NCBI GenBank assembly: GCA_010093705.1
Contig: MU006116.1
Span: forward strand, 99,424 to 163,423
Direction of reading: 5' to 3'
Source of the DNA: Patellaria atrata CBS 101060
Lineage: Eukaryota
Length of the DNA stretch: 64,000 nucleotides
Shown here one piece after another: positions 1 through 64,000 of this stretch (position 1 is the stretch's first letter; each line of letters begins with the position of its first letter). The notes below the pieces were generated by a model. The model was not told the origin of the DNA, did no database searches, and worked only from the letters and a program-made list of their open reading frames with translations. The position numbers and the translations under genes were made by a program.

Positions 1-89
1 CCTCACATATCTGGATATATTCCCTTTGCTGTACCCTTTGGAACACTTCATTAAGCTACGACACTACCTTTTTTTTTGTTTGCTGTTTT

Positions 90-189
90 NNNNNNNNNNN
101 NNNNNNNNNNNNNNNNNNNNNNNNNNNNNNNNNNNNNNNNNNNNNNNNNNNNNNNNNNNNNNNNNNNNNNNNNNNNNNNNNNNNNNNNN
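90..189. other. Assembly gap (100 N)
   Basis: Run of exactly 100 N, a typical placeholder for a gap of unknown size; it follows a poly-T tract. Confidence 0.98.
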
Positions 190-201
190 AAGTCACGAGT
201 T

Positions 202-280
202 TCCTTTGTTCATGCAGGAACTCTTTCCCATTGTTCTTATTCTAACAATTATAATGCTTCTTTGAGCGACTCCTTTGTTC
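202..280 (+). promoter_or_regulatory. Cluster of HMG-box-like sites upstream of PRM1
   Basis: TCCTTTGTTC at 202-211 and 271-280, CATTGTT at 229-235 and AACAAT at 244-249. These match the (A/T)ACAA(A/T)G core bound by HMG-box factors such as Ste11 and MAT1-2-1. TATA-like TATAAA near 385. Confidence 0.4.
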
Positions 281-489
281 CTCTCACCTTTCTCTTCTCT
301 CGGCCTGGTTTGCCGTTCTAATACACCCTCAACCCCCCGCCATCTTTCTCCCATACTCTCTATTTTTCTTTTCACCATTCCTCCATATAAATCCTGCCTA
401 TATTTGCATAGCACTAAACGCTCCTTCTGCATTTCTACAAAGACTAAGGCTTGCTTTAGCTGCGAGCGTAGATACCATCATCCGTCAAC

Positions 490-2745
490 ATGGCTTCCTT
501 AGGGAACCAACAGCAATCTTTTCCGACCGTACCTCCGTCTCTCTCCGCTGGCGATCATGAGATGCGAGACTACTACACCACGCAGGACGCACCACGACCG
601 ACAGTAAACCAAGCACCATACCTCACACCATACCTCGGCCTTCGAGCTAGACTCTCGCAGATCTGGATCAACCGATGGACTATTCTTCTCTTACTTGTAC
701 TCGTTAGAACTCTTATTGCCGTGGCCAGCATCGATGAAGGACTGGGATCGGCGAGAAAACAGGCACTACGCGCCTGCACCTCAGTTGAGTCAATGGGTAG
801 TACGATGGCTTCCATGCCCCATTATATGTCCAGGGGAGTCAACGAAATGACTGCCTCTGGTGTCGAAAGGGCGGTTAACGGCCTTATGTCAATGCTGTCC
901 TTGACCGTCACTGGGGTTGAAGAAATAGTCATTTTCGTCATCAACCTACTTACTTCGACATACCTCTGTCTCATCCATTTCGCCGTCACAGGTAGCTTGC
1001 AAGCAGCCCTGAAGGTGATTGAAAAGGTCTCAGACTTTATGAACAAGACGCTAGACGGCGTCGGCGATGGCATCGCTACTGTCGTTGACACATTTGACGA
1101 CACCCTTGAGGACATCGTTGGTGCCATTACCAATCCATTTGGAAACGAGAAAAAGCCCACCATTGATCTAAGCAAACAAATCAACCAACTACGAAACCTT
1201 CAATTACCATCGAGCATTGACGAGGACATTAGGGAACTCAACGACTCAATCCCCTCCTTTGATGAAGTCAAGACAGCATTGAACGATATTATCCGCATTC
1301 CATTCAAGAAGGTCAAGGAACTTATCAATGAGACTCTGGATACCTACGAGTTCGACCGCTCAACCTTTCCAGTGCCGCAAAAAGAACAACTCACGTTTTG
1401 TTCGGACAACAACGGTATCAACGACTTCTTTGATGATCTCACTGACATTACTCACGTTGCTCGCAAAATATTCCTCGGCGTGTTACTTACCCTAGCAATC
1501 CTCGCCTGCGCACCAATGGCCTGGCGGGAAATTCAACGCTGGAAGAGGGAGAGAGAGCGATCTAAACTTGTCCAATCTAACGCAAGCGATCCAATGGACG
1601 TCGTCTACATGGTATCCAGGCCGTACACATCTACAATTGGTCTTAAAATTTCGTCGAAGTTCCGATCGATTCATAATCAAGTCCTTGTCCGCTGGTCTGT
1701 TGCCTATGCTACCTCACCACAAGCCTTGTTCGTTTTGTCTCTTGGTATTGCGGGGTTATTCGCTTGTATATGCCAATACATCCTTCTCAAATCCCTTGAG
1801 AAGGAAGTTCCAGGTCTTTCTGACCAAGTTGGCGCCTTCGCTGAAAAGGTCGTCTTCTCCGTTAATAATGCATCCGAGTTCTGGGCAAATGGAACCAACG
1901 CGGCCATTATTCAAACCAATCGAGATATCAACAATGATGTGTTCGGTTGGGTCAACGAAAGTACAACGGCTGTCAATAGAACACTGAACGAATTCGTCAA
2001 TAAAATGGATGCCGCTCTGGATACCGCATTTGGCGACACAGTCCTCAGAGAGCCAATCCAAGACGTCTTGAACTGTCTGATCCTAATGAAAGTCCAAGGC
2101 ATTCAGAAAGGCCTCACATGGGTCAAGAATCATGCTCACATTGATTTCCCGTTGATGAAGAACGACACCTTCACTCTCGGTGCTGCAGCTCAACTTACAG
2201 ATAGCACCTCCGATGATGCGTTCTTTTCCAACCCATCAGACAATGCTCGAGACGAAGTTACTGACGCCATCACATCCCTCATTGGTCATATTGCCTCAGG
2301 CATCCGGACTGAAGCGATCATCTCGACTTGCATTCTCCTTATATGGCTCTTCATCGCTCTCATTGGTATCGTTCGGGCCAGTTGGGGACTCAACCGCGGC
2401 AAGCTACGTGCTGAAGGCGGCCAGGAATATCATGCTGATCCCCAAACTGAAATGAATCGCGGTCATGATTCATTCTTCGGAGCTCCCCCAACCTACGAGT
2501 ACAACCCGCCAACGTCAACATCAAGGGAAGGGGCTTCCTTACCTCCTCTCGGCGCCTCGACTCAAGCAGAACCCGAATCCACAAACGAGAAGATCGGCCA
2601 CACTGGTGCACGAGAAGTTGGCGTCGCGTACACAGAGCCACATCATGTCCGACAAAGCAGCCACGGCCGCATTGACCGTACATCTCCAACTGAAAAGAAA
2701 AATAATCCTTTTGTCACTCCTTTCGACGATAGCAATAGGTTTTAG
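490..2745 (+). CDS. PRM1: Plasma membrane fusion protein Prm1 (pheromone-regulated multispanning membrane protein)
   Basis: Intronless 751-aa ORF. N-terminal PYLTPYLGLRARLSQIWINRWTILLLLV and ACTSVESMGSTMASMPHYM signatures, several TM segments and N-glycosylated extracellular loops, all typical of fungal Prm1. Confidence 0.95.
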   Translation: MASLGNQQQSFPTVPPSLSAGDHEMRDYYTTQDAPRPTVNQAPYLTPYLGLRARLSQIWINRWTILLLLVLVRTLIAVASIDEGLGSARKQALRACTSVESMGSTMASMPHYMSRGVNEMTASGVERAVNGLMSMLSLTVTGVEEIVIFVINLLTSTYLCLIHFAVTGSLQAALKVIEKVSDFMNKTLDGVGDGIATVVDTFDDTLEDIVGAITNPFGNEKKPTIDLSKQINQLRNLQLPSSIDEDIRELNDSIPSFDEVKTALNDIIRIPFKKVKELINETLDTYEFDRSTFPVPQKEQLTFCSDNNGINDFFDDLTDITHVARKIFLGVLLTLAILACAPMAWREIQRWKRERERSKLVQSNASDPMDVVYMVSRPYTSTIGLKISSKFRSIHNQVLVRWSVAYATSPQALFVLSLGIAGLFACICQYILLKSLEKEVPGLSDQVGAFAEKVVFSVNNASEFWANGTNAAIIQTNRDINNDVFGWVNESTTAVNRTLNEFVNKMDAALDTAFGDTVLREPIQDVLNCLILMKVQGIQKGLTWVKNHAHIDFPLMKNDTFTLGAAAQLTDSTSDDAFFSNPSDNARDEVTDAITSLIGHIASGIRTEAIISTCILLIWLFIALIGIVRASWGLNRGKLRAEGGQEYHADPQTEMNRGHDSFFGAPPTYEYNPPTSTSREGASLPPLGASTQAEPESTNEKIGHTGAREVGVAYTEPHHVRQSSHGRIDRTSPTEKKNNPFVTPFDDSNRF

Positions 2746-4286
2746 ATAACCAGGATTTTGCACTGACCTTCTCTCCCCTTTCCAGGAAGCGAGGTTTGAG
2801 TCTTTGCTTTCTATTTGCTGCAGTCGGCTCTGCTTGAGACGTCATAATTGCTCAGGTTACGTACTTTGGTCCCTGAGGTTCTTATCGTTTTGTTGAACGC
2901 ATTCTCGTTCCGAAACAAAGTATCGACGAGACGGCTTCTCGGCTGTTCTCTGTTAACGATGAAATGGTGGTTTTGAAATTCTGAATTAGCGATTGCATTT
3001 CCTCGAAAATAAGCTTTATAATATAGACAATCCCTTGCTTTATTTTCCGCCATTGCTGCTTTCATTTCCTGTCGAAACTTTTACTTGGTTTCTGCTTCTG
3101 AGTCGTGCGTTCGAGTCCTGCACGGTGTTTACATACCACCCTTCCACCGCGAAAATACAAGGAGAAAATGAAAAAGAAACACACTCTCCACATCAGCGTG
3201 TTAGTTTTCTTATTTTCTACTTTGTTTTTGGGTCGTCGAACTTTCCTGGTGGTGGTATTCAGTTCGTCTCCCCGAGGCCTCTCAATCCCGCTCCTCTCCA
3301 TCTTTCACACATCACTCTATCCTCGTACCCCCGTCAGGCCCCTCTATCTCATTCCCGCGGCTTGCCCGGTTGGTTGTAGTGGAACCCCTGATGCGCGTGC
3401 TGAGATGCTGGAGCAGATGTGAGTTGGGTGTGTACGAGCCGGACATAGAGGTATGATCGCTCTTCCCCCCTGCTCTTTTCACTTTGTTTCGTTCCTCATT
3501 CTCTCTTCCTGTTGATGTGGCCGGGTTGGAGAGCGAGTTTGACCGGCCAGTGGATTGTGGTGGGGCTTTGATAACAAGCGTTTTGCGCTTCCTCCTTTTC
3601 GAATATTTCCCTGCCTTATTTGAAGGACTATGGCGTGGTGATTTTCTTTGGAAAGTTTGAGTTGAAGCTTGAGAGAGGTGTGTTGCCTGTGCGTTGACAC
3701 GGAAATTGTCCCTTTCATTGGTGATCGTGGGTTGGTTTTGCACTATCCGCCTCTGAGTTTGCTGCTTGCAGCTATTCTGGAAATTTGGGGCTTCTTTGAG
3801 GAGGTCGTCTTCTTTGGAGACTTGTTGAAGCGTTAACCGGGTGACGATGCATACTTCGGCTGGGTCGATGGTCAATTTGTGTGCATATTGACCATAGTCG
3901 CTCCTTTGTAGATAGAATATTTTCCTAACCTTGTGGGAGGAGGTAGGGGATTTAGAATGTTGTGCGTCGGTAGATTCGGAAATCGAATTTACTCTTCCAC
4001 AAATTGTTGTGTGCTTCTTGAGAACGTGATATGATCGGTAATGACGAAGCTCCGAGGAATATTTACCCAACAAACTACCTGGATGTATTACTACCTAAAT
4101 GCTATCAATGAGATTCAAAATAATACAACAAATACTCCAAGAAACTCCTTACAAAACTCAGGACCAGAAAAGACAAACAAGCGAAGAATAGACCCCTTCC
4201 TATCCATCCAAACAGTAACATCCAAGCCGCCAATCAAAACCATCCTCCCTCCTTTTCAGCCTTTCTTCCGCCACCATGGACCCTCA

Positions 4287-6065
4287 TTATCCCTCACTCT
4301 CCCCAATGGCCTGAATAATCCCATCCACGCACACAGTCCCTTGCGCCACATCTCCCATATCGATCCATCCACCCCAATCACAAACCATAAACCCACTCCC
4401 GTCCCTCAAGCACTCAACATCACCATTCCCCTCTCCCGTCACCACCGCGTTCGTGCTCCCACAGTCCCCGACCGGCCTGCTGCGCACGTATCTATCGTCT
4501 CTGAACCCGCCGCTCGCGGTCCCGTTGTAGCTGATGTAGGGCAGACACATCATGCCGTCAGCGACGACAGTGGGAGGGAGCGAGTAGGTCCAGGCGTAGG
4601 TGCTGGGGATGGAGGTATTGGCTATGGGGGGTTGCAGGGGCGTGGGGATGCAGGTTAGGAAGGTTGTGAGGGAGAGGCAGAGGAAGGTGCCCGGGACGCA
4701 GGGGAGGTAGGCTTCTAAGGGCGGAGTGGCGTAGGGGATGTTTGTGACGGGAATTGAAGGGGATGGCGTGGGGATGGAGGAGGTGGACGTCCAAGAAGAT
4801 GGATGTGATATTGAGGTTGGTGGCCAGAGGGTCATGGTGGTGACGCACTGGCTTGCGGAAGCCGGTGTGGTGGATGAAGTCCAGCTTGGGGTAAGCCAAG
4901 AGGAAGAGGTTTCGGATCTTGAGGTGGATTTCGATGAAGATGATCTTGTACTTGATGCTCCTAGGTCGACTGTTACAGTCGGGGCACATTGGCTCGTCGA
5001 TCTGGTGAGAGTTACGGTTACGGTTACAACTGGTATACAGCCGCTTGCCGATGAAGTTGTTATTGGTACGGCAGCTATACGGAGCTGTTGTAAGCCCGTT
5101 GGTTCATAGTCTTCCTCAGTATAAGTAGTCGACGGTTCTATGGAGGGTGTCCGATGTTCCATGGCTCCGATAGTTTCTAGGGCCCCTTGAACGTACGCTG
5201 ATAAACTTGCCACAGGAACAGGAACTTCGATTGCGGTGTAAGAAGGCTCAGGAATCACTGTGTATGTCTCCTGGTAGGTGATGGTAGTTTGTTCCGGTTC
5301 AATAGTACCTTCAGGTGCGAATGGATCACTTTGCTGGATGGTGCTGCCGGGAGCAGGCACTTCGCATTGGCCATCCGTGGCAGGAGACGCGCTACTCATT
5401 CCGTCTCCGTACACAACGTCATCGCCCGGGTGTGGGAAAACAGGGTTTAATCCTTCGAATGTGGAACAAGTGTTGATACCCCTTAAATTCGCAACCCAGA
5501 TGTTGGGCAAGTCGTCCATACTTTGTGCACGCTTCGCTAGTCGTCGTCCAGCGGAATTCTGTCCGACAATTTGGACCGCCGCGCAGTCCATATAGAACTC
5601 CCTATTTCCGACCTTATTCATCCATGTCCAAGCGAAGAGTGCAATCCCGGCTGGCGCATAGGACGGTACGGTAAAGGGATAACTTCCGGCCAGAGGGCAC
5701 CCACCGACAACGGACTTGATAACCTTGAATGTCTTGCCCCCGTCGTACGATAAAGACAGTTGACATGAACCACCATCATGCGTTGCTCCACCGAGGAATT
5801 GAGCGGTATATGTCGAGCCAGCTTGATATCTAGCCGTAGTACGTAGAGGAGAATCGAGATGATAACCTTTACAGGGAAAATTTGAACCATCGGCGCGTAG
5901 AGGCGACGTCATATCATAATCCTTCACGCCTCCCATATCTTGAGTATCGAGCGGACTGCGCAAAGGCATTGGATTGCTCATCTGGACATGGCCAGTAACG
6001 TGATCTGAGATTGACAATAGAACACATAGTGTACATAGGAAAGACTTCAATCTTCTTAAAGTCAT
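4287..6065 (-). CDS. Secreted AA11 lytic polysaccharide monooxygenase (chitin-active family) with S/T-rich linker and C-terminal Cys-rich modules
   Basis: Signal peptide followed by the predicted mature N-terminal His (VTG|HVQMSNP). Motifs FPCKG, GGATHDGGSCQLSLSYD, GGCP and FAWTWMNKVGNREFYMDCA are AA11-typical. The C-terminal FMVCDWGGWIDMGDVAQGTVC resembles X278/CBM19-like modules. Confidence 0.88.
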   Translation of the reverse strand: MTLRRLKSFLCTLCVLLSISDHVTGHVQMSNPMPLRSPLDTQDMGGVKDYDMTSPLRADGSNFPCKGYHLDSPLRTTARYQAGSTYTAQFLGGATHDGGSCQLSLSYDGGKTFKVIKSVVGGCPLAGSYPFTVPSYAPAGIALFAWTWMNKVGNREFYMDCAAVQIVGQNSAGRRLAKRAQSMDDLPNIWVANLRGINTCSTFEGLNPVFPHPGDDVVYGDGMSSASPATDGQCEVPAPGSTIQQSDPFAPEGTIEPEQTTITYQETYTVIPEPSYTAIEVPVPVASLSAYVQGALETIGAMEHRTPSIEPSTTYTEEDYEPTGLQQLRIAAVPITTSSASGCIPVVTVTVTLTRSTSQCAPTVTVDLGASSTRSSSSKSTSRSETSSSWLTPSWTSSTTPASASQCVTTMTLWPPTSISHPSSWTSTSSIPTPSPSIPVTNIPYATPPLEAYLPCVPGTFLCLSLTTFLTCIPTPLQPPIANTSIPSTYAWTYSLPPTVVADGMMCLPYISYNGTASGGFRDDRYVRSRPVGDCGSTNAVVTGEGNGDVECLRDGSGFMVCDWGGWIDMGDVAQGTVCVDGIIQAIGESEG

Positions 6066-6742
6066 GGTGGGAGGCGAAGGTTCAAGATGAGGAAAGGAAG
6101 AGAAAAATCATTTATATAAGGTAGGAAAAGTTGATACGCCTATAGAGGCTGACAAATCCCTTGCATAGGCATGGAACCAGTGAAGGTCATTCTGATTTGG
6201 GGTTCATGCAACGCGCAAATTTCTCTGGATGGCCAAAACCGGTCGCTAATTTGGTTGGATAGAGTTAAATAATACTATACTTCTGGTTAGTGGCTGAATG
6301 TGTCTTACGATGATAGAGCGAGCATTCCTCACGAGCCGCGTTGTGGAATGTGATCGCAAAAACAACTCAGGACAGACCTAACCCTTCGCCTCGACTATAA
6401 TAATAATGAGAGGAGCGCCTCATTGTCACTAGTGCACAAATAAAGATTATGCATCAGCGTATTTGATATCTATGTATGAATTCACGTCCTTTAATTCATC
6501 AAGATATATAAGCTCAATTCTGTACTAAACTTGAATGTAGAGTCATAAGTCATATATCCGTGTCGATCCTGGGTGGTATATCTGGAAAACTTGCGGGGAC
6601 GTGCTCTAGTTTCGAGGTGTAGCATACTCTCTATGTACGGTTGTAGAAATCGATAGTTAAGTTAGTCTGAAAGATACAATTGCTGCTATACAATAGGCGT
6701 ATGAAATGCCCAAATCCTTTGTTCTAAAGTGATGAAAGTGAT

Positions 6743-7656
6743 TTACAGAGTATCTTTGAGGAGCTTGTTCAGCTTCGCCATCTTCGCAGACACACTGAGA
6801 TCGATCGTTCGATCACCGATCTCAACAATGAGACCTCCACGGATATCCGGGTTAACCTTGAACAATGTTAGCAATAGAGAGTTTCAATTTGTCGAAAAAG
6901 CGTTGAATAACAAATACCTTTGGCACGACTTTCAGCTTCTTCCCTTGCCCTACATATGAGGATTTAGAAATAGCGCTCTCCAGCCTACTGAGAACTCTGT
7001 TTTCGAGTGGCTAAGATGAAAATCAGTATCCAATGCTTGTTGTTTGGTCGCTCTCCACATTTCCTGGAAAACATACAGCGGCGCTGGTTACAACTAACTC
7101 CACCTCGCCCTTCGAAGCACCCATAAGCACTCCAAATTTCTCGCAGACTGGTTCCAAGACACCTAATCGGTTGTTTTCCGCCAATGTAGTCAAGAAGTTT
7201 TTGACAATGTCACCTTTGTCTGCCCCACCGGTATGTTTTGCAAGCTCGGCAATAATCTGTTTCTTGTCGTCCACGGTAAGGGTAGGCGCCTTTAGAACGC
7301 TTTGTAGCTTCGCATCTTTCTTGAACACAGAGGACAAGTTATCCAATGCTTTTGAGACCGAATCTAGGGCGGAAGACTTGGCGGCAGCAGTGTACTGTAA
7401 AAGCCTCAAATCAGCCTGTGTGCTCATCGCTGCATTCGTAAAGAAGCTCCGAATCGCGCTTTTATCCTAAATCAAATCGAGTTGCACATACTAGAGCGCT
7501 GGCGTAAGTCCCATCTACCCCATAAAGAGCTACCGGCGGTCGAGTGGATGCAGAGGAAGCTGGTTGAGCATAGGTCCTCATAGCGGTATGAGAAGCAATT
7601 GAGGGGCGAAGAGCGGTAGACCGCACGGCCCGGGTAACTACTCGACTTGATAGCAT
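6743..7656 (-). CDS. ATP5: Mitochondrial ATP synthase subunit 5 (OSCP/delta)
   Basis: Four exons: 7656-7492, 7394-7077, 7010-6918, 6856-6743, all GT..AG. Protein reads mito presequence, then PPVALYGVDGTYASALY, NFLTTLAENNRLG, and VNPDIRGGLIVEIGDRTIDLSVSAKMAKLNKLL. Confidence 0.96.
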
Positions 7657-7953
7657 TTTACGAGGAAGGAGAAGATGGAGACACGATTAATTCAATGAAA
7701 GGAATGGGGGAAGCTCTCGGACTGTTGTTTCGACGTTCAGTTGGAGGAAGTTACTATATTAAAACAGGTAAGCGTCTTGGCGAATCTCAACTTCAACTAC
7801 ATCCCATGTGAGGAATTTATGATGTGATGAACGTAGTATGTATTTCCTATATTTGTTCTGACAGAACACTAGCTGAAATACGATTTCTGATGTGTAAACA
7901 ACTTTTTCCTAAAATATGTCCATTTTCTTACGAACATAGTCCAACATTCTTCA

Positions 7954-8980
7954 CTATTTCGAATGTTCAGATTCAGCTTGCAGCTCAACCTCTGAATAGC
8001 ACGTCTTAATCCAACTGTAAAACAATCCTAAGGCGTCCGTGCCTTCAATCCCGCTATCATGTGCAAATAACACAGCATCCAAAATGATACGCTCCAATTT
8101 TTGCAAGACTTCCGCATCGTATCTATCTGTGATCATCCCTTTGAATGGAGCATCAGAAGCATCCTGAGATTGTCCTGCTCTTTGCACATCTTCACGCGGA
8201 ATATCATCACTCTCGTTTCGGCACACAATTGGATCCTTGACTTTGTGATTATCCTGATATGCATCTCTGCTTGGTCCTGGTGAGGAAGTGTTGAAATCCG
8301 TGATCCTTGTAAGAATCTGCTCGATCTGACTGACATGCAGAGTTTCATTGATGTTCCGGTCGAAATCTAGGTGCATATACGTATTCGCATTCTGTACCGC
8401 GGAGGAAGGATCCAAACCTAGGGCAAATTCGGCGTCAAGGAAGTTTTGAGGTAGATACTCGTAAGTCCCAGTATTCTCCCTCGGCATGTTCTCGTTAGAT
8501 TGATAAAACTGACCGGCAGTGTTAAAGGTTTGAGGACCAGGAGAACTTGATCCGCTTCTGCTAGCAGCTCGAATCGCCGTTTTCTCCCTTTTCCTTCTCT
8601 TCGGCGAAGTCTCTTGTTCCTCCTCAGTATCTGCTTTTCTCTTCCTTGGATTCTTGACGCGGACTTGGCCTACTCGCCATTCACTAGTGATAGTTAGCCA
8701 TAATTCTTCAAGATTGGAATCTTGTTCAGTGAACTTACTAATTGGCCTTATAACCCTTTCTGGCCTTCCTAACCGTCAAATGAGCGTAGTCTAGCAGACC
8801 GCCCTCACAATGCCTCTCTCTAACATGTGCCCTCAAATGGCCGGCCTGCTTGTATTTGTGATTCCTTCGTTCTCCGGTGCAGAAATAGCAGTATCGTTCG
8901 CAACGATCAATATCGATCTCGGTAGGGCTGGTTTTCGGCGGCCATGTATGGTCATGAGTTGGATCTCTGTCGCAAGGCAT
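7954..8980 (-). CDS. Uncharacterised putative zinc-finger nuclear protein (paralogue A, ~323 aa)
   Basis: Exon 1 is 8980-8739 (MPCDRDPTHDHTWP...RCERYCYFC...HLRAHVRERH). Intron GTAAGT..CTAAC..TAG. Exon 2 (8683-7954) joins in frame to the 177-aa ORF. Basic NLS-like stretches RKRK and KRRKREK. Confidence 0.75.
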
Positions 8981-9419
8981 GTTGAGGATCTCAAAGGACA
9001 AGGTAATGATACTAGATATAACAGAGGATTCGCTGCAGAATAAGTACTCGAATGAACTTCGGTGGTCGAAAAGGACGTAGAACGATGCTCAACAACTTAG
9101 AGTAATAAATTGATCGGAGGAAGATATTTGGCACCTGGCCGTCTATGATTCCAGGCGAAAATATGTTACAAAGGGGATATGGTAGAAAAGATAAGTTGAC
9201 CAGCAACTGACAAAGACGATGGACTGATCGACTCTCAGAGCCAGGATATTGAATTGAAAAAGGCGTTCGCGCTGCAGCGAAGAAGATACTTCAACGATTG
9301 AATAGAAAAAAAAGACGAAGGAAGTATCGAAAAGATGTTAACGTGAGACTAGAGATAGAAGAAGTAAATGTAAGATATTTACAGAAGGATAAAACCCACG
9401 GACATTACAACGGCCATTG

Positions 9420-9513
9420 CTATTGTTGCAATTGGTATACAATAGGTGAGCTTGTGTGCTTTCCGTGCAACAATAAGACGCATCGTGGTTCTATTGTCGT
9501 CGAACGACAATAG
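9420..9513. promoter_or_regulatory. Two inverted CTATTGT/ACAATAG dyads plus AACAAT (HMG-box-like sites)
   Basis: CTATTGT 9420-9426 paired with ACAATAG 9439-9445; AACAAT 9469-9474; perfect inverted repeat CTATTGTCGT-cga-ACGACAATAG at 9491-9513. Confidence 0.4.
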
Positions 9514-10140
9514 CCCTGAACCGTGATTTTGATGCCTGTTCTCGTGCACGTGGCAGGTTCTAAGCTAATCCATTGTGAGCTCAGAATGAGGGAGTTGGAT
9601 TGGAAGCCTTAGTCAGGTGACTTAGCATTTTGTCTGAGATAACAGAGATTATAGAAACTGAGGTAAATGTATCTTGACCTAGGTAGGTGGCTGGAGCTTT
9701 GACTGACGTCACAGGAGCTTGAAACCATTTTCTCTTGCTTTACGAACCCAACCGGAAACAACGACTATCTATCCACCGATTAAGCTTGATCACTAGTCTC
9801 TCGAATAGTCGAAGTCGGATACCTTGCCCAGAATAGCCTGTGATATCCAGAAAACGACCAAAAGAGCTTTGAAAGGCGAGCTAGTTCATTTCTTTTAGGG
9901 GCCCCATATGCGAGTACTATGGCGAGTATATCCTAATGATGTTCCGTAATCAATATGTCCAAAAACCAGCGTTGAGGAATGCCTATGTGATAGTGTTCAT
10001 ATGAACGATACCTTCCGCAGACCGAACAAGTAATCGTGGCACCTCGAAATCGCTGGAAACAGGACGCTAGACCGTCTTCGTAACCAATGTGTAGACGTCG
10101 ATACGCCTAAAGGCCTACCAGTCAAATTCAAGAACTCGGC

Positions 10141-10500
10141 GGAAATAACGCATTATTCTCTTTAACATGAGGAAGGGATGCTCAATTCCAGCATGAAAAA
10201 TATAATTAAACTATCTCTATCGATGAGCTCATCCAACAGGCGAAATACGCAAACTCCAGCGGAAAGAAGCATTGCTCTCTTCTACATGAGAAACCGATGC
10301 TACGCTCTGGCACCCGACATAAAATCCATAATTGAACTTTCTCCATCGACGAACCTTCCAAGAGGCGAAAGACGCAGGGCCCAGCGGAAACAAGTACTAT
10401 ATTCTTCTATATGAGGAATAGATACTACATTCCGGCATGAAAACCATAATTAAACCATATCTATCGACGAACGTTCTAGGAGGCGAAACTTGCAGAAATC
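10141..10500. repeat. Degenerate tandem repeat, 3 copies of ~120-125 bp
   Basis: Units start at 10141, 10261 and 10386 with GGAAA, and each carries ..CATGAG/TATGAG..GATRCT..CATRAAA..ATAATTRAAC..ATCGAYGA..AGGCGAAA..GCA. Confidence 0.85.
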
Positions 10501-11073
10501 ATATAAATGTTTCCTATGAACTTGATAATCATGTTGTGATCTCACTCAATAAATCTCCTCTCTGTCTGAATTGGAAGGGCATGGTCAATCTGGCGAGAGC
10601 AATGGGTGTACCGCACAGGAAGATCCCGAGCTCCTTGCGGGGGATTTTCTCTGGACTTGGCCCGTGGACCTAGTAGATGTAGATTGAACTAGAAGGATTT
10701 CGAAGTTCTGCGATTATGGGTCTTCCTTATGACCGTTGCCCTGGTAGAAGAAATCAAGATTACTGAACGTATACTTTACCCGCGTGTGGTGTGAATGGTG
10801 AAGGCCTTCTGAAAATTAAGACAGAATAGTTGAAAGGGGTGCGGCATGGACGTGGCTAGATCAATCGCTGGCTGCTCGTTCAATAATATGTTAGGTTTTC
10901 ACCTACCGCTTCGCGAAATCTCCTCTCTCCCTTTGGTCCTGTTTGTCCTTTCGCACCATGCCCATGTCCAACGAATGTCAATGTCTCTTCTAGGTCTTCC
11001 AGGTCTCGTGTGAGATATCTGTTGGAATATTTCTTTTCTTTACTTTTGCCACCCTGTATTCCGACGTGTCGAA

Positions 11074-13307
11074 ATGCCTTGTTGCAACCCATCTCACCAG
11101 CACATCTGGCCCACTTCAGGCTATTTTCGAACATCTCGTTGCGAGCGAAGCTGTGGATATTGTTACGAAGAGTTCACTTCAATCTATCTCCTTCGCCAGC
11201 ATGTAAGGTTGGTCCATGTAAAAACCGAGGGCATGGATATCCAAGTACAAGATGTAAACACGCATGCAAGCAAGAAAGACCCGTGAGTCCACCGACTTGC
11301 CCATTCGTGAATATAGTAGTTCTCCATTGACTGATACTAATCTTCAGCAGAGTTGGTCGTTCATTCGCAGGCTTCAATCTTGACAACGAATGGACACTGA
11401 GGAATAGCTTCGTGGCGCGGACCGAAGTACAGGAAACTAACTGGTTGATGCAGGAGAATTTCGATATATCAGGAGCATTCACTGGTAATCCGTCGAGCTT
11501 CTTTCCAACAACGGAGTATAGCCCATCATTGGTGTGCAATCCAACGCAAGAGTGTGTCAACCCCTCCGCTTTCTCCTTCGACAATTATCTTATCCCACTT
11601 TTGCAAATTCAAAATTTTCCAATGACTTGTGAAGGAACTACAATACCACTACAGTACAATATGTCACAAGCGCAGAACTTTCTTCCTTACGACAATTCCC
11701 ATGGCATGTGTTTGTCAACAATGAGCATGACGCCAAGTGCGTACACTCAGCAGTCATCCCAAGAATCTTCTCAGAATCTCAATTTCCCTGCTCCTGGCAA
11801 TGACTATGGATTAGTTAAAGAAGCGCCGATGACGACATACTTTTCACGAGTACCAGTCACTTCCATGTACCAATTTGGTCACGCGGTTCAGGGGGATTCA
11901 CAATATCAGACAACGCACCCTTTGGAACCTTACGGGCAAAGTCACCTGGTCAATTCGAATTTCACTCCAGGCAACAATACTCAGTATCAACTACTCATGT
12001 TTCCACAAACAAGGGTACCCATAGACAGTTTGTCACGACCTAGGACGTCTCTATTGCGTAGGGACAATGCCATCCAACCGCAAAATTCGATTGACCACTT
12101 TAGACGCCTTCAACAAGGCAATGTATCTTCTTTAAAGCAGCAAACGTTTGGGTATCCCGGGGACCAGGCACTGCTGGGGAACACTATGTTTCAGCAAAAG
12201 CCAGACAAGAACGCATATGGCCTCATCGGACCACAGACAGGGAACATTTTGGGTCAGGCCGGAGATCCTATGACAAATTTCGACTTGAATTCTATGGAAT
12301 GCAGCTTTGAAGGAATCGAAAACAAGTTTAACAGTACGGAACGCTGTCAAGAGTTTGGAGGTTACTTTCATGCTCAACCTCAAGAACAAACTGATTTCAG
12401 CTTTCAAGGACAAGATCAGACCTTCGACACAACACAATGGCAGGATCTTACAATTAACCCACAAAAACTTCTCCAAGAACATAATAATGAGCTTAGTGCT
12501 TGGAACTTTTGTAGTCCGCAAGGAGTACACCCTAGCGGATTAGGCTTCTCACCTCAATCACCCTTCGTGGGACAAGTTGTGTCCCCAATCACAGCTTATT
12601 TGAACAATATTCCATATACACCCCCGAAAATTCCATCAGTCGGACAACTCCTTGCCAAGTCGCATTGCACGCACTCAGTTAGTTCACCAAACACCCAGAG
12701 GTCCTTCAACCTCGCTGGATCACAAACGCGCTCTCAGTCTATAATTGATTACACGAGCCTCAACGCCGCTCAGAGGGCGATAATTCGAGATATGACACCG
12801 TCCAAACCGACTGCTGACCCATATACCCACATCGAACCCGCAGCTGCATACACAGGGTATCTTCACCCAGACAATTCAACAGCGTTCACGACACGCTTGA
12901 CAACAGTCTCCAACATTCCAGGAGGCGAACAATCGTTTTCCCATTCCCGTAGGAACTTCTCCCGAACTGTGTGGTTTCTCATCCGCGACGCTAGAGAGTC
13001 TGGTTTGCATGTCGCTGATATCAAACGTTTACTATACCTTGGGGTTCAAATCGTAAGCGAGGTTGCTATACCTCAATATTTCACCAAGCTCGTGGATGAT
13101 CCCTATTTCTTGTATGGACGACCTGCCGGTGCGACGGATGCCTCCTCTTCTGCGAAACAAGATGTGAAAATGTGGGATGCGGCATGGGATATGAGGATGG
13201 GGCTTAGGGCTGCAGTTGACAGAGGACGGGCTAGGGGAATGGAGGATAAGGATATGAAAGATTGCTTAGGTGCAATTATCATAGTCGGAAAGAATCGGAA
13301 GAAGTAG
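11074..13307 (+). CDS. Uncharacterised putative zinc-finger protein (paralogue B, ~722 aa) with long Q/S/P/N-rich region
   Basis: Exon 1 is 11074-11282 (MPCCNPSHQHIWP...RCERSCGYC...LLRQHVRLVH). Intron GTGAGT..CTAAT..CAG (11283-11347; tandem CAGCAG acceptor). Exon 2 (11348-13307) is in frame with the 631-aa ORF. Confidence 0.78.
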
Positions 13308-13389
13308 ACATACATGGTTGGAGTCATCCAGTTAGCAAGATCTATAACTTACATGGACGGTTCAAAAGTATGAGATAAGTGTGGACGAT

Positions 13390-13415
13390 GTTGGTTGTTG
13401 GTTGTTGGTTGTTGG
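13390..13415. repeat. Short (GTTGGTT)n minisatellite in the 3' flank
   Basis: gttggttgttggttgttggttgttgg. Confidence 0.7.
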
Positions 13416-13944
13416 ACTCAAATTGGACGGCGACAAAAATGTTCGTTGTTGTTATTGGGTTGATGTGCTAGTGTTATGAACTGGACACTACGATTTTTCG
13501 GATCTTAGACATCGGGTGAGCGACGTACCAAAAGAAGAATACGTAGGATTATGTTCTTCCATTAAGAGGGAGTCTTAAGTATCGTAACACACGATCGTAT
13601 CAAGCAATGTAGTGTTGTGATGCCTTTCTCACACGCTTGCTTAGATTCATTTCAAAATCTGCATAGTACGTGGCACAATAAAATTGAGCAGGTTATACGT
13701 AAGAAATATGACAATAGCTGTAAGTAGTCGTAATATTGAAGTGGCTTCTCTGCTAACAGTAGAAATTCTGATCAACTGCTTCTGTCTCTTCGCAAATCCT
13801 TCCACCACCACAATCATGGCAGCATTTCACAATATTCTGCTGGCTATGATCTATCCATAACATTTCCATTGAACAGCGACATACTATTTGTATAGTATTA
13901 CCCGCGTCAACCCTGGGGTTCCAAGAGCTCTTCTCTTTGGTTGA

Positions 13945-14630
13945 TTAAATTATAGCCTCTCCCATATGTTCGCCTTCGAAGCCATACGCCCTTAACTTCT
14001 TAGACCGGGCCTTTTCTTTCCTCTTTCGGTCTTCTGCCTCTTTCTTCTGAAGCGTAAAGACCCTGTCTACAGACGCTTCCTGAAATGCCTCCGGAATGTA
14101 GTCGTCCTTATCAAGGTCCTGCAAATTCACAATGAGCCAACAATAGATATCCCTGACACGATGAGACATACAATCTCTCCCAAGAGGAGAACATTTTCCC
14201 CTCGAACGATGTATATGCCTCGTGGAATGTCCGCGTACAGATTCTGAACAAATATTCTTTCGATAGTATCTTGGAGGACAAGGTTTGCTGTAAACGGTTG
14301 GAAATTAGGTATATGAGATTCCATCGCGTAAATATGTCAGTCGTACCAAACTGATCCCAGCTGCGGAGAACTCCAATTATTTTCTTCCCATCGCGCAATG
14401 ACACCATTAGCTTTTCTGAGGGTTGAAAGCGGTCCAAGGTCAGCCTTGACTCTTATCAACTCATGCTATAAGGAGTAGACCGTTGCGAACTCACTGTCAG
14501 TTAAATCCAGCAGCTGGGCCGCTGTTGTGAACATCTGGGGTGGAAGTTGAGGAACCATTGGTGGGACTGGTTGATGTTTCACTGGTTGCTCGCCCGCCGG
14601 CGGCGGATCATGTATTGAAAGACTTTCCAT
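13945..14630 (-). CDS. LSM1: Sm-like protein Lsm1 (mRNA decapping activator)
   Basis: Four exons: 14630-14495, 14415-14347, 14287-14172, 14118-13945. Protein reads [47 protein letters not shown]...RGIYIVRGENVLLLGEIDLDKDD plus the Lsm1-type C-terminal helix. Confidence 0.95.
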
Positions 14631-14964
14631 CAAATAAAAGCGGGAAACTACAAGATCAAGAAGAAGAGCCGGGAATCCAGTCCATGTTAATGAATAGGAA
14701 AAGCAGGCAATTGTTTGAACTTGAGGGACAATGAGTGGTGGAACTTTGCGATAATCAGATAAATTACGGTGACCGAGATCGACCTGATTAGCTATACTGG
14801 CAACGTCAACTCTTAATGTAAACTTTCCACCAACATATCGAGGCTAAGAATAAAGGGCAATTCCGATCTTTTATCATAACAGTTCATCTCTAATCATTCT
14901 GACTCCGTTCATCTATCCATTCTTTAGGTATTAAAAAGCGCTATATCCCAAAATTCTCGCTATC

Positions 14965-16110
14965 ATGGAACGAGTAAAGCAGTAGAATAGCTCCCAGGAT
15001 GGACTGAGCGACCTTTGGCAGACAGAGGAATCAATGCCATCACCAGGACCAGACGAAGTTCTGGTTGCGCTGAAGGCCGCCTCGTTGAACTGTCTTGACA
15101 CAGAAGGTCGTTGATCGTTGGCATCTGATATGAGCATCCTAAGATTGACCATGTAACCAGTCGTAATGGGATTGTATACTCATCACAAAACTATGAACCA
15201 GGAGTCGGTTGCCCATTTTACCATACTCAGATATGTGTGGCATTATCATAGCTCAAGGAGAAGGCTCAACTTTGAAGATTGGTACTCACGTGTTAACAAC
15301 CTTTCTTCAACATCATATCTCTGGCCAAGTAACTGCTGAAATGATGACTACGAGCCCCTTACCAGGGCTATTGACCACACACCGCGTTCTAAAGTCTCAG
15401 GGTCTTGTTGTAGCACCAGATTACTTAACCGACGATGAAGCATGCGCATTACCTATTGCTGCAGTAACAGCATGGATGTCAATATATGCCATGGATCCAA
15501 TTCGCCAAATTGAAAATCTACCTTGGGAGCACCGTGAGGGTATTTTACTTATGTAGGGGACAGGGGGTGTGTCTATCGCTGCATTACAAATTGCAAAAGC
15601 AAGCTCACTCCAAGGTATATATTAAAGATCAATATCTAATCTCGTGCGAGCTCATGCAGGCATAGTCGTCATAACCTCCTCCTCGGACGAGAAGTTGCAG
15701 AAAGCTCGCACAATCAACTAGCGGAAAACCTCTGACTGGGAAAATGAAGTTATGAGGATTACCGAACGCAAAGGCGTGAACATTATCGTCGAAGTAGGAT
15801 GTGCAAGGACCCTTAAAAAAAGTTTTGAATGCCTAGCATTCGGTGGTTAGATCAACTGTATGGGGTATCTTTCTGGTATAGAGGATGAACCAGGAGATCG
15901 CATGAACGCAGGTGTCCGCGCTCTAAGACGTAATGCAACTCTGAAAGGGATTATCAAAGGCCCACAAGAGCGCTTTGGGGATATTCGTGATTTCTATGAG
16001 CAGGGAAAGATTCATCCAGTCATCGACAGAGTCTCTAAGTTTACGGAAGCTAAAGAGACGTTTCAATACTTGTACAGTGGCTCTCATTTTGGGAAGGTGG
16101 TTATTAAATA
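14965..16110 (+). pseudogene. Pseudogene of an MDR/zinc-binding-dehydrogenase-family oxidoreductase
   Basis: Recognisable motifs PGPDEVLV..AASLN, PYSDMCG, ACALPIAAVTAW, LLM*GTGGVS, ITSSSDEKL and HPVIDRV..HFGKVVIK. In-frame TAG at 14983, 15554, 15719 and 15848, a frameshift near 15210 and small deletions. Confidence 0.85.
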
Positions 16111-16218
16111 CACACACGATATCAGTCTTTCTTCCTTCTATTTGAGTCTTTGCTTTCTAAACGTTCATACAATTTGTGGTCAAGTTTTTACCTTCGTCTA
16201 CACTTCGATACCAACCCC

Positions 16219-17364
16219 TCAACGCCGACAAAATATCCACTTATCGATAAAATCTAACGCATAATCCCTCACCGTCCAGTTCTTCTTCCTACTAAAATCC
16301 CTCTCATCCTTATGCATTCCACCTGGGTCTCCAATCTGGTTTCTATTCAGAAACTGGTGGAACTCCGCATTCGACTTTCGAAACCCGCCTCTGCGAACCG
16401 CCGCTGTGGCCGATCCCGGGCTCGGCCTGATATTGGTTCCGCTCGCGAGCCCGACTGAGGCCGAGATATCAACGAATCCGCTGATGACCGGTACTCGGGG
16501 TGGCTGCAGCACGATCCGTGAAACCGGGCGTGGAGCACCGTCGACGCTGATAGGGCTGAAAACCGCTGTGCGTTGTTGGTCTCGCCTATGTACCCGCTCA
16601 TTCATGATGGCGTTGGTTACGGGTATAGGTGTGACTTTTGGCGGGGAGGGTTGGACATGTTGTGCCGGCCCCGGGGCTACCTCTACCGGGCTTGGTGCTA
16701 GGTATCCTATTCCCATGGTTGCATTCGATATTAAAGTCCCTCGCTGGAGAAGTTGCGCGGAATCCGGATGCTGGACCTCAGAGGTGGATGTGGTTGCCGA
16801 GCGGACGGTGGTGAAAGATTCCATGCTCATTTGGCGTTTTGCATACTCAGAGGATGTGTTAGCCTGTCTACTCGCATCGTACGAGACCACACGAGGTAGT
16901 GGTGAGATGAAGTTGTCGGATGATTGTGGAGGAGGAATGGGAACCCTGGTGTCATGTCTCTTGATTGACGGCTCGGAATAAGAGGGATGGAGTACTGATG
17001 GCACAGAGGGTCCGCAGACTGACATATCGCTGAACCGACGACTCAGGCGAAGTTTCTCCGCTTGATCGAGCTCCTCTTTGGTACAAGGATAGGGAGGGAT
17101 AATAGGGAATGACCCTGTACGAGTGACCTCTCTACCATATAAATTACCTCCAATAGCAATATCACTGTTCGAGTGGTATAGTTGAGGAGTGGCAGGAGCC
17201 TGATCTGGTCCATAACTCGCCCCATGTTCTAATGTCGCCCTTTTTAGGAGCTGTGTATGGGATGTATGAGCCTGTGAACCGAAACTAGTTCGATACGGCT
17301 GGTAGACTGGCCGCATTCCTCGCTGTGCGGTCTCCGGTAATGGCCTACGTGGAATAGTATACAT
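16219..17364 (-). CDS. Hypothetical P/S/R-rich protein (381 aa)
   Basis: Long ATG-initiated intronless ORF, mostly low complexity, with an ordered-looking C-terminus (RKKNWTVRDYALDFIDKWIFCRR). No family recognised. Confidence 0.65.
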   Translation of the reverse strand: MYTIPRRPLPETAQRGMRPVYQPYRTSFGSQAHTSHTQLLKRATLEHGASYGPDQAPATPQLYHSNSDIAIGGNLYGREVTRTGSFPIIPPYPCTKEELDQAEKLRLSRRFSDMSVCGPSVPSVLHPSYSEPSIKRHDTRVPIPPPQSSDNFISPLPRVVSYDASRQANTSSEYAKRQMSMESFTTVRSATTSTSEVQHPDSAQLLQRGTLISNATMGIGYLAPSPVEVAPGPAQHVQPSPPKVTPIPVTNAIMNERVHRRDQQRTAVFSPISVDGAPRPVSRIVLQPPRVPVISGFVDISASVGLASGTNIRPSPGSATAAVRRGGFRKSNAEFHQFLNRNQIGDPGGMHKDERDFSRKKNWTVRDYALDFIDKWIFCRR

Positions 17365-18429
17365 TTTCTTCTAGTCTCTCCCGATTTGTTCAGATATGGG
17401 TTGAAACCTATATCAAGTAAATGCTTTTTATAGATTTAGGTTCTTGAGGTTGCGCCGGTCTGTACAGATTTAGTTGATCTCAAGTTGCTACTGTAGGCTA
17501 GTCTTATAGTAATCGGTGTGTAGGGAATGCTCACAATGTCTCGTCCGAGTACATTGTTTCTTTGTTTCGGTGCACGACTTCCCAGACACTCTTCGATGAC
17601 TTTGTGTAGTTTATATCAGAACAATACGCGAGATGTGCTTTATATGGAATCTGGAAAAGGTGAATTGGAATGAGTAATAGTACTTCAAGTGGGGAGTATC
17701 AGATAATGTTGATTCAACACCGAATTGAGAAAGATTGGAACTATGCAATTTAATTGCAGTGTTTTCCATAAAGTACATCCGGAAACTGTAGGCAAGTATT
17801 CGCCAGTGTCAGCTAAGCTCTTAATGGGTAGTGCAAAAGTGATTTCGATTCAACTTTTATCATCGGTGTAAGATTCTTAGATTTAGGGGGGGAAAACAAA
17901 AAATAAGGTGCTTGTACGATGGACAAAATACCATTCGACTACAACCCCACAACTGAAAGCTTGGAAGGTTAAAATCGAATACACAGTGTGGGTCTTACGC
18001 AGGACTTACCGTTCAGTCCCATTTTACCTCTCGTATACATATCTTCCATCTCAATAGGTAATTTGAGAAATATATCACAACGTCAACCTATCCTCTCGTG
18101 TCATGACATAAATGAATTTCTCCTTTGTCCATAATTATGGAGCATCTATAAACCTACTTTCTTCACCGAAAGATCCCTCTCCACTGCTATCCCCTATTCT
18201 CCTTCGAGCTCCCAAGAAAAGAAGAAGCAAGGATTTTGTCGAACGCTATGTCACGTCTGGGAACCTCCTCGCCCGAAGATACCGAACACAGTGAAGTACT
18301 TAGGTGAAATCTCTTAGGTTTGTTAAGGACTGCTTCTTCTTGATGCGAAATGGCTTAGCCTTAGAATCCATAGCATAGATAGGAGTCCTTTTAACGAGTA
18401 CTAATGATCACTTTAGGCACCTTGATCGA

Positions 18430-19251
18430 CTATTTCGACTTTTGACGAGTGAGTTTCCTCTTTAATGAAGTGAATGAAAGGAGAGAGGTTCTGCTCGAGT
18501 GGCTTGACTTCTTCGAAGGTGGCCTCTTCGTTGACTTGGGTGTTTCTTGTGTTTCGTGTTGCTTCTTCAACTTGCTATGCTGGATGACTCCGTTGTTAAA
18601 CGTCGCAATAGTAGTCCCCGTGGGAAGATGAGGAAAGACAGCAAAGGTTGAAGGAATACTGAAACCGTGTTTCCTCTCCAGTGCACGGTATTCATTTACT
18701 GGATTATTGCCGCAAACATCTTTAGAGTCAGAAGATGCAAGATGAGCACTATCAGACGAGGGCTGTGTACTTACCGATCTATAATACGGTTTCCTCTCGT
18801 TCAAGGCCGGTTTCGGAGAGGAAGACGGTTGATGTCGCAGTTCTTTCGGAGTCTCGACCTCTGGAAAGATCTCGAGAACCGCCTTCATTTCGTAAACGTC
18901 AGACCGCTTTTAAGGTTGTGATGGTACGGTGCTCGCAGATGCGGAAATTTGTCCTCGATGAGGTCCTTCAACGGACACCAACTTAGGTTTCTCAAACCTC
19001 AGAATCTCCAATTGGTGAATCTCGGACTGTTTGTTCGATTGATTTGGCCCAGGTCCCATTACAACAGGCCCATCGGAGCGGTTACCTTTTACTAACCCGG
19101 GATAAGTGGACATAGCTGGCGTATTGTCCTCGTTCGCAGTATTTTCCCCTAGGTACTGTAACTCTCCCGTACCATTGCCTTCATCGGTAATCTTTTCCGT
19201 TGAATGCCGTATCTTCCTCACGGCGTACTTCCTTTCCAAGCTTTGTGTCAT
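18430..19251 (-). pseudogene. Orphan gene interrupted by one in-frame TAA
   Basis: ORFs 18910-19314 and 18430-18888 are in the same frame, separated only by TAA at 18910-18912 plus 7 sense codons. ATG at 19251, with a TATATAAA box upstream near 19420. Confidence 0.5.
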
Positions 19252-19637
19252 TGTGGACCCCGTGAGAATAGTATTGATAACGATAGTAGATAGATAGAAG
19301 ACCAACAAGAACACTCGGGTTATTCCTGGGATGATAACAAATGAGAGTCGTTGTTATCACCGGAATGTTAGAGAAGCTTGGTGAAGAGTAAGATGGCACA
19401 GTCCATGACCAGATTTATATAGGAAGTTTCCCACGTATTGTAAATATACATGCCTAATTGATGATTGAACGAGGATAATATTTATACAACCACTGGAAAT
19501 AATATTGACGATGTTTTATAACAACAGTAATACGGACGATTGACGCGTTTAGGTGTATGCTTGTGTAAATGGTCTTAAACTTATATCCTTATGTACTAAC
19601 TATATCATACTAAATATTGGGCTTTATACTCAACTAG

Positions 19638-20438
19638 TTATAACTCCGGCTGACCAAGACGTAGGGTCGAAGGGAGGTCCTCTTGATCCTTGGTGAATTC
19701 CCTGTGAGCAGTGTTACGACTTTGTGAGAGCTCAATATCCTCCTTCACGATCTCCTTGATAGGGTGGCTGCTGTGAACAACTGAACGTAACCGTGAAGAA
19801 TTATGGACTCTTTCATAATCGTCTAACGGAACAGCAAGCGTCAAGGATATTCCTCCTTGAAAATCGTAACCTTGAGATCTAGGGTGGTCGTCCAACTCCT
19901 TTGAGGCCATCCCGTTCGCTTCGAATACCCATTTGAGGAACTCAAGATCTGGAGGAGCAAGATATGGTATCGGAATACCAATCCTGATATTGTCTTCACG
20001 ACGAAGATATATCGTATTGCTTTTCAGATACATAAACTGGGCCCTGATCTGCCCCATTCCAGGGTATTCCTTTTCACAATCCCAGTCTCTTATGTGGTGA
20101 TGCTCAACTTTAGCCTTCTTTTTCGGTCGCGGGACTTCATAGTTCGGCCACTCGTTCAATTCCATTTCCCATTGGTGAAGTCGAATGCGGATGGGATTAC
20201 TTTCCACAGGTCGTACGGGTTCCACGTTCATTATCGAGATTTCAGGATAAGTGAAAAACTTAGGTCTGTCATGAGCTGTGGGGAGATCATGCGACATTTT
20301 CGTACGCATTGAGGGTTTTTGTCGCGCTTGAGCTTCGTCCGGTTGGAACATTGAGGGTGTCGATGCTCTTAGATCTTGCATATCTAGAGAATTTGTGTAT
20401 GTAGTAGACGGATCATCCCCGCTTGAGTTAGTTGCCAT
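19638..20438 (-). CDS. Hypothetical protein (266 aa)
   Basis: ATG-initiated intronless ORF with protein-like composition and an NLS-like RPKKKAK. No family recognised. Confidence 0.6.
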   Translation of the reverse strand: MATNSSGDDPSTTYTNSLDMQDLRASTPSMFQPDEAQARQKPSMRTKMSHDLPTAHDRPKFFTYPEISIMNVEPVRPVESNPIRIRLHQWEMELNEWPNYEVPRPKKKAKVEHHHIRDWDCEKEYPGMGQIRAQFMYLKSNTIYLRREDNIRIGIPIPYLAPPDLEFLKWVFEANGMASKELDDHPRSQGYDFQGGISLTLAVPLDDYERVHNSSRLRSVVHSSHPIKEIVKEDIELSQSRNTAHREFTKDQEDLPSTLRLGQPEL

Positions 20439-20811
20439 TCTAGACTAGGAAGTGGTATGATCGAGGGAACCTGAGCTTGGAGAATAAAAAGATTTACTCC
20501 CTGTGCGAGCATTGATGGGGGAGAATACTTATAGGTTAACACACCTTTGGTTCTTGGTCAACACATAAATATAAATGGACAGAGTAGTGACGGCCGAATC
20601 ATGTTCATTCTGACGCTAAATGTAGAAATCAACCGCAACTCTAAACTGTCAATCACTTACTGTGTTGTAACAATGTACTGCTACATATTCACAGACATGA
20701 AAACACCTGATTAGCTCTTGAAGGAGATCCAAACTGTATGCCCCTACACGTCACATTACCCACATACAATTAAACTCGTTAGAGACTCATAGGAGAATCC
20801 TTTGGGCGTGA

Positions 20812-21330
20812 TTACGCTCCTCCTCCTGAGAACCCAGCCCCAACCATTGCACCAAGCGTCCATCCGTTTCCTCTTGCCTCCATCGGAGTAAGTGCCTTTA
20901 CTTCCCCTTTTCTAATCTTCTCTCTCCATATCTCCTTTCCAACCTCTTCATCCGGTTCGGAACCAATATAATTGCCCTCTCCATCCGTAGCCCAGTATTG
21001 CAGATATTCTTTCTTTGTCATCCTGATTATGCGTAGGTCATCCTTCGACGACGTCGATGAAGATGATCTAAGGGGTTTCGCTAGTTTGGAAATGATTCCA
21101 CTCAGTGATTTCTTCTCGTTGACTATGGGGCTGGATAGGTCTTGGGCTGGTGCGGGTGCTTCTAAGTGCGAGAGGGGTATTGCCACTGACATGATGCTAT
21201 CATCGTTCAACTGGGAGATAGGAGTTGCTGGAGGAAGAATGTTTGAGATTGGATCATGCCGACTATTTGCGTCTACAAGAGTAGTAGCCTCTGAAGGTGC
21301 TACTGAGGCGGTTTCCGGGTCCGATGCCAT
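20812..21330 (-). CDS. Hypothetical protein (172 aa)
   Basis: ATG in good context (acaatcATGG). Disordered N-terminus and an ordered segment RIIRMTKKEYLQYWATDGEGNYIGSEP. Confidence 0.7.
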   Translation of the reverse strand: MASDPETASVAPSEATTLVDANSRHDPISNILPPATPISQLNDDSIMSVAIPLSHLEAPAPAQDLSSPIVNEKKSLSGIISKLAKPLRSSSSTSSKDDLRIIRMTKKEYLQYWATDGEGNYIGSEPDEEVGKEIWREKIRKGEVKALTPMEARGNGWTLGAMVGAGFSGGGA

Positions 21331-22104
21331 GATTGTATTGTGTATTGGAGAACTGATAGTGAGCTAGTCAAAGGGTTAGTAGCAGACCAGCATGGCCGAT
21401 ACCTTTATTTATTCCAATCTATGAACGGGGCTGTGTTGAACTAGTGCGATACATGCAGGCTTGAGAGGCGTAAGAGGTTTACGGATCTCGCTGTACTGAG
21501 ACTTGAAGGCTGACTGCGCTTCCCGATTAAGGCAAAGCGTGGTTTTCGACTTTCATCTTCTTTATCTCAACCTCAACTTCCTAGACTACAACTACCTATT
21601 GTATCTTGTGCTCACTTGTACGCTGATAATCGAAAACATGACTGGTATAGTGATAAGATTGAATTTTCTGCATAGTAGATCACTATGAAATACTCTTCTT
21701 AATTTTGATTATACCTTTGTAAATTTGAAATTTATGTGAAGCATGAGGTACTCCATAACTTGTTGGTACGAATACAGAGCAACGATGCCAAATTTCTACC
21801 TGACCTGACCAGACACCGAGGGGAGTAGTTCTGGCGATTCCTTCACGCTGTTAGCGAATTCAGATGTACCGTATTTATCTCACCAAACAAGACATCACCA
21901 GAACCAATTTAACTATAAATTCCCCTTCTTCTAAATTCCTCTCCGAATTTAGAACTATCCACTGTACTAACAGGTTAGAAATAAATCCACCCCAAACTTA
22001 CTTTACCATCCCCACCACTTCTTAGAATATCACCCATTTCCTTATCTACATCACAACGAGCTTCTAGCTTCATTGCGTTCTCACTACGCTATTGTGCCCG
22101 CAAA

Positions 22105-23206
22105 ATGCCTTCAGCGTTCCCTCCCCAATTTCAAATTCTCTCAGATCTACACCTCGAGACTCCCATCTTAAACCCATTCGTACAATACCTTTAAATTCAA
22201 CGTTAATGCAAACTATATGTGTCTCCTCGGTGACATCGGTCTAGCAAAAGACGAAGGCCTATTCATCTTTCTAGAAAAGCTCCTCGCGGGGACGCCCAAC
22301 CTCAAGATCTTCTATGTCATGGGCAACCATGAGCCCTACCAAATCTCCATCCAGGACACTCAAAGCGGGTTCTCTGCATTCGAGAAAAGTATGACGCATC
22401 AGTATGATCACCGCTTCATTCTACTCGACCGGAAACGGTTCGATAGCAACGAGACAATTACTGTGCTCGGGTGCACCTTGTGGACATCAATAATGCCATC
22501 CGAAATCTTAACGGTCAGCAGTCGCCTCACCGATTGGAATGAAATTAGAGGGATTAAGGGATGGTCCGTAGATGACCATCTCAATGCGCACAAAGAAGAC
22601 CTAACCTGGTTGAACCAAGAAGTACAGAAAACAAATCAGACAGAACCTGACAGACAAATCGCGATACTTACCTACCATAGTCTAGCGACTGATCCAACAG
22701 CCAACAACTCAGCCCATACAGGTAACGATGTGAAATTGGGTTTTGTCACCGACCTTTCCTCCCAATCGTGTTGGACCAACCCCCAAGTCAAACTATGGGC
22801 ATTTGGCCATAACCATTACTCCTGCTCGTATAGGGATGAGGCTAATGGAAAGTTGGTAGTTTCGAACTAGAGAGGGTACAGCGATTTGGAAGAGAAGAAA
22901 TCCTCGGGTTTGTACCAGCAGGATATGGTTGTTGAATCTGGAGAGGGTCATTGGCACATTCTTGATGTACAGTTGCAGAAAGTTCGGGGAGGTGCAGATA
23001 GTCCTGTTAGTAGCATAGTGCCGCAGCCTCAAAAGTATGGTACAGTACGAAAGGCAAAGGAGAAGATAAAACACCTATTTGGAAAAAAAAAACAAATAGA
23101 TACCATATTTCACAAAGGAATCGACCTTGTAGGATGCTTGTACGGTGATATCACGTGTGAGAGATTTTGGGATAGCAGAACGCGTACTGGTAAGGATGAT
23201 TACTAG
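22105..23206 (+). pseudogene. Pseudogene of a calcineurin-like metallophosphoesterase
   Basis: Motifs QILSDLHLE, LLGDIG, MGNHE, LGCTLW and WAFGH. There is a +1 frameshift near 22175 (ATG 22105 is out of frame with 22217) and an in-frame TAG at 22868 in SN*RGY (family consensus NQRGY). THHSP has degraded to TYHSL. Confidence 0.82.
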
Positions 23207-23527
23207 ACTGAATGGACTACTTCTTCAACCTGTTGCGGTACGGCGACAACTGAATCTCGACCTCAAGGCTGTATGAGTGATCGACAGTGGTACAGAGGCG
23301 TGCTTGACTCAAAGGATATTAACATTAAAAGTTACATGGTATAATGTGCAATGAATGTACAACATTGAGATTGTAGCGTGTAAATGCTGATGAAAAAGAA
23401 AGCCGGTAATGATGTAAATGAGAGATCAAGGGTATCATTGATACTATGCCTTCCACACGATCGTACTAATCACAATATCCTAAACTCCCTTGCTAAATGC
23501 TATGCTCCCATCTGGTTGTTTATTCGT

Positions 23528-24098
23528 CTACGATCGTGTTCCCTCTTCTTTGGCCCTTTCCACTAACACATAATGGCTTCCTGTCCGTGATAGAACTGTT
23601 GGTGGGTCTGATTGATGCTCCTCACTCTCCTGAGAGCTCGATGGTCGGGATGTGGTAGGGTTTGCTATTGCATTATTCTGACTCACCGAGCCACGCTCGG
23701 ACAAGGTGCCCTTGATGGCGGTCTGTCTTTGGCCGTTTTTGCGTGTTTCCGGGGAGTTGGGGATACTTGTGGCATTCTTCAAGCGCTCTTCAGCTTCCCT
23801 GAGACGGGCTTCAAGATCCTTGAGCTCGGACTTCTGGATGGAGACAGACTGTTTTCTTTTCGTAGGGTCAGTATCGGACTTGAGGTGGGGACAAGGGTCT
23901 TTACTTCTTGTGAACATTCTTAGATAAGCTGTCTAGGCCACCGTCGAGCTGGAATAGATCGTCAAGAGCAGCAGAGAAGTTGCGAGCTATGGTGCTGTAT
24001 TGCGGATATCAGCGGCGTACTGTACCATCTGAACTGAGTGAGATTCCGTACGACTGAGGACGTCCGTTAGGTTTCCAGCCAAGATCAGCGTCTGCCAT
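23528..24098 (-). CDS. Small coiled-coil fungal hypothetical protein, 3 exons
   Basis: ATG at 24098. Two GT..AG introns give MADADLGWKPNGRPQSTIARNFSAALDDLFQLDGGLDSLSKNVHKKKQSVSIQKSELKDLEARLREAEERLK in one continuous frame. Confidence 0.75.
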
Positions 24099-25200
24099 TA
24101 TTGATATTTTATATATTCTGTAAGAATATTACGGTGAATATTATTGTGGACGATAAAGGTATCCAACGGGGCGTATGGAATTATATATTCCAATCTATCC
24201 GAGCCGACAGTGACGGACGGGGTGGTGGCACTGCGCAGATGATCAACAAACACCTGGGTTTCGAAGGCTCGGACACAGCTGGTCAATAACGATGGCAGGG
24301 TAAGACATTCACCGGTTAACTAGAAAATAGAAATACAACAAGGCAGACGGCTCATGGTAAGGCAACAGCAAACATTGATCGGTGATTTGTACTCGTAGCT
24401 GAAAGCCGGTGGGCTCTTTGTTCAGGTGGAGCAGGACATAGAGCATCGAAAAGGGAGCAATAGACTAAAAAAAAGGAGAATTAAAAGGAGGTCTGGTCAA
24501 TTTCCCGAGTAAGAGCGATCGCTCCCACCTTGCCTTGTTCGTTTTCGATGCAAACCTAACTCAGATACCTTAATCATGTTTGACTAAAGGTGAAAGGTAT
24601 TTGAGTCTGGGGAAGGAGAAAGCTGTTCATGTTGAAGGAACAAAACTTATCAAGGCTGTGAAAAGATGGGATAAAAAGAATCCACGGTAAGGTAATTTGA
24701 TAGTAGATTTAATTATCGGATTATTGTAGTCCGGAGGTATCTCAGGAAATCAACATTTCAGCATCAGAATTTGTTGTTGCACGTGATACTGTACAAGTTG
24801 TTCCTCGTTTGCATTCCACCTCAAATTACCTTCCTAAGGCCAAGGGTAACTACCTTTAAGGACCTGAGCTGCAGCGGCTTCCGACCGCGAAAATATCCCC
24901 GCCACACTCCCCAAAAAGCCCCAAATCCCCCAAGCAACACCGAACAAGCCGCCGCAAGACGTTTCCGGTCGCGCAAAACCACCCAGAAAAAGCTTTACTG
25001 TATCGTAACCTCATCTCCAACAACGGTCACCTTTTATTACAGTAGGCTATCTCGAAACACAATTCGCCGATAACGAGAATGCTCTTTTTCTAAGTGCTCT
25101 TTTTTTTTTATCATGCCCTCAGTGTGTCGTTCTGGCTCCTCTACCGATCACCTTTCGTCGCGACCGTCCCCCAGGTTTTCGCCGACGACACCTTTGGGGG

Positions 25201-27861
25201 ATGCCTACTAGCCTAACAGCCTACACTCCACTTGAATCCTTTCTTCTTTTTCGATCGTTGGAGTTTTATGGTGTAGAACCAACTGCCTTTAGCAAGATCT
25301 CTGATCTGTTGAAAAATAATGCCCAAATCCGGGAGGCCAAGGGCTTCGATGGCGGCCGTTTGAGTCCGGATGCCCTCAGAGAGCTCTATCTACGATTATT
25401 AAAGCAAGAGATCAGAAGCGAGATTCAGTCAACACGTCATGTTAATAGCGATGAAACGAATGGAGACTCCTCGCCGAATTCCAGGAAACGAAAGGTTCCT
25501 AGTCCCGGGTCTACATCAGCACAGGAAGCGTCCCAAAATGCCCATCTTATCCCCCAACTCGTAGCGAAGCTATACGCTAGATACCGTCAATATATGATTC
25601 TAGAGCTGAGAGAGGATGAGCGCCATTATATTCAATTGAAAAGAGAGCTCGCGGAAATTCAACGGGGTGAATGGGACGAGAAGTTACGTCGTCGCGAATT
25701 GGAAAATGGGAAGCCTTCTCGAAAAGAAAACGAGCGACACCTGGCTGTCTCACCACCAAATGCAACTGAGGATAGTCAAACGAACCTAGAAAAAGTTGTG
25801 CCTGCGTATAATGAACAATCTCCCAAAGAGCAGGATGCTGCATTACCAATTAAACGCCAACTTCAGTCCAATATTGAAGCAGTTATCAACAATCCACCTA
25901 TCCCCTCGGCCAAAGGAAAGTCTCATGTTCCACCATCTCCATCGCAACAACCGAGTGCTCTCCAACCGGCGCCTCCTTCTAAGGCTCCATCTCAACCCCA
26001 TGGACCTCCCCACGGTTACTTTCCCCCTCCCCAGTCTCCTGTTCCTGGATATCAGATAGCTTCTGCTGGTGGACACCAATCCTCGTATCTTCCTACGCAT
26101 CCTCAGGCTCCGAGCGGTCTGTCCCCTAGTCCGAAAGCTCAAAAAGCAGCTCTTGCGAAGTTGTCACCTTCTTCCCCAGTTCTAGTTCCAAATGCACCCA
26201 GTGTGTCCTATCCTCCTCCAATTCCTCCTCCAATTCCTCCGTCCCCAAGCTCAAATGCTGCCGCTTCGCCCTATAAAGGACCTCACCCCGGAACACCACA
26301 TCAGTATCCACCGAGTGCCCAACGATACCCTCCGCCGGTTGGTCCTGGAAGCCCATTGCCTGGCCATGGATATCCATCCCAGCAGGCACAGACTGGAATG
26401 AATTACTACCCACCATATGCAGGTCGGACCGGAATGTATCATCCGCCACATCAGCAGGGGCCGTCACCACCGCAGTATCCACCGCATCAAGGTGGTTATC
26501 AACTACCACCATTCCAAGTCAATATGCAAGATCCAATCAAAGTTCATCAACAGCAAAAAACACTCAATCAAGTGCAAACCCCTACCCAACCACGGACTCA
26601 GGCTCCTCCAGTTTCACAGAAAGGCGTCGTTCAAGGGTTAGCTCATGTGCAGTCTGCTCCTTCTACACCACACCCAACTCCCCCAACTCCCTCTCTCATT
26701 GCCACTACAAAACTTATATTACAAAGGACTGTTAATTCAGCGCCCCGGTCAAAAGCTCAACTCCCACCGCCACTTAACATACCTTCAAACTTCAATACCC
26801 GATGGAAAAGTACACCTACCAAGTCGGACAAGCATGAAGAAGCCCCACCTGTTAGTCCAATTAGTGAACCTGGTTCACCACAGTCCCCCAAGGGCAAGAA
26901 CCTGAAGCAACTGTCCACTCAGAAAAGGGTAAAACATCCCCCCAAAAGTGCAGCTAGAAGCACCAGACAAGATGCTTCCACTCGTGCAATGATTACAAGA
27001 GGAGGTAGTACAGCCTCATCGGCTGTTGGTAGCTCTATGCGTGGGCGAACTAGAAGCCAGTCTGTCATTTCCTATGTCGATGAGTTATCCCTTGATGCCG
27101 AATCTATAGTCGGACGGAGAGTCAAGCACGAGCCAAGCACCCCTGCGGAGATACCTGAAGAAGTCGAAGATAATGTCTCTGCTACGGAGGCGACTCCTAG
27201 TGCTCATCCGGTTACTCGTGGTCGAAGAGGAACCCTTCAGTCAGTTCAGAGTCATAAACGTAAAAGAAGCGCATTCGAGGCACCTGATTCCTTTGAACTT
27301 CCACCAAACACCCCTGGAAGAGGGTACATAATTGCTTCTCGTAATTTTCCAAGGATGAGCCAGACCATAATGAACGATATCAACTCTCATAAACACGCAT
27401 CAATGTTCAGCCAACCGGTCAAAGAGAAGGATGCAGAGGGATACAGAGATATGGTTCGGAGACCTCAGGATCTTAAGTCCATTCGCACCGCCATCGTCGC
27501 AGGGTCAAAGGTCGTCTCAGCAGCGGCGTCCGGTGATACTCCGGTCGCTAATAGTCCAGGTGGCTCAGGTGGTAATGTCATCTTGCCCATTAGTCCCGAA
27601 CTCGTGCCTCCGAAAGGAATTGTAAATGCTGCGCAACTTGAAAAGGAAGTGATGAGAATGTTAGCCAATGCGGTTATGTTTAATCCTGGGGAAGATGGGG
27701 TGGTGAAAGACGCCAGAGAAATGTTTGACACTGTAGAAGAGAGTATTAACATTTGGCGGAGCGCAGAACGAACGATTGAAGCGAAGGGAAGGAGGATGGA
27801 TGATGATACGGATGAGTTGGCTCCAGAAGAAGAAGCCCCACCGAAGAGAAGAAAAGCATAA
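25201..27861 (+). CDS. Bromodomain-containing chromatin protein (possibly BRD8/Bdc1-like)
   Basis: 886-aa ORF. N-terminal helical domain and coiled coil, Pro-rich middle, and a C-terminal bromodomain (HKHASMFSQPV...YRDMVRRPQDLKSIR...MLANAVMFN). The orthology is an inference. Confidence 0.85.
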   Translation: MPTSLTAYTPLESFLLFRSLEFYGVEPTAFSKISDLLKNNAQIREAKGFDGGRLSPDALRELYLRLLKQEIRSEIQSTRHVNSDETNGDSSPNSRKRKVPSPGSTSAQEASQNAHLIPQLVAKLYARYRQYMILELREDERHYIQLKRELAEIQRGEWDEKLRRRELENGKPSRKENERHLAVSPPNATEDSQTNLEKVVPAYNEQSPKEQDAALPIKRQLQSNIEAVINNPPIPSAKGKSHVPPSPSQQPSALQPAPPSKAPSQPHGPPHGYFPPPQSPVPGYQIASAGGHQSSYLPTHPQAPSGLSPSPKAQKAALAKLSPSSPVLVPNAPSVSYPPPIPPPIPPSPSSNAAASPYKGPHPGTPHQYPPSAQRYPPPVGPGSPLPGHGYPSQQAQTGMNYYPPYAGRTGMYHPPHQQGPSPPQYPPHQGGYQLPPFQVNMQDPIKVHQQQKTLNQVQTPTQPRTQAPPVSQKGVVQGLAHVQSAPSTPHPTPPTPSLIATTKLILQRTVNSAPRSKAQLPPPLNIPSNFNTRWKSTPTKSDKHEEAPPVSPISEPGSPQSPKGKNLKQLSTQKRVKHPPKSAARSTRQDASTRAMITRGGSTASSAVGSSMRGRTRSQSVISYVDELSLDAESIVGRRVKHEPSTPAEIPEEVEDNVSATEATPSAHPVTRGRRGTLQSVQSHKRKRSAFEAPDSFELPPNTPGRGYIIASRNFPRMSQTIMNDINSHKHASMFSQPVKEKDAEGYRDMVRRPQDLKSIRTAIVAGSKVVSAAASGDTPVANSPGGSGGNVILPISPELVPPKGIVNAAQLEKEVMRMLANAVMFNPGEDGVVKDAREMFDTVEESINIWRSAERTIEAKGRRMDDDTDELAPEEEAPPKRRKA

Positions 27862-29450
27862 CTGCATATGATGGGGTGTATTGTGCTGATATGCTAGATA
27901 AATTTCTCAATTGGATTGAATTTATGTGACTCACGCTGCCAAGATTATGTTCAATACTTTATCGTGATTTTTGTCTGGTTTTCGGTCCTGGCAGATACAA
28001 GATCTGAATTTCCTTTCACGCATTCTTATCTGAATCCCTTCAGCATTTCACTCAATTAGATATCTATATTCAATGCCTCTTCGGCTAGAAGTTCTACGCT
28101 AGCTTGACCCTCTATAGGTCTCAACCATCTCCTGATTTCCAATCCTCTATTCCTGCAAAACGTACAAACACTGGTAGTATACAAATACCTACTTCCGGCT
28201 ACGAGTGGCGGATCATAGCACTCATCGCTCTATATCAAGCTCAGGAATTCAACTGTACTTTACCCAGCAGCTGGCCAGTGAATCTTTACCGTTCGTATCA
28301 CCGACTCTTGGTTCTATGACATTCCTACCACAAATATACGAAGAAGGTGGGGAGCGGCTCTACCGTGACAGAGACTTCACCTCAAAAATCACTCTCCGGG
28401 GGAAAGAGATGCTGTGACTATACATCATGAGTTTGTGGATTTCGGCTTCACTGAATAGGTCCGGGATGTAATTTCTCTCATATGAAAAAGACACATATAC
28501 AACTAAAGCGAATACGGGTTTCGAGCATTTTATTCTGCCCCTCGTGAACCTATTCCAATATCTCTTGTGGTTGCATTGTAGCACTAAGCTTCAAATGCTG
28601 AAATGAGATTTCGTACTGCAGGTTAGAGGGCATGAACCGTCTTCACACAGCTTGTCTGATTGCAAAACTGTGTCTATGCCATTATCCTATAATCTTAATG
28701 TATATACTTTTCTATACGCCACTGAATACCTGAAAGTTTTACTCGTACAGTTATCATACAATCATCCTACAATGTCTAAAGACCCAATATGGCACATCCA
28801 CTCGCTCTATTGTCTTTCAGCGTGATCTGCACTCCGCACCCCCTTTTTACGCATTATGTTCTGTTCCGCTCGCAATACTTAGGTTTCGTCCATTTCTCTC
28901 GGTGTATTAGACCATATGTGCCGCTGTTACCATTTTGATTTGCTTGTCCAGCACGTACATGACCTTGGTAATGGATCGCACCTTATCATAAGTTACCATT
29001 TTGATACAAATTCACCACCAAGCGAAGGAGCACGCCTCCCTATTATCCACTGCCATAACTCAGTGCTCCGCCGGTGTTAGACACTGTACGTGTATATTCA
29101 CTCACTCGCTTTCCGCGAGGATTCTCCTCTTGGGCATACGTGGTACACCTCTTGCTTTATCCTCCTATCTATTGTTCTTCAAATACTGCGGGACTCGACT
29201 CATATGACTCGGTGTACCAACAAGTCATAGCAAACTGTACGCAAACTCGGGGGTGTATCTTCAAGACATAAGCTCTAAAGGTTTAGGCGCATAAGTCGAG
29301 TACGATTTGGAGCTAATAACAGAAATTATAATAGTACTGGTGTACTGTGCAAATTTGAGGACAAAATATATATAAAAATACATACGGCGCACTCCTTAAT
29401 CTTCACCCGTCTTTCACATGCTCTACTATTTCATCTCCACCTTATCTACA

Positions 29451-31626
29451 TCACTCAGTCCCTGGCTTTCTGTGTGCCTTAGCAGACTTCATACTCATCC
29501 TCGGCCTCTTCTTCCTCTCATTCTTCGGCTTCGGTTTCTTGCACCCAAGCAAACTCGCATTCATCGGACGTCTTATTCCTATGAACTTGCCCTCGGGCGT
29601 GAAGACTTCAATTTGAGGCAAATTCTGTTCATCCCTAATCTCATCGATTGGTTTGAAAGATGTTGAATCTCGGTTCTCCCTTCTTCCTTGATCTGAAGAC
29701 ATATCTCGAAGCTCCTTCTCTGCAGCTTGCTCGGGCAAGAGAACCCGCCGCTTCGGCTTCCTCGCCTGCGCCATGACCTCCACCCACCCAACCCCTTCGA
29801 CTAGCAAATCCGCCCCGTAAACCCTAAATGGTAGATTCTCGACCTTGATGCCAGCCGCCTCGGGCCTGGTCAACGGTCCAGCCTGGGCCCTGGTGACATC
29901 CCACCATAAATCAAACACGCCCGCACTCCTTACTACCTTCCTCGCTTCTTCCGCCATAACGCTCTTAACCCCACTCTCCCGCTCCCCGGTCTGGATTCCC
30001 ACCGCTTTCTCGGTTGCTGTGATATGGGGCGCCAGCGGTACGAAACCGTGAACGATGAATACAAGATCTTGTGTCACGGGTGTAATCCTCACCAGACCAC
30101 CGCCTAGCAGAAGGGATTGGCCAGGTTTGAGCGTCAGACGTTCGGGCACCACGCGGGATTTCATGACGAGGAAAGAACGAAACTCTGGATCAACGTAAGT
30201 GTCGAGAGTGCTACGAGCGAGGCCGGGGAGATCGATGAGTTCGCCGCGGCCGGAGCCGAAAGGGATGCGGATTGGTGAGGCCGTGGTGCCAGGAAGGGAG
30301 GAGATGGTGGGCATGTGCGGATAGGGAGTTTCGGGACGGGCTGGAGGTAGGAGAAGGGACGAGGTTTCTTCAGAATCGGACGCAGACGTGGCTTGGTTGG
30401 GGGTACCAAGATCGGCCATTACAGAGGGTAAGTTAAGGTCTATGTCTGTGCTTCCTCCAAATGAAAGGGCATGAGGGTCGTCTCCTGAAAGAGGCTTCAG
30501 CATAAGATTATTGCCGGTTTCGCTCCGGACTTTGTCGATGCTAATGTCATGCATTCTTCCTTTAGGGAAGACGACTTCAAAGAGGTTACTCTTCCCAACA
30601 TTGACTTTTCCGACCATCCAGCCGCCGCCGCCTCGCTTCCAGACATCTTCCTTGACTTCTTTTGTCCACCAGCCTCTTTTTGAGCTTACACACCGAACGT
30701 TTCCTAGACGAACGTTACGGCCTGTCCTACCTAGCGCATCTCGTAATACTTCTAGGAGATATGGCATCAAAGAATCTACTTGCTCTTTCTTCGGCGCTAA
30801 GAGATCAGATCTTGTGATTATGAAGCTCACGTCCGCTACTCGTCCGTTGAAGAAGGTTCTATGCTTAGAGCGTCGGTTTTGGGTTCTGAGCGGGGCCAAA
30901 TCCAGCTGCCGCGTCAGATTCGGTATAAGGGACATTGGGAGATCGGCTGCGTCAAGGACATGGTATATATGATTGTGCTTATAAGGGGATTCCGCGATAG
31001 TGTCTTCAATGGACTGAATAGTCGGATGGTGGATGGGTACGCCAGCATGATGATGAATAAGGTTGTGACATCGATCGCAGACCGGTGTGGGGGAATTTTC
31101 CTCGAGGATTTCTGTTTTTTTCCCATAAATTAGGGACTGTACTCATCGACGGCTGCTTGTTGAACATACCTTGTGGAGTTTCCACGAGACCTAGTTGTTT
31201 CCGCAGTCCTTCATGAAGGCTTTGAACAGACGCAGCGAATATCTTATCCTCAGATGTGTCAATCCTCTTTTTAGGCCTCAGGTACGATGCCACAGCCCCC
31301 CTCGACATGGAGTAGTGTCCTGCTTCATCCGGCTCTACGGTTTGCGAAAGAGCTCCACATCCTGGACAAGCAATGGGCAAAGAGCATATGGAAATATCGG
31401 AAGCCAGGGAGATAGTATCCACTTGATTTATAATTACGGTCTCTGTAAAACTCTTCTTTGATGTTGAGAATCTCTGTCTCGGAATACATTGGACATTGCG
31501 GCGAAACCGACGGGAGGTGAAAGACTCTCTGAGCAACGTTGGACAGAGGAAGGTTGGAATAGAATAATACAGGATGTCCAAATCGGCGCGAGAAACAAGA
31601 GAAGCACGATGTACTGCTCTTTTCAT
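29451..31626 (-). CDS. GEP3: Mitochondrial circularly permuted GTPase Gep3 (YqeH/NOA1 family; small-subunit mitoribosome assembly)
   Basis: ATG at 31626, one intron starting at 31169 (GTATGT..CTAAT..CAG). Zinc finger CPGCG...CDRCH, then VLDAADLP, G4 TRSD, G5 VSS, G1 GKVNVGKS, G2 PGTT and G3 DLPG in permuted order. Confidence 0.9.
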
Positions 31627-31932
31627 TGTTGCAGAGATGAAGATTCGATAGTCGTCGGGTGCATGTAGAATTGTAGACACTATTCTTTTTACGTGTACAT
31701 GGAGATAGCGTGGGATGTCATCGGGGGTTCAAATGAAAAAATGCCGCCCCCTGTCCAATTTGACGCTTTGACCGCATCTCTCCAACATTTGTTTTCTGGG
31801 GAAAATCACGGTGTACGAACATCTTACTAACCTTCAAAAACCTACATTTTCATCCCTCTCTGAGCCTAATCGTCTGAAGTATTATCTGCATCTCAATCCT
31901 TCTTAATAATTGATCCTAATTGATCCCGAGTC

Positions 31933-33558
31933 ATGCTTGCATCTTCGTCGAGAGCCATCCTGCGTCAAGCTGTTCCTAAGCAGCTGGGTGGAAGCTCTAC
32001 TGTTAGAGCTATCTCCGCCTGGTCAAAGGTTCCTCAAGGACCTCCTGTAAGCCATCAAGCTTCAATTTAATGTGAAATAACTGCTAAAATATCCTCAGGA
32101 CGTATGTTTCTCCCGCGCTCTGTGCGAATCCTAACTAATGAGTACATCTCCCTTTTGTAGGCCATTCTGGGTAAGCTCCGATCTCGCAGTATAGGTCCCA
32201 AGTGTTATTTTAACAATTAGTAGGTATCACTGAGGCATTCAAAGCGGACAGTAATCCTGAAAAGATCAATCTTGGTATTTAACACCTTTGACTCCACATT
32301 CCCCACGCATCGGCTGATGGGTATTTGATACATAGGTGTTGGCGCATACCGCGATGACAAGGGAAAACCATACGTGCTACCATCCGTAAGAACTGCTGAA
32401 AAGAAGGTTGTGAATGCGGAATTGGACAAAGAGTACGCTGGCATTACTGGTGTTCCGTCCTTCACCAAGGCTGCAGCATTGCTTGCCTATGGACCCGATT
32501 CAGCACCGATCAAGGAGGATAGGGTAGCAATCACGCAGTCTATCTCGGGAACTGGTGCTTTACGAATCGGTGGAGCTTTCTTAGAACGCTTCTATCCTGG
32601 GACAAAGACCATTTACATCCCCACCCCTAGCTGGGCTAACCATAATGCCGTCTTCAAAGATTCAGGCCTCAAAGTCGAGAAGTACAGGTACTACAACAAG
32701 GACACAATTGGCCTCGACTTTGATGGTATGGTTGAAGATATTAAGGCCATGCCAAAGGGAAGCATCATCCTTCTTCACGCCTGTGCTCACAACCCTACCG
32801 GTGTCGATCCTACTGAGGAGCAATGGCGGGCTATCAGTGACGCTGTTAAGGAAGGTGACCATTACCCGTTCTTTGATATGGCATATCAAGGATTTGCCAG
32901 CGGCGATACTGATAAAGATGCTTTCGCCCTAAGACACTTCATCAAGGAGGGCCACAAACCATGTTTAGCACAGAGCTTCGCAAAGAACATGGTGGGCTCC
33001 TTTTCCAGGCTCATGAGATAATATTCATTGCTCACAAATTTTAGGGTCTTTATGGAGAGCGTGTTGGTGCTTTCTCAATCGTTACGGAATCAGCAGAGGA
33101 GAAGAAGCGCATTGACTCTCAGATCAAAATTCTTGTTCGACCACTCTACTCTAACCCGCCGATTGGTGGAGCTCGTATCGCCTCCGAGATCTTGAATAAC
33201 CCTGAGTTGAACAAGCAATGGCTTAGAGAAGTCAAGGATATGGCTGACCGTATCATTAAGATGCGTGCCCTTCTGAAGGAAAATCTTGAGAAGCTAGGTA
33301 GCAAGCATGATTGGAGCCACATCACGTCTCAAATCGGCATGTTTGCCTATACTGGTTTGAAAGCTGAACAGATGGATAAATTAGCGAAAGAGGTAAGTTT
33401 TGACCGTTCCCACAATCCAAATGAACGAAACTTGAACGGTAGACTAAACATCATAGCATTCTGTATATGCAACCAAGGATGGTAGAATCTCGGTTGCCGG
33501 TATCACGTCAGGAAATGTCAAGCGTCTCGCCGAATCCATCTACAAGATCACTGGTTAA
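31933..33558 (+). CDS. AAT1: Mitochondrial aspartate aminotransferase
   Basis: Mito presequence, then [49 protein letters not shown] and the PLP-lysine motif QSFAKNMGLYGER. Multi-exon, including 3-nt and 10-nt microexons; ends YKITG* at 33558. Confidence 0.96.
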
Positions 33559-35629
33559 AACAAACCCGAGCGAACTCGATGCTTTCTTCGTTTCGTGAGC
33601 ATTTTTAGACTTGTACTGTATTCCGAGCGTTGCATGCTAGATAGCTCCATAGGGCTCTGTACAGTACAATCAGCCATTTCTCACATCTTTCTCTCACCTA
33701 CCACATTCTCGTCTCATAGTGTTATCTTGGCCACCGATTTCGAACGGGGTCAGCTCCGATGATGCAGAAGCTTCCCGTTTAGAGCAAAGAGGACATGGCC
33801 CCACGCGACAATTGAGCTGAGAACGTGGTGAAGATCTTTACTCCACATGGGTAGGTCACTTGCAGACGAGTGCTTTAAGGTTTGATCACCTTCCGCTTAT
33901 CCCGCTTACCGTGGTCTCCGATACTTTGTTTTCACTTCCTCTTATTATTCTTAGGTGCAGTTGATAATTCTCCTTGACCGAATTCAGCCCGACGGAGGCC
34001 AAGTAAAGAGGCAATTGGGCCCAATCTATCACAATTGAGCTCTTCCGAAGGGTTACCTTTCACTCGATTAGGTCCCTTGTTGGGTGTGGTGGACTCGTGT
34101 GGAGAACATATGTCCAGGTTGAGGCTCTTGATGGCCATGCTGATCTTTACGGTTATTATACTCGTACCGAAGCTGTATGGAATACGATCTTCAGTCTATC
34201 CGACGAAGCGACGACGATCGAATATTTTGGTGAAGATCGTCCGGCCAGGCTTTAACAGTGGTTAAGAGATGGAGGGCTTTCGGCCTGACAAAGAGAAAGT
34301 GCCAGTCCGAGATTTCAAACACTCTAACCGGGGCTGCCCGGTGTTATGCACACTTTAACAGGTGGCAGATTTAGCGCCATGCAGATATTCTTTGAACTCC
34401 AAACTCCCATGGATTGATGGATGCCATTTAGTGTTCCTTTTGTCGTGCAGCTGAACCTACCATAACCTTAGCGACATCCTTTGGGCGTTCTGGAGCGAGG
34501 ATGGAGCCCTTGGAGTCAGTTCGAGGGGACTTTTGTAAAGATCCCGGCCTGAGTGTTACCGTGGGTTACCCTTAAGGTGCGGGAAGCGTCATCTATGTAG
34601 AATGACGGCGGTGACGTTTCTCGCTTCATCGGCCTACATTTTGTTTCGACGGCAGGTCATGCAACGTCAGCAGCAACGCAGGATTAAAGAGCATCTGGAT
34701 CCCTTTGATTCTATATATCGAAGGGAATCAATTGGCGATGGGGCATATGAGAGAGAGAAGCAACTCACTGTGGGGCGTTTCGATTCATTAGTGCACATGT
34801 TGGTTGGGAGACAGACTGTTAGGAGTTTTGCACACAAATGGAAATCGGATATTTCCAAAAGCGACACACAGGCAACCAACTGTCCGGAGAGATACAGGCT
34901 AAGATACACACGCCCTTTTCATGCGAGTCCTACCTTGATAGATAGGAGCCTATCTGTTAAATCACTTGCTTGCGCAAGATTCCTGCCCTGCCCTGTTCTT
35001 TGCCCAGTCTTACCCTGGGGATAGTTCTACCTACCAAGCTATCAAGATTCCGAAAGCTACAGTATCACCACATCCCCACACTTTTTTTCTTTCTAAATTA
35101 ATTCTTTTCAAACTTATCCCTTGCTTTTCCAGCTTCGTCTCCTCTTTAGTAAATATAATAACCTCTCTTGTCCTCAACACCTCCTTCCTTTCCCTTTTTC
35201 TGGTTCCGAGTGCATCTAACAAGCACACGACTTCCCACCTCAAGTCACCGCACCCCCACCTCACCTACCTCAACTTACCCCTCCATCACCGAAGGCGGAA
35301 CTACAGTGCCTTTGGTTAGATCCCTTTCGCACGGAATTTTAGGACACCTTGCCTATTCAACTAGAGGTTCTGGGAGCTTCAGCTTTGAAAGGAAAACAAT
35401 CTCACGTTTCACTGTTGTTCTTATTTCACGCCGGATCGACGAGCCAGAAGGGTCGAATACATCTACCTTTCGTCATAGCGCCCTGACCTTTCGACCGCCC
35501 CGCGTGGCACTCTTGCGACATCGATAAACGAATTTCTTCCTCCGTATCCCCCAACATAAATCGCTGTACATTTACTTTTGGCCTTAAACATTATCCATCA
35601 AATCCTATAGGTTTTCCTGAACAGCAAAG

Positions 35630-36203
35630 ATGGCACGGACAACCGATCATCCAGAGGACAGGGTTAGTCATCAGACCTTAGTCGAGTCGCCATTTGACTG
35701 ATCTCAAAGCGTAGAGCGAGGAGGGTTCTACCGGCCTTCCTGAAGCTGGTGATAGCATCGATACTTCCACTTTTGAGCAGATCCTCGAGATGGACGAAGA
35801 CGAGGATGAAAGGGAATTCAGCAAGAGCATCGTTTACGATTTCTTCCAGCAAGCGGAGAGCACATTCAACAATATGGATACGAAGCTGTACGTACATCAA
35901 TTACTGGTGACAAGGTTCGAGCTGCCGGCTGACATTCGGAATAGCGCAAGTAAGGACCTGGAGACGCTATCATCACTCGGCCACTTCCTCAAAGGTTCAT
36001 CCGCCACACTCGGTCTCACGAAAGTCAAAGACTGCTGCGAGAAGATTCAAAACCTCGGCTTGAGAAAGGACGAAACGGGATCGAAGGATGAACATGACGA
36101 CGAGAAGAGCTTGGGTAAGATCAAGGAGCAGATCAAGCTGGCAAAGCAAGAGTTTCAAGAAGTCGAGAAAGTTCTAAAGAAGTTCTATCATGATGACGCA
36201 TGA
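35630..36203 (+). CDS. YPD1: Histidine-containing phosphotransfer protein Ypd1
   Basis: ATG at 35630 and two introns. Motifs TFEQILEMDEDE..FSKSIV and LSSLGHFLKGSSATLG carry the HPt phosphoacceptor His. Confidence 0.95.
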
Positions 36204-37054
36204 TCCGACCACCGTAAGACGGTTTTTAACTTACCTAGCGCTCAGGGATTGGTTTATTGTGGGGAAGACGAGCTTGCATAATGAGCGATGAATGGCTCGT
36301 ATCATGAGATAGAGATGACGGACTTCCGTTGTATGCATTCAGAACGACTTTAGATTAGTCTTCATAGCTTTAGACTGAGCAATCACTTGAATGTGTGTCT
36401 GCAGTCCACGTTCCGTATTCTCCAATACTCACCTTTTGTGTTTCCCGCATATTGGCTTCCTACTTGATTAAGGCCAATTTATCACTTCAAGATATTACGT
36501 CTGTATACTATCCCCATTGTAGAATCTTCGACTACCGTGTGCTCGTCCTGACAGGACGGGAATACATGAGGTATCCTAAATGCATGAACAGCGTTAGTGC
36601 ATAGACCTCCTCATGAATATACGCTCTTAGAGAGGTCTCTAACTTCCATATGCAGAATATCCGAAATGTAAAAGAAAAGTACGATCATAATACCCGACAG
36701 GGCTTGACCGGTACTGATAGCTGAGGCTGCGGCATCTGGTGAATGAACCATTAGAACTACCCTGTAATGGTACAGAAAACATAGGAGAGCAATTCACGAT
36801 TGGAAAAAGGATATGTCTTGCATCTCACTTTGATTCCTACTTCAATGTTAAAGTAGTTCAAAATTCTCAAAATATCGTCAGTCAAACTTCAAACAAAACC
36901 TGACAACTACCCAAAATGCGGCTAAATCGCGGCTAGAAAGCTGTGACGTGGGAGCGTCACGATCCCAAGGAATCATTCTCGCTACTTGTTTGTTTAGAAA
37001 TATTTCTAGAACAGAAACTTCTCCGCCAATATCAGAAGAATAAAATCATATATC

Positions 37055-38081
37055 ATGGACACTCCTCCAGAGGTCCCCGGCGAAACCCCTAATCAGCGAC
37101 AAGCTCGTCTCCGACGCGAACGTCGCAATGCCCAACTCCAAGCCGGCGGTTCAGAACGCCTTGCGAAAATCACGGGCGCGAGCGGTCGGCCTGCTCCTGC
37201 TCCTGAGTCCCGTATTCCCTCCCCTTCTTCTCCTCTACCTCTATTTATTTTATCTAATATTTAAATCTCCCCATGTAGCTCCAGTAGTATCAACCCCACC
37301 CGTCTCGCAAACCCCAGATCCAAAGGAAGTTGATATAAGCGAACACTACTACAAACCCTCTTCCCGCTCACGAACAGATCTCCAAACTTTCGATAGTAGT
37401 TCTGCACAGGATGGCTCCGGTCTTGGGAACATGAATAATCTCCCACAAAACCCCTTCGCAGCATTCCTCGGTCTAGGATCTCTACCAGGCTCTAATGCTC
37501 CCTCCTCCGACAGTCCAAACGACCCAATGCTCGCCATACTTTCTCAGCTCCTGCAAGGCCAGTCGCCCGATCCCAACGATCCTAATGCGGCCGGCGGCCT
37601 TCCTCCAGGCCTCGCAGAGATGTTTGGGGCAGGTGGACAAACACCTCCCCAACAGCGAAGTAGTACAAGCCGAATATGGGCAATCGTCCACTTCGTCTTC
37701 TCCCTCTCCCTCGTCGTTTACGTCGCCCTTTACTCTAACTTCACCGGCACCGTCGCGCGCACTACCTCTCCCTCTTCGCCGGTATTCGATACCCATTCTG
37801 CTGCGGATGGTCTGGCGGACGGGGTAGGCAAGCGTCTGTTTTGGCTGTTCGCAACGGCAGAGTTAGTATTGCAGAGCACGCGCTTCTTTTTGGAGAGGGG
37901 AGAGTTGAGGTCGGAAGGGTTGTTGGGGAGCTTGAGTCGAATGTTACCGGAGCCTTGGTCAGGGTGGATCAGGGTAGTCGGTCGGTATGGGGTTATTTGG
38001 AGGACGGTGGTGGGGGATGCGATGGTTGTTGTTTTTGTGTTGGGTATGTGGGCGTGGTGGAATGGTACAGCTGTCGCTTAG
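37055..38081 (+). CDS. GET2: GET complex subunit Get2/CAML-like ER membrane receptor
   Basis: N-terminal QARLRRERR..GGSERLAKITG Get3-binding motif, intron 37212-37278, DPKEVDISEH motif and three C-terminal TM segments. Confidence 0.82.
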
Positions 38082-38347
38082 GGGATGAGAATGGTATCAT
38101 ATAGGAATAACGTGAAGTGAGACGTATGAGTGGAGATGAAGAAGCCTATCATGCCCAAAGGATTTGAAATATGCGAAAGATTTACAATGAACGCCAAGCC
38201 CATGCATCCTCTGTTATACAAAGTACGTACAGTACAGGATAAACACCTCGATACAACCTCACCTTCGCCTTTCCATTTTCTGATCTCCTTCCATTTTCCC
38301 CTCTGCACAACGGAAATATCCTTCCATCCGGTTCTACCTCTCTCGCT

Positions 38348-39172
38348 CTAAGCGATAGAACCTCTTGCAGCTTTCAACCTCGCTTCCTCCGCTTTCCTCG
38401 TTGCTACCACCTCCGCCACCTTCCTCCGATCCCTCTCACTCCTCAACGCCGTCTCCTTCAACATCCTACTTAGGGTAAGATCCTCTTCAGTCGGCTCGAC
38501 CTCCTTGGCCCCCGACACCGCCGCAAATTCATCATAGATATCTTCTATCGTCCTATGTTTCAGGGGGATTGTGTGAGTGAATTCTTCCTCCTGAGCCTCC
38601 GATGGTTGGGCAGAGATTTGGGAAGAAGGTGATTTTGGCATCCGGGAGACGGGAATGGAGGTCGTGGTTGTAAAAGCCGGGGGGGAGGAGGCCAGGTTGG
38701 TGGGAATAGATGAGTAGTGAAGGGTTAGGGTGGAGGCGTCGGTCTGGGGGAGGGTTTGGTCCACGGTCATTGGGATGGTGGGGTTGCGGAATTTGAGACG
38801 GGGGAGGATTTTGCGCCAGAATTGTCTGTTTCGATACAACGATATCAGCTTCATTCTCTATTTGGGCGGAGGGGAGAAGGAGTGGAACTTGAGGAGAGAG
38901 ACTTACCGAGCCCCCAAATGTCCATCTGACAACTTCGGCGCGAACGCAAGATGTATTCTTTTAACTTCGGGTGCGAGCGTTGCAGCGCCGAGGCCCATTC
39001 GTATTGTGAGAAGCTATGATATGATTAAATATAAGAATTTATATTTCGAGGAGAACAACCCGGAACGTGTATACCTTCTATAAGCAATTGAGGTTAGTTA
39101 TTGAGCATTTGAAGAGAATTTCAGGGAGCTTACAGATTGAAGCTTTCGCATTCGCTTTGCTATGCCCACCAT
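38348..39172 (-). CDS. MRP49: Mitochondrial ribosomal protein Mrp49/mL61 (L51/S25/CI-B8 domain)
   Basis: Exons 39172-39134, 39077-39075 (3 nt), 39013-38907 and 38825-38348 give MVGIAKRMRKLQSKLLTIRMGLGAATL..HLAFAPKLSDGHLGARQFWRKILPRLKFRNP. Confidence 0.87.
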
Positions 39173-39550
39173 CTTGGTTGTGAGATTTGATGGGAGTTTG
39201 TATCTACACAGTCCTGAATTGAGATTGAAGATGCGCGATGGGAAATTCTGTCGGAGCGGAATCTCTTGGCCGAATCTGGTCGCACTTGGGCCTCTGAGCT
39301 TATTATGTGAGACATACGATGACAGCATAATTCAACCTCACATTGTACAGTCGAAGCTGGAGAGATTTAAACAATACTATTTTACAGTTGTTACATGTAT
39401 GTATTCAAGCTGGGGCAAAACCCGTTTTGTACGGTGATACACTCCACCAGTTCTGTATTCAATCCACAAGCTAGTCGATGTACGGCCACTGTACAGCTTT
39501 CACGAGTCGAGAACAAGCCTACTACATCTTGGACAAGACCATTATCGAGT

Positions 39551-40681
39551 ATGGCACGTAAAAGGGTCAAAAGTGGGAAGACATCGGGTCCTACAACCGC
39601 CAAAAAACCTCCTTTGACTCACTTTCTCTGCTTCCCTTTAGTAACCGAGGCTTCGCGGCCAATTCTGCAAGAATCCATGAATCGTTTCGCCAAAGCGATT
39701 ATAAGGGCTGAGGACGGTTCTTACAAGGAAGATCCGATCTTTCCACCAGCTGCCATCCGCCCTGTTGGCACTCTTCATCTGACTTTGGGGGTTATGAGCT
39801 TACCGAAACCCGAGCAGCTAGAGGGAGCTCTTTCTCTTTTGAAGAGCTTGGATGTTGTATCTATGCTGAAAGATATTGACCTTAAGATTAAGGGGGTCAA
39901 TGAAGGCAGTAGAGAGGTGGAAACGCAGAAACCGGGCCATATCGAATCCTCAAATGAAGGGGAAAATAAATCGGCGTCAGATCAGAGTACTGTTGACGTC
40001 TCCAATACGAGTGTCGACGTATCAAACATCTCGGCCAAAAATTCGGAAAAACAAGCTGTAATAGAGACCGTAACCCCGTTGGTAATAAACCTGAAATCCC
40101 TCTCAACTACTAAAGGACCTACGAAAGCCTCAAATCTATTTGCGCCTCCAGAGGATTTAACATCCCGCTTACAACCGTTTGCGGAGGCACTCAAGAACCT
40201 CTTCACAGATGCTGGGTTTATGTTCAAAGAAGAGCGAAGATTGACTCTTCATGCAACCGTTGTCAACACGATATATGCTCGTCCTGGCGGTCGTCGAGGG
40301 AGACCGGCACCCTTGACTAGGGAAAAAGATGTTCATACTGAAAAATTTCAAATGCAGAAGGAGAGCGAGACCCTAGGAGAGCACGAAGAAGATGACCACA
40401 ACTTGAGTGGTGAAGACGATCCTATAGATACAGGAGGAACTGCGACTGAAATCTCAAAGTCTACACCGGCCGGATCTGTAAAGGCTCCGCCTAAGGCCAG
40501 AGGTCCGATCAAGTTCGATGCTACTCCACTGTTGGCTCGGTATAAGGACTATGTCTGGGCGAACAAGATTCGGATCGAGAAAGTTGCAATATGCAAGATG
40601 GGCGCGACGAAGATCTTAGATGAGTCCGGAAAACCTATAGACGCGGCTTATGAGGAGGTCGCATCTATCCCATTACCGTAA
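39551..40681 (+). CDS. AKAP7/ASCC1-like 2H phosphoesterase (AKAP7_NLS domain)
   Basis: PLTHFLCFPL and both 2H motifs (LHLTLGVM, LHATVVNT) intact; IEKVAICKMG...YEEVASI at the C-terminus. Divergent from MRP49. Confidence 0.85.
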   Translation: MARKRVKSGKTSGPTTAKKPPLTHFLCFPLVTEASRPILQESMNRFAKAIIRAEDGSYKEDPIFPPAAIRPVGTLHLTLGVMSLPKPEQLEGALSLLKSLDVVSMLKDIDLKIKGVNEGSREVETQKPGHIESSNEGENKSASDQSTVDVSNTSVDVSNISAKNSEKQAVIETVTPLVINLKSLSTTKGPTKASNLFAPPEDLTSRLQPFAEALKNLFTDAGFMFKEERRLTLHATVVNTIYARPGGRRGRPAPLTREKDVHTEKFQMQKESETLGEHEEDDHNLSGEDDPIDTGGTATEISKSTPAGSVKAPPKARGPIKFDATPLLARYKDYVWANKIRIEKVAICKMGATKILDESGKPIDAAYEEVASIPLP

Positions 40682-41696
40682 AAGCGAAACGTAAGACATT
40701 ATAATTATCAATAGAGCTCTTCAGACTATTCCGGGGACAAGATTTGTAGCACCGCCAGCGTTTGCCTAGGAGAATAACATGAATGGATAGACATCCACGC
40801 GACAAAGTGTTGAAGTTATGAAATCATATTCTGCTTACTGATGAAGCTGGTCTCGGGGATATATAGGTTTTGATGGACCGAAGGATGGGTTTATGACCTG
40901 GATGGGGTAAATTTTGGCTGATACATATCAGTCATGCGGAAGGCCATTTCGAACGTTTCCTTAAACAAGGAGAGGAGATGGTTGTCTTTTTGCGAACTTC
41001 AAATAATGAATCAACTCACATCTTTCCGGCGAGACGGTTCTTGAATCTTGATCGCGCTCGCCAGTCGCCACTAGAATTGGCGCTACGGCTCCTGCCGGTT
41101 ATCCTGCCATCGATATCTACCTACAGGTTATCCAGGATTAGGGAAGTACGTATAGCGGGTACTGCAGTATTTTTTCGAAGCCAACTTCGGACAATCAATA
41201 ATAAATGGCGGTGGAGTGCGATACGCTGTATATCACAACCCAGAGACAAGTGAGATCACTGCGACTCAGACATGTCGCAGCACAATCTTTTATGATTTTA
41301 TCAAGATTTCGAGTTGTCTCACGAGCATGATAGCAACATTTTGTGCGTGGTTTCAGGTCTCCATCTCAACTGCGATATGCCACTCGTGGCGCTCTCAGGA
41401 GCAGCTGAAGAAAATCGTCGTTTTTCTCCTTTGTCTTTACTCAAACTAACATGAATTGGGCTCAGTACGAAATCATGCTAAGCAAGCGTGATAATTATTA
41501 CATTATCATTGGTCTGGATGAAGTGGGTTGAAGGAATTGAAGTTCGATGCGTCTCAAGGGTTAGCGAGGCTTAATCGAACAACCTGGAGCAGATCCAGAT
41601 CCGATCATTTCCCACCATTCCGTCCAGAGTTTACGATGCCTAAAAGAGTGGAAAATCTCTGTCCAGCACCTTTTCGTGTTCAATAGGATACAGACC

Positions 41697-41758
41697 GTGT
41701 GTACCATTCAGGTACTGTACTGTACAGTACAGTACAAGGCTGAAGGTATGGTACGTAC
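41697..41758. repeat. Perfect 24-bp palindrome inside an extended hairpin
   Basis: GTACTGTACTGT|ACAGTACAGTAC at 41712-41735, flanked by TTCAG/CTGAA and GTACCA/TGGTAC arms. Confidence 0.8.
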
Positions 41759-42555
41759 TATGGGAACCATACTGTAGGGTGTCGATATGAACACTAACTT
41801 CCAACTTTTCCTCATGCCGTGCCCAGCCGTCGATCGAAGAGCTCCATTCAAGTCCAAGATTCATTTTCGGCTCTTGCATAGCCCAAACGTCGATTCGTTT
41901 TTGCAACTTTTCGGTCTGTTTTTCCTTTGAATGTTAGTCGAACCTTTTCTCTCAACCATATCAAGTTCGTTCAGCGCTCGAATTCAACTAAAAGCGTTTC
42001 AGTGGGGATATTCAGTTGTTCAAAGACTTTCAAAATTCAAATACCTCATCAGTAGTCCATCCCTGCATTGGAAAGATCCGCTAGACACCAATCGCGTGGC
42101 GCTACGGGCTTTAAGTGTTTCGATCTTTCCAGTTCATTTTCAAAGACGATTGTTGGCATTTTGTGGGTTTAGCTCCTAAACTTGTCCCTGTTGAGTACAC
42201 TTGCAGAAGTCTAAACGCGTTCCTGCGGTAGTGATAGCCCATCCAACTTTCTGGGCATCAACTTCGACCATTCGGGATGTTTTTACCCCTTTTCCTATCC
42301 AATCACTTTGAACTGCTTTTCTCACTACGGAAAGCCACGCTGTAGAATGATAGAGAGATAAGGGCAATAAAATCCAGCCCCTCAGCTCAATCAGCCACCA
42401 GGGCTCTTTGTCATGCTCCCCTGAACTGATCACCACAGTAAAATGGTAGTATACCCCTCGAACTTAGCACCAGGCACGCGATCATTCTCTCTTTTCATAT
42501 CTCCCTCTTTCGACGCTCTTGTGTCATCCATTCATTCTAGTTTGTCGTTGTAGAG

Positions 42556-43831
42556 ATGGCTGTCGATATGTCTCAACCACTACATTCATTTAGTTCATAT
42601 CGTTCTTGCGCTTTGAGTACTGCGTACACTCGCCTCCTTCTCGTTTCAGGGATATTCTTATCATTATTTTTCCTCACAATCGCCAGTTTACATCCTAGAA
42701 CTTCACAACATCTACCCACGTCAGTCACTTCAGCAGTTCATGGTGCTCTCGAAAAGATCCATCCTAGCCAGCATGAAAAATTAGCGTATACCACGTTCCT
42801 AGCAGGCACGGTAGCTTCATCTGAAAATATAACCGCCAATGACTTCGATCTTGATGTTTACTTCCAAGCTGCCCGTCTATTGGGATATCATGTAATGCAC
42901 AAGCCTAGCACTCGAACTCGACGTGGTGTCGATTGGGTCGTACTTGTTACACCAACCGTACCTGAGCTCAAGAAGGAAAGACTAAGAGCTGACGGTGCTA
43001 TTGTCGTGGAAGTCGACCCGGTGGAGACTGGCGACTGGTTCCATCCGGGATTGGAGAAATGGAGCGAGGTGATGTCGAAACTGAGACTTTGGCAGCTTAC
43101 CGAGTACGACCGTATGCTGTTCCTCGACACTGATAGCGTGCTTATTAAGAATATCGACGGTATTTGGGAAGATCCTGGCGCGATGATGGTGAAGTCTGTT
43201 CGTGAACCTGTGAGTCCGGTCATGGACGATGAGACGCCGATTCCTGAAAAGTTCCTCTTCGCTAGTGTACCTGAGGTAAGATTCTACCATAAACCGAAAT
43301 CAAATGATGCCATCGGAAAATCCTGTACTGACCTCCTCTCAGTCAAAGCCCGAGCACAACTTCCCGCCCAAAGATTCGGACTTTTGGCACGGCCACAATT
43401 ACTTCAACGCAGGCTTCTTCATGCTCTCTCCATCCACCGAGCTCTTCGATCACTACCTCTCCATCGCCTCTCCGGCCAACGCTTCACAGCCTAAATTTAA
43501 CTCCGCCTGCCCCGAGCAGAATCTCCTGAATTACGCCCATCGCCGCGAGGGTGCCATGCCCTGGCAAGACCTCGCAGTGACCTGGAATATCATCCGCGCT
43601 AGTAAAAAGGATATCGATAGAGGAGCGTTCAGTCTGCATACGAAGTGGTGGAATGCCAATCAAGATATTCAGGAGTTCCTTGGGAAGGAGTTGGAACGTA
43701 TGAAGGGTTTCTATGAGGGCTGGGATGAGAGAAGAAGGGAGGTTGAAGGGGCAGTAGTACCAGGGACGGCCATGAAGTTGAAGAGATGGGTTAAAAAGCA
43801 GGTTTATGAGTGGACGGACGTACCGGTGTGA
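42556..43831 (+). CDS. Glycosyltransferase family 8 (Gnt1/glycogenin-like, type II membrane)
   Basis: N-terminal TM anchor; motifs KLRLWQLTEYDRMLFLDTDS (DxD), YFNAGFFMLSP, EQNLLNY and HTKWW. Intron 43276-43342. Confidence 0.9.
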
Positions 43832-44339
43832 TCTCGGTTCTTCTACATTTCTCTTAACTCACTTCTTCGGCGTTTATGGCTTCGATATGGTATGGGTATG
43901 AGATTTCTATAGAGGGCATCTGAAGAAAGTGAATGGCGTAATTTTCAAGTAACGGATAATCATGGTATCCATGTCTGGTTGATCTGAACTAAGCTTATCT
44001 CTAACTATCACCGTCTACAATCCCCTAGTTCCAGATTGAGAGATTCACTTTTCTCAGCCCCAGCCACGATCCAATAATCAACACTATTTCCTCTAATTGC
44101 TCGTGGTAGTGGCATTCTGGCACAACAGTCCTCCTTCCAGAGGTCGGTGAGAGTTAGCACTCACAACATGCTTTGGGCTTATATTTTAACATCGGAAGGG
44201 ATCCCTGAGAACTTTACATTGTTTACAAGGCCTCGAATGTGGAACCGTTGTTTCGGCAGCATGCTTCCTTCTGAGCTGGGACTAGTCGCCCTTTCTTCCT
44301 CCTCGATGCCCATATAAGCTTGTGGCCTCGACTCCTTTA

Positions 44340-45842
44340 CTTTCGGGGTGCGCTTAGATTGCTCCCTTTGTATTTTGTGTTGCGCATATGAGCGTTAGAG
44401 GTCGATGGGATGGCTTGCTCTCACTGTCTTTTGTTGCTCATATGAGCCTTGGAAACCGACGGGATGGTATCCTCTACGTCTTCCTCCATCTCTTTATACC
44501 CTTCAGTACGCAAAAGGGTTTTGAAGTCTTATACCGTTTGTGGCTTACGGTCAATCAAGCCCCTTGCCGGTTTGGATTTGTCCTCGGAGTCTAATAACTT
44601 CCTCTTCGCTTTCATCCTTTGTACTGGTAAAGTTGGTTGTGGTTGCTGACCCTTGATTAGGGCCCCTTCATATTGCTTCTCCATACTGGATCTCAATTCT
44701 TCCGGATCATCCCTTGTAGAAAGGTCGTTCAATGTTCGTTCAATGTTCTTTCCAGTTATTGGTACTTTCTTTTTTGAGACTTTCGACTCAACATCGGCTT
44801 GAAGAAGAGTGATCTGGGCCTACATTCCCCTAATCGTCTCCTCTAAAGAATTGACATTACCTTGTGGTAACTTCCTCTCTCAGAAGGTGGTTATATGGGC
44901 TTTGATGGTTGCTAACTCATTCTCCGTCTCAGTCAAGCTTTCCCCAATCCTATTCTCGCGATCCATATATGCCTTGTCATTTTCACTTAGTCTTTCTCCC
45001 ATATGAGATCGTGTGTTGACTGCGATCTCCTTGATCCTGCCTATACCTTCGTATTCTCGGTCAGTCGATGAACAAATCCTCCCTGACTCCGTTGCAGTGC
45101 CAAAATTTCCTCCTTTACGGTTGATTGTAGGGTCGAAAGTCTTTTATCAGCTGACTCCATCTGTTTCGTCATAGCGTTGTCACTCTCGAAATGTCTTTCC
45201 TCACTCTCAGTGAAGCGATGACCTAGTTGTTCTTCACTTTCTTGTAAAGCTGCTTGTATGGATGTAAGGGTTTCATCTACGACGTCCATACGTTTCGTCG
45301 CAATGTCGTCACGCTCGCGCTATGTCTCAGTCGTAACTAACTGTTGAGAGACTAGATTCGAGAGCTTTGCTTCCATTTAAGTAATACGATCATTGATTAC
45401 CGTATGTCGCTCGAGTTCCATCTTCTCCATCGTTCTCAAACATTGTGACAGTCTTTCTTGGGACTCCGCTATCATAGTGACTCTCTCGTTTTGCTCTTCG
45501 AACTTCACGCCTACTTGCATGATGAATTCCCTCAACTCTTGTCGTACGGCATTGATCTTCGAATCCATATTGGCTCTCGTGAAAGCGTTAGAATCGTCCT
45601 TGTTTTTGTTAGTTTCTATGTTCAGGTACTCAATAGTTCTATTGAATCCAGTTTCAAGCCGGTTCACCTTTTCGGTGACAAGAGATTCTAACTGGTCTCC
45701 AAGTTATGAGAGGTTGGAGTTTGAGAGAGATGTTCTTCTCTAAGGAATCTTGATCGTTGCGTATTGTTTCAGACAAATTGCCTGCCGGCTCCCACTCCTC
45801 CACGATTGCATTGATCTCTGCGAGAATATGTTGAGTCAACAT
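44340..45842 (-). pseudogene. Decayed long coiled-coil protein gene
   Basis: Heptad-rich E/Q/K/L segments continue across in-frame stops (45377, 45320, 44880, 44820, 44529) and frameshifts. Boundaries are approximate. Confidence 0.6.
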
Positions 45843-46218
45843 ACTGCATGAAGAAAGATCGCAGTCCTTGTCGAAATAATCGACATAGTAGATGGATGAT
45901 GACAGTATGAAGAGTGCCCAGATGGAAATAAGGTAACGAGAGGAAAAGCGGGCAAGCGGAAAGCAGACAGACGAAAGGTGACCAAACGAAAAATCCAGAC
46001 GGCAATGACCCAAAATGGAAGGAATATGGCGGGTGATATAGATAATCGTAATAGGAAGTCGCGGATTACCATCCCCCATACCGAGATTATCGTCCCACGC
46101 GACTACGCAAGACCTTTACACATCAGGGCACTCATCATCAAACCTATCCATCTTAATCGGTAATTTTCTCTTCATCTCCCTATTTAATCGATCTGATTAT
46201 CCCATATAAGTACTCAAA

Positions 46219-47005
46219 ATGGATCCGAGGAGTTCCCAATTCAAACATACACCTGATCCGAAACAGATGACTTCTCGGTTCCTCAAGCGGATTGGATATC
46301 CTGACCCTTCAAAGGCCCAAAAATGCACCATCCACACTGAGAACTCGTCTCGAGAAGGACGGCAAATCTTACGCTCAATTCAATGCGCATATGAAAGCAC
46401 TAGAGAAGGGTCTAATATTAGACCTTAAAGAGAAATTAGAGCTCCAAAGAGTAAATCTTAGTGATTTGGATGACGTTGCTGAACGATGGGCGGAAAACGT
46501 GAGAAAAACTGACCATAAAGCCATTGCAGCCATTCTCGCAGAAGCCACCAAGTAGCCATTACCGACCTTTAAAGAACTGTTTGACTGCCTTACTTTACCA
46601 CGCGCAGATATCCGTGCTAGGGAATATGATGCAGGAATCCGTGCCGCATATGAACAAAACATCGTCCGTATTCTCGAAGCATTCAAAATCCCATATGAGA
46701 GGTTCAGGGAGCAACAAAGTTTCAAAGAGGCGGAACGGGTATTAGAGATCAATTCCGGCTTAAGGGTAGAAATTTCAAGCCTGAAGCAGAACATTGAAGC
46801 CCTAATGAAAGAGAAGGAAGAGAAGGAAGAGAAGGAGGCGCTCGTCGAAAAGCTGAGTGAAGAGAGAGATGGGCTAAAAGAGAAGCTAGAAAAACACCGC
46901 GAAATACTCGTAAAAAGTCACACTTTAGCAATGAAGATACAAGCGGAGTACGACGCAACCGAGGAAGCGTATTTAAAGCAGCAAGCTCGGCTCCGTGGAG
47001 AGTAA
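46219..47005 (+). pseudogene. Decayed helical/coiled-coil protein gene, divergent from the previous pseudogene
   Basis: ORFs 46292-46555 and 46805-47005 share a frame with only a TAG at 46553 between them. The 5' ATG (46219) is frameshifted and there is a TGA at 46268. Confidence 0.6.
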
Positions 47006-48025
47006 AGTAGTCAAGATGCCTAAGATCTTATTAGTGGATCGACGAGTCGGTTAGAAAAGTTGAATTGAGGAATTCAGATGGGATCGGTTCCTTCACCTTT
47101 ACACCCAATGTGAAGTTTTCTTCTATAGTACAATAGAATTACTAGGACAGTTTTCTTCATGGTCATAAATATTAGAACCACGTTTCCCGAGTTAATCATA
47201 AGACGCAATCTCATATGAGAGTACTCATCTTTAAAACTATCGCTTTTGATTTCGTCCTTATATGTGATTCCTATATCCCATCCCCCCAATATTAGTATGG
47301 AATATGAATAAGAAAAGTGTACTTACTACATATACCTGGAAGCCTTTTTGTAAGATATTTCGAATGTCTTGTCAATGTTTAGTTAGACTTTACAGTATGA
47401 CAATACATTACGTAAAAAGTACATGGAGAAGAACAGTACCTACGATTATTGCTTTCGGAGGAAACCGTAAACCTCACGCTCATATCCAGTAACTCACCAT
47501 CTTTTGGGTCATTCTTATCAATCAACTATTTTACCCATCGATGCTTTCACCTTTGCAATGTCTGCAAAGGTTCAAACTGTCCGGACAGAACAGTGAGATC
47601 GTGGCACTCGAGTCGTCCGTCACAAATCGGTATTCTTCACTTTTTGTCCGCTCGCTGTACTGAGCTAAAGTATTGACCAATGAACCCGAGCACAGCGTTT
47701 GGACGGTTCGTACACATAGGTCACAATCCCAACTTGGTCCAGTCACGAAGGTTCGTCAGCATATACTAGTAAGTGAGTGGCTTCTAATTTGAGGACATGG
47801 CGGACCTAGGAAGCGTTACTGAGAGGTCGGACAGACACGGTATTAGTAAATAAGACTTTTCTACAATTCGGAAATAAGGAGATTGTATGCTTATAACTTG
47901 GAGGATCATATATACTCATATATACACCGAACGCTTTGGACTGTTGCATTTAGAGACCTCACATTTTTGCCTTGTTATCAGTAGACCATAGCAAGATACT
48001 CCAATCTGCCAGCTGCACTGAAAAA

Positions 48026-50138
48026 TCATGAATTCCTCGCTTTGATAATATCCGCGGCCTATTCTCAATGTCAGATATATGTTACTTGTAGAGGTACGGA
48101 AGTGGCGATTACTCACCTTCTCAGCAACAGCATACACAGTCATTGAAGTCGTAGCACCAACAAGGAGAGGATGAATCGACGAGTCGATAATACTCAGCTT
48201 CTTTGTTCCGTAGACCAAAAGATCCTCATCAACAACACCGCCATGCTCCCGGGGAACCTTTGCACAAGTACCGATAGGATGGTACACAGAGGGGATGATG
48301 ACTTGGCGTGCCCATTCCGCAAGGTCTTCATCAGTGGTGACATTAGCACCCGGCATGGTCTCTTTCGCCTCATACTGTGCGAGATCGCCTGTGGTCATGA
48401 ATCTACGCATGAATCTAATATTCTCAACCATGACGTCAATATCCGTCGGATTAGCGCCGGCATTGTAGTCTACGATCATCTCCGAAGTTGGGTTTTTCGG
48501 GTCTGGAAGGATGGTGCCGCGGGACATTGGGTGCAGATTTTGAACTGACCCACCCGGACCACGTACCATGATCTCGAGGAAGGTGACATGCTTTGAACGC
48601 AGGAACTTGGTATTGACAGCGTGCTGGGCCTTAAAGCCTTCCTTGAGAGTCTCATCATAACTGCTTGGAAGATATTGTGTTGGGTCCTGGTCTGCATATC
48701 TTTGGGCTATCGCTTCAAAGTTATCGGGGGAAATGACAGGCATTCCAATCATCGTTGCGAGGTTGGGTGCTGCACCTGATCCTGAGCCAGGGTTGGAAAC
48801 ATTTGCTGTTGGAACGATACCCCCTATAAATGTTCAGTAAATTACTTTGACACAAAAAGAAGTTGTCACTAACATTGAAATCCGACGGAAGGGATGTAGC
48901 TATGATCTTGGAAATTATGTCCAACGCCAGGGAGGTCAATTTTGATTGGAATGTCTGCTTCTTTCAAGAATGCTGATGGTCCGATTCCGCTCAAAATCAA
49001 TATCTGGGGTGTGTGAACTGCGCCAGCAGCAAGAATGACCTCTTTTCTAGCTCGCACGGAATGGATGGTGCTGTTTGTTTCGTTCCTTGAAAGGAAAGTG
49101 ACCCCGGTAGCATTATCACCATCAAATAAAAGGCCGTTGACCTTGGCTCCGACGAGTAGCTCGTAGTTTGTACGATTGAGCCCATCCCAATGGCCTGATC
49201 TTGCATATGAGCGTGCGTATGTGTTAGGATCCTGAGATAGGGGATACCAGTAGAGACCTGTTTCGCCAGCACCACTGTCAATGGGGACAGTCATGCCGGG
49301 CATTTTTTTCATCGCGCTGTAGAGAACCTCTATCAAGTTCATCAGTTCGCTAAATTTCCCTCTGACCAAACTGGTGGGATTGACTCACTCATTACACCGC
49401 CCATAGCGCCCTTTCCAAAACTTCCGAAGATCTTGGATGTAGTACCCCAATAATCCATACTATAGGTGATGTTGAATTCTTTTGCCTGAGCCGGGTCTGG
49501 AGGTGCTAGCGTAATACCCTATTCCGGTCAGTGGCGACGGAAGCATCGGCTATCAATTAGCGTACCTTCTTGAAGTATGGAAGAATTCCCTCCCAAGTCC
49601 ATGTAGAGTTTGGCCCACCAAGCTCAGCCCAAGCGTCGTACTCTTCTCTTGTTCCACGAAGAAACACCATGCCATTCACAGCAGAGCTCCCTCCTACGAT
49701 ATTTCCAATACCGACATTGAATCGACGGTCATTGAGGTGAGGTTGAGGTACGGATGTGATATTATACATTCGTGTCGGATCCAAGGTTATGGGACCTCCT
49801 GGTAAATTGTAAGTTAAAGACAGAAACTTTCTGAACATGGGATATATTCATACCGTAAAATCCGTGCTCAAGTACAAGCACAGTGCCTGAAAAATTTTAG
49901 AACTTCTGGATGCGGCAAATAGCTAGAAGAGTTACCGACTTTTGCCATCTTCCGTTAGTCTATCACCGACAGTCAGACCTGATGTTCCACCTCCGACGAT
50001 GATGTAGTCATATTCATCAGCAATCTGTTCCGAGCGTGTCTTAATATTGACATAGCTCTTCGGCCCAGGCCACGCAGAGACCAAATTCGAGAATGTAGTT
50101 AGGCACAATAGGGCAATGGAAGCTTTTACCGAGGACAT
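48026..50138 (-). CDS. Secreted GMC oxidoreductase (AA3_2-like)
   Basis: Seven exons, all in frame. Signal peptide; YDYIIVGGGTSGL (FAD binding), GGSSAVNGM, EVILAAGAVHTPQIL, PGVGHNFQDH, YHPIGTC and GGVVD; ends AADIIKARNS*. Confidence 0.93.
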
Positions 50139-51069
50139 GACGACCCTATTGAGAAAATACTAAAGGAGAGATTGCAAAATGGTCAAGCGGAGGAGCTCGG
50201 ACAGGAATTGAATGAGAAACAGACAACGAAGGAAAGGAAGTGTCCACGATTACCCTCATCACAAAACTGATGGATGGATGGTGAATATATGTCAAACCAT
50301 GTGCTGACGATCGTACGGTTTGACTAGGAGATGCATTAGCATTTCTTGCTTTTCCCCTGAGGAGACAACTAGAAGTCTTCAAGGACGGTCTTCATAACCC
50401 TTTCGGGATGGTTATAGGTTGGAGAAGCGACCGTTACGAGAGCTTTCAAATCCTCCATCTTGGTAATAATAAGCTTAAATAGAGTAGTGCGGGGAAGCGA
50501 AACGGTAAAACATGGCTTTAATTAAGGGAAACCATTTGAGGGAAAGTCGACCAGCAAAATAAGAACATCAGAGCCACCGGCCCATCTTGAGCTTGACAAC
50601 ACGTGGGATAAAAATCACCTCATGTTTACCAATAAGGCCGGATGGAGGCCAAGCAAGACCCAGTTAAAAAAGATGTTTCGAGCGGTATGGCCGGTTAATT
50701 AAATAGACGATGCGGAAGCGGCGAGAAGTACAGTAAGACTACAAAGGAAGTAGAGTGTGAGCAATAGAATTTCATCGTACCTAATAAATTTCAAAGAAGA
50801 GAGAAGAGACAAGGGACGATAGTTGAGATCATTGCCGGAGCTTCCAGAAGGTCATATTATACGAAGATTTGGACTCAATGCGCCTGTCAGCTGGGGTAAA
50901 AAGTGACTGGTTAAAGGAAATGGAATATTACCATGAAAGAAACATCCCCAAGCAGCAAGCTAGCCAAAGTTGCTCCCATTCTTCATTTCGCAGAGAGAAA
51001 GGTTCTGACTCAAGGAGAATTCTCCCATCCGAAGAGATACTTCCCAGAACTTCTGCAGAACCAATGCCC

Positions 51070-51440
51070 ACCCTACAGTTTAGTTCTAGTTCTACTTAAA
51101 AGGAGAGCTGCAAAGCGTCCTTTTTTAAACTATAATATCGGAAACTGAGGTTTGTGAACAGCGTTTAGTAATGGTGGAGCTGGTTATTTCGTACTTTCCA
51201 AAAAGCGCGGATGAAGAGGTTGGGTTCAGATTGGTGGTGGGGGATGAAATACTTTCCGTCGCCCTAGTTTTGCCGTATACACACATCTGTCCCTCACTGC
51301 CTAGAACTACAAGTAGTTCGAGTTCTACTACTGTAGTTCTAGTTCTATTACTGTAGTTCTATCGGGTGAACTTCCCACTTCCGCGACGCCTTCTAACCCT
51401 AAAATTACATGTATACCCGGGCTCCGATGATAGTTCTAAC
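51070..51440. repeat. Cluster of AGTTCTA/TAGAACT motifs with a short hairpin
   Basis: Repeated TAGTTCTA units (51080-51095, 51320-51360) and CTAGAACTAC-aa-GTAGTTCGAG at 51301-51322. Confidence 0.5.
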
Positions 51441-53198
51441 CTTTTGAGGATTTGACAGTTCCTTTAACTCTACAGCTGACAGCTTCGTAACTTGTCACGC
51501 CTGTTCTAGTGCAATTATTCCTTAAACATGAGGCTATATTCTTCTTGTTGCTTTTGTAATTATCTCGAGCACATTTCTAAACCATCTAATATCTACATCT
51601 GAGATCGAGATCTCACCTCTTCCATGGGAAACGTCTAGTACTCTAACAATTTAGAAGATAATTGATTATGGTCACCAGTTGGCGTGATGTGATCTGATGA
51701 ATGCGATAGCTACCCACTAGGACTAAATCAAGGGTCTGTTTTGGGCATTTAGAAGAAAAGCATTCTCTGGTTCAAATCGGATCCCCAAGGGTGCTCAACT
51801 GGCCAAGAGCCGAAGGTATAACATCGTTACATCAACTTGGTAGACCCAGATGGGACATTTTCGTTATGAATCAATTCTTTGATCGACCGTGGTCCCTTCT
51901 TCGAAGGTTGATTTATACCTTGAGTAAGCTCTTTGACGTATGAGAAATGCTAACCTTCGAGGATTGGAGCAGGGTATAATATTATTGGGTACTTCTGTCC
52001 TAATCCTGCTCTTCCTATTCAGAATTTCACGAAACCACGACGACGAAAGGAGAGCACCAGGTGTCAACGCAGTCTCGAAGTTATAAGCTAACAAAATCTA
52101 CCCTTCTCAAAGTAAGTAAACCTGCATGAAAGACAGTCAGCATATCATCTCGCCATTGAGCCTGAGTAGTCCTAAGCTGCGACTAACGCACCTCCAGCTG
52201 CACCGGCCCCATTATTCGACCCTTGCTCCTCTCATCTCTTTCCACCACACCAACCCCAACGACACCAAACTAACAACAAAGAAGGATTTCCGCAACGATT
52301 TAGCGCTCCGTTAGAGCATGGTTCTAGCGGCGTAGTATATGATCATGCTACTGCGACAGAGCAGAATAGGTAATTTCCTGAAATCGTCGAACGTCGGCCG
52401 AATGCGAACTAACGTTCGCATGGTTAGCGTCTTCACAATATCACTCTACCTGATGCAGGCTAGTATGCCGTGGAGGGATTGAAGGTAGAGTTGGATAAGA
52501 CATGATATATATATAGGTCCGATTAGAACGTTAAGTAGTGAGACGCAAGCCGGCGAATATGTCGATGTGGTCTCTCTTTGTCCTATTCAAAGCCGTGTCC
52601 GGTACGAGTACGAAGTTTGCGCGAGAGTAGAGAACATAGGCATACAGCGCGCGTGTATGGGATATGAAGCGGCAGGGAGCCAGAGAGAAGATATAAGTTT
52701 ACACTGATAACGACATCGATGAATTCTGATTATGTTCGTTGATCATCATATATTGAAGATTGTCATGAATATCCAGTTTTGTGTGGTTGAAAAGCCTACC
52801 GTAGAACTGCAGAAAGGGCCGTCCCGCCTCCCGCTTCCCCTGCCGAAAAACACTCTCATAACCAACACTTAATATCTTATGCCTCTCTACCTAGTTCTAA
52901 GAACTGTAGTATCATGACCAACATTGTTCACGTCAATTTTGTAGCTTATGACATAAACATATCGAACATTTTCTATTTTTAAGAACACTCAGTGACCTCC
53001 CCCTTTGAAGGGATGGACGTTGGAGCGTTACTCACTTCGACATTTCCACAGCAGACGTGTATGATTGATTGTACAGCAACTTAGCTCTAAAGCCTAAGGA
53101 GATGTACTGCTTAATTCGAGAAGATGGATTGGAGGCCGAGGACTGGTGAAGTGGGATGAGTTCCCGGTGCATTTTCCGGATTCTTATTCAATTTCTCA

Positions 53199-54522
53199 TT
53201 ATCGTCTGACTGCCTGCCCTATCGATGTCCCAATAAAGGCAAGAATACTCTTGATCAGTTGTCCCACAGACCCGAGTCCAAACATGCTGACCAGAACACT
53301 CAACGCCAACTGCTTTTCCCCATACCTCAACATCTTTCTATCCCACTCCGCCTGACTCATGTCTCCCATCATAACCTTCTCAAATTCCGCGCAATGCATC
53401 GCCGCCTGATTAGTTGCCATGGCAGTATTTGGGCGTAGTCCAACAAGCGCATCTCCGACTAGTACGACTTTACCGCTGAAGAAACTCGCTTGGGGAGATA
53501 TGACTTCGTTGACTCTGGTCACAAACGGACGGGTGATCTTCGATATAACCTCTACGAAAGGGGCGGGCATGAGTTTCGCGGCTAGTTGGACTCGAGTATT
53601 CCATACTTCGGGATTCACCAAACCTTTGGGGACGGTGTTCTGGTGTTTCTTCCCGTTGATGTCTGTTAGAGCGGCCTCGAGTTCCGGAGAGGTTGTCGAA
53701 AAGTTTTGATACCAAACAAGGTTAATATGACGGGACTTGTCATTGTCTCCTTCATCCGATGGAATGTTGTAGCTGCCAATGATCATTATTCCCAGTCGAC
53801 CTAAGAGATTCTTCCCATTTTACTCACACAATCAGATAACTACGTTTTAAGAGAAGAATGCTCGTCTTGCGTGCGAAGAACTCATTTGTCTCCTCGTCGA
53901 GTACGTCAACCGGAACTGTTCCTCTCCAAGCTACATAGCCAGAATACTTCCTCATACTTTGCGGGAGAAGTAGTTGTCGAATGGTCGAATTTGCTCCGTC
54001 AGCTGCGAGAACGAGATCTCCAGAGATTGATTTTGGCGATCCTCCCTCCACATTTGAATACCCAACTATGACTTTCTCTCCGTCCTCCCTTATGCTTGAA
54101 ACTCTTGCCCCACGCATATACTGCCCTTTCTTTTGACCTTCCCCACCAGTTCCGTCAAACGCGTCCCGGAGAACTTTACACAACAATCCCCAGCTGATAT
54201 TTTTATGGGCCCTGTTGCCTGAAAAAATATGCTTCCCGTTCTGGCGGTAAAGGCTCGTGGACGTTCCTTCTTGAACCGACGGCGGAACAAAAGCATACTT
54301 TTGCAAGATATCAATCGTCTCCGAGTAGAGACGTATACCAGCAGCTTGACTCTGCCGCTCAGCTTGCTCTTCGAGTATTGTCACTTTGTGTCCTAGTCGG
54401 CTTAGCATAATGCCATGCATCAATCCCGCAGCGGATCCACCGACCTGTCGTTATTGATCAGTTTGACTGAGCCATCAAGACAATGCCCGCTCTTGACCTA
54501 CAATAATCACGTCTTTCGACAT
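53199..54522 (-). CDS. FAD-dependent monooxygenase (2,6-dihydroxypyridine-3-monooxygenase-like aromatic hydroxylase)
   Basis: MSKDVII|VGGSAAGLMHG (GxxxxG), LAADGANSTIR, YSGYVAWRG and VVLVGDA; three exons. Confidence 0.88.
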
Positions 54523-55393
54523 AATGATAACGCCAATATAGCGACAATCTAGTCTCCAAGGATATATATAGCCACAAACACACTTGTATGTTTAGCCTTT
54601 AATGCTGGGTTGCGATATGTAAGCACTGTGTGATGATAATATCGTTCCTACTGGATGTAGTTGCAAGATGATACGTAATTAAGTAAGAAGGGCGTTTGTT
54701 TCTGTCTTGGAGTTATAACTCCTTCAGTGGACCGATGTCGCGTTGCAATCTGGTGCACAAGCTCGTAGAACCGGATTTTCAGGTGACTTTACTCCGACAT
54801 CGTGGATCTAAGTAGTTGTACGAATTCATGTCTCGAGAGAAAATGTATACTTGGGGTAACTGAGAGTGATGTACTAGACTTTAAGAGAAATCATCATTCT
54901 ATTTTCGAGATTCAGCTGCTTTTTGATTGGCTGGGGGCCTAAGAATCCTTCTTTCATCCTATCTTACGCCGCTTTGGGAAAATGCTTGTAATCATTGGTC
55001 ACAAATAAAGCCCATTCCGGAGCTTCCGGTGCACATTATATGATATTCACGAAGATTGACTATAGGAGAGTCAAACAAACCGTCTTTCCTATAGTTGTTG
55101 TATTGGGAAATGCTAGAAACTATGGGAATATACTGAGATAAGCAGCTGATCATAAGATAGATCTTACGTAGGTATAGAAAACAGCGTAAGGTACAATCTC
55201 AGTAGTTCAGATAGAATACATAACACATACCGAAAAGTTAGTGATCGCAGACTGCATACGACCAGAGTACCGCGCGTCTATTATCCTTCTTTTTGACGAG
55301 AAATTTTCCATGTTGGAATGCGTGACGAGAAATGAACGTATTGCCGAGATTACTACGTGATGATATCCAGGTGTTAAATTCCGATTCCATCTT

Positions 55394-56964
55394 CTAGGCC
55401 GCGAGTGGTTGATGCAGTACCATATTTCTCGGACTAGGGTTCCCAAAGCTTTCATACGCTCTCTTGAATCCTATGTTACTTAAATATTTCTTTATAGCCG
55501 CACCTTCTAGTTGCGCTCTTCGTTTGATCCACCAAAGATCATTTACCTCAATCTTTGCATACCACTCAGCCAATAGATTCAGCGCCTTTACATCTTTGAG
55601 TTCCAAGAGTTTTTTGAACGCAGGATCCATATGGGTAATGAACGCCAGATTCAAAGACAAACCCGCGTGCGTGCAATTCGTTTCCCACAAATGACAGATA
55701 ATCGATGCAGCAGTATGGTACGGATTGATATCTGGTGTAGAAGACGCTGTGAGGTCGTACATAATTTTGAAATCGTAAACTACTGAATTGGAATTTCCAG
55801 GTTCGCAGGATGTCGGATTCCCTCTCATCGCTTTAAGAGCGGGGATAACAGTTATATTCCAGTCTCCTGATATTTCATGGAAGCAACTGTCTAGACGATG
55901 TATGTCGGCTACAGCCCAAACTGTCTTTTTACCGTCAGATAGATTTAACCATTCAACACGATCACCTACTTCCCCCGTAAGGGGCCATGCATCATCTACG
56001 GTATCATAATCGACAGCAGCGAATGCGATAGCTCCAAGAAGTATTGCAGCGGCCCATAGAGCGTCCCGAGTAGATGATCTCAATTTCTGCGGTAATGGAC
56101 ATATGGAATGTGGTACGACATAACGTGAAAGAGTATCATTAAAAAGAGCGGTGCCATGATACCAGTGGTATGCTAATTCTGTAGAGTACTCGAAAGAAGA
56201 GGATGCAGATAAATTTGGAGATGTGTATTGGCGATGAAGAATAGCATGGGTCAAGCCGATGTGCTTCAGAAATGGATGCTAGTGTTGATATCAGTCATCA
56301 TTTTGTCGGTACTGGGATATCGCCGGTATAGCGTGTAACCGATTTCAGAGTTTGATAATAATGGAGATAGAAAATCACAACTGACCAGACTTGCAAGACG
56401 GGGTATTTCACGCTGGTATATATGTTTCGTACTTGATGCTCCCATGGTCAAAATTGACCTTGTGCTAAAATGATGAAAGAGCTCTGCTTCGTAGAAGGGT
56501 AGCTCTAGACCTTGTTCGCCACCCTCTAGGTTCATGAAGGAAGAGGGTATATTCAGGGACCCGCACGGCTCGTTAACAATAGTCTGTATAGCATCTTGTC
56601 TCAATTGAGTCTGGGTCAAGAACTTGAGGTCTATGCTAGAGCTACCTTGTACGCATAGATCAAGCTCAGAGAACGGAGCATCATAATTACAAGACACACC
56701 GTATGCGATACATTTTTTGCAACCGGGTTTCGTCTCATCGCACTATATATGAGGTTAGGGCGAATTGAAAAGTAGGGACACTGGGGGTAGAGGAACGAAG
56801 AGAAAGGAGTTGCGACCAAGAAAGAAGGAACAGTGGAACTAAACGTAGGTGTATGCATGAAAGGGAAGCTATACCGTACTCACTTTTATTCGACGGAGTT
56901 TACAATTATTACAACCTTTCCTTGACTTCCTGTGCGCCTTGCGCCTGCGAGGTTGCTCGTCCAT
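55394..56964 (-). CDS. Zn(II)2Cys6 transcription factor, Upc2/Ecm22-like
   Basis: MDEQPRRRKAHRKSRKGCNNCKLRRIK|CDETKPGCKKCIAYGVSCNY, whose H.KSR.GC N-flank is typical of Upc2-like factors. Middle homology region ELFHHF..HAIL..DALWAAAILLG. Confidence 0.9.
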
Positions 56965-57350
56965 AGTGGCCAACACGCTCGTACGCGTAGGTCGGTGACG
57001 TAACCAGAGTTTAGAAACAGATTAGATTAGTCTACGTTCTTCATTAAGACCGCTATTGAATCCCTGGAGGTAAATGATACCTGGCCTGGCAATGCCGTCT
57101 GAAGAGTTTATCTAGGGGGACGTTGAGTACAGGACAGGTGCTAAGTCGGGTAGAGAAAATGCCATTCTACGTCAGCTGTGCCATCAAGGATCCATCAGTG
57201 CACTAATCGGAGATCCATGAAGCTTTCGTTGCGGGTCCTCTAGTACCTAACAAGGAGCGTAGAAAAATCCGATGAGATATGATCATCCATACTGACTACT
57301 GAGGTCGTGATAGGACCGATATCAACAGTACCGTACCGCAGGGGAAAACA

Positions 57351-57450
57351 CGCTAACCTTGAATCGTATTCAGGAAGCGCTAACCTCGGATCGTATTCTG
57401 GCAACGCTAACCGGATGTCGTATTCAAGGCGCTAACCAGCTTTCGTATCT
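57351..57450. promoter_or_regulatory. Four tandem bipartite CGCTAACC-N5-TCGTAT elements in the divergent TF/dehydrogenase promoter
   Basis: Copies start at 57351, 57378, 57405 and 57430. Half-sites are invariant; the 5-nt spacers (TTGAA, TCGGA, GGATG, AGCTT) all differ. Confidence 0.75.
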
Positions 57451-57760
57451 CTCCTATCCACGACTTCATACATCTACGCTTTCCAACAATAACCACATGT
57501 TCCAGGTAATCGTTAAAGCCGAGCCCAAGGTCACTTCTGGATGAACATAGTATATCGTCGGAGAATGGAGTTAGCATTGAAAATGCCCTTTATGTGCTGT
57601 AGTATCTCCGATAGAAAACCCATTGAAGAACCAGTTGGTGAAGTATAAAGTCTTTCATATTCTCGTTCTAATCTCAATGTCATTGCTTGATCGGTCAGTC
57701 TACAATAATTCCCTTATTTCACAGACGAACAAAAGTGTGTCTTGTATTCAATCCTTCAGA

Positions 57761-58894
57761 ATGTCATCCCCCAACAACTTACCTCCAACAATGCGTGCCC
57801 TAGTGTTAGATACTGTAGGCGAGCCTCTTCAACTCCGCAATGTCCCAACCCCTCAACCCACCCCAGGGACTGTGGTCATCAAAGTCCTTGCAACTGGAGC
57901 TGACGCCAGCCTCCGTACTATCCTCTCTGGAAAACACATGTTCACCTTCCCAACGCCAATGATCCCTGGCTCTCGAAGCGTTGGACGGGTCGCTGCAAGT
58001 GGGCCGGACACCACGAGTCTCAAGGTCGGCCAGCTCGTCATGACCGAACCTTTCGTTCGTGGTCGCGATAATACGGATGTTGAGATCCTATGGGGCGTGT
58101 GGGAAGGGCCCTCACCAGAGACCAAGAAATTCTACAAGGACAATTGGTCTCAAGGTACCTATGCGGAGTATTGTCGTGCGCCCCTGGAGAACACCTGGGC
58201 ATTGAATGAAGAGGTGTTGTGTAAGGATCTGGGTGTTACTATCCCTGAGATGACATATTTTGCATCCCAACTGGTTCCATACGCAGGACTTCGAACCATC
58301 GGTCTCACGGCTGGAGAAACGCTTATTGTTGCTCCCGCGACTGGTAACTTTAGTGGTGGAGCTATCGGCCCAGCTCTTGCGATGGGTGCCAATGTCATCG
58401 CAACCGGACGAGATATCAACAAGCTATTGAAGATGAAAAAGGTGTTCCCTCGTATCAATGTAATCGAATTAACTGGTGACGTGCAGAAAGATACTGCTGC
58501 CATCATTTCAGTCTACGGAAAACCAGCGGATGCATATATCGACGTTTCCCCACCAGCGTCCAACGGCTCAACCCATGTACGCGCCTGTTTCAAGGCAGTC
58601 AAGCAATACGGACGCGTCAGTTTGATGGGTGTCATCTCGGACGATATCGCGATCCCGTACGCTGATGCTGTACTCCGAAATCTGACCATTAGGGGACAGT
58701 ACATGTATACGCAAGCAGATGTCAAGGCCTACATTAAACTGGTAGAGTCGGGGGCTTTGAAGGTGGGAAAAGAAGCTGGAGTTGAAGTTGTAGGAACTTT
58801 TGGCTTGGAAGAAATCAATAGAGCGTTCGAAATTTCTGATGAAAACAGAGACCATGGAAAAATGACTGCGCTCTTGCCGTCGGGACCGTTGTAG
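57761..58894 (+). CDS. MDR-superfamily (GroES-like + Rossmann) alcohol dehydrogenase/reductase lacking the canonical catalytic Zn ligands
   Basis: Motifs PTMRALV..PTPQP.PG.VVIKV, PGSRSVGRV (in place of GHE), PATGNFSGGA and NLTIRGQYMY. ATG at 57761. Confidence 0.88.
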   Translation: MSSPNNLPPTMRALVLDTVGEPLQLRNVPTPQPTPGTVVIKVLATGADASLRTILSGKHMFTFPTPMIPGSRSVGRVAASGPDTTSLKVGQLVMTEPFVRGRDNTDVEILWGVWEGPSPETKKFYKDNWSQGTYAEYCRAPLENTWALNEEVLCKDLGVTIPEMTYFASQLVPYAGLRTIGLTAGETLIVAPATGNFSGGAIGPALAMGANVIATGRDINKLLKMKKVFPRINVIELTGDVQKDTAAIISVYGKPADAYIDVSPPASNGSTHVRACFKAVKQYGRVSLMGVISDDIAIPYADAVLRNLTIRGQYMYTQADVKAYIKLVESGALKVGKEAGVEVVGTFGLEEINRAFEISDENRDHGKMTALLPSGPL

Positions 58895-59270
58895 TGGATT
58901 ATGAGCTGAACGTAATGTACCTCTAAGATTAGTCGTTCGTTTTAATGTAGAAATCTTCTTCATCTCATGTAATACAGTGCACCTTGGACTGTAACTGTGG
59001 ATTGAACGTTTCTACAGTGGTAAATGGACTCACCATCTTCATGCTCATTTCACCAATTAGTGTTTAATAGCTGCGTTTCAAAGGCTATCCAAATTCAGTT
59101 GATAGCCACATATGGGTTTGCTTCCTGACAGAGGGTATCTCAATCTTTGTATGTCGAAGTCTGATGTACCAAATATATATATACGAAAGAATGCATTTGA
59201 AATGAAAATTAAATCAATCACATAAGATGGTGATACCTTACAATAAAGCGGCCCCGTCGAGGGAGGGACT

Positions 59271-60981
59271 TTACTTGAATAGCTCAATTGCGTCTAGAAC
59301 CTTAACGTTTAAATTAGCATCAATCGGCAAGAACAGGAACAAAAGTCAACTTACAAAGTTCGGACTCAAAAATCTATCACCTGAACTTCCTGACAATGCA
59401 TTAATAGTAATCGTATTTTGTCCATTTACCAGGGTCCCTGATGGAATTGAAAAGTCATATGTCTCCCCAAAGCCTCGATACGCTCCTCTGGTGACACCGC
59501 GCGAATCGATCTTTGTAGGCGCGCCTGGATTAGAGGGATTATAAGAGTTGATCGTTACCGACGGTCGCGCTCCAGCAAAGGAAAGAGTCGTCCCGACGCG
59601 CAGAGTAGCCGCACCAGTTTGGGACGCCGTCAATGAAAATTTGATCGTAAAGGGACTGTTGACATTCTTGAAAAGTGCCATAGGAACATCGTTAAGAGAG
59701 CCGGAGCCAACCGTGTATGTTAGGGGACCCCAACTTGACATGTGGCTGTCACTAGGATGCATACGGAGCTGTTTATCTGCATTACGAAAACTTTTTGGCT
59801 GACCGTCCCATTCACCAATCTGCAAAATGGTATTTCGAGATTCGTTCGAAGCTGAAATGTCTGAAGTAACCGTTGTGCCTGCGGAAACCGAAACAGATTT
59901 TGAAGCTATCTTGTATTCTCCTTGGTACAATACTTGTGTGTATTGGCCTGGCTTCATGAATGGAGATGTAAAAGAGTTACCCGAAGTGTATGCCCAATAT
60001 TGGGCATTGGAGTTGTACCAGTGTACAACCCCTTGAAGGCCGCTTCCAACACCGGATGCTGTCCCCTTCACGGTACCGCGGGCGGAGTTCGCGACATATC
60101 CGGAGATTCCCAAGCTGCTAAAGAATGAAGTATCTAGAGTTTTCCCATTCGGCCTTCCAGAGCGCGAGAATGACATGGCGTACGGACCATGCAGACCCAT
60201 ACGGTACGACTCCGTCTGTACGTGACCGGAATTCATATAGAAATACAGTGCCGTCATATCACCACCGTTGTTGGTGTTGATATCTCGGAAGAAGGGACCT
60301 CCAGAAGAACTCTCGTAGGATTGTGGGGGGATCAGCATGCAGACATTGATAGCATCGTTATCCCGGTAAACACAGTGGGTATTGTCGTCAATGAAACGTT
60401 CACTAGAATAGAACTTGCTGCGTGTTTGTCCATTGACGACAAATACATCAGACCCTTCCACGGTGGATGAAGAGTCTCTGGTGGTAGAGACCGCTCCGAA
60501 GGGATACTCTAATGGAAGTTTGGAAGATTGAAGGCGGGCGATATACCGAAGCTCTCCAACGCTTGGTTCGGTGGTGATGTATGTTGCCATATAAACCGTT
60601 GCTTCTCCCGACCTGACGACATAGTAATGTGTCAAAGTCGACGTTGTGCACGTAATTTTGGCTATGTTCACTGTGGATGGTTTTATTATTATCAAACCTC
60701 AAAGATCATTATTAAAAGGACGTACAGCTGACGATACTAGAGGAGACACTGGCAGAGCCAAGTCCGGATCCAATGTGAGATCCTTGGTTGGAATATTGGA
60801 ATTCCTCGCCCCTGTACTTGATAGAAGTGATATCACAGTTTGATTTACTTACTGTTATCACGAGGGGATTCTCGGACCCGGCATCGACCACAAATGAGGA
60901 GGATGTTGAAGTGACACCGAATGCAGCTAGGACAGTTGAAGAGAATGCGAATGCACATAGTAAAGAGCTTTTGAGCAACAT
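59271..60981 (-). CDS. rglA: Rhamnogalacturonan lyase A (PL4)
   Basis: Signal peptide then AFGVT; motifs [38 protein letters not shown] and DSRGVTRG. Three exons; ends VLDAIELFK* at 59271. Confidence 0.93.
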
Positions 60982-63141
60982 CTTGGGCAATCACCATTGA
61001 CTCTCAGCGATATACGATTGAAGAGAAGAAGAGGAAGCCACTCCTTATAACGAACACATTTTCGCTATGGATGTTTAAAAACAACTAGTCTTCAGCAATA
61101 CCTTTCCTTTCCTGAACTTAGGCAAGCTCCAGGCACGACGGAGCCAGTGTAACACGTTTCACGTAGCAAAATCATTCCAAAGTAGCTGCACATGGATAAG
61201 AGCCAGCTTATGACAATCAGGATCGATTTCAACAAGGATTTTTATTATCATTGCGAAGGAAAGCCAGGAATTCAACGGTGGAAGTTATGTCTTCTATCAT
61301 TATTACAAGGGAAACATAGATATTCATCGGTGGTGGTTGAGATTTTGGGAGGCGTATTCGCCATAGTGGAGGAATAATAGTCGGGGATAGCGGATATGAA
61401 ACAGCTAGATTGCATTGCTCACTTGGTGTGGGGAACCTTGGCTGTCCTTTGACTTTCCCATGTCCTTAAGGTAATCTGAACAATTCTAATCCGGTCTAAT
61501 CTGTTGAAATACTTAGTATTGTTGTACTTCGTTATTGACGACGGTTAACTCGGGACAAGAATGACATGAGACGATTGGATTGGATTGAGTTACGGAGTAT
61601 TCTCAAGCCCAACTTGCTCGCACAGCGGTTTTCTCCATCTGTCCAAACTCTAAAGGCAGCTTGTAGTGTATGTGTTCATCGCTCGAGTTGCACTTTCAGT
61701 TGTGGTTCATGGTATGAACCAGTACGAGTCTAGCCTTATAATAAGGATCTGAAAAGTTGATTTCATTGCGCCATGCCGGAAGCGGTAATAGTAATCCCAT
61801 GTCAGAAGCATGTCGTTCAAGATTGTGTGCTAAGCGTAGTTGCACCGTTTTCAACCTAGAAGTTCTTCCGAATTGGATCGATAGAGTCAGTAGAACTATG
61901 ACAACACTTGAGGAGGGCTTGAGATGCGCCGTGCGGATACCTTACGCAGAGTCAGAGCGCTTTACCGAGGGCGTCCAATCATCGAGTTTACAAAGACATT
62001 AAAAGCGATATCTAATCTCTTCGGAAGCGTTTGTCTTCAAAATAATACTGTCTTGGTGCGTTTGCATGTATACCTCGGATGCTGGAGATGACTCGTTGGT
62101 GGACGGGTCGTCAACAAAATCCAACCAGGCTGCGACGGTATCACGGCTGGTGGACAAATCATGTTTAGATCCTCGAGATCAGTTGTTTCTCTCTCCATAT
62201 ACGAAGTGTCGAAAGTCATCTTAAACGCTAGTGTAGTACTTTGTACAATACGTGTATTTCTCTGTGCGAGGATAAAGAACACCAACGTCTGCGCGCGATA
62301 TGGCTGAGATCCACCAAAACTCGACATCCAATTTTGAATGATAGATAGCCGTTGACATATCTTCCCTAAAGTATGTCACACACCACATTGTAATTCTTGA
62401 GTTCGTCCCACTCCTGGGTGGTACTATATTTGTCCTGATGCTCTTACCCTCCCTCTTTATTTTCTGCATTTCAATTGTAATATTGACCGGTACGTTGGTG
62501 ATCCGCAGAGGAGGTGGATGTATTCTCGATACCGTAGGGCGTGGACTTTTGAAATCGATCAAGGTTGATAGAGAAAGACTTTATTGTAACTCAGAAAAAA
62601 AAAGAAGACAGGTTGAAGGCAAGCGTAGCCGAGAGTTTTCCCGCCAAATCGCCGATCATTGCCCTCGTTTCCTTGGCCTTTTTGCAGCCAAAAGTCCAAA
62701 ACTGGTTCTGCCCTGTATCTCATGGCGTTGCTTTTATCCTATTTGGGGCAATTTTATACAATTTCTGCCCTCGGTTCTGCAAGCGTGACGGAATTTTGGG
62801 GAAGGGTATAAGAATTCTCACGGAGGAGTAGTTACTTGGAACAAAAAAGGAATTTCCCATATTCTAACGACTTTTTCACAGTTCTGCCTAACCCGAAGTC
62901 CCAAACTCAACCCCCCCCCCCAAACCCCCTCCCCCTTACCTTAGTTCCAGCAGCAAGGGCACCAAACTTTCCCTCACCGGGTGCCCACCGTCCAGTGCTC
63001 TCCCGTCCCCGCCGCTCCCCGTCTGCGACTCTCGTACGACTTCTTGTTCCCAAGTTCCCAACCCTTCGGTCTGACCTGTAAACAGTGTCATACCGTATTT
63101 CTTGTCAATCTTTTCTCCATCCTCGTAAGCTGTCGGCACCA

Positions 63142-64000
63142 ATGACAAAAGAAGCCGATGTGGATGTGGCAGTGGCAGTCGACTGGGGTCTACTCTTGAG
63201 CCACACACCCGTACCTACCCTAGTGCTCGACGAGTCTTTTTGCATACTAAGCGCCTCTAAAAGCTATATCGCCCTGTCCAAGGCGACAAGCAATATCTTG
63301 ATAGGTACTAACATCCACGACTCCTCGTTAGACACGCAACAAGACCAAGGACCAAACAATCTTCTATTACCGACCGTCGACGCGGTCCGAACAGCTGTCA
63401 AAGAGGCCATCAGGGCTAAAACAGTCTATGTCCACCCCGATATCGAATCTCAGGACGAGCACGTCTACAGTATCCGCGCGATACCAATCTACAATGACGA
63501 CGATAGACTTTGCTACGTCAAAGTCGAGGTGGAGAACACGACTAAAGAATTCCAGAGAAAACAAGAACTAAATCAGCGTTTGTCTACGAGCGAGACTTTC
63601 CGCATCTTGGTCGAAACGGTCAAGGACTATGCCATCTTCATGCTCGACACCAAAGGGAATGTTTCAACATGGAATACTGGTGCCGAATTGCTGAAGGGTT
63701 TTGCTCCAAGTGACATCATCGGTCGTCACTTCTCGAACTTTTACGGTGATGAGGATCGCAAGGCTAGAAAACCATGGATAGAACTGGAGGTCGCTCTGCA
63801 AGATGGTCGCGTCGAGGATGAGGGATGGCGCTATAGAAAGGACGGGACCCGTTTTTGGGCCAACGTTATCTTGACTCCAGTGTATAGAAATGGCACACTT
63901 ATTGGCTTTAGTAAAGTCACCCGCGACCTGACAGAAAGAAAGGCGGCAGAAGCCCGTCTCGCTGCGGCCTACGAAGAGTCATCGAAATTAAAGTCTGAAT
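63142..64000 (+). CDS. tcsA: PAS-PAC hybrid histidine kinase, TcsA/Fos-1 (group IV)-like; 5' part only, truncated by the window end
   Basis: Open frame from ATG 63142 to the edge, absent from the ORF track because no stop is reached. ETFRILVETVKDYAIFMLD..WNTGAE..HFSNFY..EDEGWRYRKDGTRFWANV..KVTRDLTERKAAE..SKLKSE ends just before the expected H-box. Confidence 0.88.
   Translation, partial: MTKEADVDVAVAVDWGLLLSHTPVPTLVLDESFCILSASKSYIALSKATSNILIGTNIHDSSLDTQQDQGPNNLLLPTVDAVRTAVKEAIRAKTVYVHPDIESQDEHVYSIRAIPIYNDDDRLCYVKVEVENTTKEFQRKQELNQRLSTSETFRILVETVKDYAIFMLDTKGNVSTWNTGAELLKGFAPSDIIGRHFSNFYGDEDRKARKPWIELEVALQDGRVEDEGWRYRKDGTRFWANVILTPVYRNGTLIGFSKVTRDLTERKAAEARLAAAYEESSKLKSE

Follow-up and report, generated by a model that had tools for sequence, protein, structure and literature searches.

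Several described zinc fingers are comparable to the module that is the subject of this study, which occupies the first 60 or so residues of the protein and is here called the MPC module. Classical C2H2 fingers of the Kruppel/TFIIIA type (PF00096, PF13894) resemble its distal part, CxxC...LRxHVxxxH, which is predicted to form a hairpin and a helix. BED fingers (PF02892) are CCHH domains with a conserved aromatic residue or Trp upstream of CxxC, and such a residue is found in the MPC module as well. The Ascomycota family DUF7896, or 'Key lime pathogenicity protein' (KLAP1, PF25438), comprises proteins of fungi that are small and carry a C2H2/BED-like finger. GAGA factor, finally, has one C2H2 finger with basic regions flanking it on both sides, a combination that is possibly enough for specific DNA binding. 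It is comparable in this respect to one of the two proteins described below (protein A), but GAGA factor lacks an N-terminal Cys/His extension and has no sequence relationship to the MPC module.

The complete module has the form Met-Pro-Cys-x4-5-His-x-His-x-Trp-Pro...Gly-x-Leu-x-Ile-x2-Cys-Glu-x2-Cys-x2-Cys...Leu-Arg-x-His-Val-x3-His. In contrast to the classical C2H2 type, it is a single finger without an array, it is tied to the first residue of the protein, and the finger is always preceded by an extension, some 25 conserved residues long (MPC..HxHxWP..G.L.I..CE), which contributes four extra ligand-type residues.

Two genes encoding such modules, A and B, lie in the window that we analysed, 64,000 nucleotides of contig MU006116.1 from Patellaria atrata CBS 101060 (Dothideomycetes). 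As the first-pass annotation had it, they are transcribed divergently, head-to-head, A from the reverse and B from the forward strand, with about 2.1 kb from ATG to ATG (Table 1). Both exon-1 frames are open from the ATG and are followed by canonical donor, branch and acceptor sites. Removal of the gene A intron at the proposed junction, 8739/8683, reproduces the 323-aa GenBank protein M501DRAFT_1061548 letter for letter, and the model of this gene can be taken as real. The junction proposed for gene B, 11282/11348, is likewise borne out by a phase 2 intron with all its signals; the acceptor is a tandem CAGCAG, which allows exon 2 to start either at 11348 or at 11351, and the GenBank model uses the later site. 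That model (668 aa) is without the zinc module because its start is placed at Met54 (11233). The module is nevertheless in frame with the annotated exon, and no stop separates the two. The description of the genes as unannotated was thus mistaken: GenBank has models for both, that of B missing the module.

Table 1. Features of genes A and B and of the spacer between them (positions in the window)
Feature	Position	Strand	Details or basis
Gene A exon 1	8739..8980	-	242 nt, 80 codons + 2 nt; ATG at 8980
Gene A zinc module	8810-8980	-	residues 1-57 of exon 1 product
Gene A intron	8684..8738	-	55 nt, phase 2; 5' GTAAGT, branch site GCTAAC, 3' TAG
Gene A exon 2	7954..8683	-	coding 8683..7957, stop 7956..7954
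Spacer between A and B start codons	8981..11073		2093 bp
Dyad 1, CTATTGT-N12-ACAATAG	9420..9445		motif count vs shuffles
Dyad 2, CTATTGT-N9-ACAATAG	9491..9513		motif count vs shuffles
Three diverged tandem units, ~120 bp each	10113..10495		repeat comparison
Gene B exon 1	11074..11282	+	209 nt, 69 codons + 2 nt; ATG at 11074
Gene B zinc module	11074-11217	+	residues 1-48 of exon 1 product
Gene B intron	11283..11347	+	phase 2; GTGAGT, branch site TACTAAT, 3' CAG
Gene B exon 2	11348..13307	+	stop 13305..13307

The common Cys/His module, beginning MPC in both proteins, is firmly supported. BLASTP aligns A and B with 22/64 identities (E 3e-8), and the Smith-Waterman score is 77, a value reached by none of 5000 shuffles (25.7 +/- 4.9). 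The ligand-type residues and the Trp are C3, H9, H11, W13, C27, C31, C34, H52 and H57 in A, and C3, H8, H10, W12, C23, C27, C30, H43 and H48 in B. The broader claim of a common domain architecture holds for this N-terminal part and is not supported beyond it, as BLASTP, shuffles and profiles detect no significant likeness between the exon 2 products or the C-termini, nor a dimerisation motif common to A and B. The similar helical motif that had been proposed at the two C-termini gives a best BLASTP E of 2.7, its score is matched by 401/2000 shuffles of the tails, and profiles lend it no support; the 'EW' motif said to follow both introns is 1 residue past the intron in A and 13-14 residues past it in B. 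Downstream of the module, A has the basic, NLS-like clusters that had been noted (RKARK, RKRK and KRRKR, at residues 71, 94 and 109), a middle part that is acidic and of low complexity, and a helix-like C-terminal stretch. The long Q/S/P/N-rich region ascribed to B is also there, about 520 aa with 44% Q+S+P+N+T, followed by some 130 charged and hydrophobic residues at the C-terminus, where KNRKK is the only clear NLS of this protein. Searches with either exon 2 product found no homologue other than the product itself.

We searched 1.84 billion proteins with a profile made from the two exon-1 peptides, as had been suggested, and found 99 representatives at E<=1e-3, 15 of them at E<=1e-10; at the 50% identity level the family thus has 99 clusters or more. 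Most of the matches align from residue 1, nearly all begin with Met-Pro-Cys and keep the eight Cys/His positions, and those modelled with an upstream start usually still have an internal Met-Pro-Cys. Over 100 module rows the eight positions are occupied by the expected residue in 94 (C), 93 (H), 93 (H), 91 (C), 99 (C), 100 (C), 96 (H) and 89 (H) sequences; Trp is present in all 100, and the initiator Met, Pro and Cys in 80, 72 and 94, respectively. A strict regular expression for the module is matched by 68/100 sequences, including A and B, both of which have the initiator Met-Pro-Cys, the eight Cys/His residues and the Trp, and match the family profile. When A and B were left out and an HMM was made from 36 other members, A scored 72.5 bits (E 2e-21) and B 63.5 bits (E 1e-18) against it; since it was the A+B profile that had retrieved these 36 in the first place, the independence of this test is incomplete. 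Scanned over the 1631 six-frame ORFs of the window, the HMM matches A and B from the proposed ATG onwards in each case and finds no third copy (next best E 3.5).

Every member that carries a name is a 'hypothetical protein' from Dothideomycetes, and no Pfam family covers the module. The family is widespread in this lineage, has no characterised member, and has never been described. A and B share 34% identity with one another, against 40-53% with members found in other orders, and each is thus nearer to the proteins of other species than to its paralogue in the window; by this comparison they are old paralogues of this unnamed family in their N-terminal module, as the idea of an old duplication required. 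In the family tree, which uses 71 columns, A is placed with an SH-aLRT of 89, and the position of B is unresolved. It is extremely improbable that all this is an artefact, i.e. a chance likeness of Cys/His-rich peptides or a pair of unexpressed exon-1 frames: the omission of the module from the GenBank model of B would fit such a view, which is strongly disfavoured by the shuffles, by the same eight positions being kept in 99 homologues, and by the open frames, splice sites and in-frame continuation described above.

The distal half of the module, CxxC...HxxxxH, resembles a classical C2H2 beta-beta-alpha finger, judging from the ligand pattern and from predicted structures. Its spacing is canonical in B (C-x2-C-x12-H-x4-H), whereas A has 17 residues in place of 12 (C-x2-C-x17-H-x4-H). 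AlphaFold2 models of the modules (mean pLDDT 82.0 for A and 82.8 for B) consist, in this half, of strands or a hairpin and then a helix bearing the two His, with pLDDT of about 90. Structural matches are all weak (Z<=2.8, Foldseek E>=1.3), and most are to DNA-bound C2H2 fingers: 13/20 of the VIA matches (Z 2.0-2.8) are C2H2 fingers, the best Foldseek match is ZNF217 on DNA (rmsd 0.9, 27 columns, E 1.3), and GAGA-DNA (1yui) is matched with rmsd 0.7 over 25 columns (E 4.7). Compared with PDB sequences, the family profile finds ZFY (E 0.008) and GLI (E 0.024), at positions 26-56 only. The proximal half (C..HxHxWP..C) matches nothing known.

Neither A nor B reaches the Pfam cut-off of a known finger family. 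For the C2H2 models, B scores 22.4 bits against a cut-off of 27 and 17.9 against 25.2, A has no match at E<=1, and just 4/38 short members reach even that level. DUF7896 is matched at E<=1 by neither A nor B, and by one of the 38 members (E 0.012); a language-model comparison ranks DUF7896/KLAP1 as a look-alike of A (score 0.83), which is a lead only. The zf-BED model has no match at E<=1 in A, in B or in the 38 short members, and among 50 long members one, P0064, stands exactly at the cut-off.

The BED-like hit raises the question of a mobile-element origin, in which a hAT-type transposase would have supplied the module as its BED-like finger, and an element inserted between ATP5 and LSM1 would have left the pair behind as a remnant. 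The family is indeed multi-copy, confined to one lineage and prone to local duplicates; P0064 reaches the zf-BED cut-off (20.6 bits), P0067 is labelled as a BED-type domain protein in UniRef, and the Trp upstream of CxxC is a BED feature. This origin is nonetheless very improbable, since none of 50 long members scanned contains a transposase or hAT domain, no short member matches zf-BED, the 64 kb hold just two copies of the module, no terminal repeats were found flanking A and B, and the GC content of the locus is ordinary.

The family is probably a variant of C2H2 zinc-finger proteins, its members being putative nuclear DNA-binding regulators. For the locus as a whole we lean towards the view that A and B are old paralogues with such a role that arose by an ancient local inverted duplication, which would be the simplest source of the head-to-head layout; the parts behind the module would have diverged fast after the duplication. 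Zinc would be bound by the distal finger, and the conservation of the proximal ligand-type residues (C3, H9, H11 and C27 in A) suggests that they may hold a second zinc, buttressing the finger. A DNA context is suggested because the Zymoseptoria tritici member P0019 combines the module with two HMG boxes (E 1.3e-33) and because A has basic clusters. A would be the short form, with its NLS-like clusters directly behind the module, and B the long form, in which the Q/S/P/N/T-rich region, of the activation-domain kind, is followed by an orphan C-terminal domain; both are predicted to act in the nucleus.

A different function, in which the module does not bind DNA and is a zinc-stabilised cap for binding protein or RNA or for regulation, followed by fast-evolving disordered tails, is unlikely, if worth keeping in mind. 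Met-Pro-Cys would then be a possible conditional signal for degradation or modification. The start of the module at the first residue in the majority of the 99 proteins and the usual internal Met-Pro-Cys where the start is upstream agree with this, as do the presence of one finger only and the orphan, low-complexity tails of the members. The HMG boxes of P0019, however, the basic stretches located behind the module, in A as in many other members, and the fact that the nearest matches in sequence and structure are DNA-binding C2H2 fingers argue against it. So do the internal second or third copies of the module in P0008, P0039 and P0064, which indicate that the N-terminal position is not obligatory.

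As to the preferred account of A and B as nuclear DNA-binding regulators, several observations run against it: B has no clear NLS apart from KNRKK, the Pfam C2H2 cut-offs are missed, and the spacer of the A finger is 17 residues long. A lone C2H2 finger also seldom binds DNA specifically by itself.

Some of these elements can be combined into a bolder proposal, which is improbable, that the module is a new two-zinc DNA-binding domain invented in Dothideomycetes and that its bearers are zinc- or redox-gated factors forming competing long/short pairs. Cys3 would be the first ligand, beside an N-terminal proline exposed upon removal of the initiator Met. With zinc bound, the N-terminus would be tucked in; shortage of zinc or oxidation of the cysteine would free it for recognition as a proline N-degron. 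Such degrons are handled by the GID/CTLH pathway in yeast. Growth of the family would proceed through local duplications, inverted or tandem, that yield long/short pairs (A and B; 407 and 272 aa in Phyllosticta), and in each pair the short form and the long activator would compete for identical sites in a common promoter.

A further reading is that A and B form a maintained two-gene module, with B as an activator and A as its short antagonist or heterodimer partner, co-regulated or self-regulating through the spacer. This idea is speculative, and we regard it as doubtful. In its favour are the head-to-head orientation, the 2.09-kb common spacer and the same DNA-binding-type module in a long and a short form. 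The spacer contains no noteworthy ORF and matches nothing in Rfam, but its two CTATTGT...ACAATAG dyads, which had been put forward as HMG-like and would be candidate HMG-box sites, are non-random (0 expected in 100 shuffles), and the claimed repeat of about 120 bp, though unreported by TRF, is present in three diverged copies with 62-78% identity (D1, three copies at 62-74% and spacing 119/125; D2, two copies at 78%). A regulatory link may run through the spacer. In four strains of Phyllosticta capitalensis, moreover, P0024 and P0052, also a long and a short form (407 and 272 aa), seem to be encoded side by side, judging from consecutive GenBank accessions and same-length contigs; pairing therefore appears not to be confined to A and B, and the refuting condition that homologues are never paired does not apply. 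These two proteins, however, are sisters in the tree, with 60% identity over 124 aa, which points to a separate duplication younger than that of A and B, so that it does not exemplify the conservation of an ancient pair. The three paralogues of Piedraia hortae are on three separate contigs, and no dimerisation motif common to A and B was found.

Major pathogens of crops belong to the Dothideomycetes (Zymoseptoria, Cercospora, Pseudocercospora, Elsinoe, Phyllosticta), as do extremotolerant black yeasts. A family of at least 99 clusters whose eight-ligand N-terminal module is sharply conserved, yet which lacks both a Pfam model and a characterised member, amounts to a blind spot in the catalogues of Dothideomycete transcription factors. 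Once the module is defined, a family model can be built and truncated gene models such as that of B corrected, and studies of DNA binding and knock-outs in tractable relatives would have something specific to aim at. Unless A and B are shown to be co-regulated or to compete with each other, the pair as such is no more than a modest curiosity.

The neighbourhood of the pair is unremarkable. The 64-kb window contains ordinary housekeeping and metabolic genes, and none of the 21 large ORFs scanned is of the MAT type or belongs to a cluster, so that the suggested tie to sexual development receives no support. Of the two flanking genes that had been named, LSM1 is matched weakly, its LSM domain, scored on a fragment of an exon, giving E 0.0059 and missing the cut-off; ATP5 is confirmed by its OSCP/ATP5 domain (E 3.3e-21).

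The two head-to-head genes, A on the minus strand and B on the plus strand, probably encode paralogous nuclear regulators of an undescribed Dothideomycetes family. In their shared N-terminal module, a Cys/His region of about 60 residues that opens with Met-Pro-Cys (MPC), a C2H2 finger appears to be joined by a second zinc site, and the pair would go back to an old inverted duplication. What gives the locus its value is the definition of this family, together with a corrected B model, more than the A/B pair as such.

Proteins of the window match Patellaria atrata CBS 101060 (Dothideomycetes, order Patellariales) in databases, and in two sequencing runs, both of DNA, a single contig per run spans the stretch with no joints and no differences. 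The first-pass annotation had proposed two divergent genes about 2.1 kb apart, each with one phase-2 intron, and this layout holds (Table; the ATG codons are 2093 bp apart). It had also called the genes unannotated, which is incorrect: GenBank carries both. The spliced product of A, of 323 aa as proposed, is identical to hypothetical protein M501DRAFT_1061548. The GenBank model of B, M501DRAFT_1061549 (668 aa), has this intron, spliced to the second acceptor, and starts at Met54, and therefore lacks the zinc module. The longer first-pass model of 722 aa is the better one, because the match to the family profile begins exactly at the upstream ATG. The tandem acceptor of the B intron is of the NAGNAG type (CAGCAG, window 11345-11351), so that the two models also differ by one Arg codon; both splice forms may be produced.

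Features of the two genes and their spacer (window coordinates)
Feature	Position	Strand	Remarks
Gene A, ATG and exon 1	8980..8739	minus	242 nt, hence phase-2 intron
Gene A, intron	8738..8684	minus	55 nt; 5' GTAAGT, branch site GCTAAC, 3' TAG
Gene A, exon 2	8683..7957	minus	followed by stop
Gene B, ATG and exon 1	11074..11282	plus	209 nt, phase 2
Gene B, intron	from 11283	plus	5' GTGAGT, branch site TACTAAT, tandem CAGCAG acceptor
Gene B, exon 2	11348 (or 11351)..13304	plus	
Repeat in spacer	10113-10495		three diverged units of ~120 bp

That the two modules are homologous is clear from direct comparison. The exon-1 peptides share 22 of 64 residues (BLASTP E 3e-8), and their Smith-Waterman score of 77 was reached by none of 5000 shuffles (25.7 +/- 4.9, largest 53), which bears out both the common Cys/His module and the expectation that its similarity would exceed shuffled controls. 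A profile of the two peptides, a search suggested in the first-pass annotation, was run against 1.84 billion representative proteins; 99 passed E<=1e-3 and 15 passed E<=1e-10, and in most the match starts at the first residue. A word-index search with the family alignment in longer mode, where the candidate list was crowded, found 3 proteins. The eight ligand-type positions are conserved in 94, 93, 93, 91, 99, 100, 96 and 89 of 100 aligned module rows, Trp is present in all 100, Glu after the fourth ligand position in 96, and Pro2 in 72. A 36-member HMM built without A and B, whose members were originally picked up by the A+B profile and which is thus not fully independent, gives A 72.5 bits and B 63.5 bits, and found no third copy in the 64-kb window. 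The single locus retrieved from metagenome contigs (L001) was rejected as a member, its 7.2-bit match being partial and confined to the C2H2 half.

Many of the matches are only 60-80 aa long, and we read them as gene calls that comprise exon 1 only. Seven such calls (in the numbering of representative family clusters, P0011, P0014, P0018, P0030, P0051, P0053 and P0099) end exactly at a conserved Trp, as would be explained by a phase-2 intron within TGG, followed by GTAAG. This hints that the intron position may be conserved across the family, near that of A and B.

The first reading did not recognize the family, and no Pfam entry spans the module. A has no match at E<=1 and B has only C2H2 matches below threshold. 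Among 38 short members, four touch zf-C2H2 and one touches DUF7896 at E<=1; in 50 long members no Pfam family covers the N-terminal module, save for P0064 at the zf-BED cut-off. In P0039, P0008 and P0064 the module is present internally in two or three copies, so it works away from the N-terminus too; in P0039 these copies receive ordinary C2H2 matches. The 808-aa P0019 of Zymoseptoria tritici carries two HMG boxes downstream of its MPC module. Thirty clusters were looked up, 26 of which were named, with labels that are hypothetical, uncharacterised, or automatic ('C2H2-type', 'BED-type', 'HMG box'). Their genera are Hortaea, Zymoseptoria, Aureobasidium, Cercospora, Pseudocercospora, Zasmidium, Piedraia, Friedmanniomyces, Neophaeotheca, Peltaster, Saxophila, Elsinoe/Sphaceloma, Phyllosticta, Saccharata and Aulographum, all of which we take to be Dothideomycetes (the taxonomy tool was applied to Phyllosticta alone); none of the 26 is from Pleosporales. 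A transposon origin of the family, to which the BED-type label and the P0064 match might be thought to point, is very improbable, given that none of the 50 long members carries a transposase or hAT domain and none of the 38 short ones matches zf-BED at E<=1. Among the papers listed in text searches, nothing relevant was found on C2H2 or lineage-specific zinc fingers of Dothideomycetes, a nameless family being one that escapes text search, and the items on Patellaria atrata concerned taxonomy or genomics.

The distal half of the module is probably a C2H2-type finger, judging by profile, model and structure matches taken together. Against PDB sequences the family profile matches ZFY (E 0.008) and GLI (E 0.024), both confined to profile positions 26-56. 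Confident AF2 models based on the family alignment (pLDDT 82.0 and pTM 0.68 for A, 82.8 and 0.66 for B) have short strands and then a helix with both His. The structure matches are weak, as expected of so small a domain: the A model gave no rows in Foldseek against PDB and one row in the wide VIA search (Z 2.0), and the B model gave 20 VIA rows (Z 2.0-2.8), 13 of them C2H2 fingers, its best Foldseek row being ZNF217 on DNA (weak, E 1.3; rmsd 0.9 over 27 columns). No counterpart of the proximal 25 residues (MPC..HxHxWP..G.L.I..C) was found in sequence or structure searches; since their C, H, H and C match the finger ligands in conservation, they probably form a second zinc site. On the most likely reading, a lone C2H2 finger would be reinforced by this second, N-terminal zinc site, with basic or low-complexity tails behind it. 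A module that does not bind DNA is rather unlikely; the single finger would fit it, and the DNA-binding C2H2 fingers among the closest matches, such as ZNF217, speak against it.

Outside the module the two proteins are not significantly alike. The exon-2 products align at best at E 2.3, a score reached by 72 of 300 shuffles. The similar helical motif claimed for both C-termini was rejected as unsupported: a helix-Gly-helix pattern, 'helix-x-G-x3-(D/E)-h-x3-h', can be seen by eye near the C-terminus of A, B and several members, but the tails of A and B align at E 2.7, with 401 of 2000 shuffles as high, a phmmer search with the tails gave no match better than E 0.28, and the iterated tail profile joined only P0024, P0034, P0043 and P0075, all from Phyllosticta, with A at E 2.2 and B absent. 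The 'EW' said to follow the intron is in place in A, one residue past it, but lies 13-14 residues past it in B. Word-index searches with exon 2 retrieved only the query itself, for A among 450 candidates and for B among 3963; in the ESM Atlas A had leads only, all <0.9, and the C-terminal part of B had no usable match. A segment near the C-terminus of B, KMWDAAWDMRMGLRAAV (residues ~620-645 of the 668-aa model, window 12,9xx-13,2xx), weakly resembles the family finger helix 'W.FAWFLRRHV' (E 0.7-3 against eight family members); this could be a chance likeness or the remains of a second module that has decayed.

The compositional contrast drawn earlier is real. Three basic clusters, RKARK (71), RKRK (94) and KRRKR (109), are present in A, and the first 520 residues of the B exon-2 product consist to 44% of Q+S+P+N+T, the last ~130 being charged and hydrophobic. 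The proposed two-gene module, such as an activator with its antagonist, is unlikely: no conserved ancient pair emerged among the homologues. Complex prediction with residues 495-668 of B and 225-323 of A scored 0.01 and gave no verdict for or against an interaction. Identity between A and B is 34%, whereas A reaches 45-53% with several other members and B 40-50% with others. The tree, built on 71 columns, places A with the Phyllosticta group (P0024, P0034, P0052, P0043, P0075 and some others) at SH-aLRT 89, the position of B being unsupported; this points to an old duplication or to fast evolution of B. An inverted duplication of such age would have left the head-to-head layout behind. Recurrence of pairs was seen once. 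In four strains of Phyllosticta capitalensis, the GenBank accessions of P0024 (407 aa) and P0052 (272 aa) follow each other directly, on equally long contigs, and a Logan contig of a single length holds fragments of both, so we take them to be adjacent genes. Their first 124 aa are 60% identical, the remainder is unalike, and the two are sisters in the tree, which points to a younger, independent local duplication, again with a long and a short form. Three paralogues of Piedraia hortae are each on a contig of their own. The general picture is of a family that duplicates locally, with rapidly diverging tails.

The spacer contains the expected threefold repeat, its units diverged (Table), and two dyads (9420-9513), 440-530 bp upstream of the A ATG, formed by four copies of CTATTGT within 94 bp (N12 and N9; none in 100 shuffles), where the whole window has 16 copies against 7.4 expected. 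Their ACAAT core is reminiscent of HMG/Sox sites. Rfam gave nothing over window 7000-14500, and the GC content is unremarkable. As to the flanking genes, ATP5 is clear (OSCP/ATP5 domain, E 3.3e-21), whereas the LSM domain expected of LSM1, on an exon fragment, is weak (E 0.0059). The 21 other large ORFs scanned include genes for a bromodomain protein, an aminotransferase, GET2, a GMC oxidoreductase, an FAD monooxygenase, ADH, a PL4 lyase and a PAS protein; none provides a mating-type or metabolite-cluster context, and among such ordinary neighbours the suggested tie to sexual development finds no support.

Several minor features were seen in the window. Just 3' of the B stop there is a short (TTGG/TTGT)n microsatellite (13391-13416), to which a separate contig of run X1, 31 nt long, maps. 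A 606-codon open frame at 4287-6107 (minus strand), rich in Ser/Thr/Pro, with a start resembling a signal peptide and without a Pfam match, looks like a gene for a secreted or cell-wall protein. The polysaccharide lyase family 4 (rhamnogalacturonan lyase) ORF at 59349-60698 (minus strand) is complete, and the PAS-domain protein at 63082-63999 (plus strand) runs past the window end.
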